64,000 bases of DNA from IMG/VR virus record IMGVR_UViG_2847060657_000007, positions 20,959 to 84,958 of that record. One strand, 5' to 3'. The notes beneath the pieces were generated by a model that was not told the DNA's origin, did not search any database, and saw only the letters and a list, made by a program, of their open reading frames with translations. Made by a program: the position numbers and the translations under genes. Source of the stretch: a virus (lineage: Duplodnaviria > Caudoviricetes). This document shows positions 1-64,000 of this stretch, in pieces. Numbering within the stretch: the stretch's first letter is position 1; every line of letters starts with the position of its first letter.

Positions 1-586
1 CACCCAAGGCGATGGCTGGTACAAAGGCATACATCTCATCTTCTTTGAGTTTGCCATAACTGGCAAGACAGCGGTTAAAGAGAGGGGTGTGGTGGATGTC
101 GGTTAAATCATAGGATTTTTCACCTCCAATCTCCCTAATAGCACCATTAACCTCTACAACTATGTTAATGGCGTGTTGTCTTTGCGTTAGTTGGCGATTG
201 TCTTCAATAGCTGGAAAAATACGAATATAATCCAAGACAATGGTTAAATGAGACCTGGTGTACCTACCCATTACCTTCAACTCCCCAAACGCCGTTCTAC
301 CCAGCACATACCAATCATCGTGGGCATAAAACGGCGTGGGTTTTAAAATCTCATCCAGCAGGTCAGCATAATCATCAGGATTCACAAGCCAAAATCCGCC
401 ATCATCAAAACAAGCAAAGCCGATTTGTTCCCAAAGATACCATAAAGGTCTTGGAAAAAAATCACCATAGGTCTTGATAAAGGCTTGGGTGGGTTTGGCA
501 CCTGTTTCTATTTTGATGTTTTGTGATTGCCAGTACTTCAAGTACTCATCAACTTTTTGCTTAGCATCTAATTCTAAGTCCTGCAT
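1..586 (-). CDS. GAD-like/DUF1851 T6SS nuclease immunity protein (Tdi-type), runs off left edge
   Basis: Not in ORF track. ATG at 586 with GAGG RBS; manual translation MQDLELDAKQ...FACFDDGGFWLVNPDDY...LFNRCLASYGKLKEDEMYAFVPAIALG, typical of GAD-like and DUF1851 motifs. Confidence 0.85.
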   Translation of the reverse strand, partial: MQDLELDAKQKVDEYLKYWQSQNIKIETGAKPTQAFIKTYGDFFPRPLWYLWEQIGFACFDDGGFWLVNPDDYADLLDEILKPTPFYAHDDWYVLGRTAFGELKVMGRYTRSHLTIVLDYIRIFPAIEDNRQLTQRQHAINIVVEVNGAIREIGGEKSYDLTDIHHTPLFNRCLASYGKLKEDEMYAFVPAIALG

Positions 587-678
587 TATTTACACCTCTC
601 TAATTTAACATTCATACGAGTGTTGGCTCGCTCACTTTCAGGAATTGCTTTGATGGCTTCATCAATAGCACCCACTCG
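586..678 (-). pseudogene. C-terminal remnant of an Ntox15/Tde-like DNase toxin
   Basis: Reads RVGAIDEAIKAIPESERANTRMNVKLERCK-stop; the stop overlaps the immunity ATG (TAATG); upstream sequence is unrelated and has stops. Confidence 0.6.
604..655. repeat. 52-bp direct repeat, copy 1 (identical to 16880-16931)
   Basis: TTTAACATTCATACGAGTGTTGGCTCGCTCACTTTCAGGAATTGCTTTGATG present at both sites. Confidence 0.95.
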
Positions 679-841
679 GGTACGCTCTCTGTCCGATGGG
701 TCTATTGTAGCATCATCAGGCACATTTTTCCACAGCTAGCAAACAACGGTTGCACATTTCGCTATTTTTTTCAATTTCGTGGACTGTTTTTTATCGGTGT
801 AATTTTAGGATTTTTATCCCACTCATTAAAAATACGATACT

Positions 842-1450
842 TTAAGAGTAATGCCAGCCAATTTTTTCTTTTGCATGCAATGTGAAGCTTGCCCCCGACA
901 AAAAGTTTTCTATTGCAGGTTGCAGAAAAGGATATTTGGTTGCCAAAACTTTATACCTAGCTCTCAACTCAGAACTCCAATAATAAGAACCGGTTGGCAT
1001 AAATGCAAAACCATTCGCCACACAATCATATATGTATCTCTCTATTGTTTTTTTAAAATTATCTTTATTAACATCTAATTTTTCCAATAGATTCTCCAAA
1101 AAATCTATTTGATTTTTTGGAGGAATTTTGCATGATACTGCTAATGCAATATCAAGCTGTTCTTGAGAAAATGACTTTTTTTCAAAAAATTCTAATATAG
1201 ATTTTTTATAATAAATAGGGTTCTCATAAATACTTGCATAAAGTGTATCTGTATTCAGATTGGTGTAGTGTGAACTAACCTCATTCTCTAGAGCCAAATA
1301 AGAAATTTGATTTGCAAAAAAATCCTCAACCATTCTTGTTGTATAGACATCATTTTGCTCTTTAAAAGAAATTAAAGGGTAAATTAGAATTGCAAACAAT
1401 AAATATATACACATCAATGTTACAAAAATCAATATTTTACCTTTGAACAT
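842..1450 (-). CDS. Putative membrane-anchored immunity protein for the upstream amidase
   Basis: ORF 842-1510; likely start ATG 1450 after AGGAGG; N-terminal hydrophobic helix; overlaps the effector stop. Confidence 0.65.
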   Translation of the reverse strand: MFKGKILIFVTLMCIYLLFAILIYPLISFKEQNDVYTTRMVEDFFANQISYLALENEVSSHYTNLNTDTLYASIYENPIYYKKSILEFFEKKSFSQEQLDIALAVSCKIPPKNQIDFLENLLEKLDVNKDNFKKTIERYIYDCVANGFAFMPTGSYYWSSELRARYKVLATKYPFLQPAIENFLSGASFTLHAKEKIGWHYS

Positions 1451-2411
1451 TTTTATGCCTCCTAAATGCATCAAATACATGTTTGTCTGAATCCCTAAAT
1501 CCAGCGTCATTAACTAAAATTTTATGTTCGCCAGCAGAGATGGTTACCCCTTCCGTAATTACGAAACCAGTGTGTCCTGTGGCGTTGCTATAATTAGCCT
1601 TATACGAACCTATGTCTCCAGGTTTGGGGGCGCTAAAATAATCCCATCTCGCAGTTAATTTTGTTTTGTCAGCCCAATCCGATGCAAGAGGTGGACCATA
1701 CTTGGATGTATAGCCTGGAATATATTGACCCACTCCTCTTTCTAACCATGGGGGTGCAAACTCAGGAGCAGTTAATATCAAAATATCATTAACAAACTGA
1801 CTGCACTTCCATGCTCCAGCTGGAACAAGATAAGTATTATTGCCTTGTAATGTGGGGTGCACTGAAGTTTTGCTAACACCCTTAGCCCAAATTGTACTAT
1901 TTCTATATTTTAAAGCTGTATCCAAAATTCTTTTGGGAATATCATTTAAATAGACAGTAACATTAGCCTCACTGTCTTGCTTCTGATTATTTATAATAGT
2001 TCTTTTTATGTAGGTTATCTGATATAAACCCTCATCTACCGTAAATATTAAATCTTCTTTTGAGCGATCTGGTGTCAAAGGAAGATTTATTCTTAACCAA
2101 GAACTTGTTATCTTATAAATGTTGTTTTTATTTAATATGACAGGTTGTTTTTCACCAATCTGTTTATACTGAATAGTATTTCTTGCTCGATTGGTATCAG
2201 TTATGATGTAAAAGGTAATATAAAGCTCACCATTTTCTCTAATTCTTCCAGGACCAATAGGTATTTGTATAATACCGTTTCTATCAGAAGTGCCAAGCTT
2301 TAATTTTTCCTTAGTAATTGCTGCTTCACCTGAAAATTCACAGAAGAATTCTAGGTTGTTGATTGGATTATTTAGTCTGTCATGAAATATACATTTAATT
2401 TTTGTAGACAT
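1437..2411 (-). CDS. VgrG-linked peptidoglycan amidase effector (NlpC/P60/CHAP-like C-terminus)
   Basis: Likely start 2411 (GAGGA RBS); WKCSQFV...PGDI...TGHTGFV Cys/His pattern; directly downstream of vgrG1. Confidence 0.7.
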   Translation of the reverse strand: MSTKIKCIFHDRLNNPINNLEFFCEFSGEAAITKEKLKLGTSDRNGIIQIPIGPGRIRENGELYITFYIITDTNRARNTIQYKQIGEKQPVILNKNNIYKITSSWLRINLPLTPDRSKEDLIFTVDEGLYQITYIKRTIINNQKQDSEANVTVYLNDIPKRILDTALKYRNSTIWAKGVSKTSVHPTLQGNNTYLVPAGAWKCSQFVNDILILTAPEFAPPWLERGVGQYIPGYTSKYGPPLASDWADKTKLTARWDYFSAPKPGDIGSYKANYSNATGHTGFVITEGVTISAGEHKILVNDAGFRDSDKHVFDAFRRHKNVQR

Positions 2412-2415
2412 ATTA

Positions 2416-5259
2416 TCATTCCTCCTCGTCTGAAACAATATGAATAATACTCCATCCTTGACCTTCATCTCCTACATAAGCATAAATAGCCTCATCACTG
2501 TCTTGCCTATATATTGCGGTCAAACCATCTGAATTGGCAGAACCTTTTAGGATTAATACACCTTCTTCTGAATGAATCCTGTAATCTTTGCTTATAAATG
2601 CTTTTTCGGTGTTATTATCAAGGATTTTCATTGCAACATGATACCCATTTTTCATGGGTAAATTATCAGGCAAGCATACCTGCCTAGAAATAACCCTCTC
2701 ACCCCCCTCCATCACCTTCTCATTACTCTTGACTTGAAACACCCCAGGTGTTGTGATAAACACGCCTTGTTCGTTCATTTTAAACTCAGAACCACAGATG
2801 TTGATGGATAATTGAGTGGGGCTTGTGATTTGGATTTTACCTTCTGTTGAGATAATCTCTATGTTGTCTTTGGCGATGTGTTTGATTTGACCATCTTGAG
2901 CTTGTAGTTCTATGTCGTCTTTGGCGGTGTAGTGCTTAATGCCTCCTGTTTGGACAAAGACTCTGATGCCGTTTTGGACGGTTAGGTTATATTTTGAGGT
3001 GGTGGCAAGGCTTAGGTCTTTGTTTGTGGTGATGGCAAGGTTGTTGTCGGTGGTGATGTGAATGTTTTGTTTGGCAGTCAGACTCATGCCCGCCAGTGAG
3101 GCAAGGGCAATATGTGGGTTTGATAGCTCTGGATGACTTAGGGTGTCATCTGAGTCGTCATCATGGTGATTGGCATGGTCTACACCCTCCCCTGTCATGC
3201 TTGTGTTAAGCTCATCTAAGGTGGGCATGAGCGTGTCATCCAAGGCTCGCTCTTCGCATTGTGCTTGGATGCTACTTTGTATGAGTGATGAGTGGGTGCT
3301 TGTGGCATTCTGTAGCTGAGCTGTGGTCTCTTTAATGTCTTTGATGTGACTTGTGGCATGTGGCCTCCCATGCGTGGTAATCACCATGCCTTTATCTGCT
3401 CTTATCACCCCATGTCCATCAGTTCTTACCTCAAAGCCCTCGCCTCGGTATTCACCTCGTCCTTGGGGGGTGGTAAGACGTCTGATGTGTCCTAGGTTAA
3501 TCTCGGTGTGTAGGTGGTCGGATTTTAGGTGGGTTTGGAGTTTGTCTTTAGTGTCATCCATGATGAGTTGGTTGGATTTGTCTCCCCCATACTCTTTGGA
3601 GCGGATGCCAGAGAGGACTTTTTCATGAGGGAGGGTGTATAGAGGCATGTTGTTTGGATTGGTCAAAGAGCCTGCCACATAGGGCATGTCAGGATTGCCT
3701 CCAAAGAAGTCAATGATGACCTCTTGGCCTGCTCTGGGCAGTGCAATGTGCCCATAGTGATCTCCTGCCCAGGTACTGGCGACACGAAGATAGCAGGTGT
3801 TTATCTGACTTAGGTCATCTTTGTCATCACCGGTGCGATTGTCTACAAGGTGTCTTTGGGCGAGTGTGGGTTTGTCCCAGTGGAACTTAACTTTGATGCG
3901 ACCGTATTGGTCGGTGTGTATCTCTTCACCTTCTTGGGCGACGACAGTGGCGGTTTGGGTGCGGGCAGGGGGTCTTGGGCAGGGGGTTGTGGGTACAAGC
4001 GGATGTGTGGCAGGGTATGCAGTAAAGCTTGTATCAGCGGTGTAGTACTGATGGGTGTTGTTGTCTTCATCGATGGGTTTGATGCTCATCTGTAAGGCGT
4101 AGACGACCCAGTCGGTATTCATGCTTTGATGAGGGTGACCTGTTAGGGTAAATAAGTGGGCAACCTGTATGCCCTTTAGTCTGCCATGTGCGGTGGCACT
4201 TAGGCTTTGATGCCGATAAGCGGCGGTGAGCTGTTCGTTTTTTGTGGCTAGCTCATCACCCCCTGCTCGTCTGCCTTGATGCCATTCATAGCGTTGTAGG
4301 TGATGGATGAGTGCTTGATGTGGTTTGTGTGTGTCAGTTTGCACCCCTTTTATGGTATCATGAGCCATTAGGGGTTCATTAGGGGCTTTAAACTGATAAT
4401 CAGATAAGAGACTTTGGGCACAGGTCAGTCTGCTTTTGGGGGTAAAGTGTTCTAGGTATTCAGCATACGCTGGCATACGCTGATTGGGCAGGTTGAGTGT
4501 TAGGGTGTCATAAAAGGGATTGGCGTGTCTTTTTAGGTGACTGACATGGTCGGTGATGATTAGGGTGTGATTGTCTTTGGTGTGTTCAAAGTAAAAGCTG
4601 ATGCCATGCTCACTCATAAGGCGAGTGATGAATGCGTGGTCTGATTCGTCATATTGGGTTTGGTAGTCTTGTTTAGGATAGTCATGGGTGAGTTCAAACT
4701 GCCAAGGATAAGGGTAGCAGGATAACACCTCTTCGATGATTTGTGGGATGGATTTGTGTTGGTGGATGTGATAGTTATTTGTTTTGGTGAGTAGGTAAGT
4801 CCATGGAGATAAGGTGAGTTCATAGACGGCATGCCTGTTGTGTGTGGTGAGTTTGGCACAGCCGGTGATGATGCCATGTCTTGTGACTTGTCCTGTGATG
4901 GTCCTATCATCGATGGGGTGTTTGTCATTTAAGTCAAGGGATATGCCTAAGGGCGTGCCGATGAGGGCGGTTAGGTCTAAGTGAGAGGCGACGCTTTGGT
5001 AGGAGATGGTGTCTTGGTGGGGGGTAGCCTCTTTGGGGTGGATGATACTGCCATGATAAGCTTCAAAACTGACATAACCTTCTAGTCCCTCTATACCATG
5101 GGCAGGGTTGCCATGTTCGTCTTTGGCTTTGACGATGAGTTTGTATTCAAACAGTCCGTTGATACTCTCTACCCCTTGTAAGCTGTCGAACCATAGATAA
5201 GGAGTGCCAGATACACTTTTGGGCAGATAAACAGAGTGTAGATGAGCACGATGGTTCAT
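2416..5259 (-). CDS. vgrG: Type VI secretion spike VgrG, copy 1 (DUF2345 plus variable tip)
   Basis: GRIKVKFHWD, LRVASTWAG...PRAGQEVIIDFFGGNPDMP gp5-OB motifs; DUF2345-like C-terminal region. Confidence 0.95.
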   Translation of the reverse strand: MNHRAHLHSVYLPKSVSGTPYLWFDSLQGVESINGLFEYKLIVKAKDEHGNPAHGIEGLEGYVSFEAYHGSIIHPKEATPHQDTISYQSVASHLDLTALIGTPLGISLDLNDKHPIDDRTITGQVTRHGIITGCAKLTTHNRHAVYELTLSPWTYLLTKTNNYHIHQHKSIPQIIEEVLSCYPYPWQFELTHDYPKQDYQTQYDESDHAFITRLMSEHGISFYFEHTKDNHTLIITDHVSHLKRHANPFYDTLTLNLPNQRMPAYAEYLEHFTPKSRLTCAQSLLSDYQFKAPNEPLMAHDTIKGVQTDTHKPHQALIHHLQRYEWHQGRRAGGDELATKNEQLTAAYRHQSLSATAHGRLKGIQVAHLFTLTGHPHQSMNTDWVVYALQMSIKPIDEDNNTHQYYTADTSFTAYPATHPLVPTTPCPRPPARTQTATVVAQEGEEIHTDQYGRIKVKFHWDKPTLAQRHLVDNRTGDDKDDLSQINTCYLRVASTWAGDHYGHIALPRAGQEVIIDFFGGNPDMPYVAGSLTNPNNMPLYTLPHEKVLSGIRSKEYGGDKSNQLIMDDTKDKLQTHLKSDHLHTEINLGHIRRLTTPQGRGEYRGEGFEVRTDGHGVIRADKGMVITTHGRPHATSHIKDIKETTAQLQNATSTHSSLIQSSIQAQCEERALDDTLMPTLDELNTSMTGEGVDHANHHDDDSDDTLSHPELSNPHIALASLAGMSLTAKQNIHITTDNNLAITTNKDLSLATTSKYNLTVQNGIRVFVQTGGIKHYTAKDDIELQAQDGQIKHIAKDNIEIISTEGKIQITSPTQLSINICGSEFKMNEQGVFITTPGVFQVKSNEKVMEGGERVISRQVCLPDNLPMKNGYHVAMKILDNNTEKAFISKDYRIHSEEGVLILKGSANSDGLTAIYRQDSDEAIYAYVGDEGQGWSIIHIVSDEEE

Positions 5260-5405
5260 GGGGGTATCTCCTTATGGGCAAGATGTCATGTGTGTGATGT
5301 GTGTGGTATATATTTCTGGGCTGTGTTGAACAGGCATGCAGGGTTAATGAGAATGATTTAGGAGTGATTGGATTTTAGCATGGGGGGTGGGAGGGGTCAA
5401 GGGGG
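2693..5405. repeat. 2.7-kb promoter+vgrG core repeat, copy 1
   Basis: Matches 8006-10718 (offset 5313) and 13753-16459 (offset 11055); one synonymous difference noticed (G3781 vs A9094/A14836). Confidence 0.95.
5372..5400 (-). promoter_or_regulatory. sigma70-type promoter of vgrG (also at 10685-10713 and 16427-16455)
   Basis: Minus strand TTGACC-17 bp (CCTCCCACCCCCCATGC)-TAAAAT with extended TG. Confidence 0.7.
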
Positions 5406-5510
5406 TGAAAAAATTTGCTTGATTGTTGGAAAAGACAGTTGATGAAAAGCGTCCAAACAGGAACGCTTTTCAAATTTAAGAAAATAAAATCAAAAGGTTT
5501 TGTATTACAA

Positions 5511-6806
5511 TTATAACACTTCCACCAAAGTCCAAGTAATTTCCATCGCCTCCACAGTACGCCAGTTTGCATCCATATGAATGAAATAAGGGGCAATGTC
5601 ACCTTTTTTAAGGACGACATATTGGCGGTAGTCAATGAGTTGTCCGTCATATTCGTTGATATTGTGGTATCTAAACTGACCACGATTATAATCATACTCG
5701 TCTAAATAAATATAACGCCCATCTTGCTGACAAACTTCCCCTGTCTTGACAGCAATCACATCGCCTGTTTCTGACTTAATAGGCTCTGCGGTAATGTCAG
5801 GTTTGCTTTTTTGGGGGAAAGCTCGCCATAAATTAGGATTATCAAAGCGTCTTAGCCATAGGTCAGTGAAGTAGGCGTTAAAGGTTTGGTAGCCGATACC
5901 ACCGTCATATTCGTTCATTCCCCCCAAAGAACCATAATGTCCATTTCGCATCGGACGACAAATGTCATTAACATCCAAATAACTTTGTGGAATAGGCTCA
6001 TCAACTGGTAACAGCTGTGGCACTTCATCGGCAATCAAGAGTACGCCATTATCGTATAATTTATGCTCCACTGACTTGGTAATTACTTGTTCTAACAATT
6101 TACCTCTACCACCAATACGCTCTGCCAAATCATCACTGATATAAGTCCACCAGTCAATGCCACGAATGCCGTGGTGCATAGCAACAGCATCCCAAGTACG
6201 AATTGGATTAATACCAAAAAATTTTTTACATTGATTTAAGAAATCTAGCCCATATTCCTTTTCGTAACCAATCGCCGTTCCCCAACCCATATAAGCAAAA
6301 TAAGGATTGAGTTTATAGACACAGTAGTTAAACAAATTGATGATATGACCGTGTTTATCTAGGTCAAAAAAATCTGCCCTATCCACCCGAAATCTAAGCT
6401 GGCTAATATTTTCAAGTTGCCAGTCTCGTTCAGTCAGACAAAACAGCTCATAAGGCACCGCTTCTTGCATGAGCTTATGGTTGCCTGCTGACACAAACCA
6501 TTCAATAACATCGTCTGGGTCTTTGCGTTCTTCTAGGATTTCGTTAAAGCTCGGTAATTTATCAAAGGGTTTTTCTGTCCATCTGCGGTTCTTGGAATTA
6601 AACCCCCAAGTGATATGCTCGCCAAAGAGTGCCATATACTGACTGATACAATCTCTTAAATGCTCTCGTGTTTCTTGTAGGTGTCCATCTCTAAAAAATA
6701 AACAAGCGGTCAGATGTACATCATTAACGGTTACTTCTTTGCCGTCTATGATGTCATAGTAATGAAAGTCTTCTTTGTATTCGTTCATGTCGTTTAGGGT
6801 TTTCAT
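5511..6806 (-). CDS. DUF3396 (TsiV-like) immunity protein
   Basis: Likely start 6806 (GGAG RBS); GIRGIDWWTYI and DLWLRRFD motifs; follows a VRR-NUC toxin. Confidence 0.8.
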   Translation of the reverse strand: MKTLNDMNEYKEDFHYYDIIDGKEVTVNDVHLTACLFFRDGHLQETREHLRDCISQYMALFGEHITWGFNSKNRRWTEKPFDKLPSFNEILEERKDPDDVIEWFVSAGNHKLMQEAVPYELFCLTERDWQLENISQLRFRVDRADFFDLDKHGHIINLFNYCVYKLNPYFAYMGWGTAIGYEKEYGLDFLNQCKKFFGINPIRTWDAVAMHHGIRGIDWWTYISDDLAERIGGRGKLLEQVITKSVEHKLYDNGVLLIADEVPQLLPVDEPIPQSYLDVNDICRPMRNGHYGSLGGMNEYDGGIGYQTFNAYFTDLWLRRFDNPNLWRAFPQKSKPDITAEPIKSETGDVIAVKTGEVCQQDGRYIYLDEYDYNRGQFRYHNINEYDGQLIDYRQYVVLKKGDIAPYFIHMDANWRTVEAMEITWTLVEVL

Positions 6807-6833
6807 GGGTTTCTCCAAAAAAAGAAAGGGGTG

Positions 6834-7754
6834 CTAGTGTGAACCTGCATAGGTAAGACCTGCTCCTAATACCACAAAGCCCGTTGCTGGCGTGCCACCG
6901 ATAGAAACCACGATGGCTACCGTCACAACTGCCGCACCAAAAGCAATTTGAGCAATGGTAGGCTTACTTATAAATTTAGGCAAAGGAACATTGTTAGTAT
7001 AGGTATTTTGTACACTTGCGTAACGAGGTGTTAAAAACAATGAGTTAAAATCTGTTCGCAGTCTAATAGCTGTGATATATTCTGCATAGGGTCGTGTTCT
7101 GGGGTCAATTTTACGAACACCGCAATGACAATCAACTTCTTTAAGCTCTCTAAATTTATTGGGACCTGCAATTATTTCGTAAGCTTCCCTTTGCTCATCA
7201 CTCAACTTATCCCCCTCAAACTTAATTTCTACAACTGTATCAATATTTTCTTGTGTGGGAATAAATTGCTTTAAATCCGCTTGACTGCCTTTGCCTTCTG
7301 CAAATTTTTTAACCAAGTTGGCAACCTCTGTATCACTAACTTTTAGGATAATACAATCAGGAATTCTAAGGTTGCCTTTAATACCCACTCCCTCCTCTAT
7401 TTCTCTGATGGCAGCCCCCAAAGGGAAACGGCTAGGGCGTAATCCCTCTCCCGCCTTATTGCTCATCAAGGGTGTTGGTGGCTCTCGGTTCATCAAATAG
7501 CCTACTTCCGCCTTAAATCGCCATAGATTTAGGTGAAAATCCTCATCCTTCCAAATATTTTCTGTACAAGCTCTTTGCTTTAATGAGTAGCCTGCTAGAC
7601 TTACTTTTGGAAACTCTTTTGCAATACAAATATGCGTACACAGATAAGTTTTATCATTACCCTCACCAAGCTGAACAATAACGCCTTGCTTTTGTTTTGT
7701 CGGTTTTGTGATAGATGCCTTGGTTCTTGGCGTTGCTCCACTACTTCTCCCCAC
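6834..7754 (-). CDS. VRR-NUC (TseV-like) nuclease effector
   Basis: FKAEVGY...RIPDCIILK...VVEIKFEGDKLSDEQREAY PD-(D/E)xK pattern; overlaps vgrG2 stop. Confidence 0.85.
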   Translation of the reverse strand: MGRSSGATPRTKASITKPTKQKQGVIVQLGEGNDKTYLCTHICIAKEFPKVSLAGYSLKQRACTENIWKDEDFHLNLWRFKAEVGYLMNREPPTPLMSNKAGEGLRPSRFPLGAAIREIEEGVGIKGNLRIPDCIILKVSDTEVANLVKKFAEGKGSQADLKQFIPTQENIDTVVEIKFEGDKLSDEQREAYEIIAGPNKFRELKEVDCHCGVRKIDPRTRPYAEYITAIRLRTDFNSLFLTPRYASVQNTYTNNVPLPKFISKPTIAQIAFGAAVVTVAIVVSIGGTPATGFVVLGAGLTYAGSH

Positions 7755-10572
7755 GGTAGGTCTCTCCAGTCATTTGATGATACGGCATAGTATCGTCAGC
7801 ATATTCCAAAATGTCAAGCATTATTTGCTCAGGTCGCATTGTGTAAACGGTCTGAGTTTTACCCCCATCGTCGGTTACACCTTTTATTTTTTGACCGTCT
7901 GATGTAGTGATAAGGTAGGGTTGATTTGGTATCGGATTACCCTTATTGTCTTGAATAATAAAAAATTCTGAATGTGGTTTTGGCAGGGTTGGGATTTTTA
8001 AGCTCACCCTCTCACCCCCCTCCATCACCTTCTCATTACTCTTGACTTGAAACACCCCAGGTGTTGTGATAAACACGCCTTGTTCGTTCATTTTAAACTC
8101 AGAACCACAGATGTTGATGGATAATTGAGTGGGGCTTGTGATTTGGATTTTACCTTCTGTTGAGATAATCTCTATGTTGTCTTTGGCGATGTGTTTGATT
8201 TGACCATCTTGAGCTTGTAGTTCTATGTCGTCTTTGGCGGTGTAGTGCTTAATGCCTCCTGTTTGGACAAAGACTCTGATGCCGTTTTGGACGGTTAGGT
8301 TATATTTTGAGGTGGTGGCAAGGCTTAGGTCTTTGTTTGTGGTGATGGCAAGGTTGTTGTCGGTGGTGATGTGAATGTTTTGTTTGGCAGTCAGACTCAT
8401 GCCCGCCAGTGAGGCAAGGGCAATATGTGGGTTTGATAGCTCTGGATGACTTAGGGTGTCATCTGAGTCGTCATCATGGTGATTGGCATGGTCTACACCC
8501 TCCCCTGTCATGCTTGTGTTAAGCTCATCTAAGGTGGGCATGAGCGTGTCATCCAAGGCTCGCTCTTCGCATTGTGCTTGGATGCTACTTTGTATGAGTG
8601 ATGAGTGGGTGCTTGTGGCATTCTGTAGCTGAGCTGTGGTCTCTTTAATGTCTTTGATGTGACTTGTGGCATGTGGCCTCCCATGCGTGGTAATCACCAT
8701 GCCTTTATCTGCTCTTATCACCCCATGTCCATCAGTTCTTACCTCAAAGCCCTCGCCTCGGTATTCACCTCGTCCTTGGGGGGTGGTAAGACGTCTGATG
8801 TGTCCTAGGTTAATCTCGGTGTGTAGGTGGTCGGATTTTAGGTGGGTTTGGAGTTTGTCTTTAGTGTCATCCATGATGAGTTGGTTGGATTTGTCTCCCC
8901 CATACTCTTTGGAGCGGATGCCAGAGAGGACTTTTTCATGAGGGAGGGTGTATAGAGGCATGTTGTTTGGATTGGTCAAAGAGCCTGCCACATAGGGCAT
9001 GTCAGGATTGCCTCCAAAGAAGTCAATGATGACCTCTTGGCCTGCTCTGGGCAGTGCAATGTGCCCATAGTGATCTCCTGCCCAGGTACTGGCAACACGA
9101 AGATAGCAGGTGTTTATCTGACTTAGGTCATCTTTGTCATCACCGGTGCGATTGTCTACAAGGTGTCTTTGGGCGAGTGTGGGTTTGTCCCAGTGGAACT
9201 TAACTTTGATGCGACCGTATTGGTCGGTGTGTATCTCTTCACCTTCTTGGGCGACGACAGTGGCGGTTTGGGTGCGGGCAGGGGGTCTTGGGCAGGGGGT
9301 TGTGGGTACAAGCGGATGTGTGGCAGGGTATGCAGTAAAGCTTGTATCAGCGGTGTAGTACTGATGGGTGTTGTTGTCTTCATCGATGGGTTTGATGCTC
9401 ATCTGTAAGGCGTAGACGACCCAGTCGGTATTCATGCTTTGATGAGGGTGACCTGTTAGGGTAAATAAGTGGGCAACCTGTATGCCCTTTAGTCTGCCAT
9501 GTGCGGTGGCACTTAGGCTTTGATGCCGATAAGCGGCGGTGAGCTGTTCGTTTTTTGTGGCTAGCTCATCACCCCCTGCTCGTCTGCCTTGATGCCATTC
9601 ATAGCGTTGTAGGTGATGGATGAGTGCTTGATGTGGTTTGTGTGTGTCAGTTTGCACCCCTTTTATGGTATCATGAGCCATTAGGGGTTCATTAGGGGCT
9701 TTAAACTGATAATCAGATAAGAGACTTTGGGCACAGGTCAGTCTGCTTTTGGGGGTAAAGTGTTCTAGGTATTCAGCATACGCTGGCATACGCTGATTGG
9801 GCAGGTTGAGTGTTAGGGTGTCATAAAAGGGATTGGCGTGTCTTTTTAGGTGACTGACATGGTCGGTGATGATTAGGGTGTGATTGTCTTTGGTGTGTTC
9901 AAAGTAAAAGCTGATGCCATGCTCACTCATAAGGCGAGTGATGAATGCGTGGTCTGATTCGTCATATTGGGTTTGGTAGTCTTGTTTAGGATAGTCATGG
10001 GTGAGTTCAAACTGCCAAGGATAAGGGTAGCAGGATAACACCTCTTCGATGATTTGTGGGATGGATTTGTGTTGGTGGATGTGATAGTTATTTGTTTTGG
10101 TGAGTAGGTAAGTCCATGGAGATAAGGTGAGTTCATAGACGGCATGCCTGTTGTGTGTGGTGAGTTTGGCACAGCCGGTGATGATGCCATGTCTTGTGAC
10201 TTGTCCTGTGATGGTCCTATCATCGATGGGGTGTTTGTCATTTAAGTCAAGGGATATGCCTAAGGGCGTGCCGATGAGGGCGGTTAGGTCTAAGTGAGAG
10301 GCGACGCTTTGGTAGGAGATGGTGTCTTGGTGGGGGGTAGCCTCTTTGGGGTGGATGATACTGCCATGATAAGCTTCAAAACTGACATAACCTTCTAGTC
10401 CCTCTATACCATGGGCAGGGTTGCCATGTTCGTCTTTGGCTTTGACGATGAGTTTGTATTCAAACAGTCCGTTGATACTCTCTACCCCTTGTAAGCTGTC
10501 GAACCATAGATAAGGAGTGCCAGATACACTTTTGGGCAGATAAACAGAGTGTAGATGAGCACGATGGTTCAT
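7741..10572 (-). CDS. vgrG: Type VI secretion spike VgrG, copy 2
   Basis: Identical protein to copy 1 up to KVMEGGE, then a different tip. Confidence 0.95.
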   Translation of the reverse strand: MNHRAHLHSVYLPKSVSGTPYLWFDSLQGVESINGLFEYKLIVKAKDEHGNPAHGIEGLEGYVSFEAYHGSIIHPKEATPHQDTISYQSVASHLDLTALIGTPLGISLDLNDKHPIDDRTITGQVTRHGIITGCAKLTTHNRHAVYELTLSPWTYLLTKTNNYHIHQHKSIPQIIEEVLSCYPYPWQFELTHDYPKQDYQTQYDESDHAFITRLMSEHGISFYFEHTKDNHTLIITDHVSHLKRHANPFYDTLTLNLPNQRMPAYAEYLEHFTPKSRLTCAQSLLSDYQFKAPNEPLMAHDTIKGVQTDTHKPHQALIHHLQRYEWHQGRRAGGDELATKNEQLTAAYRHQSLSATAHGRLKGIQVAHLFTLTGHPHQSMNTDWVVYALQMSIKPIDEDNNTHQYYTADTSFTAYPATHPLVPTTPCPRPPARTQTATVVAQEGEEIHTDQYGRIKVKFHWDKPTLAQRHLVDNRTGDDKDDLSQINTCYLRVASTWAGDHYGHIALPRAGQEVIIDFFGGNPDMPYVAGSLTNPNNMPLYTLPHEKVLSGIRSKEYGGDKSNQLIMDDTKDKLQTHLKSDHLHTEINLGHIRRLTTPQGRGEYRGEGFEVRTDGHGVIRADKGMVITTHGRPHATSHIKDIKETTAQLQNATSTHSSLIQSSIQAQCEERALDDTLMPTLDELNTSMTGEGVDHANHHDDDSDDTLSHPELSNPHIALASLAGMSLTAKQNIHITTDNNLAITTNKDLSLATTSKYNLTVQNGIRVFVQTGGIKHYTAKDDIELQAQDGQIKHIAKDNIEIISTEGKIQITSPTQLSINICGSEFKMNEQGVFITTPGVFQVKSNEKVMEGGERVSLKIPTLPKPHSEFFIIQDNKGNPIPNQPYLITTSDGQKIKGVTDDGGKTQTVYTMRPEQIMLDILEYADDTMPYHQMTGETYRGEK

Positions 10573-10718
10573 GGGGGTATCTCCTTATGGGCAAGATGTC
10601 ATGTGTGTGATGTGTGTGGTATATATTTCTGGGCTGTGTTGAACAGGCATGCAGGGTTAATGAGAATGATTTAGGAGTGATTGGATTTTAGCATGGGGGG
10701 TGGGAGGGGTCAAGGGGG
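8006..10718. repeat. 2.7-kb promoter+vgrG core repeat, copy 2
   Basis: Direct sequence match to copy 1. Confidence 0.95.
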
Positions 10719-10804
10719 GGTACTATTTATGGAAAGTGCCCGAATTCGGACACTTTGGAGGCAACTTAAAGTTATGATTAGGGCAAGTGTGATTGCTTGG
10801 TTTT

Positions 10805-12121
10805 TTAATGACCAAAAATTTTAGCAGTTCTTCTGACCTGATTGGCTCGTTTGGACATTATGCCCATTCTAAGTAGAAACAACCCTGCTCGCAATGGTGC
10901 GGCAGCAACATTGACACCCGGGATAAGCAATGCCAATGTTGCACCAATTTCTAGTGCTAAAATAACCTTATCTGTTGTGGTTAACACAGGAAATGCAGAT
11001 GGTTTTGGTCTTTGTATTGTAATGATTTCTGGTCCAAGTTCCACGGATGGCAAATTATTCTCCAAGCTGTGCGATGATACAGGTTCAATTTCATTGGATT
11101 TGGTTGGTACGATAGATGTTGGTACATCCATATCATTCATCAGATATTCAGCTGCATCGTCTAAATCTTTTTTGCTAATTATTTCAATCGCTTGCCCCGT
11201 TTGGGTATCAATATAAACACCATTGCCATTTTCTGAAATAACAAGTTCCACATCTTTAAACAGCCACGGTGCCAAGTTTTCTAGCTCATCAACTGTCTGT
11301 TTGCTAACAGACATCTCAAGTTCTTGGCGACTGTATTTGACATCACCCAGCAAATCAATGACAGGCAGATTTTCAAACACCCATCGCTCAAGTTTATAAG
11401 CATCAGGCAGACGCTCTTTGGCAAAGATGGGCACCAATTCTGGCGAAAAGGCATACTCAGCATCCTCCTGCTCTTGCCAGTTATCATCTTCTGTGATGTG
11501 TAGGACGGAGAATCTGTCCTCACCTGCAATGTACTGGTAGTCCTTTTCTTGTCCTTCAGATAAAGAATCGTTGGGGAATTTCATCTCTACCACGCGCTTG
11601 ATGTTATCGGCATAATTGTGGTTATATACACTATACTCAGCAGAAACTTCACCCCCTGGCCAGCGACGCTCGGCATTTTTGACAATAATCAAATCAGGGC
11701 GACGGCGATAGGCATTTGGTACCACCCCCTCTTTATAGACCAATCGACTGTTCCAACCATTGGTGTGGCGGCGGTTATAACCCTTAGATGAGTCTCGTCC
11801 TTTTGCCTTGTTTTGGGTGAGATGAGGAATGGCGGGGATGGGGTTGGTCTCTCTAAAATCAGGGTCAGGCACGCTAAATGTGACCTCCGACTTATAATGC
11901 CATCGGTAATCAGCATGCTCTTGGTCTAGCTTAATCAGCAGATGAAACGCCGCTTGAAAGCTGCGAAACTCTTTTTTATCCTCAGTAGGCAAAGGGATAT
12001 TAATGCCTTTCATATGCTTTAAGACAAAATCACACTTTACCCAAATATAGCCTTTGTCAGGGGCATCCACCACGGCATACTCTGGGTCATTTTTTACTCG
12101 AGTAATATATTGGCTCATCAT
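10805..12121 (-). CDS. Second VRR-NUC (TseV-like) nuclease effector
   Basis: Likely start 12121 (GAGGTG RBS); YKSEVTF...RRRPDLIIVK...VVEMKFPNDSLSEGQEKDY. Confidence 0.8.
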   Translation of the reverse strand: MMSQYITRVKNDPEYAVVDAPDKGYIWVKCDFVLKHMKGINIPLPTEDKKEFRSFQAAFHLLIKLDQEHADYRWHYKSEVTFSVPDPDFRETNPIPAIPHLTQNKAKGRDSSKGYNRRHTNGWNSRLVYKEGVVPNAYRRRPDLIIVKNAERRWPGGEVSAEYSVYNHNYADNIKRVVEMKFPNDSLSEGQEKDYQYIAGEDRFSVLHITEDDNWQEQEDAEYAFSPELVPIFAKERLPDAYKLERWVFENLPVIDLLGDVKYSRQELEMSVSKQTVDELENLAPWLFKDVELVISENGNGVYIDTQTGQAIEIISKKDLDDAAEYLMNDMDVPTSIVPTKSNEIEPVSSHSLENNLPSVELGPEIITIQRPKPSAFPVLTTTDKVILALEIGATLALLIPGVNVAAAPLRAGLFLLRMGIMSKRANQVRRTAKIFGH

Positions 12122-12126
12122 CACCT

Positions 12127-13374
12127 CTATAATGGATTGGGCATAACAATCGCACCGCCATCCTCTCGGCTCATCAGACGCCACTTGACTGCACGGCGCA
12201 ATCTTTTTTTACCATTTTCAAGATACATCCCCTCCTCTGGAAAAGGCATGCCTTGTTGTAGATACATACTTTGCCATTCGCCCTCACCAAAAACAAAATC
12301 CACAGGTTGCCACATCCCACTGTGTGGCACAATGTGATAAGGGTGATAGTCAAGTGCCTGCCCAAAGATAGGAACCAAATTTAGCTTATTGCCGTTGGGG
12401 TTTAATACCCCTTGTTCAAAGTTGTCATTGTCCCAGCGTCTAAGCCAATAATAGGCATTAATCCACTGCAATGCACCACTGCCATATTGTGTATGGGGTG
12501 TTTGAATGGGGCGTGTTAAATGGGCTGCCACAACATAAGCAAGAGGTAGGGGCTGATGTTTGTTGGCAACTCTTGGCAAACTGCCAGCTTGGATGACCAT
12601 AGTCTGCCCCACCCTCTTCACCTCAACCTGTGGGTAGGCTTTAAGCGTTTGGGCATAATAAGGTTGTTCTAGTACTTTGTCCACAAAGGGCTGTCCGATA
12701 AAGCTAAGCCAGCTGATGCTGCGAATGCCACGATACCAGTCACTTGCTGAGAACGCCGAGCCATCAGCGGTAATGCCCCAATACTCTCTGGCAACATCCG
12801 CCTCATAATATGCATAAGGGTGTCTGTCGTAGGGTAATCTTGTGCTAAGCCCTGCATAGCCGTGAAACAGCTCACCGTCATAAGTGCCAAGTACATCCTC
12901 CACCCACTCTTGAATCTCGGCTCTGCCCTCTGCATCATAAAGTAAACTAACTGGCAGATGAATTTTTAGATAGCTAAAAAAATGGTCTGCCAGCGTCCCA
13001 ATAAAATAATCTTCGGCAAACTCGCCTGAGGTATTGGAAGTGAGGTGCCACTCGATGGCTTCTCTATAATTTTCAAACGCCAAAAACTTAGCCTTAGTAC
13101 TCTCAAAGCTTTTGTCGGTTAATTTCACAAAACCTCTTGAGCCTTTTTTAAAATGAGCTTTCATCGGATAGCGAGCTTTAAACCGTTCTAATAGGTTAAT
13201 TGTTTTTAATTTTTTTTCTGGACTATTATCATTTTCAAAATAAACCAAAATGATAAACGACAGTTTGGCATAAATATCGCCTGTCTGTTTTTGCCATAAA
13301 ATCTTATCTTCTGCCTTTTTTAGCTCCTCTATAATCGCCTCATCGGTGGGTGGGGTGTATTCAATATTAACCAT
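12127..13374 (-). CDS. DUF3396 (TsiV-like) immunity protein
   Basis: GIRSISWLSFIG and YWLRRWD motifs; paralogous to 5511-6806. Confidence 0.8.
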   Translation of the reverse strand: MVNIEYTPPTDEAIIEELKKAEDKILWQKQTGDIYAKLSFIILVYFENDNSPEKKLKTINLLERFKARYPMKAHFKKGSRGFVKLTDKSFESTKAKFLAFENYREAIEWHLTSNTSGEFAEDYFIGTLADHFFSYLKIHLPVSLLYDAEGRAEIQEWVEDVLGTYDGELFHGYAGLSTRLPYDRHPYAYYEADVAREYWGITADGSAFSASDWYRGIRSISWLSFIGQPFVDKVLEQPYYAQTLKAYPQVEVKRVGQTMVIQAGSLPRVANKHQPLPLAYVVAAHLTRPIQTPHTQYGSGALQWINAYYWLRRWDNDNFEQGVLNPNGNKLNLVPIFGQALDYHPYHIVPHSGMWQPVDFVFGEGEWQSMYLQQGMPFPEEGMYLENGKKRLRRAVKWRLMSREDGGAIVMPNPL

Positions 13375-13461
13375 AAAAAGCTCCTTGTATTGCTTGATAT
13401 TCTTGAGGTTGGATAAAGTGTTGAGAGTTGATTTGGTTGGATTATAACAAATTATAAATCA

Positions 13462-16314
13462 TTAATCATCAATGTACTCAAAAAATAACTCCACACTGTC
13501 CTTGCCCGCCACATATAATGTGCGGGTTTTGATTGGCTTAGGTTTGTCGTTAATAAGCTCTAGGCTTTCAGCCTGAACTGTAGTTACTATCATAGTTTCA
13601 CCACGAGCATTTGTTCTACCTTGAATTTTCCTATTATCACTGACATTTATCTGATACGGATAGTTCGCTAATGGTTTGTTGGTTCTGCTGGAGGTGATGA
13701 TATATTGACCAACAAATGGATGTCTAAGCTTGGGCACCTCATACCCCACATACTCACCCCCCTCCATCACCTTCTCATTACTCTTGACTTGAAACACCCC
13801 AGGTGTTGTGATAAACACGCCTTGTTCGTTCATTTTAAACTCAGAACCACAGATGTTGATGGATAATTGAGTGGGGCTTGTGATTTGGATTTTACCTTCT
13901 GTTGAGATAATCTCTATGTTGTCTTTGGCGATGTGTTTGATTTGACCATCTTGAGCTTGTAGTTCTATGTCGTCTTTGGCGGTGTAGTGCTTAATGCCTC
14001 CTGTTTGGACAAAGACTCTGATGCCGTTTTGGACGGTTAGGTTATATTTTGAGGTGGTGGCAAGGCTTAGGTCTTTGTTTGTGGTGATGGCAAGGTTGTT
14101 GTCGGTGGTGATGTGAATGTTTTGTTTGGCAGTCAGACTCATGCCCGCCAGTGAGGCAAGGGCAATATGTGGGTTTGATAGCTCTGGATGACTTAGGGTG
14201 TCATCTGAGTCGTCATCATGGTGATTGGCATGGTCTACACCCTCCCCTGTCATGCTTGTGTTAAGCTCATCTAAGGTGGGCATGAGCGTGTCATCCAAGG
14301 CTCGCTCTTCGCATTGTGCTTGGATGCTACTTTGTATGAGTGATGAGTGGGTGCTTGTGGCATTCTGTAGCTGAGCTGTGGTCTCTTTAATGTCTTTGAT
14401 GTGACTTGTGGCATGTGGCCTCCCATGCGTGGTAATCACCATGCCTTTATCTGCTCTTATCACCCCATGTCCATCAGTTCTTACCTCAAAGCCCTCGCCT
14501 CGGTATTCACCTCGTCCTTGGGGGGTGGTAAGACGTCTGATGTGTCCTAGGTTAATCTCGGTGTGTAGGTGGTCGGATTTTAGGTGGGTTTGGAGTTTGT
14601 CTTTAGTGTCATCCATGATGAGTTGGTTGGATTTGTCTCCCCCATACTCTTTGGAGCGGATGCCAGAGAGGACTTTTTCATGAGGGAGGGTGTATAGAGG
14701 CATGTTGTTTGGATTGGTCAAAGAGCCTGCCACATAGGGCATGTCAGGATTGCCTCCAAAGAAGTCAATGATGACCTCTTGGCCTGCTCTGGGCAGTGCA
14801 ATGTGCCCATAGTGATCTCCTGCCCAGGTACTGGCAACACGAAGATAGCAGGTGTTTATCTGACTTAGGTCATCTTTGTCATCACCGGTGCGATTGTCTA
14901 CAAGGTGTCTTTGGGCGAGTGTGGGTTTGTCCCAGTGGAACTTAACTTTGATGCGACCGTATTGGTCGGTGTGTATCTCTTCACCTTCTTGGGCGACGAC
15001 AGTGGCGGTTTGGGTGCGGGCAGGGGGTCTTGGGCAGGGGGTTGTGGGTACAAGCGGATGTGTGGCAGGGTATGCAGTAAAGCTTGTATCAGCGGTGTAG
15101 TACTGATGGGTGTTGTTGTCTTCATCGATGGGTTTGATGCTCATCTGTAAGGCGTAGACGACCCAGTCGGTATTCATGCTTTGATGAGGGTGACCTGTTA
15201 GGGTAAATAAGTGGGCAACCTGTATGCCCTTTAGTCTGCCATGTGCGGTGGCACTTAGGCTTTGATGCCGATAAGCGGCGGTGAGCTGTTCGTTTTTTGT
15301 GGCTAGCTCATCACCCCCTGCTCGTCTGCCTTGATGCCATTCATAGCGTTGTAGGTGATGGATGAGTGCTTGATGTGGTTTGTGTGTGTCAGTTTGCACC
15401 CCTTTTATGGTATCATGAGCCATTAGGGGTTCATTAGGGGCTTTAAACTGATAATCAGATAAGAGACTTTGGGCACAGGTCAGTCTGCTTTTGGGGGTAA
15501 AGTGTTCTAGGTATTCAGCATACGCTGGCATACGCTGATTGGGCAGGTTGAGTGTTAGGGTGTCATAAAAGGGATTGGCGTGTCTTTTTAGGTGACTGAC
15601 ATGGTCGGTGATGATTAGGGTGTGATTGTCTTTGGTGTGTTCAAAGTAAAAGCTGATGCCATGCTCACTCATAAGGCGAGTGATGAATGCGTGGTCTGAT
15701 TCGTCATATTGGGTTTGGTAGTCTTGTTTAGGATAGTCATGGGTGAGTTCAAACTGCCAAGGATAAGGGTAGCAGGATAACACCTCTTCGATGATTTGTG
15801 GGATGGATTTGTGTTGGTGGATGTGATAGTTATTTGTTTTGGTGAGTAGGTAAGTCCATGGAGATAAGGTGAGTTCATAGACGGCATGCCTGTTGTGTGT
15901 GGTGAGTTTGGCACAGCCGGTGATGATGCCATGTCTTGTGACTTGTCCTGTGATGGTCCTATCATCGATGGGGTGTTTGTCATTTAAGTCAAGGGATATG
16001 CCTAAGGGCGTGCCGATGAGGGCGGTTAGGTCTAAGTGAGAGGCGACGCTTTGGTAGGAGATGGTGTCTTGGTGGGGGGTAGCCTCTTTGGGGTGGATGA
16101 TACTGCCATGATAAGCTTCAAAACTGACATAACCTTCTAGTCCCTCTATACCATGGGCAGGGTTGCCATGTTCGTCTTTGGCTTTGACGATGAGTTTGTA
16201 TTCAAACAGTCCGTTGATACTCTCTACCCCTTGTAAGCTGTCGAACCATAGATAAGGAGTGCCAGATACACTTTTGGGCAGATAAACAGAGTGTAGATGA
16301 GCACGATGGTTCAT
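13462..16314 (-). CDS. vgrG: Type VI secretion spike VgrG, copy 3
   Basis: Identical core, third distinct tip. Confidence 0.95.
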   Translation of the reverse strand: MNHRAHLHSVYLPKSVSGTPYLWFDSLQGVESINGLFEYKLIVKAKDEHGNPAHGIEGLEGYVSFEAYHGSIIHPKEATPHQDTISYQSVASHLDLTALIGTPLGISLDLNDKHPIDDRTITGQVTRHGIITGCAKLTTHNRHAVYELTLSPWTYLLTKTNNYHIHQHKSIPQIIEEVLSCYPYPWQFELTHDYPKQDYQTQYDESDHAFITRLMSEHGISFYFEHTKDNHTLIITDHVSHLKRHANPFYDTLTLNLPNQRMPAYAEYLEHFTPKSRLTCAQSLLSDYQFKAPNEPLMAHDTIKGVQTDTHKPHQALIHHLQRYEWHQGRRAGGDELATKNEQLTAAYRHQSLSATAHGRLKGIQVAHLFTLTGHPHQSMNTDWVVYALQMSIKPIDEDNNTHQYYTADTSFTAYPATHPLVPTTPCPRPPARTQTATVVAQEGEEIHTDQYGRIKVKFHWDKPTLAQRHLVDNRTGDDKDDLSQINTCYLRVASTWAGDHYGHIALPRAGQEVIIDFFGGNPDMPYVAGSLTNPNNMPLYTLPHEKVLSGIRSKEYGGDKSNQLIMDDTKDKLQTHLKSDHLHTEINLGHIRRLTTPQGRGEYRGEGFEVRTDGHGVIRADKGMVITTHGRPHATSHIKDIKETTAQLQNATSTHSSLIQSSIQAQCEERALDDTLMPTLDELNTSMTGEGVDHANHHDDDSDDTLSHPELSNPHIALASLAGMSLTAKQNIHITTDNNLAITTNKDLSLATTSKYNLTVQNGIRVFVQTGGIKHYTAKDDIELQAQDGQIKHIAKDNIEIISTEGKIQITSPTQLSINICGSEFKMNEQGVFITTPGVFQVKSNEKVMEGGEYVGYEVPKLRHPFVGQYIITSSRTNKPLANYPYQINVSDNRKIQGRTNARGETMIVTTVQAESLELINDKPKPIKTRTLYVAGKDSVELFFEYIDD

Positions 16315-16459
16315 GGGGGTATCTCCTTATGGGCAAGATGTCATGTGTGTGATGTGTGTGGTATATATTTCTGGGCTGTGTTGAACAGGCATGCAGGGTT
16401 AATGAGAATGATTTAGGAGTGATTGGATTTTAGCATGGGGGGTGGGAGGGGTCAAGGGG
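13753..16459. repeat. 2.7-kb promoter+vgrG core repeat, copy 3
   Basis: Direct sequence match to copy 1. Confidence 0.95.
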
Positions 16460-16565
16460 ACAAGTGTCCAATCTAGATGTTTTTAAGATAGGAAGTGTCT
16501 GAGTTTGGGTGCTTGGGAGTAAAAACACAGCTGGAAGCTGTGTTTTTTGGGGTGTGTTTAACGGA

Positions 16566-16874
16566 TTATTTTTTTGCATTGGCGAGGATTTCTTCTGGGA
16601 TGAGACTGATGCCATGCTCTGTGAGTTTGTACCAAACATAAGCCTGTGATTTAGATAAGTGACTTGGGGTTGGGTAAATGGGTGATACATCACCGATGTT
16701 TAGGTAGATGACTTTTTTAGTCATGCGGTCTTGGTAATAACCCGATACAGTCGCAGGTTGTCCTTCTTGGATGATGCAGGTTTCATCGTATTTGGGTGAG
16801 GTGGTTGGTGGGCTATTTTGAGAGGCAACAAAGGCGGCAGCACTCTCTGGGGTGATGCCAAGATTGTCTACCAC
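16566..16874 (-). CDS. Small hypothetical protein, possibly a C-terminal fragment of an immunity protein
   Basis: 102-aa ORF with GTG start; GQPATVSGYY motif; abuts the 52-bp toxin-tail repeat. Confidence 0.4.
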   Translation of the reverse strand: MVDNLGITPESAAAFVASQNSPPTTSPKYDETCIIQEGQPATVSGYYQDRMTKKVIYLNIGDVSPIYPTPSHLSKSQAYVWYKLTEHGISLIPEEILANAKK

Positions 16875-16879
16875 CCTGT

Positions 16880-16931
16880 TTTAACATTCATACGAGTGTT
16901 GGCTCGCTCACTTTCAGGAATTGCTTTGATG
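16880..16931. repeat. 52-bp direct repeat, copy 2
   Basis: Identical to 604-655. Confidence 0.95.
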
Positions 16932-16965
16932 TTCGCCATCAAGCAGTTGGTGGGTTTTGGTGAAT

Positions 16966-17364
16966 TTAATCATAAATTATATCAAATTCTTCTGATGCAA
17001 TTCCCCAACCCAAAATCCCAGAAACAAGCAGATAACATTGCATTTTAATTGGTGATTGAATGGGCTTTTCTACGCATAGCCTATTATCTTTATTTTGACA
17101 TACATTTAACTTGAATTTGACTTGATGATTATGTATTAATACATCATGATCCTGAATTCTGTCATCATGATCATTTGTGCATATCATTCTTTTTGCAGGA
17201 TTTTGGCTTATATCTTCATAATCAAATCCATTAAGACTTTTGATATCAGCAACACCCATTAAGTCTATATTGTCATTTTCTAATCTAATGGATTGCAATT
17301 GTACAGATATTTTTTGTGGCTCACAAGCCACTAAAAATATACAAAGAAAAATAAAATATTTCAT
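16966..17364 (-). CDS. Lipoprotein, putative immunity for the lipase effector
   Basis: MKYFIFLCIFLVAC lipobox; 4-bp overlap with the effector stop. Confidence 0.7.
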   Translation of the reverse strand: MKYFIFLCIFLVACEPQKISVQLQSIRLENDNIDLMGVADIKSLNGFDYEDISQNPAKRMICTNDHDDRIQDHDVLIHNHQVKFKLNVCQNKDNRLCVEKPIQSPIKMQCYLLVSGILGWGIASEEFDIIYD

Positions 17365-18575
17365 GGTCTCACCTTCTTTAATTCGTTTATCAAAATATCT
17401 GATGCTGAATGCGTATTGTTTTTAAAATACTTACTAGAAATCAACATTGTTTGTGCCTGATAGTGATGAGCACTGGAAGTTACTTGGTAGGTAGCTTTCG
17501 CTGTATCATCATCATACCAACGCCCACCAAGGTCGGCAATAATATCACTATCATCATTCGTTGTTGGTTTAGAATACACATTAATCCAAATATTACTAAT
17601 TGGATCTGGTTCAAAAATATAAATATCAGCCTTTCCCACAAAGCCCATGGGTGTAGGGGTCAATAAAATTTTACTAAGTCTAGTGCCGACAAGATCTATT
17701 GTAATCAAACAATTCACTTTACATATCTTATTTTTTGACAATTCCTCAGCCAAACCAGCAACATTCCATCCTCTAAAACTATGCCCAACCAAATTAATCT
17801 GGGTTTTTGGCTCTTTTTTTAGAATTTCTTTAATATCTGACATAAGATTGAGCAATAGATGATCGCCATATTTTTTTGCGATACTATAATTACCGTAAGC
17901 CTCTTCATAACCATAGTATTCAAAGGAGGCATTAACAACATCTCTTGGCAATATCTTCTTAAAATCTGTTAGACAATCCAACATAATATTGGTTGGATTA
18001 TTGAGATATTCATATTTTTTAGGAATGTAACGTTCAAATCTCTCTTTACTAAACTTATATTTATCCATGGCTCCACCAACAAAAGCTGTAAAGCTAGCTT
18101 TTGGAGCATTAGTATTGATATTTTGGGTTTTATGTGTATTAGCACTTTGCCCATTCACCCCCTGAGTTACACCCCATGTCAAAACAGTAGGAGTCCCTCC
18201 TTCATAAAACCAATTGCCATAAATGTCTCGTACTTTTTTGAAATCACCCTTAGTGCCTTTTTGATATGTCTCAAACCCAACATTATTACTCCTATTATTC
18301 GGATTGCAAACTACTTTATCAATACCAGTTTTAGCCTCAAAAAGCACAACAGGGTCCATCTCAATGGCTAGATAACCATTTTTATCATGTCGTGAATTTC
18401 TCTTAAATTTCACCTGTTTCATTTTAATTGGCTGACTGTATTCTCTGGTTACACCCTTAAAGTAGGCAAACTTTGTCGCAATCACAGTGCAACGAAAACT
18501 ATCCGCCGTCAAAGGATGTTTAATCATAATGCGTAATTGTGCATAAATATTTTTCTCAGGGGCTGGGTTTGACAC
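17361..18575 (-). CDS. Alpha/beta-hydrolase (Tle-like lipase) effector with altered motifs
   Basis: INLVGHSFRG and LITIDLVG resemble GHSxGG and IDPVG. Confidence 0.65.
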   Translation of the reverse strand: MSNPAPEKNIYAQLRIMIKHPLTADSFRCTVIATKFAYFKGVTREYSQPIKMKQVKFKRNSRHDKNGYLAIEMDPVVLFEAKTGIDKVVCNPNNRSNNVGFETYQKGTKGDFKKVRDIYGNWFYEGGTPTVLTWGVTQGVNGQSANTHKTQNINTNAPKASFTAFVGGAMDKYKFSKERFERYIPKKYEYLNNPTNIMLDCLTDFKKILPRDVVNASFEYYGYEEAYGNYSIAKKYGDHLLLNLMSDIKEILKKEPKTQINLVGHSFRGWNVAGLAEELSKNKICKVNCLITIDLVGTRLSKILLTPTPMGFVGKADIYIFEPDPISNIWINVYSKPTTNDDSDIIADLGGRWYDDDTAKATYQVTSSAHHYQAQTMLISSKYFKNNTHSASDILINELKKVRP

Positions 18576-18602
18576 ATTTTGCTCCTTTTTTAATTGTTAA
18601 CA

Positions 18603-19503
18603 TGTAAAATAAACCCCCGTTATTTACAGTATTAAGGTAAAATACTGCAAATGAACATACACAAAAACACAAGACTGCTTCCCCACCATAGGAAAGCCAT
18701 TTGAACTGCTTACCATAAGAACAAGCAATCAGTGACTTCACTGGCACTCGAGTACAAAGTATCAAGACCTACCATTTACAAGGTCTTAAAACTTGCTCGC
18801 ATTAAACTCCTTAAGCCTCAAACCAGTACCAATAATCGCTTTAAACAAGCCAAGTATGGCATTAAACGCTTGGCTAAGGTTGAAAAATCCATTCAAGACA
18901 AACTCAAAAGGCAAGCCAAGCGATACAACAAGTCCTATTTTGGTGAGATGGTTCATGTAGATGCCAAACGCTTACCTTTACTTAAAGGACAAAGTACAAA
19001 CAGTCCTAGAGAATATCTGTTTGTTGCCGTAGATGACTATTCTTGTGAACTGTATGCTGCCATACTGCCTGACAAAACAGCCTTTGGTGCAGCACAGTTT
19101 CTGGTAGAGCAAGTGATAGAACCTTGTCCTTACCAAATTGATGTTATTTACTCTGACAATGGCACTGAATTTAAAGGCACAACACAGCATGAATTTGTCA
19201 AAGTATGTTATGATAACCACATCAACCAAAAATTTACCAAAGTAGGCAGACCACAAACCAATGGCAAAGCTGAACAGGAGATACGAACATTGATGGAGCT
19301 TTGGCATCATCAACATGAGTTTGTCAGCAGTGAACATAGAAAGCAAGAATTAACCAGATTTCTTAATTTCTATAACACTGTTAGACCACATTCATCTTTA
19401 ACCAAAAAAGATGAGATTACAGGAAAAACTTTGACTTTTACGCCTTATGAATGGTTAGAGTTTTATTTTAAACAAAGTGTAAATAACGGGTGAGGTTTTT
19501 ACA
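18603..19503 (+). mobile_element. IS481-family element with inactivated transposase
   Basis: Imperfect 26-bp IRs TGTAAAATAAACCCCCGTTATTTACA / TGTAAAAACCTCACCCGTTATTTACA; ORF MNIHKNTRL from 18651 has an in-frame TGA at 18702-18704; DDE/rve motifs. Confidence 0.9.
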
Positions 19504-19601
19504 GATAATTTATAAATATAAAAAATAAATATATTGGTTTTATTGATAGCTTTATTATTTATCAAGGAATTTTACAGTTTTTCAATACAAATTTAAACAA
19601 C

Positions 19602-19633
19602 AAAAAGCCCAAACCTTTCGATTTGGACTTTTT
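19602..19633 (-). terminator. Intrinsic terminator downstream of the tRNA fragment
   Basis: Minus strand AAAAAGTCCAAA-loop-TTTGGGCTTTTT. Confidence 0.7.
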
Positions 19634-19639
19634 GAAATT

Positions 19640-19684
19640 TGGAGCGGGAAACGAGATTCGAACTCGCGACCCCAACCTTGGCAA
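19640..19684 (-). other. 3' half (45 bp) of tRNA-Gly(GCC): att-site scar
   Basis: Minus strand TTGCCAAGGTTGGGGTCGCGAGTTCGAATCTCGTTTCCCGCTCCA; no D arm or 5' acceptor strand upstream. Confidence 0.85.
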
Positions 19685-19846
19685 TGTCAGCCACCAAAGT
19701 CGCCTAGATAACCTTAACCCTTAAAAACAAGCCATAACAAGCATTTATGGTTTGTTTTTTTGTAAAAATTATTTGCCAATAAAGGTAATTTTAAGTAATA
19801 TTGTAAGATATTATCACATCAATCACTCTATCAATGAGGACTAGTC

Positions 19847-20167
19847 ATGGTAGCAGGTTCAGAAATTAAAATAAATGAGCATGGTGTATTCATTACCACA
19901 CCGAAGATTTTCAAAGTCAAAGCAGAGACAACAAAGCTTCTGGAGGGTGAGCAGGTACCCATGCCCAACTTGCCCTTCTTACCCAAGCTCTACACGCTGT
20001 GTTTTTACTTTACCAATGATGATAATGTGCCATATGCTCATACTACTTATACTGCCCACAATAAAGTAACGGGCGAGCTATTCGAGGGGATTACTGACGA
20101 TAAGGGCAAGACACAAGTGTTTTATACAGACTCCCAAGAGGATATCGAAATTCATCTAGATATTTAA
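19847..20167 (+). CDS. Stand-alone VgrG C-terminal tip (end of DUF2345 plus transthyretin-like domain)
   Basis: GSEIKINEHGVFITTP aligns with GSEFKMNEQGVFITTP of the full VgrGs; GITDDKGKTQV aligns with the vgrG2 tip; own GAGGA RBS. Confidence 0.75.
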   Translation: MVAGSEIKINEHGVFITTPKIFKVKAETTKLLEGEQVPMPNLPFLPKLYTLCFYFTNDDNVPYAHTTYTAHNKVTGELFEGITDDKGKTQVFYTDSQEDIEIHLDI

Positions 20168-20176
20168 GGAGTTATT

Positions 20177-21973
20177 ATGTTGCAAAAAGAATATAAAACC
20201 ACCACCGCCAGCACAGCGACAGATGCTCCGACTTGCAAGGTGGTCATCTCTGGTGTCCCTCGAAAATTTTTGGTACATTTTCGCAAACCTCTTGTTGATG
20301 ACCCTTGGGGTTCTGTGAGCGAGCAAGTGCAAAACTTTGGTTTTGACTGGCTTCGAGATGAGTACATCCATGACATCGTCTCTGTCCTAGAAAATAACAA
20401 TGAGCCCACACGCTTATACAGGGGCGATATTGACAAACTTAAAAAAGAATATACCCATCTTTGGTTTGATGACCCACAGCCTGTCGAGGTTTTAAGTAGG
20501 ATTAAGACCTGCGGTGTCGATGAATATATCCCATCATGGCTGGCAGTATTTGCTGAGAAGCATAAGCCCGAAGGCGTAACACACACCCATGCTAAACTCC
20601 ATCTACAGATAGACCAAGAGGCAGTAGACATGGATAGACCACTTGCCAAAGATGGCACGGTACTGATATTTACCCCCAGTGATGATGGTGTTGAGATTTA
20701 TTTTAGAGACAAGTCTAGAGACAAGAACATTCTAAAGGTGCCACTGGAGATATTTTTGGAAAAAGGTCAACTCACCCGTCCTTTGGGCAAAGACACCTCC
20801 ATTAAATACTATGCCGACCCAACCAAACAGCTTACCATCAAGGTCAAAACCCCCAGTGATAAGGTTCGCCATATCTTGGTAACCGCCAAACATAATAATC
20901 ACAGCCGAGATGTTGGTGTTCTACTCATCTATCCCAATCATGAGATACCCGCCGCACACATTCAAGTAGTGCAATTTGCCATGATACCAAACAGCTACGC
21001 CATGCCAGAGCTTAGATATCAGGATAGACTAAGATCAGAAGCCTTTGGTCAGGCACTTATCAATCTAACCTTTGAGAGTAAGGTTTTTAACATGAGGCTT
21101 CATGAAAAAATACACACACGCCACCATCAAAGAGAGATAGAAGAGTTTTTAAAAAAATACGAATGTAGAAAAACCAGAACAAATAGCTACCCAAATCTGT
21201 TGGCTTTTAATAACACTCCTATAGATCGGCAAAATAGGTCAAATTTTGACTTGGATGTTCGGCAGTTATTTGAGCAACTGTATCCCAATACAGCACTACA
21301 AAGCAGTGCCATCTATGGCCACTGGACGGAGAGCAATCAAAATAAAACTACCCATCTCATATTTACCGATGTCAAGCCTGTTACCATGAATGTGGCAGTA
21401 CCAACCTGCGAACCTGACGAGACAGGAAAAATACCTTCCACAGAGTATATTCATTCAGATAGCAGTGTTACTGGTGCCATTGGCGGTGTTGTAACACCAC
21501 GCCCCTTTACAGAAGATGAAATCTCTTGTGGTTGTTTTGCAGGTATTCCTAACGACAAGTTATTAAACCAAGCCGATTATGTCAGTGGCAATACCGCCAT
21601 CATCTATGCTGTCGCACAAAATGATATTTATGCGATATTTCACGAGCTTGGACACAGCTTTGGTCTGCCTCATACTTTTGACAAGCCACCAGAATTAGAT
21701 AAACTCAAAGCCAGCAAAGGACATCTAGACGAGAGCCACGCCAAAGCCATCCTAAACCACTTTCCCACATATCAGTTTTATCAAGGATATACAGATAATG
21801 TGATGGATTATGAGGGGAGAATACCGTCATCTAAAACTCAACGAGATAAAGAAGCACCAGAGTATCCAACAGTCAATGAATATTCAGGTAAAATGAATTC
21901 TCTGTTTAAGTGGCAATGGAATATCCTCCGTGCTGACAGAAGCCTAACCATTCCCAAGAATAAGGAGTTATGA
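20177..21973 (+). CDS. Putative T6SS zinc metallopeptidase effector
   Basis: HELGHSFGLPH zinc motif plus NVMDY Met-turn; N-terminal VHFR...GFDWLRDEYI domain shared with the PAAR protein. Confidence 0.75.
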   Translation: MLQKEYKTTTASTATDAPTCKVVISGVPRKFLVHFRKPLVDDPWGSVSEQVQNFGFDWLRDEYIHDIVSVLENNNEPTRLYRGDIDKLKKEYTHLWFDDPQPVEVLSRIKTCGVDEYIPSWLAVFAEKHKPEGVTHTHAKLHLQIDQEAVDMDRPLAKDGTVLIFTPSDDGVEIYFRDKSRDKNILKVPLEIFLEKGQLTRPLGKDTSIKYYADPTKQLTIKVKTPSDKVRHILVTAKHNNHSRDVGVLLIYPNHEIPAAHIQVVQFAMIPNSYAMPELRYQDRLRSEAFGQALINLTFESKVFNMRLHEKIHTRHHQREIEEFLKKYECRKTRTNSYPNLLAFNNTPIDRQNRSNFDLDVRQLFEQLYPNTALQSSAIYGHWTESNQNKTTHLIFTDVKPVTMNVAVPTCEPDETGKIPSTEYIHSDSSVTGAIGGVVTPRPFTEDEISCGCFAGIPNDKLLNQADYVSGNTAIIYAVAQNDIYAIFHELGHSFGLPHTFDKPPELDKLKASKGHLDESHAKAILNHFPTYQFYQGYTDNVMDYEGRIPSSKTQRDKEAPEYPTVNEYSGKMNSLFKWQWNILRADRSLTIPKNKEL

Positions 21974-22623
21974 TGAAATACTTTATCGCCACGCTATTTG
22001 CTCTTATCCATACAACTGCCTTTTCGGCACCACCTTATGAGTCAGCAGATTATTATAGCGAAAAACATTGCACTCCTAAGCATACATTTGAATATGACTA
22101 TATACCGCCTCCACCTGTATACATAGGCATACCCCATGACAGAAAAGTTAAACTGATGTCTTTTGATGAATTCTTGACCCGTTTTGAAGTATCTTTGGAT
22201 AAACATACAGATGAGCTGAGTCGTTGGGTTGTAAAAGAAAATAAAGCTCACATCATGCAGTTTAACGAATTAAACAGCTATCTTTATATCGGTAGAAGCC
22301 ATGGCATGGTTCACTATTTACAATATTACATGCGTCATGAAACAGAAAAAGATAAGAAAAGAACGCATACTTTATCCGACGATGACAAAATGGCAATGAT
22401 AGAAACCATTAATTTGGTTGTTCAAGACCATCAAAAATCCCAAGAAATATTAGACGAACTCTATAAAAGATATTTAGGGCGATTAGAGCTTGTTGTCGAT
22501 GGATATATCTCTGTTTTTTTAGAGCATGATGGGAAGTATTTTTCTTTAAGGGGTATTAACACTCATTATCATCCTATAAAAAGATGTAATTTTAAAGTAG
22601 TGTATGCCTTATCTATTCTTTAA
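21970..22623 (+). CDS. Immunity paralogue 1 (signal peptide)
   Basis: MKYFIATLFALIHTTAFSAPPY leader; overlaps the effector stop. Confidence 0.75.
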   Translation: MMKYFIATLFALIHTTAFSAPPYESADYYSEKHCTPKHTFEYDYIPPPPVYIGIPHDRKVKLMSFDEFLTRFEVSLDKHTDELSRWVVKENKAHIMQFNELNSYLYIGRSHGMVHYLQYYMRHETEKDKKRTHTLSDDDKMAMIETINLVVQDHQKSQEILDELYKRYLGRLELVVDGYISVFLEHDGKYFSLRGINTHYHPIKRCNFKVVYALSIL

Positions 22624-22683
22624 ATGGCAATGGAATATCCTCCGTGCTGACAGAAGCCTAACCATCCCCAAGAATAAGGAGTT

Positions 22684-23325
22684 ATGATGAAATACTTTAT
22701 CGCCACTTTATTTGCCTTTATCCATACAACTGCTTTTTCAGCACCGCCTTATGAGTCAGCGGATTACTATAGTGAGACGCATTGTGTGCCAAAATGGCAA
22801 GTGCGGCATAATTATATACCTCCAACTCCGTATATCGGCATACCTGACGATAGGGAGGCTGAACTGATGTCTTTTAGTGAGTTTTTATCTCGCTTTAATG
22901 TGTCTTTAGATAAACATACAGATGAGCTAAGTCGTTGGGTTGTAAAAGAAGGTATTAGTCATATTATGCATTTTAAGGAATTAAATAGTTATCTTAGTAT
23001 TGATAGAAATAATGAAGTGGTTTACCGTTTAACATATCTCTCGTCAGATGATGAAAATACCAAAAAACACAATTTAACCAATCATGACAAAATGGCAATG
23101 ATAGAAACCATTAATTTGGTTGTTCAAGACCATCAAAAATCCCAAGAAATATTAGACGAACTGTATAAAAGATATTTAGGTCAGTTAGAGCTTGTTGTTG
23201 ATGGAGAGATTATAGCTTTTCTCGAATATAATGGTAATTATTTTTATTTAAGAGGCGTCAATACCCATTATCATCCCATAGAAAGATGTAACTTTCAAGA
23301 AATATATGCCTTAACCATTCTTTAA
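22684..23325 (+). CDS. Immunity paralogue 2
   Basis: Same leader and QDHQKSQEILDELYKRYLG motif. Confidence 0.75.
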   Translation: MMKYFIATLFAFIHTTAFSAPPYESADYYSETHCVPKWQVRHNYIPPTPYIGIPDDREAELMSFSEFLSRFNVSLDKHTDELSRWVVKEGISHIMHFKELNSYLSIDRNNEVVYRLTYLSSDDENTKKHNLTNHDKMAMIETINLVVQDHQKSQEILDELYKRYLGQLELVVDGEIIAFLEYNGNYFYLRGVNTHYHPIERCNFQEIYALTIL

Positions 23326-23389
23326 ATGGCAATGGAATATCCTCCGTGCCGACAGAAGCCTAACCATCCCCAAAGAATAAGGAGTCATC

Positions 23390-24022
23390 ATGAAATACTT
23401 TATCGCCACTTTATTTGTCTTTATCCATACAACCGCTTTTTCAGCACCGCCTTATCAGTCCGCCGAACATTATCATGCTGGAACTTGTGATTTTTATAGC
23501 ACGCTCATTTTTCCGCGGACACCGCCTTATATTGGTATACCCCTTGATAGAAATGTAAATCTTATTCCTTATCAAGAATTTATGGAGCGTCTAGAACCTG
23601 TTTTAGGTCAATATATAGACCCAAGAAGCCGTTGGGCTGAGAGTGAGGGTTTGCAACAATTTTTGGCTTTAAAGGATTTTGGTAGTGAATTGTATCTTTT
23701 TAAGAAAAACAAAAATATTTATAAAATCAGCTATATTACATCAAATACTATAGATATTGAAAATCAAAATCTGAGCAATTCTGACAAAATGATGATTTTG
23801 GATACAATTAATATTTTTGTTCAAGACCACCAAAAATCCCAAGAAATATTAGACGAACTCTATAAAAGATATTTGGGACAGTTAGAGCTTGTTGTTGATG
23901 GATATATCTCTGTTTTTTTAGAGCATGATGGGAAGTATTTTTCTATGAAAGGTTATAATATAAATTACCATCCGATAGAAAGATGTAACTATAAAATTAT
24001 TCACTCAATTAGTATCGAATGA
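23390..24022 (+). CDS. Immunity paralogue 3
   Basis: Same leader and motif; divergent central region. Confidence 0.75.
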   Translation: MKYFIATLFVFIHTTAFSAPPYQSAEHYHAGTCDFYSTLIFPRTPPYIGIPLDRNVNLIPYQEFMERLEPVLGQYIDPRSRWAESEGLQQFLALKDFGSELYLFKKNKNIYKISYITSNTIDIENQNLSNSDKMMILDTINIFVQDHQKSQEILDELYKRYLGQLELVVDGYISVFLEHDGKYFSMKGYNINYHPIERCNYKIIHSISIE

Positions 24023-24103
24023 ATGTACATTAATGTTTTAAATTCTGCTCTATTTTTTTGCACCAACAGAAGCCTCACCATCCCCAAAGAATAAGGAATC
24101 ATC

Positions 24104-24751
24104 ATGAAATACTTTATCGCCACGCTATTTGCTCTTATCCATACAACTGCTTTTTCAGCACCGCCTTATGAGTCAGCAGATTACTATAGTGAGACGCATT
24201 GTGTGCCAGAATGGCAAGTGAGATATAATTATTTCTCTCCACCTGTATACACGGGCATACCTCATGACAGAAAAGTTAAACTGATGTCTTTTGATGAATT
24301 CTTGACCCGTTTTGAAGTATCTTTGGATAAACATACAGACGATCTAAGTCGTTGGGTTGTAAAAGAAGGTAAAGATCACATCATGCAGTTTAACGAATTA
24401 AACAGCTATCTTTATATCGGTAGAAGTCATGGCATGGTTCACTATTTACAATATTATATGCGTCATGGAACAGAAAAAGATAAGAAAAGAACGCATACTT
24501 TATCCGACGATGACAAAATGGCAATGATAGAAACCATTAATTTGGTTGTTCAAGACCATCAAAAATCCCAAGAAATATTGGACGAACTGTATAAAAGATA
24601 TTTAGGACAGTTAGAGCTTGTTGTCGATGGGTATATCTCTGTTTTTTTAGAGCATGATGGGAAGTATTTTTCTTTAATAGGTGTTAATACTCATTATCAT
24701 CCTATAAAAAGATGTAATTTTAAAGTAGTGTATGCCTTATCTATTCTTTAA
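24104..24751 (+). CDS. Immunity paralogue 4
   Basis: Mosaic: start resembles paralogue 2, remainder nearly identical to paralogue 1. Confidence 0.75.
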   Translation: MKYFIATLFALIHTTAFSAPPYESADYYSETHCVPEWQVRYNYFSPPVYTGIPHDRKVKLMSFDEFLTRFEVSLDKHTDDLSRWVVKEGKDHIMQFNELNSYLYIGRSHGMVHYLQYYMRHGTEKDKKRTHTLSDDDKMAMIETINLVVQDHQKSQEILDELYKRYLGQLELVVDGYISVFLEHDGKYFSLIGVNTHYHPIKRCNFKVVYALSIL

Positions 24752-24900
24752 ATGGCAATGGCACATCCTCCGTACTGGCAGAAGTTCAATGACACCAAAC
24801 ATCCATCATTTGCTTCCACCACAATTATGATTTGGTTGTGGACTTTTGGTGAGATATTTTGTTATGATATTGCTTTTAAGCCACCAAACAAGGAACCGAT

Positions 24901-27552
24901 ATGTCTCAAATCAACCGCTCTGCTTTATTTGCCAAACTAAATACATCACTATATAAGAGCCTTGAAAGTGCTTTTATGTTTGCCAAGTTGCGTGAAAATA
25001 GGTATGTTGAACTCTCCCATTGGATATATCAAATATTACAAATGGACGATACGGATTTACGATTCATAGAGGGTCATTTTGAACTAAATCACGACTATCT
25101 AATAAGCGACATTGCAAACCACTTAAAAACCCTAAAAACAGGCTATGAACAGGTCAGTGACTTCTCTGATGACGTCATGACACTCATTGAAGAGTCATGG
25201 CTGTACGTCTCCATAAACTTTAATCAAACACGCATCACCACAGGTCATCTTATTTACACACTGTTAGAATCCAACCAGTTTAAACACCAACTTCTTAGAA
25301 TCAGTTCCGAATTTGGCAAAATCAATACTCAAAAGCTGTATGACGACTACAACCAAATATGCCAACATTCCATTGAAAAACCCACAGCTCAGGAAGTCTC
25401 CTTGTCACCCAGTGACCCAACGGGGCAATCTGCCTTGGCACGTTTTGGCACCAATCTTACCGAGCAGGCACGACAAGAGAAGTTAGACCCCGTTACAGGC
25501 AGGGATAACGAAATCCGCCAAATGGTGGATATACTCTCTCGCAAAAAGCAGAACAACCCATTATTGACTGGTGAGGCTGGTGTAGGAAAGACTGCTGTCG
25601 TTGAAGGTCTTGCTCTAAAAATTGCTCAAGGCGATGTGCCAAACCACCTAAGAGAAGTTGAAATCATCTTACTTGATATCGGTGCACTCAAGGCAGGAGC
25701 AAGTGTCTCTGGTGAGTTTGAAAATCGCCTAAAAGCAGTTATCAAAGAAGTCCACCAAAGTCCCAAGCCTATCATCTTGTTCATTGATGAGATTCATACA
25801 TTAGTGGGTGCTGGCGGTGCTGCAGGTACAGGCGATGCCGCCAATCTTTTAAAACCCGCTTTGGCAAGAGGCGAGCTTCGCACCATTGGTGCAACCACAT
25901 GGTCAGAATACAAAAAATATTTTGAAAAAGACCCCGCACTTACCCGAAGATTTCAAGTCATTCAAGTGCCAGAACCCAACCAAAAAGTGGCAACTGATAT
26001 GCTAAGGGGCTTGGTGGACAGACTAGAATCCCATCATCAGGTACTCATCTTAGAAGATGCCGTGCAAACTGCTGTCAAATTCTCAGCTCGCTATATTCCT
26101 GCACGACAATTGCCAGACAAAGCTATTAGCATTCTTGATACCGCTTGTGCTAGGGTTGCCGTCAGCTTAAACAGCACCCCCCTGTCTATCACCACCAAAG
26201 AAGAAAGCATAAAATCCATCGAACAGCAGATTCACCAGCTTCAAAAACAACAAGAATCAGGCTACCTAACCGATGGCGATGTCATTGCACAAAAACAGCA
26301 ACAAATCCAAGCCATACAGTCAGAGTTGGATGTTATCAATGCACAATATCAAGACCAAAAACAACTTGTCGAGGCACTTCATGCAATCAGAGCATCCATA
26401 ACCTCATCGGATGATGATAAACCAGAAGAAATAAAAGCCCTCAAGGCAGAGCAACAAGCACTTATCACAAAACTTCAGACCATACAAAAACAAGAGACAT
26501 TGGTTCATCCTGTGGTAGATTCTCATCTCATCGCTCAAATCATTGCTGAATGGACAGGCATTCCCATTGGAAAAATGATGGATGATGAAGTGCAAAAAAT
26601 CCTTCATTTATCAGAAACGCTCAACCAACGAATCATCGGTCAGCCTCATGCAACTGATATGATAGCCAAACGCATACAGACCGCCAGAGCCAATCTAGAC
26701 AACCCCAACAAACCGATTGGCGTCTTTATGCTAACAGGACCCTCTGGCGTGGGCAAAACCGAAACCGCCCTCGCACTGGCAGACATCATGTATGGCGGTG
26801 AACAAAACCTCATTACCATCAACATGAGTGAATACCAAGAACCTCATACCGTCTCCACGCTTAAAGGTGCCCCTCCAGGATATGTCGGCTATGGTGAAGG
26901 TGGCGTACTGACTGAAGCCGTTCGCAGACGTCCTTATAGTGTTGTCCTGCTAGATGAGATAGAAAAGGCTCATCCCGATGTTTATGAGATTTTCTTTCAG
27001 GTCTTTGATAAAGGATTTATGGAAGATGGCGAGGGTCGCTATATTGACTTCAAAAACACCATCATCATCCTAACCACCAATGTCGGCTCAGAGCTTACCC
27101 TAACTTTATGTCAAGACGAGCTTCTAAAACCCGATATAGAAGGACTGGCTACGGCATTAAGAGAGCCTCTATTGCAGACTTTTCCGGCGGCACTTTTGGG
27201 TAGAATCCAAAACATTCCCTACTACCCACTCAATCACGAGATGATGTCACACATCATCACCCTGCAACTAAACAAAGTCATCAAACGCATGCAGGATAAT
27301 CATAACATCACATTAAGCCATGATGATGCCGTCATCACCCTCATCGCCAACCGCTGTCAAGAAATAGAGTCAGGCGGTCGTATGATTGATGCCATCATCA
27401 CCAATCACATCCTGCCCATGATAAGTCATGAGATACTTTTATCTATCGGCAATCCTAGTCCCATAAGAAACATGACATTGACCGTTGTTGATAATGAATT
27501 TAAACTTACCATTGATAGACACACTCAACATGAAGACATCCCATGCCCCTAA
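24901..27552 (+). CDS. tssH: T6SS AAA+ ATPase ClpV/TssH
   Basis: [15 protein letters not shown]-terminus, two Walker A motifs ([16 protein letters not shown]), FPAALLGR. Confidence 0.95.
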
Positions 27553-28395
27553 CCCGTTACTACATCCTAGAAAACGACACCACCACAGCAGGCGGTATCG
27601 TCCAGACAACCACCAATCCCATTGTCTTTAATGTAGATGGCAAAAAGCAAAGCTGTATCGGCGATGATGTCTGGTGTTCTGCTTGTCAATCAATGGGCAA
27701 AATTGTACCAACAGGTCCAAGATTGTCTTTTTCTTTGGGTGGAGCAATGCCTGCTTTAAATGATGATTTGTGTCTATGCAAATGCACTCCACCACCAAAA
27801 CTTGTGCATTCACAGACAAGTTTTAAAGAGATTATTGATGATAATAGACTTGCCCAATATCGCCAAGCACAAGCACAGTATCGCCAAGCAAAATTACAAA
27901 ACAATCTAACCAGCACCAAGGCTAACGATAACTTGCCAAACTTTACCGTGCATTTTAGAAGACCTGATGATTATCAAGGGAGGTATGGGTTTGATTGGTT
28001 AAGAGATGAGTATATTTATCCTTTGGTTGAGGTTAATAGCAAAAAACAGCGATTATTTCAAGGGTTGGATATTAAAAACTTAATTGGCGAATATCGCAAA
28101 TTTAAAACGCAATCCATAAAAGAATTGGATAATATAGACAATCCAAACTATACCCCTACTTGGCTAACCCTATTTGCCCCGACCAATTCTGTTGGTGTTA
28201 GTCAAGTCTCATTAAAGTTGCGTATAGATTCAGATGAAACCAATCCGCAATCTTTAACCGATAATGGTATAGCCTTATCTTTTGAGTGTAGTCAAGGACT
28301 GCAGATAGCCACACCTACACTATCATTGGGTCAAGCTTTATCACAAATGACCAAACAACAAATCCATTTTGATGATACCATTCTTATTCAAGAAG
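27543..28395 (+). pseudogene. PAAR-domain effector truncated by IS30
   Basis: DTTTAGGIV...CSAC...PALNDDLCLCKCTPPP PAAR-like domain, then GRYGFDWLRDEYI; ORF stops inside the IS30 IR. Confidence 0.8.
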
Positions 28396-29464
28396 CTTGA
28401 ATTATCAAACCAACTGCAACACTTCATCAAAATAAACCTCATAAGGTGTTTTCCAGTTTAAACACTTTTTGGGTCTATGATTGGGTTCATTTACTTTACT
28501 GATAATATCGCTTTCATGCCACTTGCTTAAATCTTGATGCTTAGGGAAATATTCTCTAAGCAGTCCATTGGTATTTTCATTGCTTCCCCTATCCCAAGGG
28601 TGTCTTGGTGGGGGAAAGTAAAACTCTACATTTAACTGCTGACTGATTTTTTCATGATAAGCAAACTCTTTGCCTCTATCAGGGGTAATTGTATGGACTT
28701 TTACATCCTTTAATAAATCAATCATTGCAGTTTGTACATGTTCTGCCCTCTTGGCAGGTAATCTTCTGCACCACAGATAACGGCTTTTTCTATCTACTAA
28801 GGTGAGTAGACAATGACCACCAGAGATACCTAAGACAGTATCCACCTCTATGTCACCTGTCCGCTCTCTTAAATCAGCCATCTTTGGACGTTCTGATAAT
28901 TCATGACTGATCTTAATTTTACCACGCTTTTCATCATGAGTCTTAGCATGTCTTGTCTTACCTTTATGGCGTAGCTTACGACGTGCCAATCTGCCACCTT
29001 CATCAAACCATCCATGATAAATGGCTCGATAAATTGTATTGGCACTTATTTGGTGTTTTGTATTCTCAAGCCTAAGACGATTGCTGATTTGCTCTGGAGA
29101 CCACCTGTGACTCATAAACTTATCATGCACCAACTGATATAACTCTTTGTCATCTAATTTAAACTTAAGTTTGCATGCTTGACGTTTTTTATCATAGTTT
29201 ATCTGAGCCGTGTTAGCGCTATACGCTTGGTTTAACTTACAATTTCTTGATATTTCTCTTGAAATTGTTGAGCAAGAACGTCCTAACATGCTTGCGATTT
29301 TACTGGGCTTTATGCCTTGTGCAAGCATTAACATTATCTTTTCTCGTTCATTTATGCTAAGATGTTTGTAGGTGTTCATGGTTACTTTTTTATTTGTGTG
29401 GTAACAATATTATCAGTAATGATGAACATCTTTTCATTTGTTGCGGTTGGATTGTATGTTTAAG
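28396..29464 (-). mobile_element. IS30-family element, transposase apparently intact (28405-29379)
   Basis: IRs CTTGAATTATCAAACCAACTGCAACA / CTTAAACATACAATCCAACCGCAACA; HTH, ITPDRGKEF, RGSNENTNGLLREYFPK. Confidence 0.92.
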
Positions 29465-29467
29465 GGT

Positions 29468-29499
29468 TAATACTGTAAATAACGGGGGTTTATTTTACA
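29468..29499 (-). mobile_element. Isolated left end of the same IS481 element, inverted
   Basis: Reverse complement TGTAAAATAAACCCCCGTTATTTACAGTATTAA is identical to 18603 onward; cut off by IS30. Confidence 0.9.
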
Positions 29500-29884
29500 C
29501 ATAGTCTTCTAAATATTTTTGATAAAACTTATCAAACATCTGCTCAGATTTTTGTTTATCATCGGTAATGATGTTAAGTAAAGTGACAACCTTTTGGCGT
29601 TCCCCATCGTAAATATAGGGGGTATATTTTTCTAGGCTGTCCCGATATTGGACGGAAAAAAATAATATTCCATTCTAACAAGCCTATCGGAACAAGCATC
29701 AAATCCTTTGCTAGCCTTTTTTCATTATTTACCAAATCTTGTGCATGATATTTTTCAACACGCTCAAAAAAGCTTCTCTATTTTCAAACAATGCTCTGCC
29801 CTTATAACACTCTGGTGGGCCTGCAAATGCCACATTAAAACACAGTGCCATAAGTGGTATGATAAACAGTTTAAGATATCTCAT
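29500..29884 (-). pseudogene. Frameshifted, IS481-truncated immunity paralogue
   Basis: MRYLKLFIIPLMALCFNVAFAGPP; one extra base in the A6 run at 29766-29771 opens the frame through KVVTLLNIITDDKQKSEQMFDKFYQKYL. Confidence 0.7.
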
Positions 29885-29961
29885 TTGGCTACTCCGATGG
29901 ATTTGGTTAAATTGATGTCGTTGTGTATTTTAGTCCATTGCTATTTAAAGAGTGAGCATAA

Positions 29962-30558
29962 TCATCGCTCTGACCTCCTTCTAATATCAATCCAATAAAT
30001 TCCAGTATTGACATCTTTATCATGCCCCTGTAATCTACCGTGAAAATTAATAATAATATCGTCATAAATATATTGGGAGCCAATATAGCACCAATAGTCA
30101 TAACATTCTTGCTTGGTTTGACTTAAAAAATCACGATATAGTTTATAAAAAATAGCCTCAGCCTCTTTCTCGTTATCGGTAGCAATCTTAATTAAGGTAA
30201 TAACTCTGTCTTTTTCAAAATCAAATATTAGATGCTCCTCAGGGTCTTTATCATAAAACAATGAAAACTCCTGCGGAATACGACCGCCACTATTTACCAC
30301 CTTTGAGTGTTCAAAATATCCAAGAAAAAAGTATCGTAGCCCAACACTAAAAGGGATATCAGGTGACACATAATGCTCATCAAAATAATAATTTGAACCG
30401 CTTATTAAGCCATATTCAATAAAATTTTTATCATCATATTTTTCAATGCGTTCTACAAGCTCCAAATCAGTTAAAAATATAGGGAGATAACGACCAGCGT
30501 AACTTATTTGTGAATAAACACAAAACGCAAAAATACATAATAAATGGGTGAATTTCAT
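29962..30558 (-). CDS. Signal-peptide immunity protein, distant member of the same family
   Basis: MKFTHLLCIFAF leader; RVITLIKIATDNEKEAEAIFYKLY; follows the effector fragment. Confidence 0.65.
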   Translation of the reverse strand: MKFTHLLCIFAFCVYSQISYAGRYLPIFLTDLELVERIEKYDDKNFIEYGLISGSNYYFDEHYVSPDIPFSVGLRYFFLGYFEHSKVVNSGGRIPQEFSLFYDKDPEEHLIFDFEKDRVITLIKIATDNEKEAEAIFYKLYRDFLSQTKQECYDYWCYIGSQYIYDDIIINFHGRLQGHDKDVNTGIYWIDIRRRSER

Positions 30559-30562
30559 AAAG

Positions 30563-31014
30563 TTACTTCCATTCAAGGTTGTTGTCATTGTTCATAATAT
30601 CCCAATGATGTTTAAAAAGAGACCATTGAGTGCCTTTATGTAAATTACCATCGCCATTTTTGGTATGTTCATAGTCCATGATGCTGTCAGTATAACCTTG
30701 TGAGAAGATTAATCCTACCTCATCTTCAAAAGTATGCGATAACCCAAAACTATGCCCCAGTTCGTGAATGAGTGTATGAGTATCACTTTGATTAAATAGC
30801 ACACAGACATTTCCCCAATGATTGCATACTCTGTCTGTATGACAAGCGTTGTAACCATCGGTTACTTCATGCTTTTGAGCAATCCCTGCCAATTGACTAT
30901 CAAATCCAGCAATGGCATAATCACTAAATATAAGATGTGTATGTTTTTGATAATTTTTGCTATCAGCATATTCTTTTATTCCTGATAGTAATAATCTGTG
31001 CAACCCAACCAAGT
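30563..31014 (-). pseudogene. C-terminal fragment of a metallopeptidase effector
   Basis: THLIFSD...HELGHSFGLSHTF...QGYTDSIMDYE...SLFKHHW aligns with the 20177-21973 C-terminus; 5' end cut at an IS30 end. Confidence 0.75.
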
Positions 31015-32874
31015 CTTGCATTATACCCACCAAACCCCAAAATAACACTTCAAACCTTCTTCGATTGTATCAAACTCTGACAAATGACTTCTAAGTCATC
31101 TCTTAATCGTTGCCCAAGTTTGCTCTATTGGGTTTAGCTTGGGTGAGTAAGGTGGTAGTGGTAAGATGATGTGTTTGTATGGTATGTTATTGATAAGCTC
31201 TTGCAAGTGTTTCATTCTGTGAAATCTTGCATTGTCTAAGATGATGATACAAGGCTTGCCTGTTTGTTTGGTGTGATTGTTAAGACAAGGCAGTAGCATT
31301 TGTTCAAACCACGTTTCAAACAAAGCACTTGTCATTGTATTGTTGTAGATGAGTGGAGCAATCAGGTTTTTGGCTTTGCCCCCTATTTGTCCTGCCACTA
31401 AGGAGACTCGTTGATAGCGTCTGCCACTGACTTTATCATAGGCTCTTTGACCTTTTAGGCTTCTTGCATGAGTACGGTGCAAGTAAGTATCAATGCCTGT
31501 CTCATCTATATAGACAAGCTCGTAACCTTGTTTGGACGTAGCTTGTAGTTGTGTTAATTTGTCTTGGAAGTCTTTGACTTTGTTTGGGTCTTGCTCTTTG
31601 TGGGTTGTGGTCTTTTTTTAAGAGTAATGTTCATTGCTTTGAGTGCTTTATGGATTGCCATATCACTACACCCAAATACTTCACCAATTTCACGTAGGTA
31701 TTTGTCAGGATTTGCTTCTACCTAAGCAAGAAGCTCTTTTCTGTCAAACTTTCTGGGTCTGTTGGTGGGTTTTTTACAAGACAAATTGCCTGTTTCTTTA
31801 AGTTGTCGTCTCCAACGAAACACGGTGTGTCTTGATACACCAAAAGCTTCTATAACAAGGTCAATGTTCTTGCATTTGTCATCATAAGCCAAGGCTTTTT
31901 GTCTGATTTCTAGTGAATAAGCCATATAAGTAGTGATTGGTGAATGGTGATGGAGATATGGGGATAATTGGTGTTGTTTTAAGGTTTGTTGGTTATACAA
32001 CCCAACCGCAACACCAAATAACATAAAGAAGCGTTCATCAATTTAATGTATTATTAAGTCACCACACAAAATAAAGCATTAAAGAGCATGAACACTTCTT
32101 ACAAACATCTTAGCATAGATGAGCGTGAAAAGATAATGGTTTTGTTATCTTTGGGTAAATCTATGGGTATAATTGCCAAACAATTAAACAGAGCCAAGTC
32201 CACCATTTGCCGTGAAATCAAGAGAAATGGCGGTGTTGACAATTATTTGGCAATCAAAGCAACTTGTCTTTACCAAACAAGAAGACAAGCCTGTCGCCCG
32301 AGCTTAAAGCTCACCAATCCGTATGTATTTAACTTGGTACAAGACAAGCTATTTAACCATCAATGGTCGCCTGAGCAAATACAGCATCGCTTAGCCCTTG
32401 AAGGTAGCCAAATAACGGTGAGTTATGCAATCATCTATCGGGGTTTGTATCAAGGCTTGTTTTGTTACTTTGGTAGATAGATGTAGTCGTTTTTTAATTT
32501 GCACAACCGTCAAAGCCAAAAAAGCAACCTTGGTCAGTCAAGCCATCATCAATGCCTTAGTGAATCAGCCTGTGCATACAATCACACCAGATAGAGGGAA
32601 AGAATTTGCCAAACATCGAAAAATAACAGACCACTTAAAAGCAACCATCCACTTTCCACCACCAAGACAGCCTTGGCAAAGAGGAAGCAATGAAAACACC
32701 AATGGGTTATTAACAGAATATTTCCCCAAAGGGTCTGATATTAACCAGTGGGACAATCAATACATACAAACAAAGGTCGCCAAACTCAATCTGCGACCTA
32801 GAAAATGTTTAAATTGGCGAACACCTTATGAGGTCTATTATCAAAAGGTGTTGCAGTTAGTTTGATGATTCAAG
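31015..32874 (+). mobile_element. Second IS30-family element: internal deletion, IS630 inserted in its left IR
   Basis: ORF pieces 32088-32480 and 32425-32865 lack the central segment; right IR ends ...GATGATTCAAG; left IR reconstitutes as CTTGCAT-TA-CAACCCAACCGCAACA. Confidence 0.8.
31022..31997 (-). mobile_element. IS630-family element, pseudogenised
   Basis: MAYSLEIRQKAL start; IILDNARFH and LPPYSPKLNPIE; premature stops; IRs TATACCCACCAAACC / TATAACCAACAAACC with TA at both ends. Confidence 0.85.
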
Positions 32875-32895
32875 GGTTAAATTGGGTACGGATTT

Positions 32896-32923
32896 GTACG
32901 AGCGAATTGCAATTCGCCCGTAC
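32896..32923. repeat. REP-like palindrome
   Basis: GTACGAGCGAATTGCAATTCGCCCGTAC. Confidence 0.55.
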
Positions 32924-33308
32924 GGTTTAATGGTAAATCCCATATCGTTTTGAAGTTTATAAATTATAACTTTTCGCCAATGGAATTTTATTAAAACAAC
33001 TTAAATGTTTAATGCAATCTTATCAATTTTATTTACCCAAAAATCCTTATTTTGATTTTGAGCACAAAATAAACCCCACCACAATAAATTAACCACACTC
33101 TCTGCAATAAATGGGATAATTCGAAATGATAAGGTATGATGTGGGATAGGGTATTTGAAAGAGCGTTACACTAGGTGAAACAAATTGACAGGTCAAAAAC
33201 TTTTTTGAGATGAGAAAAGGTGGGTGTCATCATTCGCCTTATATACCTTCCTTATTTTAGCACATAAGGCAGTATAAATACTATGGGGTTTTATTTAAGG
33301 AAAATAAA

Positions 33309-34217
33309 TCAATCCAAAATCTCTAAACATGCCAAGCCTTCCAGCATAAAGTTAATATACTTTTTGGTTTGGTTGAGTGCTGGCTTATGAGCCATAATAA
33401 AGACTTGATGTGGTTTTTTACTAACCAACTTTCTGATATTTTCTATGCTAAACCTGGTTAGTTCTGTCCTTTCAATCAATTCCTTTGAAATAAATATTGT
33501 TGGTCTTATGGCACATCCAGCACTTTCTTTGAGACTTAACAAATCCTTATCACTCAATGTATCGGCAAATCTAATAAGAAAATCGCCACTGTTTATCTCG
33601 TTTATCCAAGCCTTGCCATAATAAATACGCCAGCAATCATCTTCAAGCTCTGATAAATCTTGCCCTGCTATTTCAATAAAAATGTCTTGTAAACCCTTTC
33701 TTTCTTGAAAGGGTATTGGCAAGGTCAAAAGATAGTTCTCTTGATTTAAAAAAGCAGACACAATAACAGACAGTCTTTGTCTGCTATTTACTTTTCTTTT
33801 GTGGGTGTTATTATTCTGTTTTGGGCTGTGTCTTTTGATTGATTGCAAAGAGTTACGGTCTAAGTCATCATCGTACTGCTTTTTTGGTGCTGGTTCTGTT
33901 AGGTCAAATAGGATTTCACCACTTTGCACATTTTGATAATGACTGTCATTATCTGATTGGTTACGGGTAATCTTGGCAAGGTTTTCTTGTCTGCCTAACT
34001 TGCAATCAATCTTGTGATTTTCTACTGAGCGAAAGTGTGGCTCTACTTTGCGTTCGTTTTTAGGTTTGGATAGATTGACACAAGTTACCGCTATGCCACA
34101 CAAAGGGCAAGTAAAATTCTTTTGGCTTGCAATCTTGCCAGCCTGATACGCAATATCAGCGTCTTTGGGATTGATGACTTTTTGTAAATCCAATGAGTAG
34201 GCGTTAGGTAAGGTCAT
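33309..34217 (-). CDS. Hypothetical protein with N-terminal CoiA-like zinc finger
   Basis: 302-aa ORF; FTCPLCG...PHF...H...C pattern. Confidence 0.6.
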   Translation of the reverse strand: MTLPNAYSLDLQKVINPKDADIAYQAGKIASQKNFTCPLCGIAVTCVNLSKPKNERKVEPHFRSVENHKIDCKLGRQENLAKITRNQSDNDSHYQNVQSGEILFDLTEPAPKKQYDDDLDRNSLQSIKRHSPKQNNNTHKRKVNSRQRLSVIVSAFLNQENYLLTLPIPFQERKGLQDIFIEIAGQDLSELEDDCWRIYYGKAWINEINSGDFLIRFADTLSDKDLLSLKESAGCAIRPTIFISKELIERTELTRFSIENIRKLVSKKPHQVFIMAHKPALNQTKKYINFMLEGLACLEILD

Positions 34218-34303
34218 TGTAGTGCCTGGTGGTTGCTAATTTGAAATTTATCATAGCAATTTTTAAGAAATGGCACAAGATGGATAAAGTGGCAAAAGGT
34301 TTA

Positions 34304-35209
34304 AAAAGTGCCGATGTCGACACATTTGAAAATATTGGACAAAAGCGACGATGTCGTCGTTTTATCTCTGTTTTTGGATTAATTCAATAAGGTAATGCTG
34401 GCATTGCTTTTGACCATCGTTAGCTTTTAAATGTGCCACTGGCGGTACATTTAAGACTGGTAGCGGTTATCACTTCTATAAATTACCCGACGTCGGGTAA
34501 TTTAGAAAATGAAACAGTCTTTCAAATGTCCCGCTGGCGGGACATTTGAAACAGCGTTTTAAAAAAATCAGATAAGAACAATAATTACATAAAATGGACG
34601 CCAGCGTCCATTTTAAACATTTAAAATAGCGGTCAAAAATGGTCATAACCGCCTTCATTAGCATTGTTGAGAGTTGAACCAACATTCAATAAAAAAAGAG
34701 TATAATAAAGCTTGTCTTTTATGTTTGCAGACATCTGCGAAACAGTCATCAAAATTATCAACCAATAGCAAAAATCCCGACATCGGGATTTTTGGGTAAA
34801 AGTGACGCCAGCGTCATATTTGAAATGTTAGAAAAGTTCCGCCAGTGGGATTTTTATAAATCGGACGATGTCGTCCGTTTTGATAAAATGCTGAGCAAAA
34901 GCGACGCTGGCGTCGTTTTTATAAGTGGTTTGATTTTTGAAACGCTGTTTCAAAGGTAACGACATCGTTACCTTTGAAAGGCTATTTCATTTTGACGTTA
35001 GCCTCTTAAAATGCACGCTGTCGTGCATTTTGGACAATCTTTTAAATCGGAAAACGTTTTCCGATTTGCCAATAAAAAACCGCCCCAAAGCCTTAAACAT
35101 CAAGGCTTTGGGGCGGTAGCGAGAACGCTTAAATGAAACCAACCGTTGCACTTGTTGGCGGATGTATTATAGCCCAAAATGGGGAAAAGCGAAAACGGTT
35201 TTCGCTTTT
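34304..35209. repeat. Array of ~17 fixed-geometry 24-bp palindromes (AAA-N5-CGMYRKCG-N5'-TTT)
   Basis: Units at 34304, 34341, 34388, 34429, 34480, 34524, 34591, 34721, 34770, 34798, 34832, 34858, 34897, 34952, 35008, 35044, 35185; arms differ but stay self-complementary; no long ORF. Confidence 0.92.
35074..35117 (-). terminator. Intrinsic terminator (16-bp stem)
   Basis: AAAAA-ACCGCCCCAAAGCCTT-loop-AAGGCTTTGGGGCGGT; U-tract on the minus strand. Confidence 0.75.
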
Positions 35210-35265
35210 AGACGGTGATTTTTTAAACCTGTTTGAGAAAATTTGAATCAAAAAGTAAAAAATGC

Positions 35266-35294
35266 TTGACAATGTCCCATAAAATTAGCATAAT
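35266..35294 (+). promoter_or_regulatory. sigma70 promoter
   Basis: TTGACA-17 bp-CATAAT. Confidence 0.75.
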
Positions 35295-35451
35295 GATTGT
35301 GTTACTGCAAAATCAGTAGCCAGCCGTGAGAAGCTGAGTATTAACAACAGGCTAGCAAGCCGTATTTGTCATTATCGCAGTCTACAATGATTGCTTTATG
35401 TAATGATAAGCGGTTTTTTGTTTGCACCCCTTTTATACCTTTTCTTTTTAT

Positions 35452-35530
35452 GGTGGATAAGGGGCAAGGCGGGCTTATGCTCGGCTGGTGTCTGTTGTGC
35501 CAGTTTCTCACCCTTGTCCTTTATCCATCG
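35452..35530 (+). ncRNA. C4/CI-like phage antisense RNA
   Basis: 18-bp closing stem GGTGGATAAGGGGCAAGG/CCTTGTCCTTTATCCATC with two internal hairpins; TTCTCAC is complementary to the upstream hairpin loop CAGC-CGTGAGAA-GCTG (35321-35336). Confidence 0.7.
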
Positions 35531-35588
35531 CCCTATACGTGAGAAATATAGAGCGGTATTTTACGATACAACAGAAAAGGTAATCCCT

Positions 35589-35861
35589 ATGACCACTTCC
35601 AATCATTCCCATTCTGGCAATCCTAATTTTAATAGCACCAGTCAACACCCCATCAGACCAAAGCCAAGCTGTGTTTGGCAAAATGGGCAATGGCTACTTA
35701 ACGACGAAGCCTACAATCACCTTTTGAATGTGCGTGATACTTTGCTTGCATTTAGTAGCTATGCTCGTATCAATAACGATAAATGCAGTGATGCCCTATT
35801 AAACACTTTGGGTATGCTATCGGACATGATGACCAGCACCCTAGAAGCCCAAGAGTCCTAG
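35589..35861 (+). CDS. Small Icd/Ash-like protein downstream of the C4-like RNA
   Basis: ATG 35589 after GAAAAGG; position is typical of c4-icd/ash operons; no sequence motif recognised. Confidence 0.45.
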   Translation: MTTSNHSHSGNPNFNSTSQHPIRPKPSCVWQNGQWLLNDEAYNHLLNVRDTLLAFSSYARINNDKCSDALLNTLGMLSDMMTSTLEAQES

Positions 35862-35886
35862 TCAATATCGTTGCAATCCTTTGATT

Positions 35887-35918
35887 AAAACCGCCTAAAA
35901 ATACTTTTGGGCGGTTTT
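35887..35918 (+). terminator. Intrinsic terminator
   Basis: AAAACCGCCTAAAA...TTTTGGGCGGTTTT. Confidence 0.65.
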
Positions 35919-36057
35919 TGTTTTTAAAGTATTTTCTTAAAACGTTTTCATGGAGAGTTTGTCGCCTGTTTTTGTAAAATGTTTTTAAAAATTTGGCAAG
36001 CCTTTTAGGTCTGCTTGATTTTTTTGTTATTTTATTTATCACTTTTTAAGGTGTTTT

Positions 36058-36405
36058 ATGAGCAAAATCAATGCACAAGATGAACAGCAGTACGAAATGG
36101 TGATGGCAATCTCAGAATTTTTAAAAAATGAGAAGCTAGTCGCCAATGATTGTGATGGTGTGGCAATGCGATTGTATGAATGCCTGCAAAAGGTTTTTGG
36201 TGGTTGCAACATCTATTTTAAAAAAGGTGTTGTTGGGCAGGCGGACGAAGAAGGTCGGCAAATGCTGATAGACCAAGACAGAGGGCTTAGTATTCATCAA
36301 ATTGCCCAAAAATATCAAAAGACCTGTCAATCCGTCTATAAAAAACTCTCAAAGGCACGAGCAGAAAGACGCAAGCAAAATAATGAAAACTTTGGAGCTT
36401 TATAA
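36058..36405 (+). CDS. Mor/C-family transcription activator
   Basis: VFGGCNIYF and C-terminal HTH GLSIHQIAQKYQKTCQSVYKKL. Confidence 0.75.
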   Translation: MSKINAQDEQQYEMVMAISEFLKNEKLVANDCDGVAMRLYECLQKVFGGCNIYFKKGVVGQADEEGRQMLIDQDRGLSIHQIAQKYQKTCQSVYKKLSKARAERRKQNNENFGAL

Positions 36406-36416
36406 GGTGGCAAACA

Positions 36417-37127
36417 ATGAATAACTTAGAAGTAAAACGCTTTCAAATTTCAAGAACGGGCGTGCATACAGACAGTAACGGCAATGAACATACTTTTTCT
36501 GATACGCTATTTAATAAACTGGTAACACGATTTAATCAACTGGCAAATCATGGTAATCAACAAACACCCTTATATCTTGAACATCCCCAAAGCAAAGCTG
36601 ATAATGACCCAACACGCCATCAAAGCTATGGTTATGTGTCTAGCCTTGAATTGGATAATGGGCGATTGTATGCGGTGGCGTGGGTTAATCGTGAGCTTAT
36701 CAATTTGGTAAAAAGTGGGCAATATAAGGCGGTATCAGCTGGCTTTATGAAAGTGGGTGATGATTTGTGGCTAGACCATGTCGCTTTTGTCAAAAGACCT
36801 GCGGTAAAAGGCATGGAAGTGCTTAGTTTTTCAGAGCATTCTTTTGTGCAAAACTGTGTAACAGCATTGGTAAATACCCATAATTTTAATGCTGGCAATA
36901 CCATTCATGAAAATGCTTTGTCGTGGATGAATGCTTTTAATACTGATTATGAAACAGCAGTTATTTCGGTGATGCGTGAGCAAGCAAATACTGCTAATTT
37001 TTCAAAAAGAAACAGCAATAACCAATCCTATCAGTTGCACCAAAAAGCGTTAGCTTACCAAGCCCAATACGGCGTAAGTTATGAAGTGGCGGTGCGTGAA
37101 TGTTTAAAACAAGGGGCTACTCTATGA
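36417..37127 (+). CDS. Mu gpI-like prohead protease/scaffold homologue
   Basis: Aligns by eye with 53999-55150 (TG.HTDSNG, HP, SL..DNG.LYA, K.VSA.F, PA.KG.E). Confidence 0.75.
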   Translation: MNNLEVKRFQISRTGVHTDSNGNEHTFSDTLFNKLVTRFNQLANHGNQQTPLYLEHPQSKADNDPTRHQSYGYVSSLELDNGRLYAVAWVNRELINLVKSGQYKAVSAGFMKVGDDLWLDHVAFVKRPAVKGMEVLSFSEHSFVQNCVTALVNTHNFNAGNTIHENALSWMNAFNTDYETAVISVMREQANTANFSKRNSNNQSYQLHQKALAYQAQYGVSYEVAVRECLKQGATL

Positions 37128-37753
37128 GCAAATCAACCATTAAAAATGATATTGCTAAAATTAAAAACGAAATTCAAAAATGGCACGATGAATTAAAGCA
37201 GTTGAATCAAGAAAAATCAAGCTATGAAATGCAAATCAAAGAACTTGAAATGATGCCTGTAAACCGTGCGGATTTTGGTGTATTGCTGAAAGAATCTATT
37301 GCACAAGAAGCAAATAACTACACCAAAAACATTGCTCAAAGCCTATTGCAACCTGAATTTTCTGATAAAGAAATGCAAGAAAAGCACAATGGATTTAAGG
37401 CAATGAATGAAAGAAGTCTTAAAGACTTTGAGTGGTGCAAGAATAATCAAAGATTTGAATGGTTGTTTAATGCTTTTCGTAGCCATAAAAACATAATCAC
37501 ACCAAGCAATAGCACAGAAACAAGGCAAATGTTATGTTGGTTAATACCTGATGTGGTGTATGAAAAAACCATGCACATTATCAATACCGAAATAGGCGAC
37601 GAATGGGGGAATGATGATTTACCAAGCATTAGTGAAAGATATGAACTAATTTTATCATTAAAGGAGAAAATTAGTTCATGCCAAAATCGGATTGATGAAT
37701 TACAAGGGGTTATTGATGAGATGAGTTCAATAACAATTAAGCCTGAAATTTAA
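37124..37753 (+). CDS. Hypothetical coiled-coil protein
   Basis: ATGA overlap with the upstream gene; heptad-rich N- and C-termini. Confidence 0.65.
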   Translation: MSKSTIKNDIAKIKNEIQKWHDELKQLNQEKSSYEMQIKELEMMPVNRADFGVLLKESIAQEANNYTKNIAQSLLQPEFSDKEMQEKHNGFKAMNERSLKDFEWCKNNQRFEWLFNAFRSHKNIITPSNSTETRQMLCWLIPDVVYEKTMHIINTEIGDEWGNDDLPSISERYELILSLKEKISSCQNRIDELQGVIDEMSSITIKPEI

Positions 37754-37756
37754 GTG

Positions 37757-37796
37757 AAAAAAACACCTTTAATGTAAAAAATTAAAGGTGTTTTTT
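37757..37796. terminator. Bidirectional terminator
   Basis: AAAAAAACACCTTTAAT-loop-ATTAAAGGTGTTTTTT between convergent genes. Confidence 0.8.
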
Positions 37797-37880
37797 GTTT
37801 TGTGTCATAAATAAATTGAAATGCCTTTACACCAAGTGAAAGAAAAATTTTGTTTGTTTTATTGCAAACATTTGATAGTT

Positions 37881-39461
37881 TTATCGTGTTGCGTAACAAC
37901 AAAACGCTTCAATGACCTTAAAGACATTATCGCCAAATCCACCAACATTTAACACATCATTGCCATTTTTGGCTTGGGAAGAGGTATAAGGCTGTAAATC
38001 CACGCATATTAGCTTGGCATTAGGGCAACGCTTTTTTAAAATTCGCCATTCTTTCATCATTTGTGTGCCACGCCCAGACTGCTCGTCCGCCCACGATTCA
38101 TTGTCCGAAAAATAAATCATCACATCAATCTTTGCTTTTTGGCGATTTAATTCGGCAAGCGGTAAGGCGGTGTGTGTTCCGCCCCCGCCAAACTTGGCAA
38201 GCCGTTCGGCTAAGGCAAGCACATCAACGGCAGGCGGTGTTTGGGCGGTGTCCGCTTTGCCAAAGGCGGATTTTAGGCGTACACTAAAAGGTTTTTTGCC
38301 TGTGATTTGACTAATATTATCATTAAAATCAATCACTTGGTGCAAACGGGTATCAAAGGGCATAATCATCGCTGTGGGGTTGGCAACCTTCATCGCAGAC
38401 GCAAACAAACTTGCCACATCAATGCACCGCACCTGCGATGTCGCCCCACGCCGATAGCCCATTACGGGCGAGTGCATAGAGCCTGACACATCTACGCCGA
38501 TGGCGATTTGCCCGTCAAGGCGTGGCACATTGGCAAGGGCGTGGCTCATCGCCGTTTTTAGGGCGTTTTTGATGACGGCAGGAACATCATCGCCCAGAGC
38601 CTGCCAAGTGGCGTAAAGCTGATAGGGAAAGGCACGGGCGTGTTTGACCGCCTGCTCGTCCGCTAATTTATCCGCCAGCATTTGCGCCATACCGTCCACG
38701 CCAAACACGCCGTGACGGACAAAGGTGTTTAAATTCATTCGCACCATTTGCCACGAGCCTTGTTTGGCAAGGCCTGCCCAATGCTCCGTTGTCAAATCAA
38801 GCGACATCAGCCACTCAATGGGCAAGTCGGGCAAGGGCTGTTGGTTGTCCTTTTGAAAGTCAAGGAGCGAGCGAGCAAGGGGCGGTAAGTGATTGTAATT
38901 AAAGTCTTTTTGCAACGCCCATTTGATAAGGGCTTCGCTCTTGTCATCAAAAGGTTTTGGGTGGCTTAGGCGAATGACATCTCTTAGGGTGGGTTTATTG
39001 CCGATATTGGCGTTAATAAATTGTCTGTCGCTAGCGGTAAGTAACCACTCATTCACCAAATTTTTGGCAAAATTACCCAAACTTTTACGCCCAACCGCCC
39101 CGCCCCGCATTACCTGAACAAAGTTTCTAAGCTGTTTGCCATTATTGACAATGTCCTTAAAAATGGCTTTGGCAAAGGGCTGACCGTCCGCCTTAACGCA
39201 CAAAATCGCCAAAAGCACAACGGGCGTGTCTTTCATCAAGGCGTGCTGACGGGCGTATAGGGCAAGTTTTGCCAAAAATGCGTTGTCAATTTTGTGTGCC
39301 AAATCAATGACTTCGCCAATCTGCTCGCCCCCTGTGACATAAAAAGTCTGGTTAAAAGTCCCCGTACACACAAGCTGAGCAAGGGCTTGTTTGGGGCTTA
39401 ACTCGTACGCCTTGCCCCCTTGGTGGTTGGTGGTTTGGGGGTTAAAAATGTTGGTGTTCAT
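37881..39461 (-). CDS. rsr: Ro60/TROVE-vWA RNA-binding protein
   Basis: LAQL.CTGTFNQTFY, YARQ...MKDTP, RNFVQVMR.G.VGRKSLG, DVSGSM, SDNESW; GGAG RBS before ATG 39461. Confidence 0.9.
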   Translation of the reverse strand: MNTNIFNPQTTNHQGGKAYELSPKQALAQLVCTGTFNQTFYVTGGEQIGEVIDLAHKIDNAFLAKLALYARQHALMKDTPVVLLAILCVKADGQPFAKAIFKDIVNNGKQLRNFVQVMRGGAVGRKSLGNFAKNLVNEWLLTASDRQFINANIGNKPTLRDVIRLSHPKPFDDKSEALIKWALQKDFNYNHLPPLARSLLDFQKDNQQPLPDLPIEWLMSLDLTTEHWAGLAKQGSWQMVRMNLNTFVRHGVFGVDGMAQMLADKLADEQAVKHARAFPYQLYATWQALGDDVPAVIKNALKTAMSHALANVPRLDGQIAIGVDVSGSMHSPVMGYRRGATSQVRCIDVASLFASAMKVANPTAMIMPFDTRLHQVIDFNDNISQITGKKPFSVRLKSAFGKADTAQTPPAVDVLALAERLAKFGGGGTHTALPLAELNRQKAKIDVMIYFSDNESWADEQSGRGTQMMKEWRILKKRCPNAKLICVDLQPYTSSQAKNGNDVLNVGGFGDNVFKVIEAFCCYATR

Positions 39462-39505
39462 AACCAATCTCCATTTATGAAGTTATACAAAAAGATAGAA
39501 AAATT

Positions 39506-39737
39506 TGGTGGACACGACGGGATTCGAACCCGCATCTGTGCTGTTACTGCCATTTTTAGTCGTACAGCCGAGCAGTCTTATTGGAAACGCGCGCCAGTAG
39601 TAGACCATTTGCCATAGCCAGTACCTGCATCTGCAACCGTACCAAGACCCCCGCTTGCGAACAACACCCAGTTTTACCCAGACTACCCAAGACCCAATCG
39701 TTTTTGGTAGCGTCGCCCCCTGTATGACAGCGTGCCC
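39506..39737 (-). ncRNA. 232-nt tmRNA-like tRNA-mimic RNA upstream of rsr
   Basis: 5' GGGCACG pairs with 3' CGTGTCC-A-CCA (G3.U70, A73); T arm GCGGG-TTCGAAT-CCCGT; no anticodon arm. Confidence 0.75.
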
Positions 39738-39750
39738 GTATTTATCATTA

Positions 39751-39766
39751 TCCAAATCTTGTGCCA
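39751..39766 (-). promoter_or_regulatory. sigma54 (-24/-12) promoter
   Basis: TGGCAC-AAGAT-TTGGA (one mismatch to TTGCW); predicted start lies about 3 nt before the ncRNA 5' end; divergent bEBP rtcR. Confidence 0.7.
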
Positions 39767-39871
39767 ACTTGGGAAATTTTGGGAAAAATAGTTTTTAAGT
39801 AATTGATTTTTAATGGATTAAAATTTTAACATTGGAGAAATTTTAGTATTGGCTTGTAAAAATTTTGGGAA

Positions 39872-39895
39872 AAATCTATAATATTAGATAGATTT
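39872..39895. promoter_or_regulatory. Candidate RtcR upstream activating sequence
   Basis: AAATCTAT-N8-ATAGATTT about 105-130 bp upstream of the -24 box; a 15-bp direct repeat AATTTTGGGAAAAAT also at 39775 and 39861. Confidence 0.4.
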
Positions 39896-39921
39896 ATATT
39901 TTTTTATTCTAGGTAATTTTA

Positions 39922-40080
39922 ATGGAAAATTTAGAAAATGATAAAATCACAACCCAAAATCAAGGGCGTTTTGATGATGTTTTTGGCATTTTAACCGCCA
40001 CAACAGGGGCGAGTGTTGAAGAAATGAACGAAGCCATTATTGAAAGTGCGTGTGAATTTAACAAAGATTTGGAAGATTAA
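39922..40080 (+). CDS. 52-aa small ORF resembling the C-terminal half of AbrB/VapB antitoxins
   Basis: Manual translation MENLENDKITTQNQGRFDDVFGILTATTGASVEEMNEAIIESACEFNKDLED; stop lies 2 nt before the rtcR ATG. Confidence 0.55.
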   Translation: MENLENDKITTQNQGRFDDVFGILTATTGASVEEMNEAIIESACEFNKDLED

Positions 40081-40082
40081 TA

Positions 40083-41669
40083 ATGAAAAAATCGGTCATG
40101 CTTGGCTTTTTGGGTACGGTGCTGGACGATGGATTTAGCCAAAGACGGCACGCCAAATGGCGACCGAATGTCAATGTGCATAGGGTAATGGCGTTTGACC
40201 GTGTGGAGCTGTTTATTTCGCCAAAATATCTGGCACTTGCCGAGCAAGTGGTGGCGGACATTAAGGAGATTCGCCCAGAAATCACGGTCAATTTGGTGGA
40301 TATACCCCTTGACAATCCGTGGGATTTTGGCGAAGTGTATGAAAAATTAGCAAGTTGGGCGGACAGCTATCCTTTTGATATTGAACAAGAAAATTATTTT
40401 ACCCACATTACCACAGGCACGCACGTTGCCCAGATTTGCCTGTTTTTATTGGTGGAAAGCCGCCAAATTCCAAGCCTACTTTTGCAGACCGCTCCGCCCA
40501 AAGACAGCCCTTGCCAAGTGGAGACGATTGATTTGGATTTGGCTCGTTATGATGCCCTAGCCAGTCGCCTAAGCAAGGTCAAGGACGATGCGGTGCGGTT
40601 TTTGAAAACCGACATTGCCACCAAAAACCCCACCTTTAACGCCCTAATCGGGCAAATTGAACAAGTGGCGATGGGTTCAAAGTCGCCCATGCTGATTATG
40701 GGGGCGACTGGGGCGGGCAAATCGCAACTGGCACGGCGAATTTATGAGCTTAAAAAGGCTCGGCATTTGGTGGCGGGGCGGTTTGTGGAAGTCAATTGTG
40801 CAACTTTGCGGGGCGATATGGCGTATTCGGCTCTGTTTGGGCATAAAAAAGGGGCGTTTACGGGGGCGATGACGGCACGGGACGGCTATCTTTTGACCGC
40901 TCATCAGGGCGTGCTGTTTTTGGACGAGATTGGCGAGCTTGGGGCGGACGAACAGGCGATGCTTTTGACTGCGTTGGAAGACAAACGCTTTTATCCGATG
41001 GGATCGGATACGCCTGTACACAGCGATTTTTGGCTCATTGCAGGGACAAATAAGGATTTGAAAGCGTGTGTGCGGGCGGGAACATTTCGGGAAGATTTGT
41101 ACGCCCGTATCAATGTTTGGCAATACACCCTGCCCGCCCTAAAAAACCGCAAGGAAGACATCGCCCCCAACATCGCCTATCAGCTTGACATTGCAGGCTT
41201 TGAGCTTGGGCGGAAAGTGCGGTTTGGCAAGGAGGCGTATGAGCGGTATTTGGCGTTTTGTATGAGTGATGGGGCGGTTTGGCGGGGCAATTTTCGGGAT
41301 TTATCGGCGAGTATTTTACGCCTTGCGACTTTGGCAAATGATGGCAAAATCAATGAAAAATTGGTTAATGATGAAATTGGGCGTTTAAAAGAATTATGGG
41401 CGGACGATGATAATCAACTTGACAAAAAGTCCAATATTAATATTAACCCCGAATTGTTAAATAAAATCAATGCCCAACATTTAGATGAATTTGATAAAAT
41501 GCAATTATTAAATGTCATTAAACTTTGCCAATCCCACCCCACGATGGCAAGTGCAGGACGGGCATTGTTTAATCATTCACGGCTGGATAAGGCAAGTGGT
41601 AATGATAGCGATAGATTAAGGAAATATTTGAGGAAGTTTGGGGTGAGTTGGGGGGAGATTAAGGGGTAA
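40083..41669 (+). CDS. rtcR: RNA repair transcriptional activator RtcR (CARF-AAA+ sigma54 bEBP-HTH)
   Basis: GFLGTVLD...WRPNV, HITTGTHVAQICLFLL, GATGAGKS, GAFTGA, NDSDRLRKYL. Confidence 0.95.
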   Translation: MKKSVMLGFLGTVLDDGFSQRRHAKWRPNVNVHRVMAFDRVELFISPKYLALAEQVVADIKEIRPEITVNLVDIPLDNPWDFGEVYEKLASWADSYPFDIEQENYFTHITTGTHVAQICLFLLVESRQIPSLLLQTAPPKDSPCQVETIDLDLARYDALASRLSKVKDDAVRFLKTDIATKNPTFNALIGQIEQVAMGSKSPMLIMGATGAGKSQLARRIYELKKARHLVAGRFVEVNCATLRGDMAYSALFGHKKGAFTGAMTARDGYLLTAHQGVLFLDEIGELGADEQAMLLTALEDKRFYPMGSDTPVHSDFWLIAGTNKDLKACVRAGTFREDLYARINVWQYTLPALKNRKEDIAPNIAYQLDIAGFELGRKVRFGKEAYERYLAFCMSDGAVWRGNFRDLSASILRLATLANDGKINEKLVNDEIGRLKELWADDDNQLDKKSNININPELLNKINAQHLDEFDKMQLLNVIKLCQSHPTMASAGRALFNHSRLDKASGNDSDRLRKYLRKFGVSWGEIKG

Positions 41670-41677
41670 TTTGGGGG

Positions 41678-41704
41678 TGTAAGGTGCGTAATACGCACCT
41701 TACA
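41678..41704. repeat. REP-type palindrome
   Basis: TGTAAGGTGCGTA-A-TACGCACCTTACA. Confidence 0.7.
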
Positions 41705-41706
41705 AA

Positions 41707-42151
41707 TCAACAAAGAACCACATTTAATTTTCTTTCTTTTAAAATATCAACAATGATGTCTTTTTCTTTAAAATTACTTTCATTAAAATCACACCAATAG
41801 ACAGTAATATCCTTAACGCCAAAAATATCAAAACAATCATCAAATCCATCTAAGTCAGAACCAAAATACCCACCAATACCCACCAATACCCACCAATTGT
41901 TCAGAAAAATAACATAAAAATGAATTTTTGCTTTGTATGTCTTTGCCAGAAATGTGAATGGTTTGGTTGTATTTATGATGTTTTCTATTATAATAATAAC
42001 AAGCCCTTAGCCACTCATATTTTTCTTGTTCTGAATAATTAATCCAGCACTTTTGTTGTTGTTTTATCATCTTATTTATGTGATACAATAATTTATCATG
42101 AGAAATCCCACTTTCATCATTGATAAAATATTCTTCCAATAAAACTTTCAT
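41707..42151 (-). pseudogene. Barstar-family immunity gene frameshifted by a 10-bp tandem duplication
   Basis: Removing one CACCAATACC unit (41865-41897) gives a 144-aa ORF containing GIGGYFGSDLDGFDDC. Confidence 0.8.
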
Positions 42152-42240
42152 GTAATGCTCCATTTTACAGCAAACATTCTTCACTAACAAAAAGAAACAC
42201 AAAAACCAAAAATTAAAGTGTTTGCCTTATCAATTAAAAA

Positions 42241-42675
42241 TCAACCAAAAACCAAATTGATAAAATTATGTTCGTATAACTCATTGTTTTTATCAATACA
42301 AATTTTACTGACAAATAAATAATCAATCCAATCCGTATTTGGCAATAGGCTATTTAATTCATTAACAATTTGGGTTTCTGATTTTTCTTGAAAAATTTTT
42401 TTAATAAATCATTTACCAAAGAAATCACATATTGATTTCTTTGGCACTCATCGGACAGCTGGTATTCTTGAATTTTTTCAAAAAAATTTATGGGCAATAA
42501 AACCACCATCTGAGTCAATATAATCATTACTCCAAAAGATATAACCACTCCATTTTGGGTCAATAATCAATTTATCAAGTTCATGATGTATTTCATTACC
42601 CCGCTCTTCGCTATGATTACCACCCACAAGTTCATTAATTAACTGTGTAATTTTTTCTTTTTGAATGGCGTTCAT
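42241..42675 (-). pseudogene. Two-domain colicin/pyocin-type immunity gene, frameshifted
   Basis: ELDKLIIDPKWSGYIFWSND and ELNSLLPNTDWIDYLFVSK repeats lie in different frames. Confidence 0.55.
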
Positions 42676-42700
42676 AGCTTTATCCAATCATTATCACAAA

Positions 42701-43459
42701 TCACCCCAACACCCCCTGCACACCCTGCCAACCAACCTTCACCCCAAGTCCGACCAGCACCCACAGGATAAGTGTGCGAAATTTGGCGGACGGCAGGCGT
42801 TTGCCAAGCCTTGCCCCGATGACAATGCCAAGCACCGACAGCACGGTTAAGCCGATTATCATCGTCCAAGTTTGGGTAGGCACTTCTAATAAAACTTCTT
42901 TTAAAACAATGGCTTGTACCAATTTATTGACAAAATAACACAAATTCCCAACTTTGATAATCGTGTCCTTATCATCGGTCATTGAAAGTAGATACATCAA
43001 AAGCACGGACGACATCGCATTGGTTGCCCCGCCGACCACGCCTGCCACAAAGCCAATCACCACAAGCGATGTGGTGGTGTTGGGTAGGACGATTTTTTTA
43101 CCCATCAGACTCGTTGTGGCATACCACAGCACCACCACCGCCAAGGCAAGCATCAGATAAGCAGAATTAACCACCAGAAGCAAATACGCCCCCAACGCAC
43201 TGCCAAGAATGGACACCACGACCAGCGACCAATATTTTTTAAGATAAAAAGTGGCGTTGTGCCATACACCGCCTGAGCCACCGACCCACGCAATCAGATT
43301 AAGCACCGCCGTTGGTACAAGAACAAGGACAATGGCAGAAGTCAGCCCATAGACCCCCGACAACGCCCCAATGGTAATCAGCGGAAAGCCCATACCCGCA
43401 ATGCCGTGTAGTAGGCTTGCAATGATAAATAATGGAATAAGCCAGAGTTCAAATTTCAT
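42701..43459 (-). CDS. Sulfite exporter TauE/SafE (TSUP) family protein
   Basis: HGIAGMGFP motif; multiple TM helices. Confidence 0.85.
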   Translation of the reverse strand: MKFELWLIPLFIIASLLHGIAGMGFPLITIGALSGVYGLTSAIVLVLVPTAVLNLIAWVGGSGGVWHNATFYLKKYWSLVVVSILGSALGAYLLLVVNSAYLMLALAVVVLWYATTSLMGKKIVLPNTTTSLVVIGFVAGVVGGATNAMSSVLLMYLLSMTDDKDTIIKVGNLCYFVNKLVQAIVLKEVLLEVPTQTWTMIIGLTVLSVLGIVIGARLGKRLPSAKFRTLILWVLVGLGVKVGWQGVQGVLG

Positions 43460-43483
43460 AAAAATCCTTTTAATAAAATATTA

Positions 43484-44139
43484 GGTAGTAATCCAAAAAG
43501 TATGCTATAACAAAAACTAAAAAGACAACTTGCACAAAAGTTGGTAATTTACGGTTATGAAGACACAAATTACCATTACTTGCCCAAGTTGCCTGTCGGT
43601 TAGTATAAAGAAAAATGGCATAGAAAGCTATGGCAAACAGAGCTATTTTTGCAAAGATTGTCATAGACAGTTTGTTCATCATTTACAGCTTACTGACAAA
43701 GGTTGTCAATCTTACATCAATGACAAAATACGCTTAATGTCAGCTTGTGGTTGTCGTATTGCTGACATTGTGATACTTGAACAAGTCAGTAAGGGTAAAG
43801 TATTTAGCGTGCTTGCAAACAGTAATCACCAAATCAAACCAAGACAAAAGCATTACAATACCTTAAAGATAGATGAGTTTAGGTATGAGTTTTAACAAAA
43901 TTGCTTGTGATGATTGGGACAGCTTTCTTGTTGCTTTTAAGCACTCTATCAAACAAGTGGGCAAACGCTTTACCGTTGGTATTGAAGGCAACAACACAAG
44001 GCTTAGAGCCTTTGTTAGGCGAGCATTTAGAAAAACGTGTTGTTTCTCTAAAAACCTAACCAATCATCTTAAAGCATTTGACTTGGTGTTTCATTATATC
44101 AACCATGGGTGGGTGTAGCATACTTTTTGGGCTAGAGAC
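43484..44139 (+). mobile_element. IS1-family element with internal deletion
   Basis: CPSC...KKNG...CKDC zinc finger; IEGNNTRLR; IRs share CCAAAAAGTATGCTA; 8-bp TSD AAATATTA. Confidence 0.85.
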
Positions 44140-44149
44140 AAATATTAAA

Positions 44150-45370
44150 TTACCCACCCAACAGCTCTCCAATACACCCCACAAGCCCCTTAGCAATGTT
44201 ATCCTTACTCATTTTTGCCAAATTGACCTTATCAAGCCCATATTCTGACGCAAAAAACACCGTCATCGCATTGTCATCAGACCCAAAGCCAATCGTCTTA
44301 TCCGAGACATCATTGACTGCAATCATATCCAAATTTTTGGCGATGAGTTTGCCTTTGGCATAATTTTCCACATCGTTGGTCTCGGCAGCAAAACCAACGG
44401 TCAAAAGGTGCGGATAAGTAGTGGAAATTGTCGCCAGCACATCGGGGTTTTTGACAAGATGCAAGGTTAAGCCGTCATTATCAGCGGTTTTTTTGAGTTT
44501 TTGCGTGGCAATATTGGCAACCTTAAAATCCGCCACAGCCGCCGTAGCGATAAAAATATCCGCCTTTTCACAAACCTGTAAACACGCCTGTAACATCTCG
44601 TCCGCTGTGCCTATCGTGCGTTTTTGCGCCCCCAAAGGCGTGGGTAGATTGACCTTCGCCCCTGCCACGATGGTGACTGTTGCCCCTGCACCCACGCACG
44701 CTTTTGCCAGAGCATAGCCCATTTTGCCTGTGGAGTGGTTGGATAGGTAGCGGACGGGGTCAATGGGTTCTAGCGTTGCCCCTGCCGTGATGACGACCGT
44801 TTTGCCCGCCAAAGTTTGGGCGGTGTTTTGAATGGTTAAAAATTGGTCAATCTGCTCGCATAAACTCTCTGGCTCGGGCAATCGCCCCGCCCCGACATCA
44901 CCACACGCCTGCTCACCGCTGTCGGGGGCAATGATAGTAAAGCCAAAACGGGCAAGTTTGGCTAAATTATCTTGCACAATGGCGTTGCCCCACATCGCTT
45001 GGTTCATCGCAGGGGCGAGCATTACAGGGGCGGTGGTGGCAAGAATGACATTGGTGACAAGGTTGTCCGCCAAGCCGTTTGCCAGCTTGCCAATGGTGTT
45101 GGCACTTGCAGGGGCAATGACGACCAAATCCGCCCATTTGGCAAGCTCAATATGCCCCATTCCCTTTTCGGCTTGTGCGTCCAAAAGCTCGGTGTGGACT
45201 TCGTTGCCCGTCAAGGCTTGGAGAGTCAAAGGCGTGATAAACTCACAAGCCGAAGGGGTCATCATCACACGCACTTGGTGTCCGCTTTTGATAAGTAGGC
45301 GTGCCAAAATGGCGGATTTGTAGGCGGAAATCCCGCCTGTTATGGCAAGTAGGATATTTTTGGGGGTCAT
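44150..45370 (-). CDS. coaBC: Bifunctional phosphopantothenoylcysteine decarboxylase/synthase
   Basis: ITGGISAYK, HIELAKWAD, APAMN, DPVRYLSNHSTGKMG, VGFAAET. Confidence 0.97.
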   Translation of the reverse strand: MTPKNILLAITGGISAYKSAILARLLIKSGHQVRVMMTPSACEFITPLTLQALTGNEVHTELLDAQAEKGMGHIELAKWADLVVIAPASANTIGKLANGLADNLVTNVILATTAPVMLAPAMNQAMWGNAIVQDNLAKLARFGFTIIAPDSGEQACGDVGAGRLPEPESLCEQIDQFLTIQNTAQTLAGKTVVITAGATLEPIDPVRYLSNHSTGKMGYALAKACVGAGATVTIVAGAKVNLPTPLGAQKRTIGTADEMLQACLQVCEKADIFIATAAVADFKVANIATQKLKKTADNDGLTLHLVKNPDVLATISTTYPHLLTVGFAAETNDVENYAKGKLIAKNLDMIAVNDVSDKTIGFGSDDNAMTVFFASEYGLDKVNLAKMSKDNIAKGLVGCIGELLGG

Positions 45371-45411
45371 TGGCTTAAAGGTAAATTGAAAATGGGCTAT
45401 TTTAGCATAAA

Positions 45412-45753
45412 TTGGCGGTGTTTGCCATTTGGGGGGATTTTATTTATAATGGGAATAAATTTTTGGGAGCAATTACAATACAAGTTACCGCTGTTATTCA
45501 AAATAATACTTTAATTATTCCTAATGTGGATTTGTCGCAGTTAAAGCTATTGGCTGATGAAAATGGATTAATTTGTTTTGATTTACCAATTTTGGATAGG
45601 GTTAAACCCACCCAAGCCGAAATACCCAAGCCAAGCAAAAAACTGTCTTTGGCTGAATTGTTGGCAAAAAAGACCATTAAATCCGATATTGTAGCAACCG
45701 TTGAAGAAATGAATGAGAGTATTGGGCAAGTGTATGCTAATAAAATAAATTAA
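45412..45753 (+). CDS. Small hypothetical protein, antitoxin-like C-terminus
   Basis: ATVEEMNESI resembles the 39922 ORF; true start uncertain. Confidence 0.45.
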   Translation: MAVFAIWGDFIYNGNKFLGAITIQVTAVIQNNTLIIPNVDLSQLKLLADENGLICFDLPILDRVKPTQAEIPKPSKKLSLAELLAKKTIKSDIVATVEEMNESIGQVYANKIN

Positions 45754-45762
45754 AGAATTGAG

Positions 45763-45827
45763 CGTAGGGTGCGTATTATGCACCAATTATAAATAATCTC
45801 AAAATCGGTGCATAATACACACCTACG
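45763..45827. repeat. Inverted REP doublet (REPIN-like)
   Basis: CGTAGGGTGCGTATTATGCACC...GGTGCATAATACACACCTACG; GTAG-type REP; a related hairpin at 46884-46920. Confidence 0.7.
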
Positions 45828-45969
45828 GCTTGTGGTATTTTAGGGTTAATTTGTTATATAGTCGTATTTATTAATGACTTGTCATTGTCAAATTGCAAAT
45901 CATTTGCTTGTGATGACTTTTGATAAAAAAGCGTCTAAGTATTTGAATTTTGAACTATTGGAGTAACTT

Positions 45970-46880
45970 ATGAAAAAGTTGGCAATATTATTTTTAATAT
46001 CACTAATTGGCAGTTTGTCCTTTTTAACCGCCAACGCCAAAATTGTCAATTCTCTTAGTGAAGTACCAAAAGCCATCACAAGCAAAGAAATTCAAAATCA
46101 CTATGACGAACAAATGCACGGCATTTTTAAAGACCAATTTTCGGCATTGTCTCGTCAAAATAAAGATGTAACGCCTTTTTAAAATTGATTGGACATTCTA
46201 CCGATACCGAAAAATTAGCGTTATTGGGTGTGCGTGCTTGGAATAACAATCAATACATCATTACCGCTTGTTCTTATCATCAAGCGGTTGATTGGCAATA
46301 TGAAGAACACACTCTTTATGCCAATTGTGAAAGCGATGATTTGGCGATGATTACATTGGCAGTTGCCCAAAAAGACAATAATGGGCAATGGCAATTATCC
46401 GCCAAACCTTATCAAGAAAAATTTAGCCAAACTTTTAATGAACAAAAAATCAATCAATCGTCTTTTGCCATTAACAGCATTATTGATGACAATAAAACCA
46501 TTGGCACTTTGGATAGAATAGACACCGCCAATTATCAATTAAATGACAGCACAAAAGCATTTGGCATACGCTTTAAAACTTTTGCAGGATTTTCAGGCGG
46601 TGGGATTAGCAGTCAAGCGATGACTTTATTTGCGGTGATTAACGGTCAATTAACACCCATTTTAACTGCTCCCACTTATTATTTTGAAGACCTTGCAGGC
46701 AGTTGGAATGATGACGGCACTCGCCAGCACCATATTGAACAATCGGAACATATTTTAATTTCATCCAAACAAAAAACCAAAGGATTTTATGATATTATTT
46801 ATAAAGAAAAAGGCAAGGCAAAATCAGCAAATATCATTTATCGTTGGAATGATAAATTATTAGAATACCAAAGCAAATAA
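45970..46880 (+). pseudogene. Secreted PA3715-like protein split by a frameshift
   Basis: Signal peptide ORF 45970-46182 joins 46185-46880 if the T5 run at 46176-46180 were T6; IDTANYQL...AFGIR motif. Confidence 0.65.
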
Positions 46881-46939
46881 TACTACGCACCATTTAATTT
46901 TTTAAGTTAAGTGGTGCGTATTATAGCCATTTTTACAAA

Positions 46940-47689
46940 TCAAAAGAAAACATATTTCACCACCATACAAAAACACACCACCACAATCACAGGGCGGATA
47001 AATTTTGCCCCGCCTTTAACCACAAAATGACTGCCCAAAAATGCCCCAATGATTTGCCCGACCATCATCACAAGCCCCACCACCCAAACAATCTGCCCAC
47101 CAATGATAAAAAATATCAAACTGGCAAAATTGGTGGCAAAGTTTAACAGTTTCGCCCGAGCGGTGGCTTGTATCAATTCACGCCCACGCAAAACCACCTG
47201 CGACAGACTAAAAAATGTCCCCGTTGCAGGTCCAAAATAGCCATCATAAAAGCCAATCAAGGGGGCAATGGTACGCTCGTAGGTTTTTTGGCTCATTTTG
47301 GGGGTGGTTTGAAGTTTGCCCAAATTGGGCGAAAACAGCGTATAAAGCCCCACCAGCCCAATGACAAAGGGCAACGCCTTTTTTAGAAAATCAGGGGGCG
47401 AGAGCTGTACTAAAATCGTCCCTACGCCTGAGCCAACAAAGGCAAAGACAAGAGCAATTTTCATCATTTTGGGGTGAATCAGCCCCTTTTTTATCATTGC
47501 AAGGCTTGCCGAGAATGACCCTGCACAGGCTTGTAATTTGTTGGTGGCAAGCACCGCCACAGGGTTCATGCCTGTCAAAAGCAAAGCAGGAATGGTCAAA
47601 AGCCCGCCCCCGCCTGCAATGGCATCAATAAAGCCTGCAAATAACGCCACAAAAAAGAGTATGGAAATAAGCTGAGTGGTGAGTTCCAT
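46940..47689 (-). CDS. TSUP family transporter (YfcA-like)
   Basis: AGFIDAIAGGGGLLTIP, ATNKLQ, GFYDGYFGP. Confidence 0.9.
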   Translation of the reverse strand: MELTTQLISILFFVALFAGFIDAIAGGGGLLTIPALLLTGMNPVAVLATNKLQACAGSFSASLAMIKKGLIHPKMMKIALVFAFVGSGVGTILVQLSPPDFLKKALPFVIGLVGLYTLFSPNLGKLQTTPKMSQKTYERTIAPLIGFYDGYFGPATGTFFSLSQVVLRGRELIQATARAKLLNFATNFASLIFFIIGGQIVWVVGLVMMVGQIIGAFLGSHFVVKGGAKFIRPVIVVVCFCMVVKYVFF

Positions 47690-47802
47690 GTCATTAGCCC
47701 AAAATTCTTATTTTAACAAAAAATGACTGAATTTTGTAAATTTATGTTAAAATGACGTGTTTTTTGTTTAAAATCATGCTTTTGCACATCATAGGACTTG
47801 TT

Positions 47803-49083
47803 ATGTCAAAACTTTTTTCATGGTATTTTAAGCCAAATTTATTATTAAGAATCCTAATCGGCTTAATCCTAGGCTCAATTTGCGGTATCATTTTTCAAAA
47901 TGCCCAAACCGCCATTAGCATTTTATCGCCCATTGGCGAGCTGTTCATTCGTCTGTTAAAGATGATTGTCATTCCTGTCATTGCGTCCACGCTCATCGTG
48001 GGGGCAAGCTCAATCACGCCTGCCCAGCTTGGGCGTATCGGCATAAAAACACTCATTTATTATACCATTACGTCCATTTTTGCCATCATCATCGGGCTTG
48101 GTGTGGGCAAGCTCTTTAACCCTGGTTTGGGACTAGAACTCATCGCCAACACCGCAAGTGAAGGCAAAACCGCCGAAGCTCCAAGCATGCTTCAAATCCT
48201 GCTTGAAATCGTCCCCACCAATCCAATCGGCGTGATTAGTAGCGGTCAAGTTTTGCCCATGATTTTCTTTTGTTTGATATTTGGCATTGCTCTTGCCTTT
48301 GGGCGTGATAGCGATGATGAGAATGTCAAAAAAAGCTCGGACACGGTGTTTTATTTTGTGGACGGGGTTAGCCAAGCGATGTTTAAGATTGTCGGTTGGG
48401 TCATGCAGTACGCTCCGATTGGCGTGTTTGCGTTGATTTTTATTGTTTTTTCAAAAAATGGGGCAACCGCTTTTGGCTCTTTGGCAAGCGTTACAGCAAC
48501 CGTTTATGTCGGCTTTATCATGCAAATCCTACTGGTGTACTGCGTGATTTGTGCGTTAATGAAACTCTCCCCACTTGTCTTTTTGAAAAAAGCTCGCCCT
48601 GCCCTTATCACAGGCTTTGTAACCCGTTCATCAGGGGCAACCTTGCCTGTGTCTATCCAGTCATCGCAAAACATGGGCGTGCCTAAGAACATTTATAGCT
48701 TTGGCTTGCCTGTCGGCTCGACGATGAACATGGACGGCACGACTGTATATCTTGGCGTGTGTGCGATTTTTATCGCCAATGCGGTGGGTGTACCGCTTGA
48801 CGGCTCGCAAATGCTGACCATCACGATGACTGCCGTGCTTGGGGCGATTGGGACAGCAGGTGTGCCAGGAGCAGGGGCAATTATGCTACTTATGGTGCTA
48901 GAATCCATTGGCTTGCCTGTGGAAGCTGGCTCGGCGGTGGCGATTGCCTATGGCATGATTTTGGGCATTGATGCCTTGCTTGATATGGGACGCACCGCCC
49001 TAAACGTTGGGGGCGACATCGCAGGGGTGGTAACTGTTGCCAAACAAGAAAATACGTTGGATAAAGAAGTGTGGGATTCTTGA
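47803..49083 (+). CDS. Dicarboxylate/amino acid:cation symporter (DAACS)
   Basis: GELFIRLLKMIV, TRSSGATLP, GSTMNMDGT, GTAGVPG, DMGRTALNV. Confidence 0.92.
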   Translation: MSKLFSWYFKPNLLLRILIGLILGSICGIIFQNAQTAISILSPIGELFIRLLKMIVIPVIASTLIVGASSITPAQLGRIGIKTLIYYTITSIFAIIIGLGVGKLFNPGLGLELIANTASEGKTAEAPSMLQILLEIVPTNPIGVISSGQVLPMIFFCLIFGIALAFGRDSDDENVKKSSDTVFYFVDGVSQAMFKIVGWVMQYAPIGVFALIFIVFSKNGATAFGSLASVTATVYVGFIMQILLVYCVICALMKLSPLVFLKKARPALITGFVTRSSGATLPVSIQSSQNMGVPKNIYSFGLPVGSTMNMDGTTVYLGVCAIFIANAVGVPLDGSQMLTITMTAVLGAIGTAGVPGAGAIMLLMVLESIGLPVEAGSAVAIAYGMILGIDALLDMGRTALNVGGDIAGVVTVAKQENTLDKEVWDS

Positions 49084-49218
49084 TTGTTGATATTTGAAAA
49101 TCAAAAATAAACACAAGATAGATAATTAACCCAGACAGGTAGGATAAATGTGGGAAATGGTGGGAACGACTGGGTTAGATTAGGATAGAGTTTGAAGTAG
49201 CATTGCATAGTGTGCAAT

Positions 49219-49273
49219 AAAAAAGGCTTTGATGATTTTGAGTGTCAAACTTGAATTTATCAAAGCCTTTTTT
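49219..49273. terminator. Bidirectional terminator
   Basis: AAAAAAGGCTTTGAT...ATCAAAGCCTTTTTT. Confidence 0.75.
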
Positions 49274-49277
49274 GTTG

Positions 49278-49655
49278 TTAGGAAGTAATTTGGGAAAATA
49301 AGTCAGGTTGGGAGCGGTCTTGGTACTCTTTTCGCATACGGGCTAGGATTTCATAAATATAGGGCAACGACAAATTAAATTTTTGCACCAGCTCAAAATG
49401 ATTATCGACCTTAAACGCTTCCCAAATCGCCAAATCCCTCTCGTGGTATTGCCAAGCGTTGTGTTTGGTAACATAAAACATAGAACCGCCCCAATGCTGG
49501 GCAAGGCGGTTGGCAAGCTCACCTGCGATTTGGTTGGCAGTCTGTTCATCAAGATTTGTGGTGTGGGTAATGATTTGTGTGCCAAAGGAGCGTAAATCGG
49601 TAAAAAAGTTCTCGGCTTGGGCATTAAATTTGCCCTTTCGTTTGCTGTCGGTCAT
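49278..49655 (-). CDS. mor: Mor-family transcription activator
   Basis: LAQHWGGSMFY, RDLAIWEAF, ELVQKFNLSLPYIYEIL. Confidence 0.85.
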   Translation of the reverse strand: MTDSKRKGKFNAQAENFFTDLRSFGTQIITHTTNLDEQTANQIAGELANRLAQHWGGSMFYVTKHNAWQYHERDLAIWEAFKVDNHFELVQKFNLSLPYIYEILARMRKEYQDRSQPDLFSQITS

Positions 49656-49771
49656 AAAAGCACCTTTATTTTTGTTATTTCCCACATTTTAGCAAAGAAA
49701 ACAACGGTAATAAAAGGTAACTGCCACAAAAAAGCCACGATTTTTTGTCGTGGCTTTTGTTTGGGATTATT

Positions 49772-50269
49772 TTAGTTTTGGGGGTTTGGCGGAGCAGTAT
49801 CTTCCGTTGTTTCGGCTTGTTTTTCCAATCGCTCCAACCATTTTTTAAGGCTTTCAATCACACGGCTTGCTTTGTGGGTAGGTAGCCACGCCAATAAATC
49901 AATCCCAGTTTGGCGTTTGACATAAGCACACAAGGCTTTTTCGCTCGGGTCTCTTACCGCTCCAAGATTGTGCAAGGTGAGCCAAAGGTGGCGAATAAGT
50001 TTGGCTTGGGGGTCTTTGTCTTGCTTGATTTTACCTGCTGACTTGGGGGCGGTGGGGGTAAAGCCAAGCTGTTTTAGCCTTGTCATCACCTTGTTTAACT
50101 CACCCAATGTCATTTCTTTTGTGCTGGTCTTGCCTGTGGTAGTTTCCAGAAGACTGCGGTAGGTTTCATCATCAAGGCACAGCTTGGATTTACCAATGTG
50201 GATAAGCTGGACAAGTTTTTTCTTTTTGTCGTAGGGTTTTGTGGTTTTTGTTTGAGTGCTTTGGGTCAT
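49772..50269 (-). CDS. gemA: GemA/gp16-family regulator
   Basis: LIHIGKSKLCLDDETYRSLL...TGKTSTKEMT. Confidence 0.88.
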   Translation of the reverse strand: MTQSTQTKTTKPYDKKKKLVQLIHIGKSKLCLDDETYRSLLETTTGKTSTKEMTLGELNKVMTRLKQLGFTPTAPKSAGKIKQDKDPQAKLIRHLWLTLHNLGAVRDPSEKALCAYVKRQTGIDLLAWLPTHKASRVIESLKKWLERLEKQAETTEDTAPPNPQN

Positions 50270-50351
50270 TTTATGCTCCAAATGATTATTAAAAAAGCGT
50301 TTAAAGCGACTTTTAACCCACTTTAAACGCTTTTGTTTACCTAAGAATGGT

Positions 50352-50624
50352 TTAATTTACAGCTTCTTTTAACCCTTTGCCTGCTTTAAAGCTCGGCACT
50401 TTTTTGGCTGGCACTTGGATTTTTTCGCCTGTCTTTGGGTTACGGGCGGTGCGGGCTTTTTGGGTACGCACCGAAAAAGTACCAAAGCCGACCAGCATCA
50501 CTTCATCGCCCTTTGTCAAAGTATCGCTAATGACGGCAAGGGTTGCGTCAATGACATTTTTGGCGTAGAAACTGGCATTGTCTGTTTTTTCGCCGACAGC
50601 TTGAATAAGTTCTTTCTTGTTCAT
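50352..50624 (-). CDS. HU-family DNA-binding protein (phage-borne)
   Basis: LVGFGTFSVR...RTARNPKTGEKIQVPAKKVPSFKAGK. Confidence 0.95.
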   Translation of the reverse strand: MNKKELIQAVGEKTDNASFYAKNVIDATLAVISDTLTKGDEVMLVGFGTFSVRTQKARTARNPKTGEKIQVPAKKVPSFKAGKGLKEAVN

Positions 50625-50703
50625 AAGATTTTCCTTTTAAAGTGGTCTGTTGGGACAATGACAAGGCGACCAACTCTTGCCATTGTTTTGGTTTTCTTTA
50701 AAT

Positions 50704-51327
50704 TTAAAGGTTGGCAAAATCAAGACTAATCTGCTGATATTTACCGTGTTCATCTCGTTCATAAAACCGCATATATTCTTTTGATGAGATGACTTGGGTG
50801 GCGTCTGAGATAGCCGTCATTGCTTTTTGCCATTTGTCATCAACGATATTTAAGCTACGCAGGGATAGTACTCGGCGGATGTTAATTTTGCCTTCTTTGT
50901 CCACGGCAAAGGCGTTATCAATAATGGCTTTGATGTTGTCGTTGCTGTCGGCTGTCCACTCACGCAGACATTCGTCAATGAGTGATTTGGCAACTTGCAG
51001 GCGTTCGTCAAAGACTAGGTTATCTTGAATGGCAATTTGTACTTTGTATTTGCCGTCAAAGCTCATTAGGGTAACATTGCCCTTTTTACCGCCAATTTGG
51101 GTATCGTACTCTTGGGCGGAGAGTTCCACAAAATTGTGAAATTCACCAAATACCTGCCCTTTGATTGACCGCATTTGGATTTGTAGGCTGATGGCTTGCC
51201 CCACAAGTTTTTTGACGGTTTCGTCTCTTAGTTTGTCAATTTCTTTAATCTTATCCACAGGGATAAGGTGTCCCTTGTCATTCAGGCGGTAGCCTTCGGG
51301 GACGGTTACAGGGGTATGGGTAGTCAT
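50704..51327 (-). CDS. DUF3164 family protein
   Basis: GGKKGNVTLMSFDG, FDERLQVAKSLIDECL. Confidence 0.88.
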   Translation of the reverse strand: MTTHTPVTVPEGYRLNDKGHLIPVDKIKEIDKLRDETVKKLVGQAISLQIQMRSIKGQVFGEFHNFVELSAQEYDTQIGGKKGNVTLMSFDGKYKVQIAIQDNLVFDERLQVAKSLIDECLREWTADSNDNIKAIIDNAFAVDKEGKINIRRVLSLRSLNIVDDKWQKAMTAISDATQVISSKEYMRFYERDEHGKYQQISLDFANL

Positions 51328-51350
51328 AAATTTACTCCGATTGTTTAAAA

Positions 51351-51590
51351 TCACAATGCCAAATAACGGCTTTGCAGGGTGTTGGCGTTCAGAAATAACG
51401 CCATTTTCATTAGATGGTCATCATTGTCTTTGTTAAGTTCAAATAACTCATCTTTGGCTTGTCCGATTGCATTTGCCAATTTTTCTTTGTCAAGGTTGCC
51501 ATTTTTGACAAGAATTTGAATGGCTTCGTCCAAAAGTAGCACGGGAGCGGACAGGCAGTCTGTGGCTACCATCTTGCCAAAGCGATTGTG
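51351..51590 (-). pseudogene. 3' fragment of an early-region gene
   Basis: Only the C-terminal part of ORF 51351-51746 looks coding; the 5' part is the antisense of the gpF fragment. Confidence 0.45.
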
Positions 51591-51599
51591 GCAAGCAAT

Positions 51600-52130
51600 A
51601 TGGCGACAGGCGTGTTTGAACGCTGGCTTGGGCGGATTGAAACCCAGCTTGACGACTTTAAGACAAACACGCCTGATTATGATAGCCTTAAAAAAGAAGA
51701 GCGGATTGTTGGTTTTCGCAAATTTAACACAGGCGAAAGTTTTCAAGTGGCGGTATTAAGTGAAGAGCAACAAGCCATTTTGGACGTGCAAACTCGCACG
51801 GTGCTGTTTAGTGAATACGATGCTCTAAAACAGGCAATTAGTCGGGACGGCAACACAGGTTTTGATGCCAGTAGTTATCATCAAGTGCAACATTTAATAG
51901 ATAATGCCACGCTGATTGTCCGAGAATATGATAAGAAAAACGAAACCTATCGTCAGCAGACGACTTGGGTAGAAGGCTTTAATGCGGACGGCAAAAGATA
52001 CCTTGCCATCATTCATCAAACCAAAACAAATGATGAAGTGTATTTAAAATCTTACCGCCTAGACAGGGCAAGTGATGAAAAATTGAAAAGCAAGGGTATG
52101 GTATTGTTTGAAAAACAATCCCGAGAATAA
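51600..52130 (+). pseudogene. C-terminal fragment of Mu gpF with PBECR2-like nuclease domain
   Basis: FQVAVL...YHQVQHLIDN...YLAIIHQTKTNDEVYLKSYR; immediately upstream of gpG; N-terminal head-morphogenesis domain missing. Confidence 0.65.
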
Positions 52131-52133
52131 AAA

Positions 52134-52254
52134 AGAGCAATCAGAAGAACGCTACCCAATTCTTGATTTGTTAAAACAAATCCCAACACGCCAGAATGCC
52201 AATGGCAAACACGGAAGTCGGTAGACTACAACTTTCCTAAGGGCTGATTGCTCT
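52134..52254 (+). other. Structured intergenic element, possible RNA
   Basis: 11-bp closing stem AGAGCAATCAG/CTGATTGCTCT enclosing hairpins GATTTGTT/AACAAATC and TGCCA/TGGCA. Confidence 0.45.
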
Positions 52255-52285
52255 GTTATTTTACCACAATCAAAAGGCAATAGCA

Positions 52286-52714
52286 ATGCTTACAGTAGAA
52301 GTGCAGGGGCTAGAAACCGTCCAAAATCAGTTAAGACGACTTGCTGAGCGTGGGGCAAACCTTACGCCCTTACTTAAAAATATGGGCGAGCAGGTCTTAA
52401 ACAGCACCCAAGAACGCTTTGAAAGTAGCACCGACCCTGACGGCAACCGTTGGGCGAGCAATAGCCCTGTTACCTTTGCACGGCTTTTGGGCAGTCGCCA
52501 CACCAACAAGAGTGGCAAAATCAACGCTCGTGGTGTGTCCCGTGTGATGAGCAAAAAGCCCCTTATCCTAAGCTACACCCTGCAAGGCTCTATCCGTTAT
52601 CAGCTCAACGGACAATCAGTAATGGTTGGCACAAATATGGTCTACGCCAAGATGATGCACTTTGGTGGAACAAAATCCGCCTTTCCCCATTTGTGGGGCG
52701 ACATTCCTGCCTGA
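52286..52714 (+). CDS. Mu gpG-like virion morphogenesis protein
   Basis: RFESSTDPDGNRW, VGTNMVYAKMMHFGG. Confidence 0.85.
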   Translation: MLTVEVQGLETVQNQLRRLAERGANLTPLLKNMGEQVLNSTQERFESSTDPDGNRWASNSPVTFARLLGSRHTNKSGKINARGVSRVMSKKPLILSYTLQGSIRYQLNGQSVMVGTNMVYAKMMHFGGTKSAFPHLWGDIPA

Positions 52715-52885
52715 CCATTTTTGGGGATTAGTACAACCGATAAGCAGGTTTTGGAGCGAATGGTTATTGATTATTGGCAAACTGTCTAAATGGGCGTTTT
52801 TGCCCTATTTTGGCTTGGGTGTGGGTGTTTGGTGCTTTTTATGGCGGATAGGCGTTTATGAATGTTTATAAACGCCTTTTTGGAG

Positions 52886-53314
52886 TTATTTAAGCTTGCT
52901 TTGTTGGTTTGCAACAACATTGGAGGCAAAGACTGCGACAATAATGGTTTTTAGGTGGTCTAATTGAGAGGAATTAAGCCAATGACATCCATTATCAAAT
53001 CCCAACCAACTACAACCATTTTCGGACGGTGTCAGCCAATGCCAAATTAACACAGCGGACATGACAACAAAAAAGAACCAAAAAACCCAAAATGTACCAA
53101 TAAAAGCGTAAGAAAAATGGTTTTTCCAACGCTCAGAGCGGTGATGTTCGTTTTTTCTGGCTTGTGCCTCTAAATCCCCTTGTTCAATAGACCGCTGTTC
53201 TGCTATGGCATTTTCAAGCGAGACAAAGTTGTGATTAATGCTTGGTGTGGGAATATCCGAATTGGCAATATCATCAATGGATGGTGGACTGATTATTTGA
53301 GTGTTGTTGCTCAT
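52886..53314 (-). CDS. Putative membrane toxin partner of the Panacea antitoxin
   Basis: Overlaps the antitoxin 3' end; two hydrophobic segments. Confidence 0.5.
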   Translation of the reverse strand: MSNNTQIISPPSIDDIANSDIPTPSINHNFVSLENAIAEQRSIEQGDLEAQARKNEHHRSERWKNHFSYAFIGTFWVFWFFFVVMSAVLIWHWLTPSENGCSWLGFDNGCHWLNSSQLDHLKTIIVAVFASNVVANQQSKLK

Positions 53315-53798
53315 AGGTTGCCACCAACTGATTATAAAGTTGTTTGTAATGTTTATGAATGGTATGATTTGGAATAACATCACCCCAAGAGTGAGGGTTG
53401 AATATTTCCGACCACGGTGTATTGTTTTGGTGTGTCAGCATAGACAATTGAATGCCGTCAAAATGCCCATATTTTTTATACACAAAATTAACCACCTTTT
53501 GCTGGTCATCATCTAGTTGATTGTTATTCAAAATATTGCCAATACCAAGCCAAGGATAGCTAATATCTTGGGTTATTTCTGTATTGCCATATTTTTTAAT
53601 GGTTTGATACAATTCAGGGATAACAGGTCCATATTTCCACGCCTCAATTGTATCATCAATCAAAGGTTTGTTAAAAAAACCATAAGACCAGCCGTGAGCA
53701 ATATAGACGAGCTTTAAAATTTGCATAGGAGTAAGATACTTGCCGTCCTGCTTTGCAAGGCGGATAAATTGGTTGGCAACAGCAATAGAACTAACCAT
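53274..53798 (-). CDS. Panacea/DUF4065 (SocA/GepA-like) antitoxin
   Basis: LTPMQILKLVYIAHG...IEAWKYGPVIPELY...LSMLTHQNNTPW; AGGAGG RBS. Confidence 0.88.
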   Translation of the reverse strand: MVSSIAVANQFIRLAKQDGKYLTPMQILKLVYIAHGWSYGFFNKPLIDDTIEAWKYGPVIPELYQTIKKYGNTEITQDISYPWLGIGNILNNNQLDDDQQKVVNFVYKKYGHFDGIQLSMLTHQNNTPWSEIFNPHSWGDVIPNHTIHKHYKQLYNQLVATYEQQHSNNQSTIH

Positions 53799-53924
53799 TA
53801 TTAACCTCCTTAAATGTAAAAAAAATCCTCTCGTGCATAATAACTTATTATACACGAGAGCGAAAAAAAATGAAACACTATTGCACATAGTGAAATGCTA
53901 TTTTTTGTAACAAAGTAAAAACCC

Positions 53925-53941
53925 TTAAACCGCCCTAAAAT
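53925..53941 (+). promoter_or_regulatory. Phage late-promoter motif (also 56376-56392 and 60889-60905)
   Basis: TTAAACCGCCMTAAAAT followed after exactly 20 bp by a -10-like hexamer (TATCAT, TAAAAT, TATGAT) in all three copies. Confidence 0.7.
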
Positions 53942-53998
53942 TCCCCCTAACAAAAATCCCCTATCATTGGCGTTAATATTCCAAAAGGGATAAGTCCA

Positions 53999-55150
53999 AT
54001 GAAAAAAATCCATATCTTTAAAACAGGTACACATACCGACAGCAATGGCGTGTCGGTGAGCTTTACCGAAACCGACTTACAAAACTCTATCAACGCCTAT
54101 AACCCTGCCATTCATCAAGCCCCTATTGTTATCGGACACCCCAAAACCGATGCCCCTGCCTTTGGCTGGGTCAAATCTTTAACGGCTGACAATGGCAATC
54201 TGTACGCCATACCAGAACAAATCCAACACGACTTTGGCGAGCAGGTCAAACAAGGGCTTTTTAAAAAAGTCTCAGCTTCTTTTTATCCGCCCAATTCCCC
54301 AACCAATCCAGTCAAAGGCGTGTATTACCTACGCCATATTGGGTTTTTGGGAGCAGAACCACCAGCCATTAAAGGCTTAGAGCCGATTGAATTTAACGAA
54401 AATGACAAGGCGGTGGAGCTGACCTTTGATTTTAGTGAAAGTCCAAGCGACACAGCCGACACGCCCGAAAAGACTTTATTTAACAAGGTGGTGTCCGCTC
54501 TTGGCTCGCTTTTGTTTAATGAACAACCGCCAAGCGAACCAGCCACACCGCCAAATCCAAACCCAAATCCAACTTCAACCCCACAAAAGGAAAACGCAAT
54601 GACAACCCCTAATCCAACCCCACCAATCAACCAAGCCCCAGCACCTGCTCAGGCTACGCCCCCTGCCACGCCTGACCCACGAGATGCCGAAATTGCCAAT
54701 CTGAAAGCTCAAATCGCCCAAAAAGAGCAGTTTGAGGCACAAGCCAAAATCAAGGCAGATGAGCAAGCAAACAACGACTTTGCCGAAAGTCTTGTCAAAG
54801 ACGGCAAACTTGTGCCAGCCAACAAAGAGATGGTTGTGGCGGTACTAAATGCCATTGACACCGCCAACCGTACCACCCCTTTAAACTTTGGCGAAGGCGA
54901 TGCAGCAAAACCCCTAAACCAAGTTTTCAAAGACGGTCTAAATGCAGGGCTGATGGCGGGCAAGTCTTATTTGTTTAGCGAAACGGCAAGCAAGGGCAGT
55001 CAGCCTACCCATACCACCCAAAAGTACGACCACAATCTACCGCACAGCGTGCAGGTGGACTCGGATAGTATGGCAAAACACCAAGAAATCCTAGCCTACT
55101 GCGAAGCTCACAAAGTGGACTACACCACCGCTGTAATGGCAATCGGTTAA
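53999..55150 (+). CDS. Mu gpI-like prohead protease/scaffold
   Basis: APIVIGHP, FKKVSASFY, LRHIGFLGAEPPAIKGL; Pro-rich linker. Confidence 0.88.
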   Translation: MKKIHIFKTGTHTDSNGVSVSFTETDLQNSINAYNPAIHQAPIVIGHPKTDAPAFGWVKSLTADNGNLYAIPEQIQHDFGEQVKQGLFKKVSASFYPPNSPTNPVKGVYYLRHIGFLGAEPPAIKGLEPIEFNENDKAVELTFDFSESPSDTADTPEKTLFNKVVSALGSLLFNEQPPSEPATPPNPNPNPTSTPQKENAMTTPNPTPPINQAPAPAQATPPATPDPRDAEIANLKAQIAQKEQFEAQAKIKADEQANNDFAESLVKDGKLVPANKEMVVAVLNAIDTANRTTPLNFGEGDAAKPLNQVFKDGLNAGLMAGKSYLFSETASKGSQPTHTTQKYDHNLPHSVQVDSDSMAKHQEILAYCEAHKVDYTTAVMAIG

Positions 55151-55172
55151 ATTTATTGATAAGGAAAAATTT

Positions 55173-55529
55173 ATGAAAACCCAAGCAATTAGCCTTCTGA
55201 CCTTATCCGTCCTACTCGCCCAAGACACTCTAAAAGGTGCGTGGGTAACGGCAACAGGGGAAACCCCAAGCGGACAAGCCCCCTTACTTGGCGTAACCGA
55301 CACAGACGGCAAACAGGGGCAAATGGTGTCTGTAACCGCCATTGGCACAGCCAGTATGAATTTAAAAGACATTGCCACAAGCCCTGTTAAGCAAGGCGAT
55401 GTAGTTGTCTACGATGGGACAATGATGGTTGTCCCCCAAAGCCAACTGGCAAGCTACGAAGGCAAAGTGGTGGGCGTGGTGCTGTATGACGCACACCAAG
55501 ACAGCCACGCTGAAATTTTAATCCGTTGA
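55173..55529 (+). CDS. DUF2190-like capsid accessory protein
   Basis: Position after gpI; LGVTDTDGKQGQMVSVTAIGT. Confidence 0.65.
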   Translation: MKTQAISLLTLSVLLAQDTLKGAWVTATGETPSGQAPLLGVTDTDGKQGQMVSVTAIGTASMNLKDIATSPVKQGDVVVYDGTMMVVPQSQLASYEGKVVGVVLYDAHQDSHAEILIR

Positions 55530-55559
55530 TTTTAACCTTTTGATTTTTAGGGAAAAGTT

Positions 55560-55853
55560 ATGTCTAAAATCGTTGTAGACCAAGTCTTAACCAATGTTGT
55601 GCAGGGCTATCAAATCCCTGAAAGTGTCGGTCATTTGTTATTTCCCCGAGTAACCGTTACCAAGTCGGGCGGTAAAGTGGTGATGTTTACCGACAAAGAT
55701 GGTCGCAACCCGCCAAGCGAGCTGACCGCAGGGCGTATTCGTATTGGTTACAAATTTACGCCCATTTTCCCAATGGAGCGGATTACCTTTGAGCGAGAAG
55801 TAACAGGCGAGTTTTTGTTAAATTTAAAATCGGTTAATTTAGGGGGTCTGTAA
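55560..55853 (+). pseudogene. In-frame fusion of major capsid N-terminus and tail sheath C-terminus
   Basis: VDQVLTNVVQGY...LFPRV.V...GK (capsid) joined near 55695 to NPPSELTAGRIRIGYKFTP..PMERITF (sheath). Confidence 0.75.
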
Positions 55854-56372
55854 ATGTCAATCACAGTTCATAAAATCACACAGGGCAATGCCTATCTAAA
55901 CGGCGTAAATCTGCTTGGCAAGGTGGAGAGCGTGGACAATCCCGACATTAAATTTATCTTTGATGAGTTCAAAGCAATGGGAATGGTAGGCAAGGTAGAA
56001 CTACCCACCACAGGCATTGACAAAATGGAAGGTAAGATGAAGTTTAACTCCATCTATCCTGATACCGCCAAACTGTTATCGCCCTTTAAATCCAATCAGC
56101 TACAAATCCGCTCCAATGTGCAAGTACACGGCAATCACGGCGTGATTAGTAATGTGCCACTCGTTACTTTTATGACGGTAACTTTTAAGAATATGCCGAC
56201 TGGTAAATTTGAACAGCACAAATCGGTGGACGGCGAGTATGATTTTACTTGTACTTATTTTAAGCAAGTGTATGACGGCTATGAAATTGTAGAGATTGAC
56301 GCACTTGCTAACATTGTCAAAATCAATGGCGAAGATGTGCTAAAAGAATATCGTGAAAATATTGGTATGTAA
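55854..56372 (+). CDS. Major tail tube protein (P2 FII-like)
   Basis: KAMGMVGKVEL, EIVEIDALANIVKINGED. Confidence 0.88.
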   Translation: MSITVHKITQGNAYLNGVNLLGKVESVDNPDIKFIFDEFKAMGMVGKVELPTTGIDKMEGKMKFNSIYPDTAKLLSPFKSNQLQIRSNVQVHGNHGVISNVPLVTFMTVTFKNMPTGKFEQHKSVDGEYDFTCTYFKQVYDGYEIVEIDALANIVKINGEDVLKEYRENIGM

Positions 56373-56454
56373 GCATTAAACCGCCCTAAAATTCCAATCT
56401 TAACAAACCCCTTAAAATTACCCTTAACATTTTTCAACCGTTAAGGGTAATTTT

Positions 56455-56769
56455 ATGTCTAAGCCAATTTCTCAAAACGCTAACACCATCAAACTTGAAA
56501 CGCCTTTTACCACCGATGCAGGCGTGCCGATTGAACAAGTAACCGTCAAACCATTGGTGGTGCGTCAAATGAAAACCGCCCAAAAACAAGGCGGTGGCGA
56601 TGATGCTGAAACCGAAACCATTATGATTGCAATGAGCTGTGATTTGGTGGTGGAAGACCTAGACAAGAGGTTCCTTGCTGACTATATGGCGGTGCGTGAG
56701 CGATTTCAAGCACTCAATTTCAATCGTACCAATGGACAGCTGGACGAAACTGCAATCGCTACTCGCTAA
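56455..56769 (+). CDS. Tail assembly chaperone (P2 gpE-like)
   Basis: IKLETPF...VTVKPLVVRQM; position between tube and tape measure. Confidence 0.75.
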   Translation: MSKPISQNANTIKLETPFTTDAGVPIEQVTVKPLVVRQMKTAQKQGGGDDAETETIMIAMSCDLVVEDLDKRFLADYMAVRERFQALNFNRTNGQLDETAIATR

Positions 56770-56887
56770 GTGGTTTCATATCCAGCCTTCTGAAATGGAA
56801 GCGATGACGGTGGACGAGTTTTTGGCGTGGGTGGATGAAGCCAATGCCCAAATAGATAGGCAAAATAAGGCGATGACAAATGGCTGA
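56732..56887 (+). CDS. GpE-family small tail protein
   Basis: LLAKWFHIQPSEMEAMTVDEF. Confidence 0.75.
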   Translation: MDSWTKLQSLLAKWFHIQPSEMEAMTVDEFLAWVDEANAQIDRQNKAMTNG

Positions 56888-59261
56888 TATGAATTTATTT
56901 GTACGCATTGGGGCAATGGTGGACGGCAGTCTGTCTCGAGCCTTAAATGGGGTCAATAATGATTTAAATCGCCTTGACCGTACCGCCCAAGCTCTCACCG
57001 CAAGACAACAAAGACTGGGCGACATTATGGCTCGGTCTTTGTCTCGTCCACACGCTGACATTGGCAGATTGCAACAACAATATCAACGCACCACCAACGC
57101 TATTAACCAAGTTATCCAAGCCCAAGAACGCCTAAATCGTTCCATTGCTCGTGGGCAACAAATTGGACAACTCCAAGACACCAGCAAAAGCAATTTTACC
57201 AACAGCGTTGGTTCATTGACGGCTTTTGCTGTGCCTGTGGGGAATGCCATTCTGCAAGCGGTTAAATTCCAAGACCGCATTATTGACCTATCCATTACCG
57301 CCGAATGGACAGCCAAAGAACAGGCTCGGATTGGCGACACCGTGCGAGCCACCGCCCTACAATACAATCAAACCCTAGATGACATTGGCACAGAATTAAA
57401 CACCCTTGTCGCTGGGGGCATCTCGTCCGCCAAAGAAATTGAAAATTACACACCCAAACTGACCCAAACGGCGACCGCTTGGCGTGCATCCTTTGAGGAT
57501 TTGGGAAATACCACCGTTGCATTAAGAAATAACTTAGGCATAGGCGATGCAGGTTGGGACAGGGCAATGAATATGCTCGGTTACGCTGGTAAGGCAGGTC
57601 AGTTTGAAGTCAAAGATATGGCAAAATGGCTACCTAGCCTTACGCCTTATTATCAAGCATTGGGCGTGCAAGGCGAGCAAGCGGTTGCTGAGATTGGAGC
57701 AAGTTTGCAGATTGCCCGAAAAGGGGCTGGCACTTCGGACGAGGCAGCCAACAATATGCGAAACTTTCTGTCCAAGCTGACTGCCCCCGACACAATGAAA
57801 GACTTTGAGAAGGCGGGCATTGATTTACAAAAATCAATGCAAAACTTGGTTGCAAATGGTATGACCCCAATACAAGCGATGTTCTCCACCATTGAGCAAT
57901 ATGTTAGCACAAAGTCGCCTAAGGCTCTTGCTGAGTTTACCAAAGCAATGTCCATCAAAGATGACAAAGAACGACAAATGGCGGTGGATAGGCTCAACGA
58001 AACCTACAAATTAGGCGAGCTGTTCCAAGACCAACAAGCGATGAGCTTTATTCGCCCGATGATGGGCAATAAAGATGAGTTTGAACGCATTAAACAAGGC
58101 TCGCTAAATTCTGCTAACAGCAACGGCATTGGCAAAGACTACGATAAGCGAATGGGGTCGTCCGCCGAACAGCTCAAATCTTTTAAAATCCACATTACCG
58201 ACCTTGCGGTAACGATTGGCAATGCCCTGCTTCCTGCGGTCAATCAAACCCTAACCAGTATTAAACCAATGATAACCGCCTTTGGCAATTGGGCAAAACA
58301 AAATCCACAACTGGTTGCCAGCATTATCAAGATTGTGGGCGGTCTGCTCATTGCCAAAGTTGCCTTTTGGGGCATTAGTTTTGCAGTATTGTCGGTGGTT
58401 AAACCCATTATGACCGCCGTTACCCTGTTTAATCGTTTGCGTGCGGGGATTGCAATTTTGCGTGGAATGGCGGTGCTGGGTCGTTTTGCTCCGATGGCGA
58501 CTCGTTTTGCTTCTGCCATTCGTATGATTGGCACAGCGTTTACAGTACTTCGTACGGTGCTAATTGCAAACCCCATTGGGCTTGCGGTTGGGCTACTCAT
58601 TATGGGAGCGGTGCTGATTTATAGGCATTGGACACCCATTAAAGCCTTTTTTATGAATTTGTGGGCAAGCCTAAAAGCCTTTGCTAATAGCTGTGTATCA
58701 AATATTTTAAGAACCATTGCCAGCTTTTCGCCTTTGGGCTTGTTTATCCGAGCGTGGTCGGCGGTGTTTGGCTATTTTAAAGGGCTTGGGGCGAAGTTTG
58801 CAGGTTTTGGGCGAGACATTATTCAAGGGCTTATCAATGGCGTAACGGCTAAGTTTGGCGAATTAAAAGCCAAAATGAGTGCAATGGCAAGCTCTGTCGC
58901 TGGTGCGTTTAAAGGGGCGTTGGGTATCCGTTCTCCCAGCCGTGTGTTTATGGGTTTTGGGGCGAACATTGCCGAAGGCGTAGCAATCGGCATTGATGGT
59001 AAAACAAGCCAAGCCGTCAAGGCAAGTCAATCAATGGCAAATCGTCTCGCCCAAACCGAATATTCAAACAAAGTTTTGGCGAATACATCGGCTGGCGGTG
59101 GCGGTGCTAGTACCATTCATTTTAGCCCAACCATTCAAATCAACGGCAATGGGGGCAATGTGGCAAGCCAAGTACAACAAGGCTTGGCAATGGGCTACCG
59201 TGAATTTGTGGCGATGATGGAACGCTATGAAAAAGACCGTAACCGCAGGGCATTTGCCTAA
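56880..59261 (+). CDS. Tape measure protein
   Basis: 793 aa, helical; AGKAGQFEVKDMAKWLP, SPSRVFMGFG. Confidence 0.9.
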   Translation: MADMNLFVRIGAMVDGSLSRALNGVNNDLNRLDRTAQALTARQQRLGDIMARSLSRPHADIGRLQQQYQRTTNAINQVIQAQERLNRSIARGQQIGQLQDTSKSNFTNSVGSLTAFAVPVGNAILQAVKFQDRIIDLSITAEWTAKEQARIGDTVRATALQYNQTLDDIGTELNTLVAGGISSAKEIENYTPKLTQTATAWRASFEDLGNTTVALRNNLGIGDAGWDRAMNMLGYAGKAGQFEVKDMAKWLPSLTPYYQALGVQGEQAVAEIGASLQIARKGAGTSDEAANNMRNFLSKLTAPDTMKDFEKAGIDLQKSMQNLVANGMTPIQAMFSTIEQYVSTKSPKALAEFTKAMSIKDDKERQMAVDRLNETYKLGELFQDQQAMSFIRPMMGNKDEFERIKQGSLNSANSNGIGKDYDKRMGSSAEQLKSFKIHITDLAVTIGNALLPAVNQTLTSIKPMITAFGNWAKQNPQLVASIIKIVGGLLIAKVAFWGISFAVLSVVKPIMTAVTLFNRLRAGIAILRGMAVLGRFAPMATRFASAIRMIGTAFTVLRTVLIANPIGLAVGLLIMGAVLIYRHWTPIKAFFMNLWASLKAFANSCVSNILRTIASFSPLGLFIRAWSAVFGYFKGLGAKFAGFGRDIIQGLINGVTAKFGELKAKMSAMASSVAGAFKGALGIRSPSRVFMGFGANIAEGVAIGIDGKTSQAVKASQSMANRLAQTEYSNKVLANTSAGGGGASTIHFSPTIQINGNGGNVASQVQQGLAMGYREFVAMMERYEKDRNRRAFA

Positions 59262-59284
59262 TGAAACAGCAATGGGATTAAAAA

Positions 59285-60058
59285 ATGATAACCAATATTG
59301 GCTCAATTCAAATCAAAGACAGCAAACTTCTGCAAGGGGTCAATGCCCGATTTGCCTATGACTTTGCCAAGCACGACTTGGCAATTGGCAAACCTACCAA
59401 ACAAAGGCTTGGGGCAACGCTTACCGAGTGGCGACTGACCGTGCGTTTGCATTATCAATTTTGCGACCCTGCGACTGTTTTGGCACAGCTACAAACCGTG
59501 TTAAATAACGGCAATCCTGTGCCATTAGTTTTTGATTATTTAGACTATGTGGGCTATGTTACCCTTGATGATGTTGATGTAACTTTTGTGGAAGTGGCAA
59601 CAAGTGGTCGCCCCTTAATCATTGACGGCAATTTGACTTTGAGTGAATTTAGTGGCGATACTACCATTCGCCCCAAAGCTCCTGCGGTGCAAGATGTCAA
59701 GGCGGTGCAACAAAACCCAATTGCCACCGCCCAAACGCCTGACATTAACACGCTACTGCCGACCGAACAGCCCTTACAAAGTTTGGAACGAGCCTTAATC
59801 GCCCAAATGCGAGCAAGGGCGTTAGTAAGACAAGCGGTTGATGTGGGTAATGGCGATTTTACCAAAATCAATGACCTAACCCAAACAGCAAGCCTATTAT
59901 TTGGTGAGCTAAAAAAGAACGCCATTATCGGCACGCTACCACCCACCACCATTTCTGCTCATCAAGGCAATGTGGGGACGGTGCTAGACACATTAAATGG
60001 TGGCAAATCCGTCCTTGCCACACTCGCCAAACAGCGAATTTTAAGAAAGGTAGGTTAA
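59285..60058 (+). CDS. P2 gpU-like tail protein
   Basis: FAKHDLAIGKPTKQRLG...LHYQFCDP. Confidence 0.7.
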   Translation: MITNIGSIQIKDSKLLQGVNARFAYDFAKHDLAIGKPTKQRLGATLTEWRLTVRLHYQFCDPATVLAQLQTVLNNGNPVPLVFDYLDYVGYVTLDDVDVTFVEVATSGRPLIIDGNLTLSEFSGDTTIRPKAPAVQDVKAVQQNPIATAQTPDINTLLPTEQPLQSLERALIAQMRARALVRQAVDVGNGDFTKINDLTQTASLLFGELKKNAIIGTLPPTTISAHQGNVGTVLDTLNGGKSVLATLAKQRILRKVG

Positions 60059-60060
60059 TA

Positions 60061-60291
60061 ATGACAACCACCACTCAATACCTGCAACACCTTGCCACCG
60101 AAGGCGACCGCTGGGACACACTTGCCCATCAATATTATGCAGACGCTACCGATTATGAACGCATTATTGCCAGTAACCGCCATTTGCCGATTGAGGCGAC
60201 TTTGTCGGCTGGGCAAATTGTTTTTATTCCTATTATTGTCAAAGATACCAATGCCCACGCCGTTCCTGCGTGGTTGAGAGATGATGAATAA
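60061..60291 (+). CDS. Tail protein X (LysM-like)
   Basis: EGDRWDTLAHQYY...IIASN...VPAWLR. Confidence 0.85.
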   Translation: MTTTTQYLQHLATEGDRWDTLAHQYYADATDYERIIASNRHLPIEATLSAGQIVFIPIIVKDTNAHAVPAWLRDDE

Positions 60292-60306
60292 AGAGAAACA
60301 AAACAA

Positions 60307-60876
60307 ATGATTAAAACACCTGCCTTTACCCTGCTTTATAATAACAAATCCGCCACCGCCGACATTGCCAAAGACCTAATAGAAGCGGTGTTTACCGACC
60401 ATTTGACAGGTGAAGCGGACGAGCTGGACATTACCCTTGCTGACCCGGTAACGCCCAGAAGTTGTAATGCCAAACACTTTGACCCACCTGTCAAAGGCGA
60501 ACAAGTGGCAATCCTTTTGACCGATGATGGCGAGACGGCAATTTGTCTAGGCTCGGTGTTTAGTGATGTGGACAACGCTCCAGCAGACCGCCACCAATTC
60601 GCCAAAGTCTTTGATGACGGCACAGCGATTACTTATGACAATGACAGCCACACCTTGACCGTAAATGCCACAGGTACAATCAACATCATTTGCCAAAATG
60701 CCAACATTACTGCTGACAAAACCACGATTGACGGAGCGGTAGAAATTAACGGCGACACGACCATTAATGGCACGGCAACCATTAGCAAAGATGCCATCAT
60801 TGGAGGTAGGTCGTTTAAAACCCATAAGCACGGCGGTGTGCGTGGCGGTAATGGTTCTACCACGCCACCAATCTAA
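60307..60876 (+). pseudogene. In-frame fusion of gpD N-terminus and baseplate spike gpV C-terminus
   Basis: FTDHLTGEADELDITLAD (gpD) joined near 60444 to PPVKGEQV...FDDGTAITYD...FKTHKHGGV (gpV). Confidence 0.75.
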
Positions 60877-60937
60877 GCCCAAAATACCTTAAACCGCCAT
60901 AAAATCAAGAAACCCACAAACCTTTTATGATAGCGTT

Positions 60938-61321
60938 ATGAATATCAGCACCGAAACCAGCCCAATTTCCACCGCAAGCCATTGGCAACCGTCCTTAGAT
61001 GATGACGGCATTGTGATTGGCTTTGCCGATGTGGAGCAAGCCATTGCCATTATCTTGTCCACGCCAAAAGGGAGCGTGCCACACCGTCCAGAATTTGGCT
61101 GTGAAGGCTTGGGGCTTTTGGACGGACAATTTTCCAAAGTCGCTCCGCTGTTTATTGCTTACGCCACCGATGCGATTTTGGCAAATGAGCCACGAGTGCA
61201 ATCGGTCAAAATCCGTGCCAAGCAATATGACGAAACAAGAGTATTTGCAGGGGTGGTGTTTAATATCCAATGGACACCGATTGATAGCCTTGTGCCACAA
61301 AATATGACTTATAAGGTTTAG
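60938..61321 (+). CDS. Baseplate gpW/gp25-family protein
   Basis: IILSTPKGSVPHRPEFG, NEPRV. Confidence 0.88.
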   Translation: MNISTETSPISTASHWQPSLDDDGIVIGFADVEQAIAIILSTPKGSVPHRPEFGCEGLGLLDGQFSKVAPLFIAYATDAILANEPRVQSVKIRAKQYDETRVFAGVVFNIQWTPIDSLVPQNMTYKV

Positions 61322-61340
61322 TGATTTAAGGAAAAAAGCA

Positions 61341-62168
61341 ATGATAACTCGCCCCATTTTAGACAAACCGCATTTTATAGACCGTGATGTGGGTGCCATC
61401 ACAAGCGAGATTATTGCCTTGTATGAACAACTGGGCAACAAAAAACTCTACCCAGCCCAAGCTGACCGCCTGTTTATTGATGTGATTGCCTACCGTGAAA
61501 TGCTTATTCGCACCCAAATTCAACTGGCGTGCGAGCAGAACCTTTTGGCATTTGCCAGTGGGGTAATGTTAGATTATTTGGGCGACTTTTTTGGCGTGGT
61601 GCGTCTTGATGATGAAACGGATGAACAGCTGAGACAACGCATTCGCCTAGCCCCTGAAAGCTACGCCACCACAGGCTCACGCCAAGCCTACATTTACCAC
61701 GCCTTGTCTGCTGACAGCCGAATCATTGATGCGGATGCTTTGCGTGGCGGTAATGGCGACATCTATATTCATATCTTGACCGCTGACGGTGTGGTGTCTG
61801 ATGAGCTTATTCAAAAGGTGCTTGACAATACCAGCGATGAGAAAAAACGCCCCTTGTCCGACCGTGTGTTTGTGGCAGGGGCAAAGGCAAAAGACTTTCG
61901 CCTTGTGTTGGAAGTCTCGCCTTTGTCTTTGGCTGTGCCTGACAAAGTTTTGGCGGATAGCAAGGTGCGAGCCGAAAACTATACCAAAACCCTGCGAGCC
62001 AAACTGGGGCGAGATGTCGTCCCAAGTCAAATCATTGATGCAGTGTCCAGCACCGACATCTGGCAAGTCAAGGTTATAGAGCCAGCCGAGCCTATTATTT
62101 TACAAGCCTTTGAATGGGCAAACTGTACTGACATTCAAATTCAAATGGGGACAATTCAAAATGGCTAA
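61341..62168 (+). CDS. Baseplate gpJ-family protein
   Basis: ETDEQLRQRIRLAPESYATTGSRQAYIYHALS, RPLSDRV. Confidence 0.88.
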   Translation: MITRPILDKPHFIDRDVGAITSEIIALYEQLGNKKLYPAQADRLFIDVIAYREMLIRTQIQLACEQNLLAFASGVMLDYLGDFFGVVRLDDETDEQLRQRIRLAPESYATTGSRQAYIYHALSADSRIIDADALRGGNGDIYIHILTADGVVSDELIQKVLDNTSDEKKRPLSDRVFVAGAKAKDFRLVLEVSPLSLAVPDKVLADSKVRAENYTKTLRAKLGRDVVPSQIIDAVSSTDIWQVKVIEPAEPIILQAFEWANCTDIQIQMGTIQNG

Positions 62169-62766
62169 CTCTCATTTAAACGGCTTGGTTACTGATAGCG
62201 TGTTGCCAAGCCCTTTGCAAAATCAAAGGTTTTTGGTGCTTGAAAGTTTGTTAAAACGCTTGGATAGCTTACCGCCTTTTGCCTTAATAATGCTGATTGA
62301 TATTACCCCAAAGTCCGCTTTGACCGCTTTTGCCGACCAGTTTAGTTTGTTTGGGGACGGCTGGGAGTTTGCCCATTCTGATGACGAACAGCGAGAGCTT
62401 ATCAAGGGGACAATTCAAATCCACCGCCATAAAGGCACGCCGTGGGCTATCAAACGCACCCTTGCTTTGCTGGGGTTTGGCGATTGTGAATTGGAAGAAC
62501 GCTTTGGCTATTATACACACGACCGCACCATAAGCCACGACCGTACAAGGCACTATGGCTATGGCGGACATTGGACATATTACAGGCTGATTATGCAAAA
62601 GCCCATTAGTAAAGCTGATGCCGAAAACATTCGGGCGTTACTTGCTGATGTCGCTCCCTTGCGGTGTAAATTGGCTTCTATTCATCTTAAAAATCTTAAA
62701 CACGACCGCACCATCAATCACAATGGGGCTGTCCGCTACAACGGAGTAATCGCACAATGGCACTAA
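62161..62766 (+). CDS. Phage tail protein I
   Basis: RELIKGTIQIHRHKGTPWAIKR. Confidence 0.85.
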   Translation: MANSHLNGLVTDSVLPSPLQNQRFLVLESLLKRLDSLPPFALIMLIDITPKSALTAFADQFSLFGDGWEFAHSDDEQRELIKGTIQIHRHKGTPWAIKRTLALLGFGDCELEERFGYYTHDRTISHDRTRHYGYGGHWTYYRLIMQKPISKADAENIRALLADVAPLRCKLASIHLKNLKHDRTINHNGAVRYNGVIAQWH

Positions 62767-63511
62767 TCAAAGAAACCGATGAATGGGTAGAAAATATTTA
62801 CCTAATTGAACCTAACGACCCCGTAGAAGGGGGCGAAGATGGCGTAGATAACCGACCACATATTGAGCTTGCCAATCGTACGGCATTTTTGAACAAAAAA
62901 CGCCAAGAGCAAGAACAAAAAACCCAAGAAATTGACGAAAAATCAATGGCTTAACCACCAAAGTGGACGAGATACAAGTCACCATTCAAAATGGCGGTAA
63001 CAACCAATCATCGGGCGACCTTGACGAAAAGCTAGACCAAGAAATCAAAGACCGCACAGATGGCAATGCCGAATTACAAAAACAGATTGATGCGTTAAAA
63101 GAGCAGGTTGCAGAGATTGTTAAAAATAGCGGTCAAACTAATGGCGGTGCAAAAACGCCTGTTACTGCTTTTGACATTAACTTATCAACCCATTATTCTG
63201 ACAATGATACACCAAAAGCATGGGGAATGAGTGTGTCAGCACAGACAACCTTTGGTGGTTTTGTGCCTGTCGTTGATGGCACTCGTTCATTGGGAGCTTA
63301 TTATAATGCCACTGTTACTATCCCTGATTGGGTAACAGACAGCTCACAAGTTGTCATAACCATTACAAACAAAATTATAAATGATGCTGAAAATTACATC
63401 ACACTAGATATTCCTAATCACAGAATTAACATTAGACAAGCCCCAAAAGGTTTTCCACCAAATGAAACTGCACACCCAGCAGGGCGAGTGAATGTAACTT
63501 TTTATAGATAA
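62757..63511 (+). pseudogene. Tail fibre gene split by a 1-bp frameshift
   Basis: DPVEGGEDGVDNRPHIELANRT N-terminus; A6 instead of the A5 at 62938-62942 joins the two ORFs (DEK-INGLTTKVDEIQ). Confidence 0.75.
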
Positions 63512-63660
63512 AAACAGGGCAATGGCTTTCTGCTGGAACAGTCAGTCATTCCCCATTGATAGCCAGCGTTAAACCACCTATCGCAAGAGTACGCCCTGTC
63601 TGCTTGTACAAGCAGGGCATATCATACCACATTATGAAGTATTATTGCACTAGGTAAAAT

Positions 63661-63888
63661 ATGAAACCCCTAAACTGTCAAAACTGCAAGCGAGTTTTAT
63701 TGGAAATTGATGTTTTTAACCAGCTTGCCATAAAATGTCGCCGTTGCAGTCATTTTAATCATTTTGAGCGTGCCTTGCGTACCAATTTAGCAGACCTTGC
63801 GTCTCACAACCTGTTAAATATGGAGAAACCCAATGGCACAGCCAACCCCACAAATCAACCCCAAAGCCCCAGCCAAAAACGGCTTTAA
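63661..63888 (+). CDS. com: Com-family zinc-finger regulator
   Basis: CQNCKRVL...IKCRRC. Confidence 0.8.
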   Translation: MKPLNCQNCKRVLLEIDVFNQLAIKCRRCSHFNHFERALRTNLADLASHNLLNMEKPNGTANPTNQPQSPSQKRL

Positions 63889-64000
63889 CTACAAGCCCAA
63901 ATTTGGCTTAATCATCCAATGCGATGACGAACCCCACCAACAAGCCATCTTTGAACACCTTAAACAACTAGGCTACAAAGCTAAGGTGGTGGTTGTATGA
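63833..64000 (+). CDS. 55-aa small protein, coupled to a next gene beyond the window
   Basis: Manual translation MAQPTPQ...KFGLIIQCDDEPHQQAIFEHLKQLGYKAKVVVV; GGAG RBS; ends in ATGA. Confidence 0.6.
   Translation: MAQPTPQINPKAPAKNGFNYKPKFGLIIQCDDEPHQQAIFEHLKQLGYKAKVVVV

Follow-up and report, generated by a model that had tools for sequence, protein, structure and literature searches.

Genomic context of the array

The window, by which we mean the whole 64,000-nucleotide stretch of viral DNA analysed here, contains a non-coding array of about 17 short palindromes at 34304-35209. This array lies directly upstream of the sigma-70-type promoter (35266-35294) of a C4-controlled operon in a satellite-like island. 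On its left is a divergently oriented 302-aa gene, with IS30/IS630 debris further left of that gene. The features are listed below in window coordinates.

33309..34217, minus strand: 302-aa gene, Zn-ribbon plus OB-like C-terminal domain, divergent from the operon and left of the array
34304..35067, no strand: main body of the array, 16 units; orthologous arrays in loci L001, L002, L006, L007 and L020
34768..34821, no strand: adjacent unit pair with arms AATCC and AGTGA, starts 28 bp apart; block homologue of a pair in Mu-like prophages
35075..35165, minus strand: candidate small RNA gene within the array interval (terminator scan; near-invariant in Moraxella orthologues)
35185..35209, no strand: last unit before the promoter, AAAAGCGAAAAC-G-GTTTTCGCTTTT, with AGCGA arms and an A/T core; conserved in orthologues
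35266..35294, plus strand: strong sigma-70-type promoter, TTGACA-17-CATAAT (11/12); invariant in orthologues
35288..35535, plus strand: leader and C4 antisense RNA (Rfam)
36058..37753, plus strand: downstream island operon of three genes (Pfam/PHROG)
36058-36405, plus strand: Mor-family activator (Pfam/PHROG)
36417-37127, plus strand: 236-aa Mu I-like protein, protease/scaffold-like (Pfam/PHROG)
37100-37753, plus strand: 217-aa coiled-coil protein (Pfam/PHROG)

The C4 antisense RNA (RF01695, 35446-35535) scores 59 bits, which is over the Rfam gathering score, and its target sites a1/b1 (35288-35340) score under it. A small ORF lies between the C4 antisense RNA and the Mor-family gene. The preliminary description linked the array to the adjacent satellite-like module and to phages, and both links hold. 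The same layout recurs in Moraxella and Neisseria-type loci.

The interval 34304-35209 is not made up of the array alone, as a candidate small-RNA gene also lies inside it. This candidate has a TATAAT box at approximately 35169-35174 (minus strand). Some 85 nt follow the box, and at their end is a strong intrinsic terminator (stem 35117-35079, then a T-run). The candidate RNA (35165-35075) belongs to no Rfam family. For the array itself, Rfam returned chance-level matches only and BLAST against phage records gave no match, and a tRNA search at the locus found none. In two metatranscriptomes, contigs span the 302-aa gene (with ends at 34192 and 34226) and 35498-35871. None covers the array, but contigs cannot show absence.

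The 302-aa protein had been suggested as a possible binder of the array. Its closest named relative is in M. haemolytica (84% identity), and homologues of about 50% identity are encoded just before cas1 in type I-C operons on Pasteurellaceae-like contigs. Others are encoded before an OLD-family ATPase-nuclease gene (Psychrobacter) or inside a type I R-M locus, and there are no units near the homologues in any of these cas, OLD-family or R-M loci. In the AlphaFold model (pLDDT 82), the N-terminal part is rich in Cys and His, and the C-terminal domain has no better than weak matches to OB folds (Foldseek E ~2e-3; VIA Z 5-6). The protein falls in no PADLOC or Pfam family, and a viral-contig search with it returned nothing. 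Since homologues occur in defence loci that lack arrays, and M. cuniculi has the array without the gene, the suggested role falls away. The gene looks like variable, defence-island-like cargo beside the array and outside the array system.

Anatomy of the units

The preliminary description reported about 17 palindromes here, and this is confirmed. The units share the frame AAA-N5-CG-(A/C)YR(G/T)-CG-N5'-TTT and are 24 bp long, often extended to 30 bp by TTCAAA/TTTGAA flanks. We define a strict unit as one that fits AAA-N5-CG-MYRK-CG-N5'-TTT with at least 4 of 5 arm pairs. Nine units are strict (starts at 34341, 34480, 34524, 34591, 34770, 34858, 34897, 34952 and 35008), and eight are looser or have a variant core (starts at 34304, 34388, 34429, 34723 (GCAGACATCTGC), 34798, 34832, 35044 and 35185). 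What sets these eight apart is a mismatch, an A/T core, or a TG...CA that replaces CG...CG in a compensated way.

Clustering of this kind is far beyond chance. The record is a virus-type contig of 85 kb from a Moraxella. It contains 25 perfect palindromes with arms of at least 8, 16 of which fall within the 1 kb of the array, and elsewhere in the contig there is almost no 24-mer in which 10 or more of the 11 pairs form. Only one similar unit (10733-10756) is found in the rest of the contig. The isolated units are predicted to form hairpins of approximately -11.5 to -13 kcal/mol as RNA and -7.7 kcal/mol as DNA, compared with -2.5 for control 28-mers. A simple terminator scan finds 15 terminator-like sites versus 2.8 expected.

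The gaps between units are irregular (1-120 bp) and ORF-free, and an ORF scan finds no ORF longer than 69 aa across 34304-35209. The array is indeed non-coding. Its description as AT-rich needs qualification: the GC content is 0.37-0.42, but this is like the surroundings, the whole region being AT-rich. The example units given earlier are also correct, as is the independent assortment of arms and cores, with AGCGA arms found with three cores and TCGGA and GGTAA arms with two each. One unit, AGTTC/GGATT, is chimeric, combining the arms of two neighbours.

The central dinucleotide

The central dinucleotides run TG x4, CG, TG, CA x5, TG x2, CA, TG, CG, exactly as first described. The centre was then taken to be directional. 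It is best read instead as the product of decay, on either strand, of a central CpG in what was probably once a perfect palindrome (ACGT or CCGG), because CG is commonly intact and orthologous units differ as CG, TG and CA. For example, M. haemolytica has CG where units in the window have TG or CA. Among the Neisseria arrays described below, the central CG is intact in 34 of 56 distinct units, compared with 2 of 29 Moraxella units, and in 21 of the 56 the palindrome is perfect over all 24 bp, the ACGT or CCGG centre included.

The stem CpGs are intact in 101/112 half-sites in Neisseria and 55/58 in Moraxella, and where they change, the change appears as a compensated TG...CA. Decay at the centre would fit relaxed constraint combined with a high C-to-T rate, whether by methylation or by exposure in a hairpin loop.

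Conservation among Moraxella loci

The island module and its array are present in the M. haemolytica chromosome (L001) and in bovine and other metagenome contigs (L002-L009), and M. cuniculi (L020) keeps the array with a shortened module and an IS in place of the 302-aa gene. The array abuts the C4 promoter in seven Moraxella loci. The promoter, the leader and the small-RNA candidate are almost invariant across these orthologues, and the DNA beside the array varies (302-aa gene, IS or HigBA). In L002 and L003 there are integrase fragments, several kb from the array.

The Moraxella arrays differ through the gain and loss of whole units, and gains, losses and replacements of whole units also separate close relatives and metagenome variants. 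Both arms can be replaced at one orthologous position, e.g., ATGCA/TGCAT versus ATGAC/GTCAT, and GGTAA versus TGTGA versus TGTCC is a further such series. Orthologue comparison had been proposed as a check for compensatory arm changes, and these are what it reveals: arms are exchanged in pairs and self-complementarity is kept. The centres vary as ATGT, ACAT, ACGG and CCGG, and at one orthologous position two arm types and two cores occur in all four combinations.

The motif is not spread at similar density through ordinary intergenic DNA. In the complete 2.1-Mb genome of M. haemolytica, all 11 pattern matches lie inside the orthologous array, and a reversed control pattern gives 1 match. Of 300 Moraxellaceae species genomes, 4 contain adjacent double units, and none matches the reversed control.

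Neisseria-type arrays and further lineages

A search of viral and metagenome collections with a two-unit DNA pattern yields further loci, about 10 of which contain the Neisseria uptake sequence GCCGTCTGAA and have arrays of 12-21 units each. All eight of the Neisseria-type arrays examined have a promoter directly downstream. At a distance of 300-450 bp past the array there is a C4 RNA, oriented away from the array; Rfam matches it in 7 of the 8, and in the remaining locus (L024) a C4-type leader and RNA can be read from the sequence. The operon proteins are only 29-40% identical to those of the window, and the L024 homologues include a weak Mu-like_Pro match. L024 also encodes a primase, whose gene is 6 kb from the array, and a Terminase_2 protein.

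Single units match at 88-92% over 24-32 bp between Moraxella and Neisseria, so the units are better conserved between the genera than the island proteins are. The arms are also shared: 6 of 10 Moraxella perfect-arm types are found again among 19 Neisseria types, versus 1.5 expected under a position-specific model (P ~0.001). An odd unit, GCAGACGTCTGC, is likewise common to arrays of both genera, and L024 has a chimeric unit of its own (ATGGA/TCGCA).

Two further loci extend the range. In L048, a third lineage with a GC of 0.32, three units lie just upstream of a promoter and sRNA-Xcc1. In L022 (GC 0.55), sRNA-Xcc1 is followed by an ORF that contains four units. Some pattern matches are unrelated: L038 is a giant-virus-like contig (TFIIB, VLTF3), and L037, L041, L043 and L045 contain other repeats.

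A unit pair in transposable prophages

The same unit occurs in B3/BcepMu-like transposable prophages of the same host families. In eight such loci, a winged-helix (wHTH) gene is separated from the DUF3102-transposase-ATPase genes by about 85 bp, and this gap is filled by two units, neither more nor fewer. The small winged-helix gene upstream of the pair encodes 97-98 aa and is the counterpart of BcepMu gp12 and B3 ORF14. The eight loci divide into a Moraxella-like clade and a clade of about 58% GC, some members of which have the Neisseria-type uptake sequence. Complete proviruses have no units besides the pair, except for one extra unit in G005 and the set in G306. In the type phages BcepMu, B3 and phiE255, the wHTH and DUF3102 genes are present, but the gap is about 10 bp and there are 0 units.

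Every island array has a block, an adjacent unit pair, with homology to the pair in phages of the same host. The two match at 91% over 58 bp (L053 versus L002) and at 88% in L001, and window positions 34768-34815 match the pair of L025/G004 at 87.5% over 48 bp. Similarly, units of the GC-rich phage clade match Neisseria array units at 96% over 28 bp. Arm AATCC is common to Moraxella phages and islands only, and ACGGT and ACGCT to the Neisseriaceae ones only. Besides the pair, we found no similarity of the array to the phage ends. The best explanation is that the island units are amplified and diversified copies of the two-unit element found at a gene junction of the phage early operon. A site common to a phage and to an island of the same host is what a helper-site mimic would have, with these prophages as its putative helpers.

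G306, a distant B3-like provirus of 68% GC, differs in placement. It has four identical units, three of them directly before a Mu gp27-like gene and the fourth at the following gene junction, i.e., beside the terminase genes and outside the early region. The three units lie 24 bp before the gp27 start, leaving no space for a new promoter. Taken together, the loci preserve the frame in genomes of 32% to 68% GC and, in Mu-like elements, always place it at a gene junction or upstream of a promoter.

The wHTH protein is the obvious first candidate binder, but at best it would read the frame and not the arms. Arm-specific recognition is unlikely because the arms of the pair within a single phage are unrelated (TGTGC and AATCC) and the wHTH proteins of the two clades are 65% identical although their unit arms differ. 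The protein encoded upstream in L063 has no similarity to the helper wHTH. L025, like the window, has a chimeric unit (AGTGC/GGATT).

Interpretation

Our preferred reading, to which we give a probability of roughly one in three, is that the array is a multi-copy mimic, at the DNA level, of a helper-phage site, through which a helper or host protein is bound or sensed. The array would be a cis-acting DNA element of the satellite-like island, made of 12-21 dyad units of the form (C)AAA-N5-CG-(A/C)CG(G/T)-CG-N5'-TTT(G). A dimeric protein of the helper phage or host would read the invariant frame, i.e., the A/T tracts on the outside together with two CpG steps spaced by 6 bp. Hairpins or cruciforms may also extrude transiently from the palindromes. 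A protein occupying many sites could then signal helper activity to the island, or the sites could titrate a factor away from the helper.

Several properties guide this reading. The dyad that runs through the centre, the frame that is independent of GC content, the position upstream of a promoter and the homology to the phages all suggest that a symmetric protein recognises the double-stranded DNA and that a parasitic element is mimicking a site. Symmetry acting at the level of DNA is the best explanation for the centre, as an RNA loop would not need to be ACGT or CCGG. The original proposal of a library of operator or decoy sites is strengthened by the phage pair and its homologous array block. 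Neither Mor nor the 33309 (302-aa) protein is retained as binder.

A homodimer that reads only the frame leaves the self-complementary N5 arms unexplained, because independent half-sites would match by chance in fewer than 1% of units, as calculated from position frequencies. Arms that are diversified yet self-complementary suggest, by contrast, a hairpin or cruciform, or else a mutational process that preserves palindromes (template switching or short conversion). Exchange of this kind does happen, as the chimeric units and the position with all four combinations show. A tentative extension of the helper-site reading, which we consider unlikely, is that the array is a catalogue of junction elements captured from different Mu-like phage lineages, its arm set defining which helpers are sensed or sabotaged. 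As such a catalogue, the array would be a diversified, structure-constrained recognition library that turns over by gain, loss and replacement of units, and it would then have no precedent.

The scattered junction positions (G306, the ORF of L022) fit punctuation or a mobile element as well as they fit a specific operator. For punctuation, each unit would work as an RNA or single-stranded DNA hairpin (a bidirectional attenuator, a stabilising hairpin or a roadblock at a gene junction), and the 17 stacked units would insulate the C4 operon or the cargo gene from outside transcription. Much of the anatomy agrees with this: the arms are self-complementary with compensated changes, the RNA hairpins are far more stable than controls, there are A-tract and T-tract flanks and an excess of terminator-like sites, and the phage units of L023, L053 and G306 always follow a stop codon and precede the start of the next gene. 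On the C4-sense strand, G.T pairs make up most of the mismatches (25 versus 4 A.C, or about 4 versus 1 independent events), and decay is much faster at the central CpG than at the stem CpGs, as it would be for unpaired loop cytosines. However, the 8 nt that follow the stem contain only about 3.5 T, mostly paired with the A-tract, and efficient termination in G306 would silence the terminase genes. Moreover, four units lie inside an ORF in L022, the island array is upstream of both flanking promoters, and a hairpin needs neither palindromic loops (ACGT, CCGG) nor a frame kept from 32% to 68% GC. We therefore consider punctuation somewhat unlikely. A mobile element, i.e., a self-propagating or recombination-prone palindrome family without dedicated function, would have spread by template switching or short-tract conversion at the junctions of Mu-like phages and their parasites and accumulated in the array at a module boundary or cargo hotspot. 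It would account for the different junctions used in different phage clades (and the units inside an ORF), the chimeric units of L025, L024 and the window, the turnover of whole units among close relatives and metagenome variants, the four arm/core combinations and the variable cargo beside the array (302-aa gene, IS, HigBA). Yet position and a similar array size (12-21 units) persist in two bacterial families even though identity between their island proteins has fallen to 29-40%, and the host chromosome has no further copies. The array also lacks a linked transposase or nuclease, and the frame and stem CpGs are clearly constrained. We consider this account quite unlikely.

Two functions raised in the preliminary description, an origin and a set of recombination sites, have less in their favour. 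An island replication origin or packaging (pac) site would suit repeated sites in AT-rich DNA beside a satellite-like module, the three G306 units directly upstream of a gp27-like (small terminase-like) gene, which is the classic pac/cosB position, and the primase and Terminase_2 genes of L024. The Moraxella island, however, has no initiator, primase or terminase, the L024 primase gene is 6 kb away from its array, and iterons and pac boxes are conserved in sequence where the arms here vary. Transposable phages carry the unit without an ori, and the units are 8-16 kb inside the provirus records; the pac site of Mu is near a genome end. We consider an origin or pac site very unlikely, and the origin proposal is not supported. 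The other proposal was of site-specific recombination or inversion sites, with the asymmetric central dinucleotide setting direction. The 8+8+8 geometry does resemble that of recombinase core sites, chimeric units look like crossover products, and loop orientation differs between orthologues. But many centres are CG, the TG and CA forms are single transitions from it, and their orientation is as expected from independent decay. The arms, which are the part a recombinase would bind, vary, and no recombinase is consistently linked, the integrase fragments of L002/L003 being several kb away. Directional recombination sites are thus the most improbable of these explanations, and a small part of the probability goes to none of them.

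No other non-coding feature of this candidate satellite family, found in the airway commensals and pathogens Moraxella and Neisseria, is as conspicuous as the array. What makes the array unusual is that dyad symmetry is conserved while the arms are diversified from a vocabulary common to two bacterial families, and that one 24-bp frame ties it directly to a short element in co-resident phages, the pair in the phage corresponding to the array in the island. To our knowledge, descriptions of satellites that depend on Mu-like transposable phages are lacking. The candidate family raises the question of how a satellite senses or exploits a helper that replicates by transposition, and if the catalogue reading is true, this family of satellites parasitising transposable phages would be new to science.

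Comparison with known systems

A literature search found no description of such palindrome arrays, there are none in Rfam, and the array stands outside the named repeat classes with which we compared it (REP, attC, CRISPR and iterons), in agreement with the preliminary description. Operator, terminator and REP models each leave part of the array unexplained.

REP/BIME elements and the Neisseria NIME/dRS3 elements are alike in being clustered, short, imperfect palindromes that are non-coding, hairpin-capable and found in both orientations. However, REP and dRS3 have hundreds of sites per genome and conserved arms, whereas the present units have a single locus, variable arms and a conserved core. 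The restriction to one locus per genome (11/11 matches in the array; 296/300 Moraxellaceae without a double unit), the variable arms and the absence of a GTAG head rule out REP/BIME, and the RAYT transposases that accompany REP/BIME are not found near the array. Integron attC sites also keep a self-complementary structure while their sequence varies, and they too are arrayed. They are ruled out by the absence of R'/R'' boxes (GTTRRRY), extrahelical bases, cassettes and IntI, and by unit size (24-30 bp, not 57-141 bp).

A CRISPR array does not fit units that are non-identical, irregularly spaced and present in both core orientations. Mimicry of CRISPR repeats (RNA anti-CRISPR) is rejected too: what the type I-C repeats of L014/L015 have in common with the array is a TTGAAAC-like tail in a few units, and nothing else. 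An iteron-type origin fails on arms that differ between units and on the missing initiator and primase of the Moraxella island, and tyrosine-recombinase core sites (dif/lox-like) on the variable arms, the decaying central CpG and the lack of a linked recombinase. The units do have stable stems, and some pass the simple terminator scan, but they would probably make poor intrinsic terminators, with roughly 3.5 T in the 8 nt past the stem that are mostly paired with the A-tract, and the unit positions in G306 argue against efficient termination.

Sites for modification enzymes and regulators can be found in individual units. For example, GCA(N8)TGC, which we take to be the NgoAV site, equals the ATGCA unit, and what are presumably the sites of ModM3 (ACATC), ModD1 (CCAGC) and NgoMIV (GCCGGC) fall within cores. 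Some arms resemble what we assume to be CRP and TyrR half-sites. Each of these fits single units only.

The Mor/C sites of phage Mu consist of two 5-bp inverted repeats with a G/C-rich spacer and an A/T-rich flank (PMC4390567). The present units have a similar inverted-repeat layout, and there are Mor-family genes in the island and the phages, but the spacer here is 8 bp, compared with 6 bp in Mor/C sites, and the arms vary. We find no excess of TAnnnT 29-34 bp from unit centres, which rejects Mor-dependent promoters. In a Mor/C-dependent promoter, the dyad is centred at about -43.5 and the -10 hexamer lies about 31 bp downstream. Mor had been named as a possible binder, and the promoter geometry does not support it.

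A better candidate for a Mor/C-type site in these phages is TTATC-N6-GATAAGGTG, found at window position 51251 and at 23455 in G004.

Operators of a helper repressor are also rejected: the c/ner intergenic region of L025 (3381-3517) has other palindromes and 0 CG-core units. The stoperators of cluster A mycobacteriophages are alike in that many copies of a short site lie in intergenic gaps of a phage operon. Stoperators, however, are asymmetric 13-bp repressor sites of one sequence, and the present units are diversified palindromes.

The Cox boxes of phage P2 are a precedent for our preferred reading. P2 Cox binds multiple boxes at the PLL promoter of its satellite P4, and satellites copy helper cos, pac or activator sites. 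The likeness is that several copies of a site also present in the helper phage sit at the promoter for the parasite's lytic genes, and that the helper copies adjoin a small winged-helix gene. Cox boxes differ in being 9-bp direct repeats of one sequence, whereas the present units are 24-30-bp palindromes with diversified arms, in 12-21 copies per ~1 kb. The putative helpers also differ, being transposable B3/BcepMu-like phages, and binding is here a proposal. The array is a conserved and previously undescribed signal, and the known kinds that stand behind it are clustered palindromic cis-elements and helper-site mimicry.

A 302-aa protein family in defence loci

Members of one protein family recur in defence loci, across L011-L017, and their representative in the window is the following gene.

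33309-34217, minus strand: 302-aa protein, Cys/His-rich and OB-like, with family members in L011-L017

Neither Pfam nor PADLOC holds a family for this protein. In type I-C operons, the family gene lies immediately upstream of cas1, and in one of these cases it adjoins a duplicated cas1 5' fragment. Elsewhere, it overlaps the 5' end of an OLD-family nuclease gene or, in a type I R-M locus, follows hsdR. The family is a candidate new accessory gene for defence or adaptation.

Small RNAs

One candidate small RNA lies within the array interval of the window.

35075-35165, minus strand: candidate ~85-nt small RNA, with a TATAAT box of its own and ending in a strong terminator

It is oriented away from the C4 promoter, and its sequence hardly varies among the orthologues from M. 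haemolytica, M. cuniculi and metagenomes. Rfam has no matching family, and no counterpart was noticed in L024, the sole Neisseria-type locus inspected by eye.

Two other unit-bearing loci, L048 and L022, carry a known RNA family where other loci have C4 RNA.

L048 4007-4091: Rfam sRNA-Xcc1
L022 2080-2167: Rfam sRNA-Xcc1

In both, the order is promoter, leader, sRNA-Xcc1 (~87 nt) and ORF. By description, sRNA-Xcc1 is integron-borne; its occurrence in the C4 position suggests that phage-related elements use it as a C4-like immunity RNA.

Array variation and units elsewhere

The array is polymorphic and is an assembly breakpoint, as seen at 34697-34897: Logan contigs from isolate run X5 break inside it, and the oral-metagenome variant X10 differs in two of its segments, where 68 letters stand in place of 73 and 142 in place of 124.

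G306, a B3-like transposable provirus with 68% GC, contains four identical units (AAATGCGCCGACGTCGGCGCATTT). Three of them lie just upstream of the Mu gp27-like gene, the fourth at the next gene junction.

G306 16237-16363 and 18929-18952: four units, flanking the terminase region on both sides

The loose search pattern is not by itself specific for units. For example, it also matched a hairpin pair between two genes in L038 (859-907), a giant-virus-like contig with TFIIB-like and VLTF3-like genes; this match has no relation to the Mu-like elements.

Away from the array, the window has a single unit-like palindrome, AAAGTGCCCGAATTCGGACACTTT (10733-10756), which is flanked by two large minus-strand ORFs of a repeated region and has arms similar to those of the unit at 34304. 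The interval to the left of the island is a decayed insertion hotspot.

28405-32865: IS30-family and IS630-family transposase genes and fragments, and a small M12-like metallopeptidase ORF

A candidate late promoter site

The motif TTATC-N6-GATAAGGTG is common to the window (51251) and the Moraxella-type Mu-like prophage G004 (23455). It consists of 5-bp inverted repeats around a 6-bp G/C-rich spacer, the same architecture as reported for Mor/C sites (PMC4390567), and we therefore consider it a candidate late promoter site of the Mu-like prophages.

Follow-up and report, generated by a model that had tools for sequence, protein, structure and literature searches.

A linear tRNA-like RNA of 232 nt with an encoded CCA end, conserved within RtcR-type RNA-repair operons

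The substrates of the bacterial Rtc/Ro60 operons and the role of the tRNA-like RNAs that these operons encode are still being worked out. Of tmRNA-like or tRNA-like RNAs in rtc operons, the literature searched describes two, YrlA and b7a-tRNA. YrlA (Rfam RF02553), which belongs to rsr-yrlBA-rtcBA operons and adjoins Ro60 and RtcB under the control of RtcR, is a tRNA mimic of ~114 nt with D and T arms; it is circularly permuted, with its acceptor-like stem closed by a loop and its ends forming the Ro-binding stem. In M. smegmatis, YrlA is cleaved by RNase P in vivo and CCA is then added (PMC4201824). b7a-tRNA was predicted by Burroughs & Aravind (2016) as a tRNA-like RNA beside a Band-7 gene and RtcB, occasionally with Rsr, and is summarised in bioRxiv 10.1101/312249 as 'strongly resembling an authentic tRNA'; the same source has tRNA-like RNAs predicted to be cofactors of Ro60 and Band-7 repair modules. 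The RNA described here bears on both questions. It is encoded in the window, by which we mean the whole stretch of 64,000 nt of DNA that was analysed, taken from an 85-kb record of provirus class, and its locus is composed of the following elements.

39506..39737, minus strand: the whole gene of the tRNA-like RNA, from G1 to the equivalent of A76 (232 nt, supported by the matches of covariance model R1 and by covariation)
39751..39766, minus strand: sigma-54 promoter, with the -24 element TGGCAC (39766-39761), N5 and the -12 element TTGGA (39755-39751)
37881..39461, minus strand: rsr, the Ro60 orthologue (526 aa from the ATG at 39461; Pfam vWA_Ro60 and TROVE)
37757..37796, bidirectional: intrinsic terminator that closes the RNA-rsr unit (A run, 10-bp hairpin, T run)
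40083..41669, plus strand: rtcR, the divergent sigma-54 activator with an RtcR/CARF-type N-terminal domain (Pfam RtcR 2e-61, Sigma54_activat 1e-48)

Counted from the GG of the -24 element, transcription is predicted to start at ~39740, and G1 of the RNA, at 39737, follows about 3 nt later, in agreement with the original prediction. Sigma-54 control linked to RtcR had also been proposed, and both the TGGCAC-N5-TTGGA box and the divergent rtcR gene point to it. A TGGCAY-N5-T(T/C)G(G/C) box is likewise located 28-31 nt upstream of G1 in three of the other loci compared in this study (L002, L035 and L037), and a TGGCAC-N5-TTGA box occupies the equivalent place in two more (L109 and L110). The rsr gene starts 44 nt downstream of the CCA of the RNA, and no terminator could be read between this CCA and the ribosome-binding site of rsr. 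As judged from this arrangement, rsr is co-transcribed downstream of the RNA, and the sigma-54 promoter serves both. The window locus represents, among the loci compared, the minimal layout of promoter, RNA, rsr and terminator. The locus is present on six complete chromosomes of 2.7-2.9 Mb, which indicates that it is chromosomal and stable despite the provirus class of the source record; in six complete genomes rsr is called in its 526-aa form, and the relatives of Rsr, compared as sequences, place the host in the Moraxellaceae.

Several further features of the window were recorded. A 52-aa ORF (39922-40080, plus strand) stops 2 nt upstream of the start codon of rtcR and is among the called genes of six complete genomes (L099-L104, 6382-6540). 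Its product, which Pfam does not match, may be a small partner that is co-translated with RtcR. A 94-aa ORF that overlaps the RNA (39483-39767, minus strand) was rejected as a gene because any frame is open through the RNA in only ten of 38 homologues. A C4 antisense RNA (35446-35535, plus strand; Rfam RF01695, 59 bits versus a threshold of 45) adjoins the gene for a Mor-family activator (36058-36405) and a Mu-like protease/scaffold-like gene (36417-37127), and this stretch, immediately next to the rsr terminator, has the look of a phage remnant. At ~19620-19675 (minus strand) the window holds the 3' portion of a tRNA, in which a T arm, GTCGCGAGTTCGAATCTCG, is followed by TTCCCGC-T-CCA and then by a terminator; ARAGORN reports no whole tRNA at this position, the window contains no second copy, an rve-family transposase gene (18732-19493) adjoins it, and it may be the remnant of an att site. 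At 24901-28400 (plus strand), flanked by IS transposase genes (28405-29379), are genes for a double AAA+ ATPase of the ClpB/ClpV type (883 aa) and for a protein with a PAAR motif; the two could be type VI secretion cargo within the provirus stretch of the record.

Read on the minus strand, the RNA has the tRNA-like ends that had been attributed to it, namely the 7-bp stem with G3.U70, the A73-CCA end and the T arm. Comparison with its homologues gives the following fold.

39731..39737, minus strand: 5' strand of the acceptor stem, GGGCACG, with G3 at 39735; seven of seven positions are paired in all sequences
39506..39516, minus strand: 3' strand of the acceptor stem, CGUGUCC (39516-39510), with U70 at 39513, followed by A73 and the encoded CCA (39509-39506)
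39711..39729, minus strand: D arm, with a covarying 4-bp stem UGUC/GACG and a loop with a conserved GG
39683..39710, minus strand: hairpin H3, with a covarying 5-bp stem and an 18-nt loop that begins AAAAACG
39668..39681, minus strand: hairpin H5, with a 4-bp stem and a GUAAAA loop; compensatory changes in three of four pairs
39660..39667 (5' strand) and 39538..39545 (3' strand), minus strand: helix H6 of 8 bp; compensatory changes in seven of eight pairs
39546..39653, minus strand: conserved core domain within H6, made up of H7-H11 (39569-39653) and hairpin H12 (39546-39568)
39517..39533, minus strand: T arm, GCGGG-UUCGAAU-CCCGU, the only part matched by the Rfam tmRNA models

H6 occupies the place of the anticodon stem, and its 3' strand is followed by a linker of 4 nt and then by the T arm, which reproduces the geometry of an anticodon stem and a variable loop. 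Some 175 nt separate the D arm from the T arm, and the core of ~120 nt is conserved; within it, H7-H11 form a long irregular arm in which compensatory changes are seen in eight of the 11 pairs of H7, while H10 and H11 are nearly invariant, and H12 shows such changes in four of its seven pairs. The second pair of the D stem (position 11) changes from UA to AU or GC with the pairing kept, and the stem as a whole changes from UGUC/GACG to UGAC/GUCA in one homologue and to GGC/GCC in most others. The CGAC that had been taken as a sign of tmRNA is actually the 3' strand of this covarying stem. The loop of H3 (AAAYG) could pair with a CGUUU of the core (~39582-39586) in all sequences, one of the pairs appearing as UG, CG or GU, and is a weak candidate for a pseudoknot.

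The support for this fold is comparative, because the single-sequence minimum free-energy structure retains the acceptor and T stems but does not exceed shuffled sequences in stability (z = +0.55), and a lone sequence thus proves nothing. An alignment of three sequences gave 71 pairs, 16 of them compensatory. When 38 distinct sequences were aligned, 95.3% of the pair cells were standard and 33 of the 71 pairs had changed on both sides; the pairing figures for 48 distinct sequences were similar, with double changes in 31-33 pairs across the two sets. The observed values were reached in none of 500 shuffles, and only 36-52% of the cells remained paired when the partner was slid by 1-3 columns. 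Compensatory changes are found in every helix, and the terminal stem on which the original prediction turned is included, since its pairs 5:68 (AU/GC 18/18) and 6:67 (CG/UA) covary. The other acceptor pairs (G1-C72, G2-C71, G3.U70, C4-G69 and G7-C66) are invariant in the 38 distinct sequences. Position 3:70 is G.U in all 38 and never G-C, whereas the first pair of the T stem alternates between GU and GC (19/18); elsewhere, then, the RNA tolerates a single-step change from G.U to G-C that is never seen at 3:70. GUCCACCA is nearly invariant across the family, and nearly all copies encode the CCA; the exceptions at this end are L035 (ACUA) and L065 (UCCA). Conservation is bounded exactly by G1 and the CCA, and the flanks diverge: the element upstream of G1 is the promoter, 2-6 nt away, in copies of the Moraxellaceae type and a stop codon, 20-40 nt away, in those of the Burkholderiales type. 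Such bounds would be expected for an RNA that is excised by tRNA-processing enzymes, and we infer that this RNA is processed in this way. Taken together, the comparative data strongly support a real, structured RNA of 232 nt.

About 60 homologues were found, in Moraxellaceae and Burkholderiales, and model R1 scores ~60 loci at 159-269 bits. They are 229-234 nt in length, except for that of L112, which has an insertion of ~33 nt in a terminal loop. The RNA is located at the equivalent position in an rsr locus from an Acinetobacter metagenome-assembled genome (L002), and in two metagenomic loci (L035 and L037) it follows rsr and an array of YrlA-like RNAs and has its own sigma-54 promoter; in L035 it is followed in turn by a gene for a kinase and an Rnl1-type ligase. 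Scanning of metagenome contigs with R1 and a pattern yielded 52 further copies with a GC content of 0.60-0.65, 151 sampled Moraxellaceae genomes yielded four more, and one was found on a Burkholderiales replicon (Eleftheria terrae). The GC-rich copies are assigned to Burkholderiales by the names carried by relatives of a neighbouring protein, for example Polaromonas. Elsewhere the searches were negative: a search for close relatives with the Rsr protein alone returned nothing in genome or viral contigs, blastn gave no matches in the phage collection, the window copy had none in the plasmid collection, and the RNA was missing upstream of rsr in 33 loci of greater distance. The exact pattern was not found in viral contigs, in 400 genomes sampled evenly across the class, the centre genome (G001) apart, or in the 20 genomes of one Moraxella-named genus, and the family is therefore patchy in its distribution.

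ARAGORN reports neither a tRNA nor a tmRNA in the window, and at the gathering threshold Rfam 15 places no family at the position of the RNA in the window and none that matches the RNA in 13 homologous loci; the Infernal and ARAGORN searches that had been suggested thus gave no confident match to tmRNA, YrlA, tRNA or any other Rfam family. When E values of up to 10 were admitted, the Rfam matches were fragments of the T arm only, with tmRNA models at 12-19 bits. A plain tRNA (RF00005) was rejected, as neither ARAGORN nor the Rfam tRNA model at E up to 10 gave a match, and no intron or self-cleaving ribozyme of Rfam was matched at the RNA. YrlA was also rejected: model RF02553 at E up to 10 has no match in the window RNA, although it does detect YrlA in L004, L005, L033, L046 and L068, and the RNA has free ends. 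The linear topology of the tmRNA type, distinct from the circular permutation of YrlA, is thus as originally described.

The operon context across loci is more varied than the window suggests. The RNA is always found within RtcR-type RNA-repair operons, and the neighbours in 56 loci are RtcB (45), Band-7/SPFH (31), RtcR (30), RtcA (19) and Rsr (15). The usual order is a divergent rtcR, Band-7 or Rsr, the RNA, an optional protein of two kinds, rtcB and rtcA; alternative layouts are rtcB-RNA-rtcA (L040, L111 and L112) and rtcR facing a sigma-54 promoter, the RNA and a kinase/Rnl1-type ligase (L035, L109 and L110), the last two of these loci being without Rsr. The RNA is not specific to Ro60, since Band-7 and kinase/ligase loci carry it too. 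The proposal that it is a partner of Ro60 is accordingly too narrow, as Band-7 accompanies it in 31 of the 56 loci and Ro60 in 15, and two loci have no Ro60. A stricter version, in which the RNA replaces the Y RNA in the window genome and its single-stranded ACCA end or a helix is bound by the Ro60 ring, is distinctly unlikely. It would explain an operon made up of the RNA and rsr alone, in a window in which neither YrlA (Rfam) nor any further T-arm-bearing RNA was found near rsr. Against this, YrlA is often present as well where Rsr is present (L046 and L068), and the RNA coexists with YrlA or YrlA-like RNAs beside Rsr in these loci and in L002, L035 and L037; it is also found without any Rsr, and the window copy lacks the Ro-binding motif GNCGAAN0-1G, which only ten of 38 homologues contain.

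The same variety of neighbours bears on whether the RNA acts in cis, as tRNA-shaped 'punctuation' at which RNase P and RNase E would divide the cistrons and which would set the level of the downstream mRNA, here that of rsr. Its constant co-transcription with protein genes is what such an element would require, as is its spacing, with 44 nt and no terminator before rsr in the window and 20-40 nt to the flanking genes elsewhere. However, a processing or stability element would need neither a covarying core of ~120 nt nor an invariant G3.U70 nor an encoded CCA, and the sequence of the RNA is kept while the gene downstream varies (rsr, rtcB, rtcA, kinase-ligase, X12 and X20), so that we regard this explanation as very unlikely. 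What is common to all of the layouts is control by RtcR and not any one effector protein, and this would suit an RNA that binds the CARF domain of RtcR as a feedback ligand or bait and tunes induction, whether as the intact molecule or after a ribotoxin has nicked it and left a 2',3'-cyclic phosphate. Nicked tRNAs or tRNA halves with a terminal cyclic phosphate are reported to elicit a response from RtcR (PMC7790460, PMC10159003), which favours such a ligand; on the other hand, a simple mimic of a tRNA half would have no use for the large conserved core, and RtcR is found in only 30 of the 56 loci, although many flanks are incomplete. A ligand of RtcR is an improbable explanation on balance.

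Other features of these operons deserve mention. Proteins of ~250 aa without a Pfam domain alternate between the RNA and rtcB (L073:8656-9456, minus strand; L072:5558-6298, plus strand), and the two proteins of this slot, X12 and X20, are mutually unrelated; the protein at L073:8656-9456 has ~97 clusters of relatives, none of them named and some labelled Polaromonas. In L071, ten tRNA genes form a tight array (30-1995) directly upstream of the Band-7-RNA-X-RtcB operon, which resembles a phage-type tRNA cluster adjoining a repair module. In one Burkholderiales locus, rtcR is immediately followed by a bacterial RNase P RNA gene (L072:1252-1690, minus strand; RF00010, 194 bits), which may be a coincidence. 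Downstream of rsr in Moraxellaceae (L002:2840-3290, L035:4760-5270 and L037:2030-2400), YrlA-like RNAs with a T arm form arrays of three or four and score under the Rfam threshold for YrlA; the array of L035 seems to have its own sigma-70-type promoter after the rsr terminator. In Band-7-type rtc operons, a sigma-54 promoter (TGGCAC-GGCGC-CTGCA) comes first and is followed by a leader of ~560 nt (L042:2671-3246; also L073, L072 and L079), in which a T-arm hairpin is accompanied by a tRNA-Asn(GUU)-like module of ~77 nt without CCA; in L042 this module (2885-2961; Rfam tRNA, 46 bits) is upstream of the Band-7 gene. Band-7 loci thus carry two RNA elements, the leader of ~560 nt upstream of the Band-7 gene and the 232-nt RNA downstream of it.

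The resemblance to tmRNA had led to the proposal of a second tmRNA with a tag frame at 39658-39578. In a miniature tmRNA of this kind the RNA would be charged with alanine, enter stalled ribosomes and have the frame (...TGARFQ and a stop) translated as a degradation tag. The topology of the tmRNA type with G3.U70, A73 and CCA agrees with this, the frame is open and ends in a stop in the window copy, and ARAGORN labels six of 52 homologues 'tmRNA' using the same frame. The copies so labelled are L073:9474-9704, L046:797-1021, L090, L093, L068 and L058, with tags such as AGSDDGSATGARFQPSAGPQA followed by a stop, and annotation based on ARAGORN will consequently mislabel members of this RNA family at times. 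The frame, however, is not conserved, and for this reason the proposal was rejected. In 25 of the 48 distinct sequences it has no stop before the 3' end and in the others the position of the stop varies; the stop triplets that are conserved in the homologue alignment delimit no common ORF, and in L035 and L037 the frame is shifted by an insertion of 1 nt after the proposed resume codon. The frame falls inside the core domain, and its conserved stretch lies among covarying helices; the 'peptide' AGAGSDDGS-TGARFQ is what results when H10 and H11 are translated, and subfamilies differ at all codon positions with no bias towards the third. At the place of the open loop that tmRNA offers to SmpB, this RNA has a covarying D stem, the peptide does not end in an ALAA-like sequence, and the Rfam tmRNA model (RF00023) gives 12.4 bits versus a threshold of 47, from the T arm only. 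A tagging tmRNA is effectively excluded by these comparisons, and the miniature tmRNA is an extremely improbable reading of the RNA.

A ribosomal function without tagging has more in its favour but is still unlikely. Here the RNA would be a non-coding, alanine-charged probe of the A site, delivered by EF-Tu to ribosomes that are stalled or damaged by nucleases, where it would recruit or license repair by RtcB, Ro60, Band-7 or the kinase-ligase; an RNA would then do what PrfH does in RtcB2-PrfH systems. The invariance of the alanine determinants and the CCA and the linkage to RtcB in 45 of 56 loci are consistent with such a probe, and so are precedents in the literature: RtcB acts on ribosomal RNA and tmRNA (PMC9650030), and PrfH-RtcB2 rescues and repairs damaged ribosomes (PMC9650030; PMC9304027). 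No SmpB-like or release-factor-like gene accompanies the RNA, however, and X12 and X20, the proteins beside it, offer neither a Pfam domain nor a mutual relationship. If the RNA were such a probe, it would be a damage-induced, non-coding functional relative of tmRNA. Charging with alanine by AlaRS is itself plausible, given that G3.U70 in a helix of 7 bp and A73-CCA are the determinants of alanine identity and that G3.U70 is invariant (38/38). This invariance alone is no proof of recognition by AlaRS because other G.U pairs of the core are also invariant, and position 4:69 is C-G in the RNA versus G-C in tRNA-Ala.

The readings as tRNA mimic, ribosome probe, RtcR ligand and processing signal are all compatible with the context data. 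The one that we favour, with slightly better than even confidence, is that the RNA is a tRNA mimic which is matured as a tRNA and acts in trans within the RNA repair or surveillance controlled by RtcR. According to this model, it is a stand-alone, non-coding RNA of ~232 nt, whose ends fold as the upper half of a tRNA and in which two small hairpins and a core of ~120 nt, closed by a helix of 8 bp, replace the anticodon arm. It would be transcribed only when RtcR activates the sigma-54 promoter, and the tRNA maturation machinery would then cut it from the RNA-rsr transcript, with RNase P acting at G1 and trimming of the 3' side to the CCA. The mature molecule would serve in trans as the RNA component of RtcR-controlled repair or surveillance modules, in a role akin to that of Y RNA/YrlA for Ro60 and to that predicted for b7a-tRNA with Band-7 proteins, and the mimicry would bring the proteins of the module (Ro60 here; Band-7, RtcB or the kinase-ligase elsewhere) to the machinery that handles tRNAs or to damaged RNAs of translation. 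Charging with alanine would protect the 3' end or permit binding of EF-Tu or access to the ribosome. The ACUA end of the L035 homologue counts against this model. For the window, the description as a repair cofactor is drawn by analogy with the other loci because neither the operon nor the 85-kb record contains a ligase or cyclase. Across the loci, the RNA moves among scaffolds (Ro60 and Band-7) and ligases (RtcB and Rnl1-type), which suggests that it is a core, exchangeable part of the repair system.

In conclusion, the RNA shows the D-arm and T-arm mimicry and the placement in Ro60/Band-7/RtcB operons under RtcR that characterize the tRNA-like RNAs of RNA-repair operons, and on present comparisons it is best read as an RNA of the same kind as YrlA and b7a-tRNA, although its form is linear and ~120 nt of it make up a conserved core. 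The family is undescribed in Rfam 15 and in the literature searched, with b7a-tRNA compared through its summary in bioRxiv 10.1101/312249. With tmRNA (SsrA) it shares the linear topology, the free ends, the 7-bp acceptor stem with G3.U70, A73 and CCA, the canonical T arm and a long helix that replaces the anticodon stem and encloses extra structure; it differs in its length (232 versus ~350 nt), in its covarying D stem, in the lack of a conserved frame or stop, in having at most one weak candidate for a pseudoknot where tmRNA has four, and in being encoded inside RtcR operons, whereas tmRNA is the product of a housekeeping gene. With b7a-tRNA, so far as that summary extends, it shares a predicted tRNA-like nature and the same distribution, beside a Band-7 gene and RtcB and occasionally Rsr; the close resemblance to an authentic tRNA fits the tRNA-Asn-like module of the Band-7 leader (L042:2885-2961) better, and this module is probably the published b7a-tRNA, the 232-nt RNA being a less likely candidate. 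With YrlA it shares the tRNA mimicry, both arms and the neighbourhood of Ro60 and RtcB under RtcR, and with YrlA of M. smegmatis also the 7-bp acceptor stem. In that RNA, however, a free CCA end arises by cutting of a closed stem, whereas here the ends and the CCA are encoded and the acceptor stem bears alanine identity elements; the GNCGAA motif of YrlA is missing from the window copy. As a well-defined addition to the tRNA-like RNAs of Rtc/Ro60 operons, the family differs from YrlA in that its ends are genuine tRNA ends, its CCA is encoded and its alanine identity elements do not vary.
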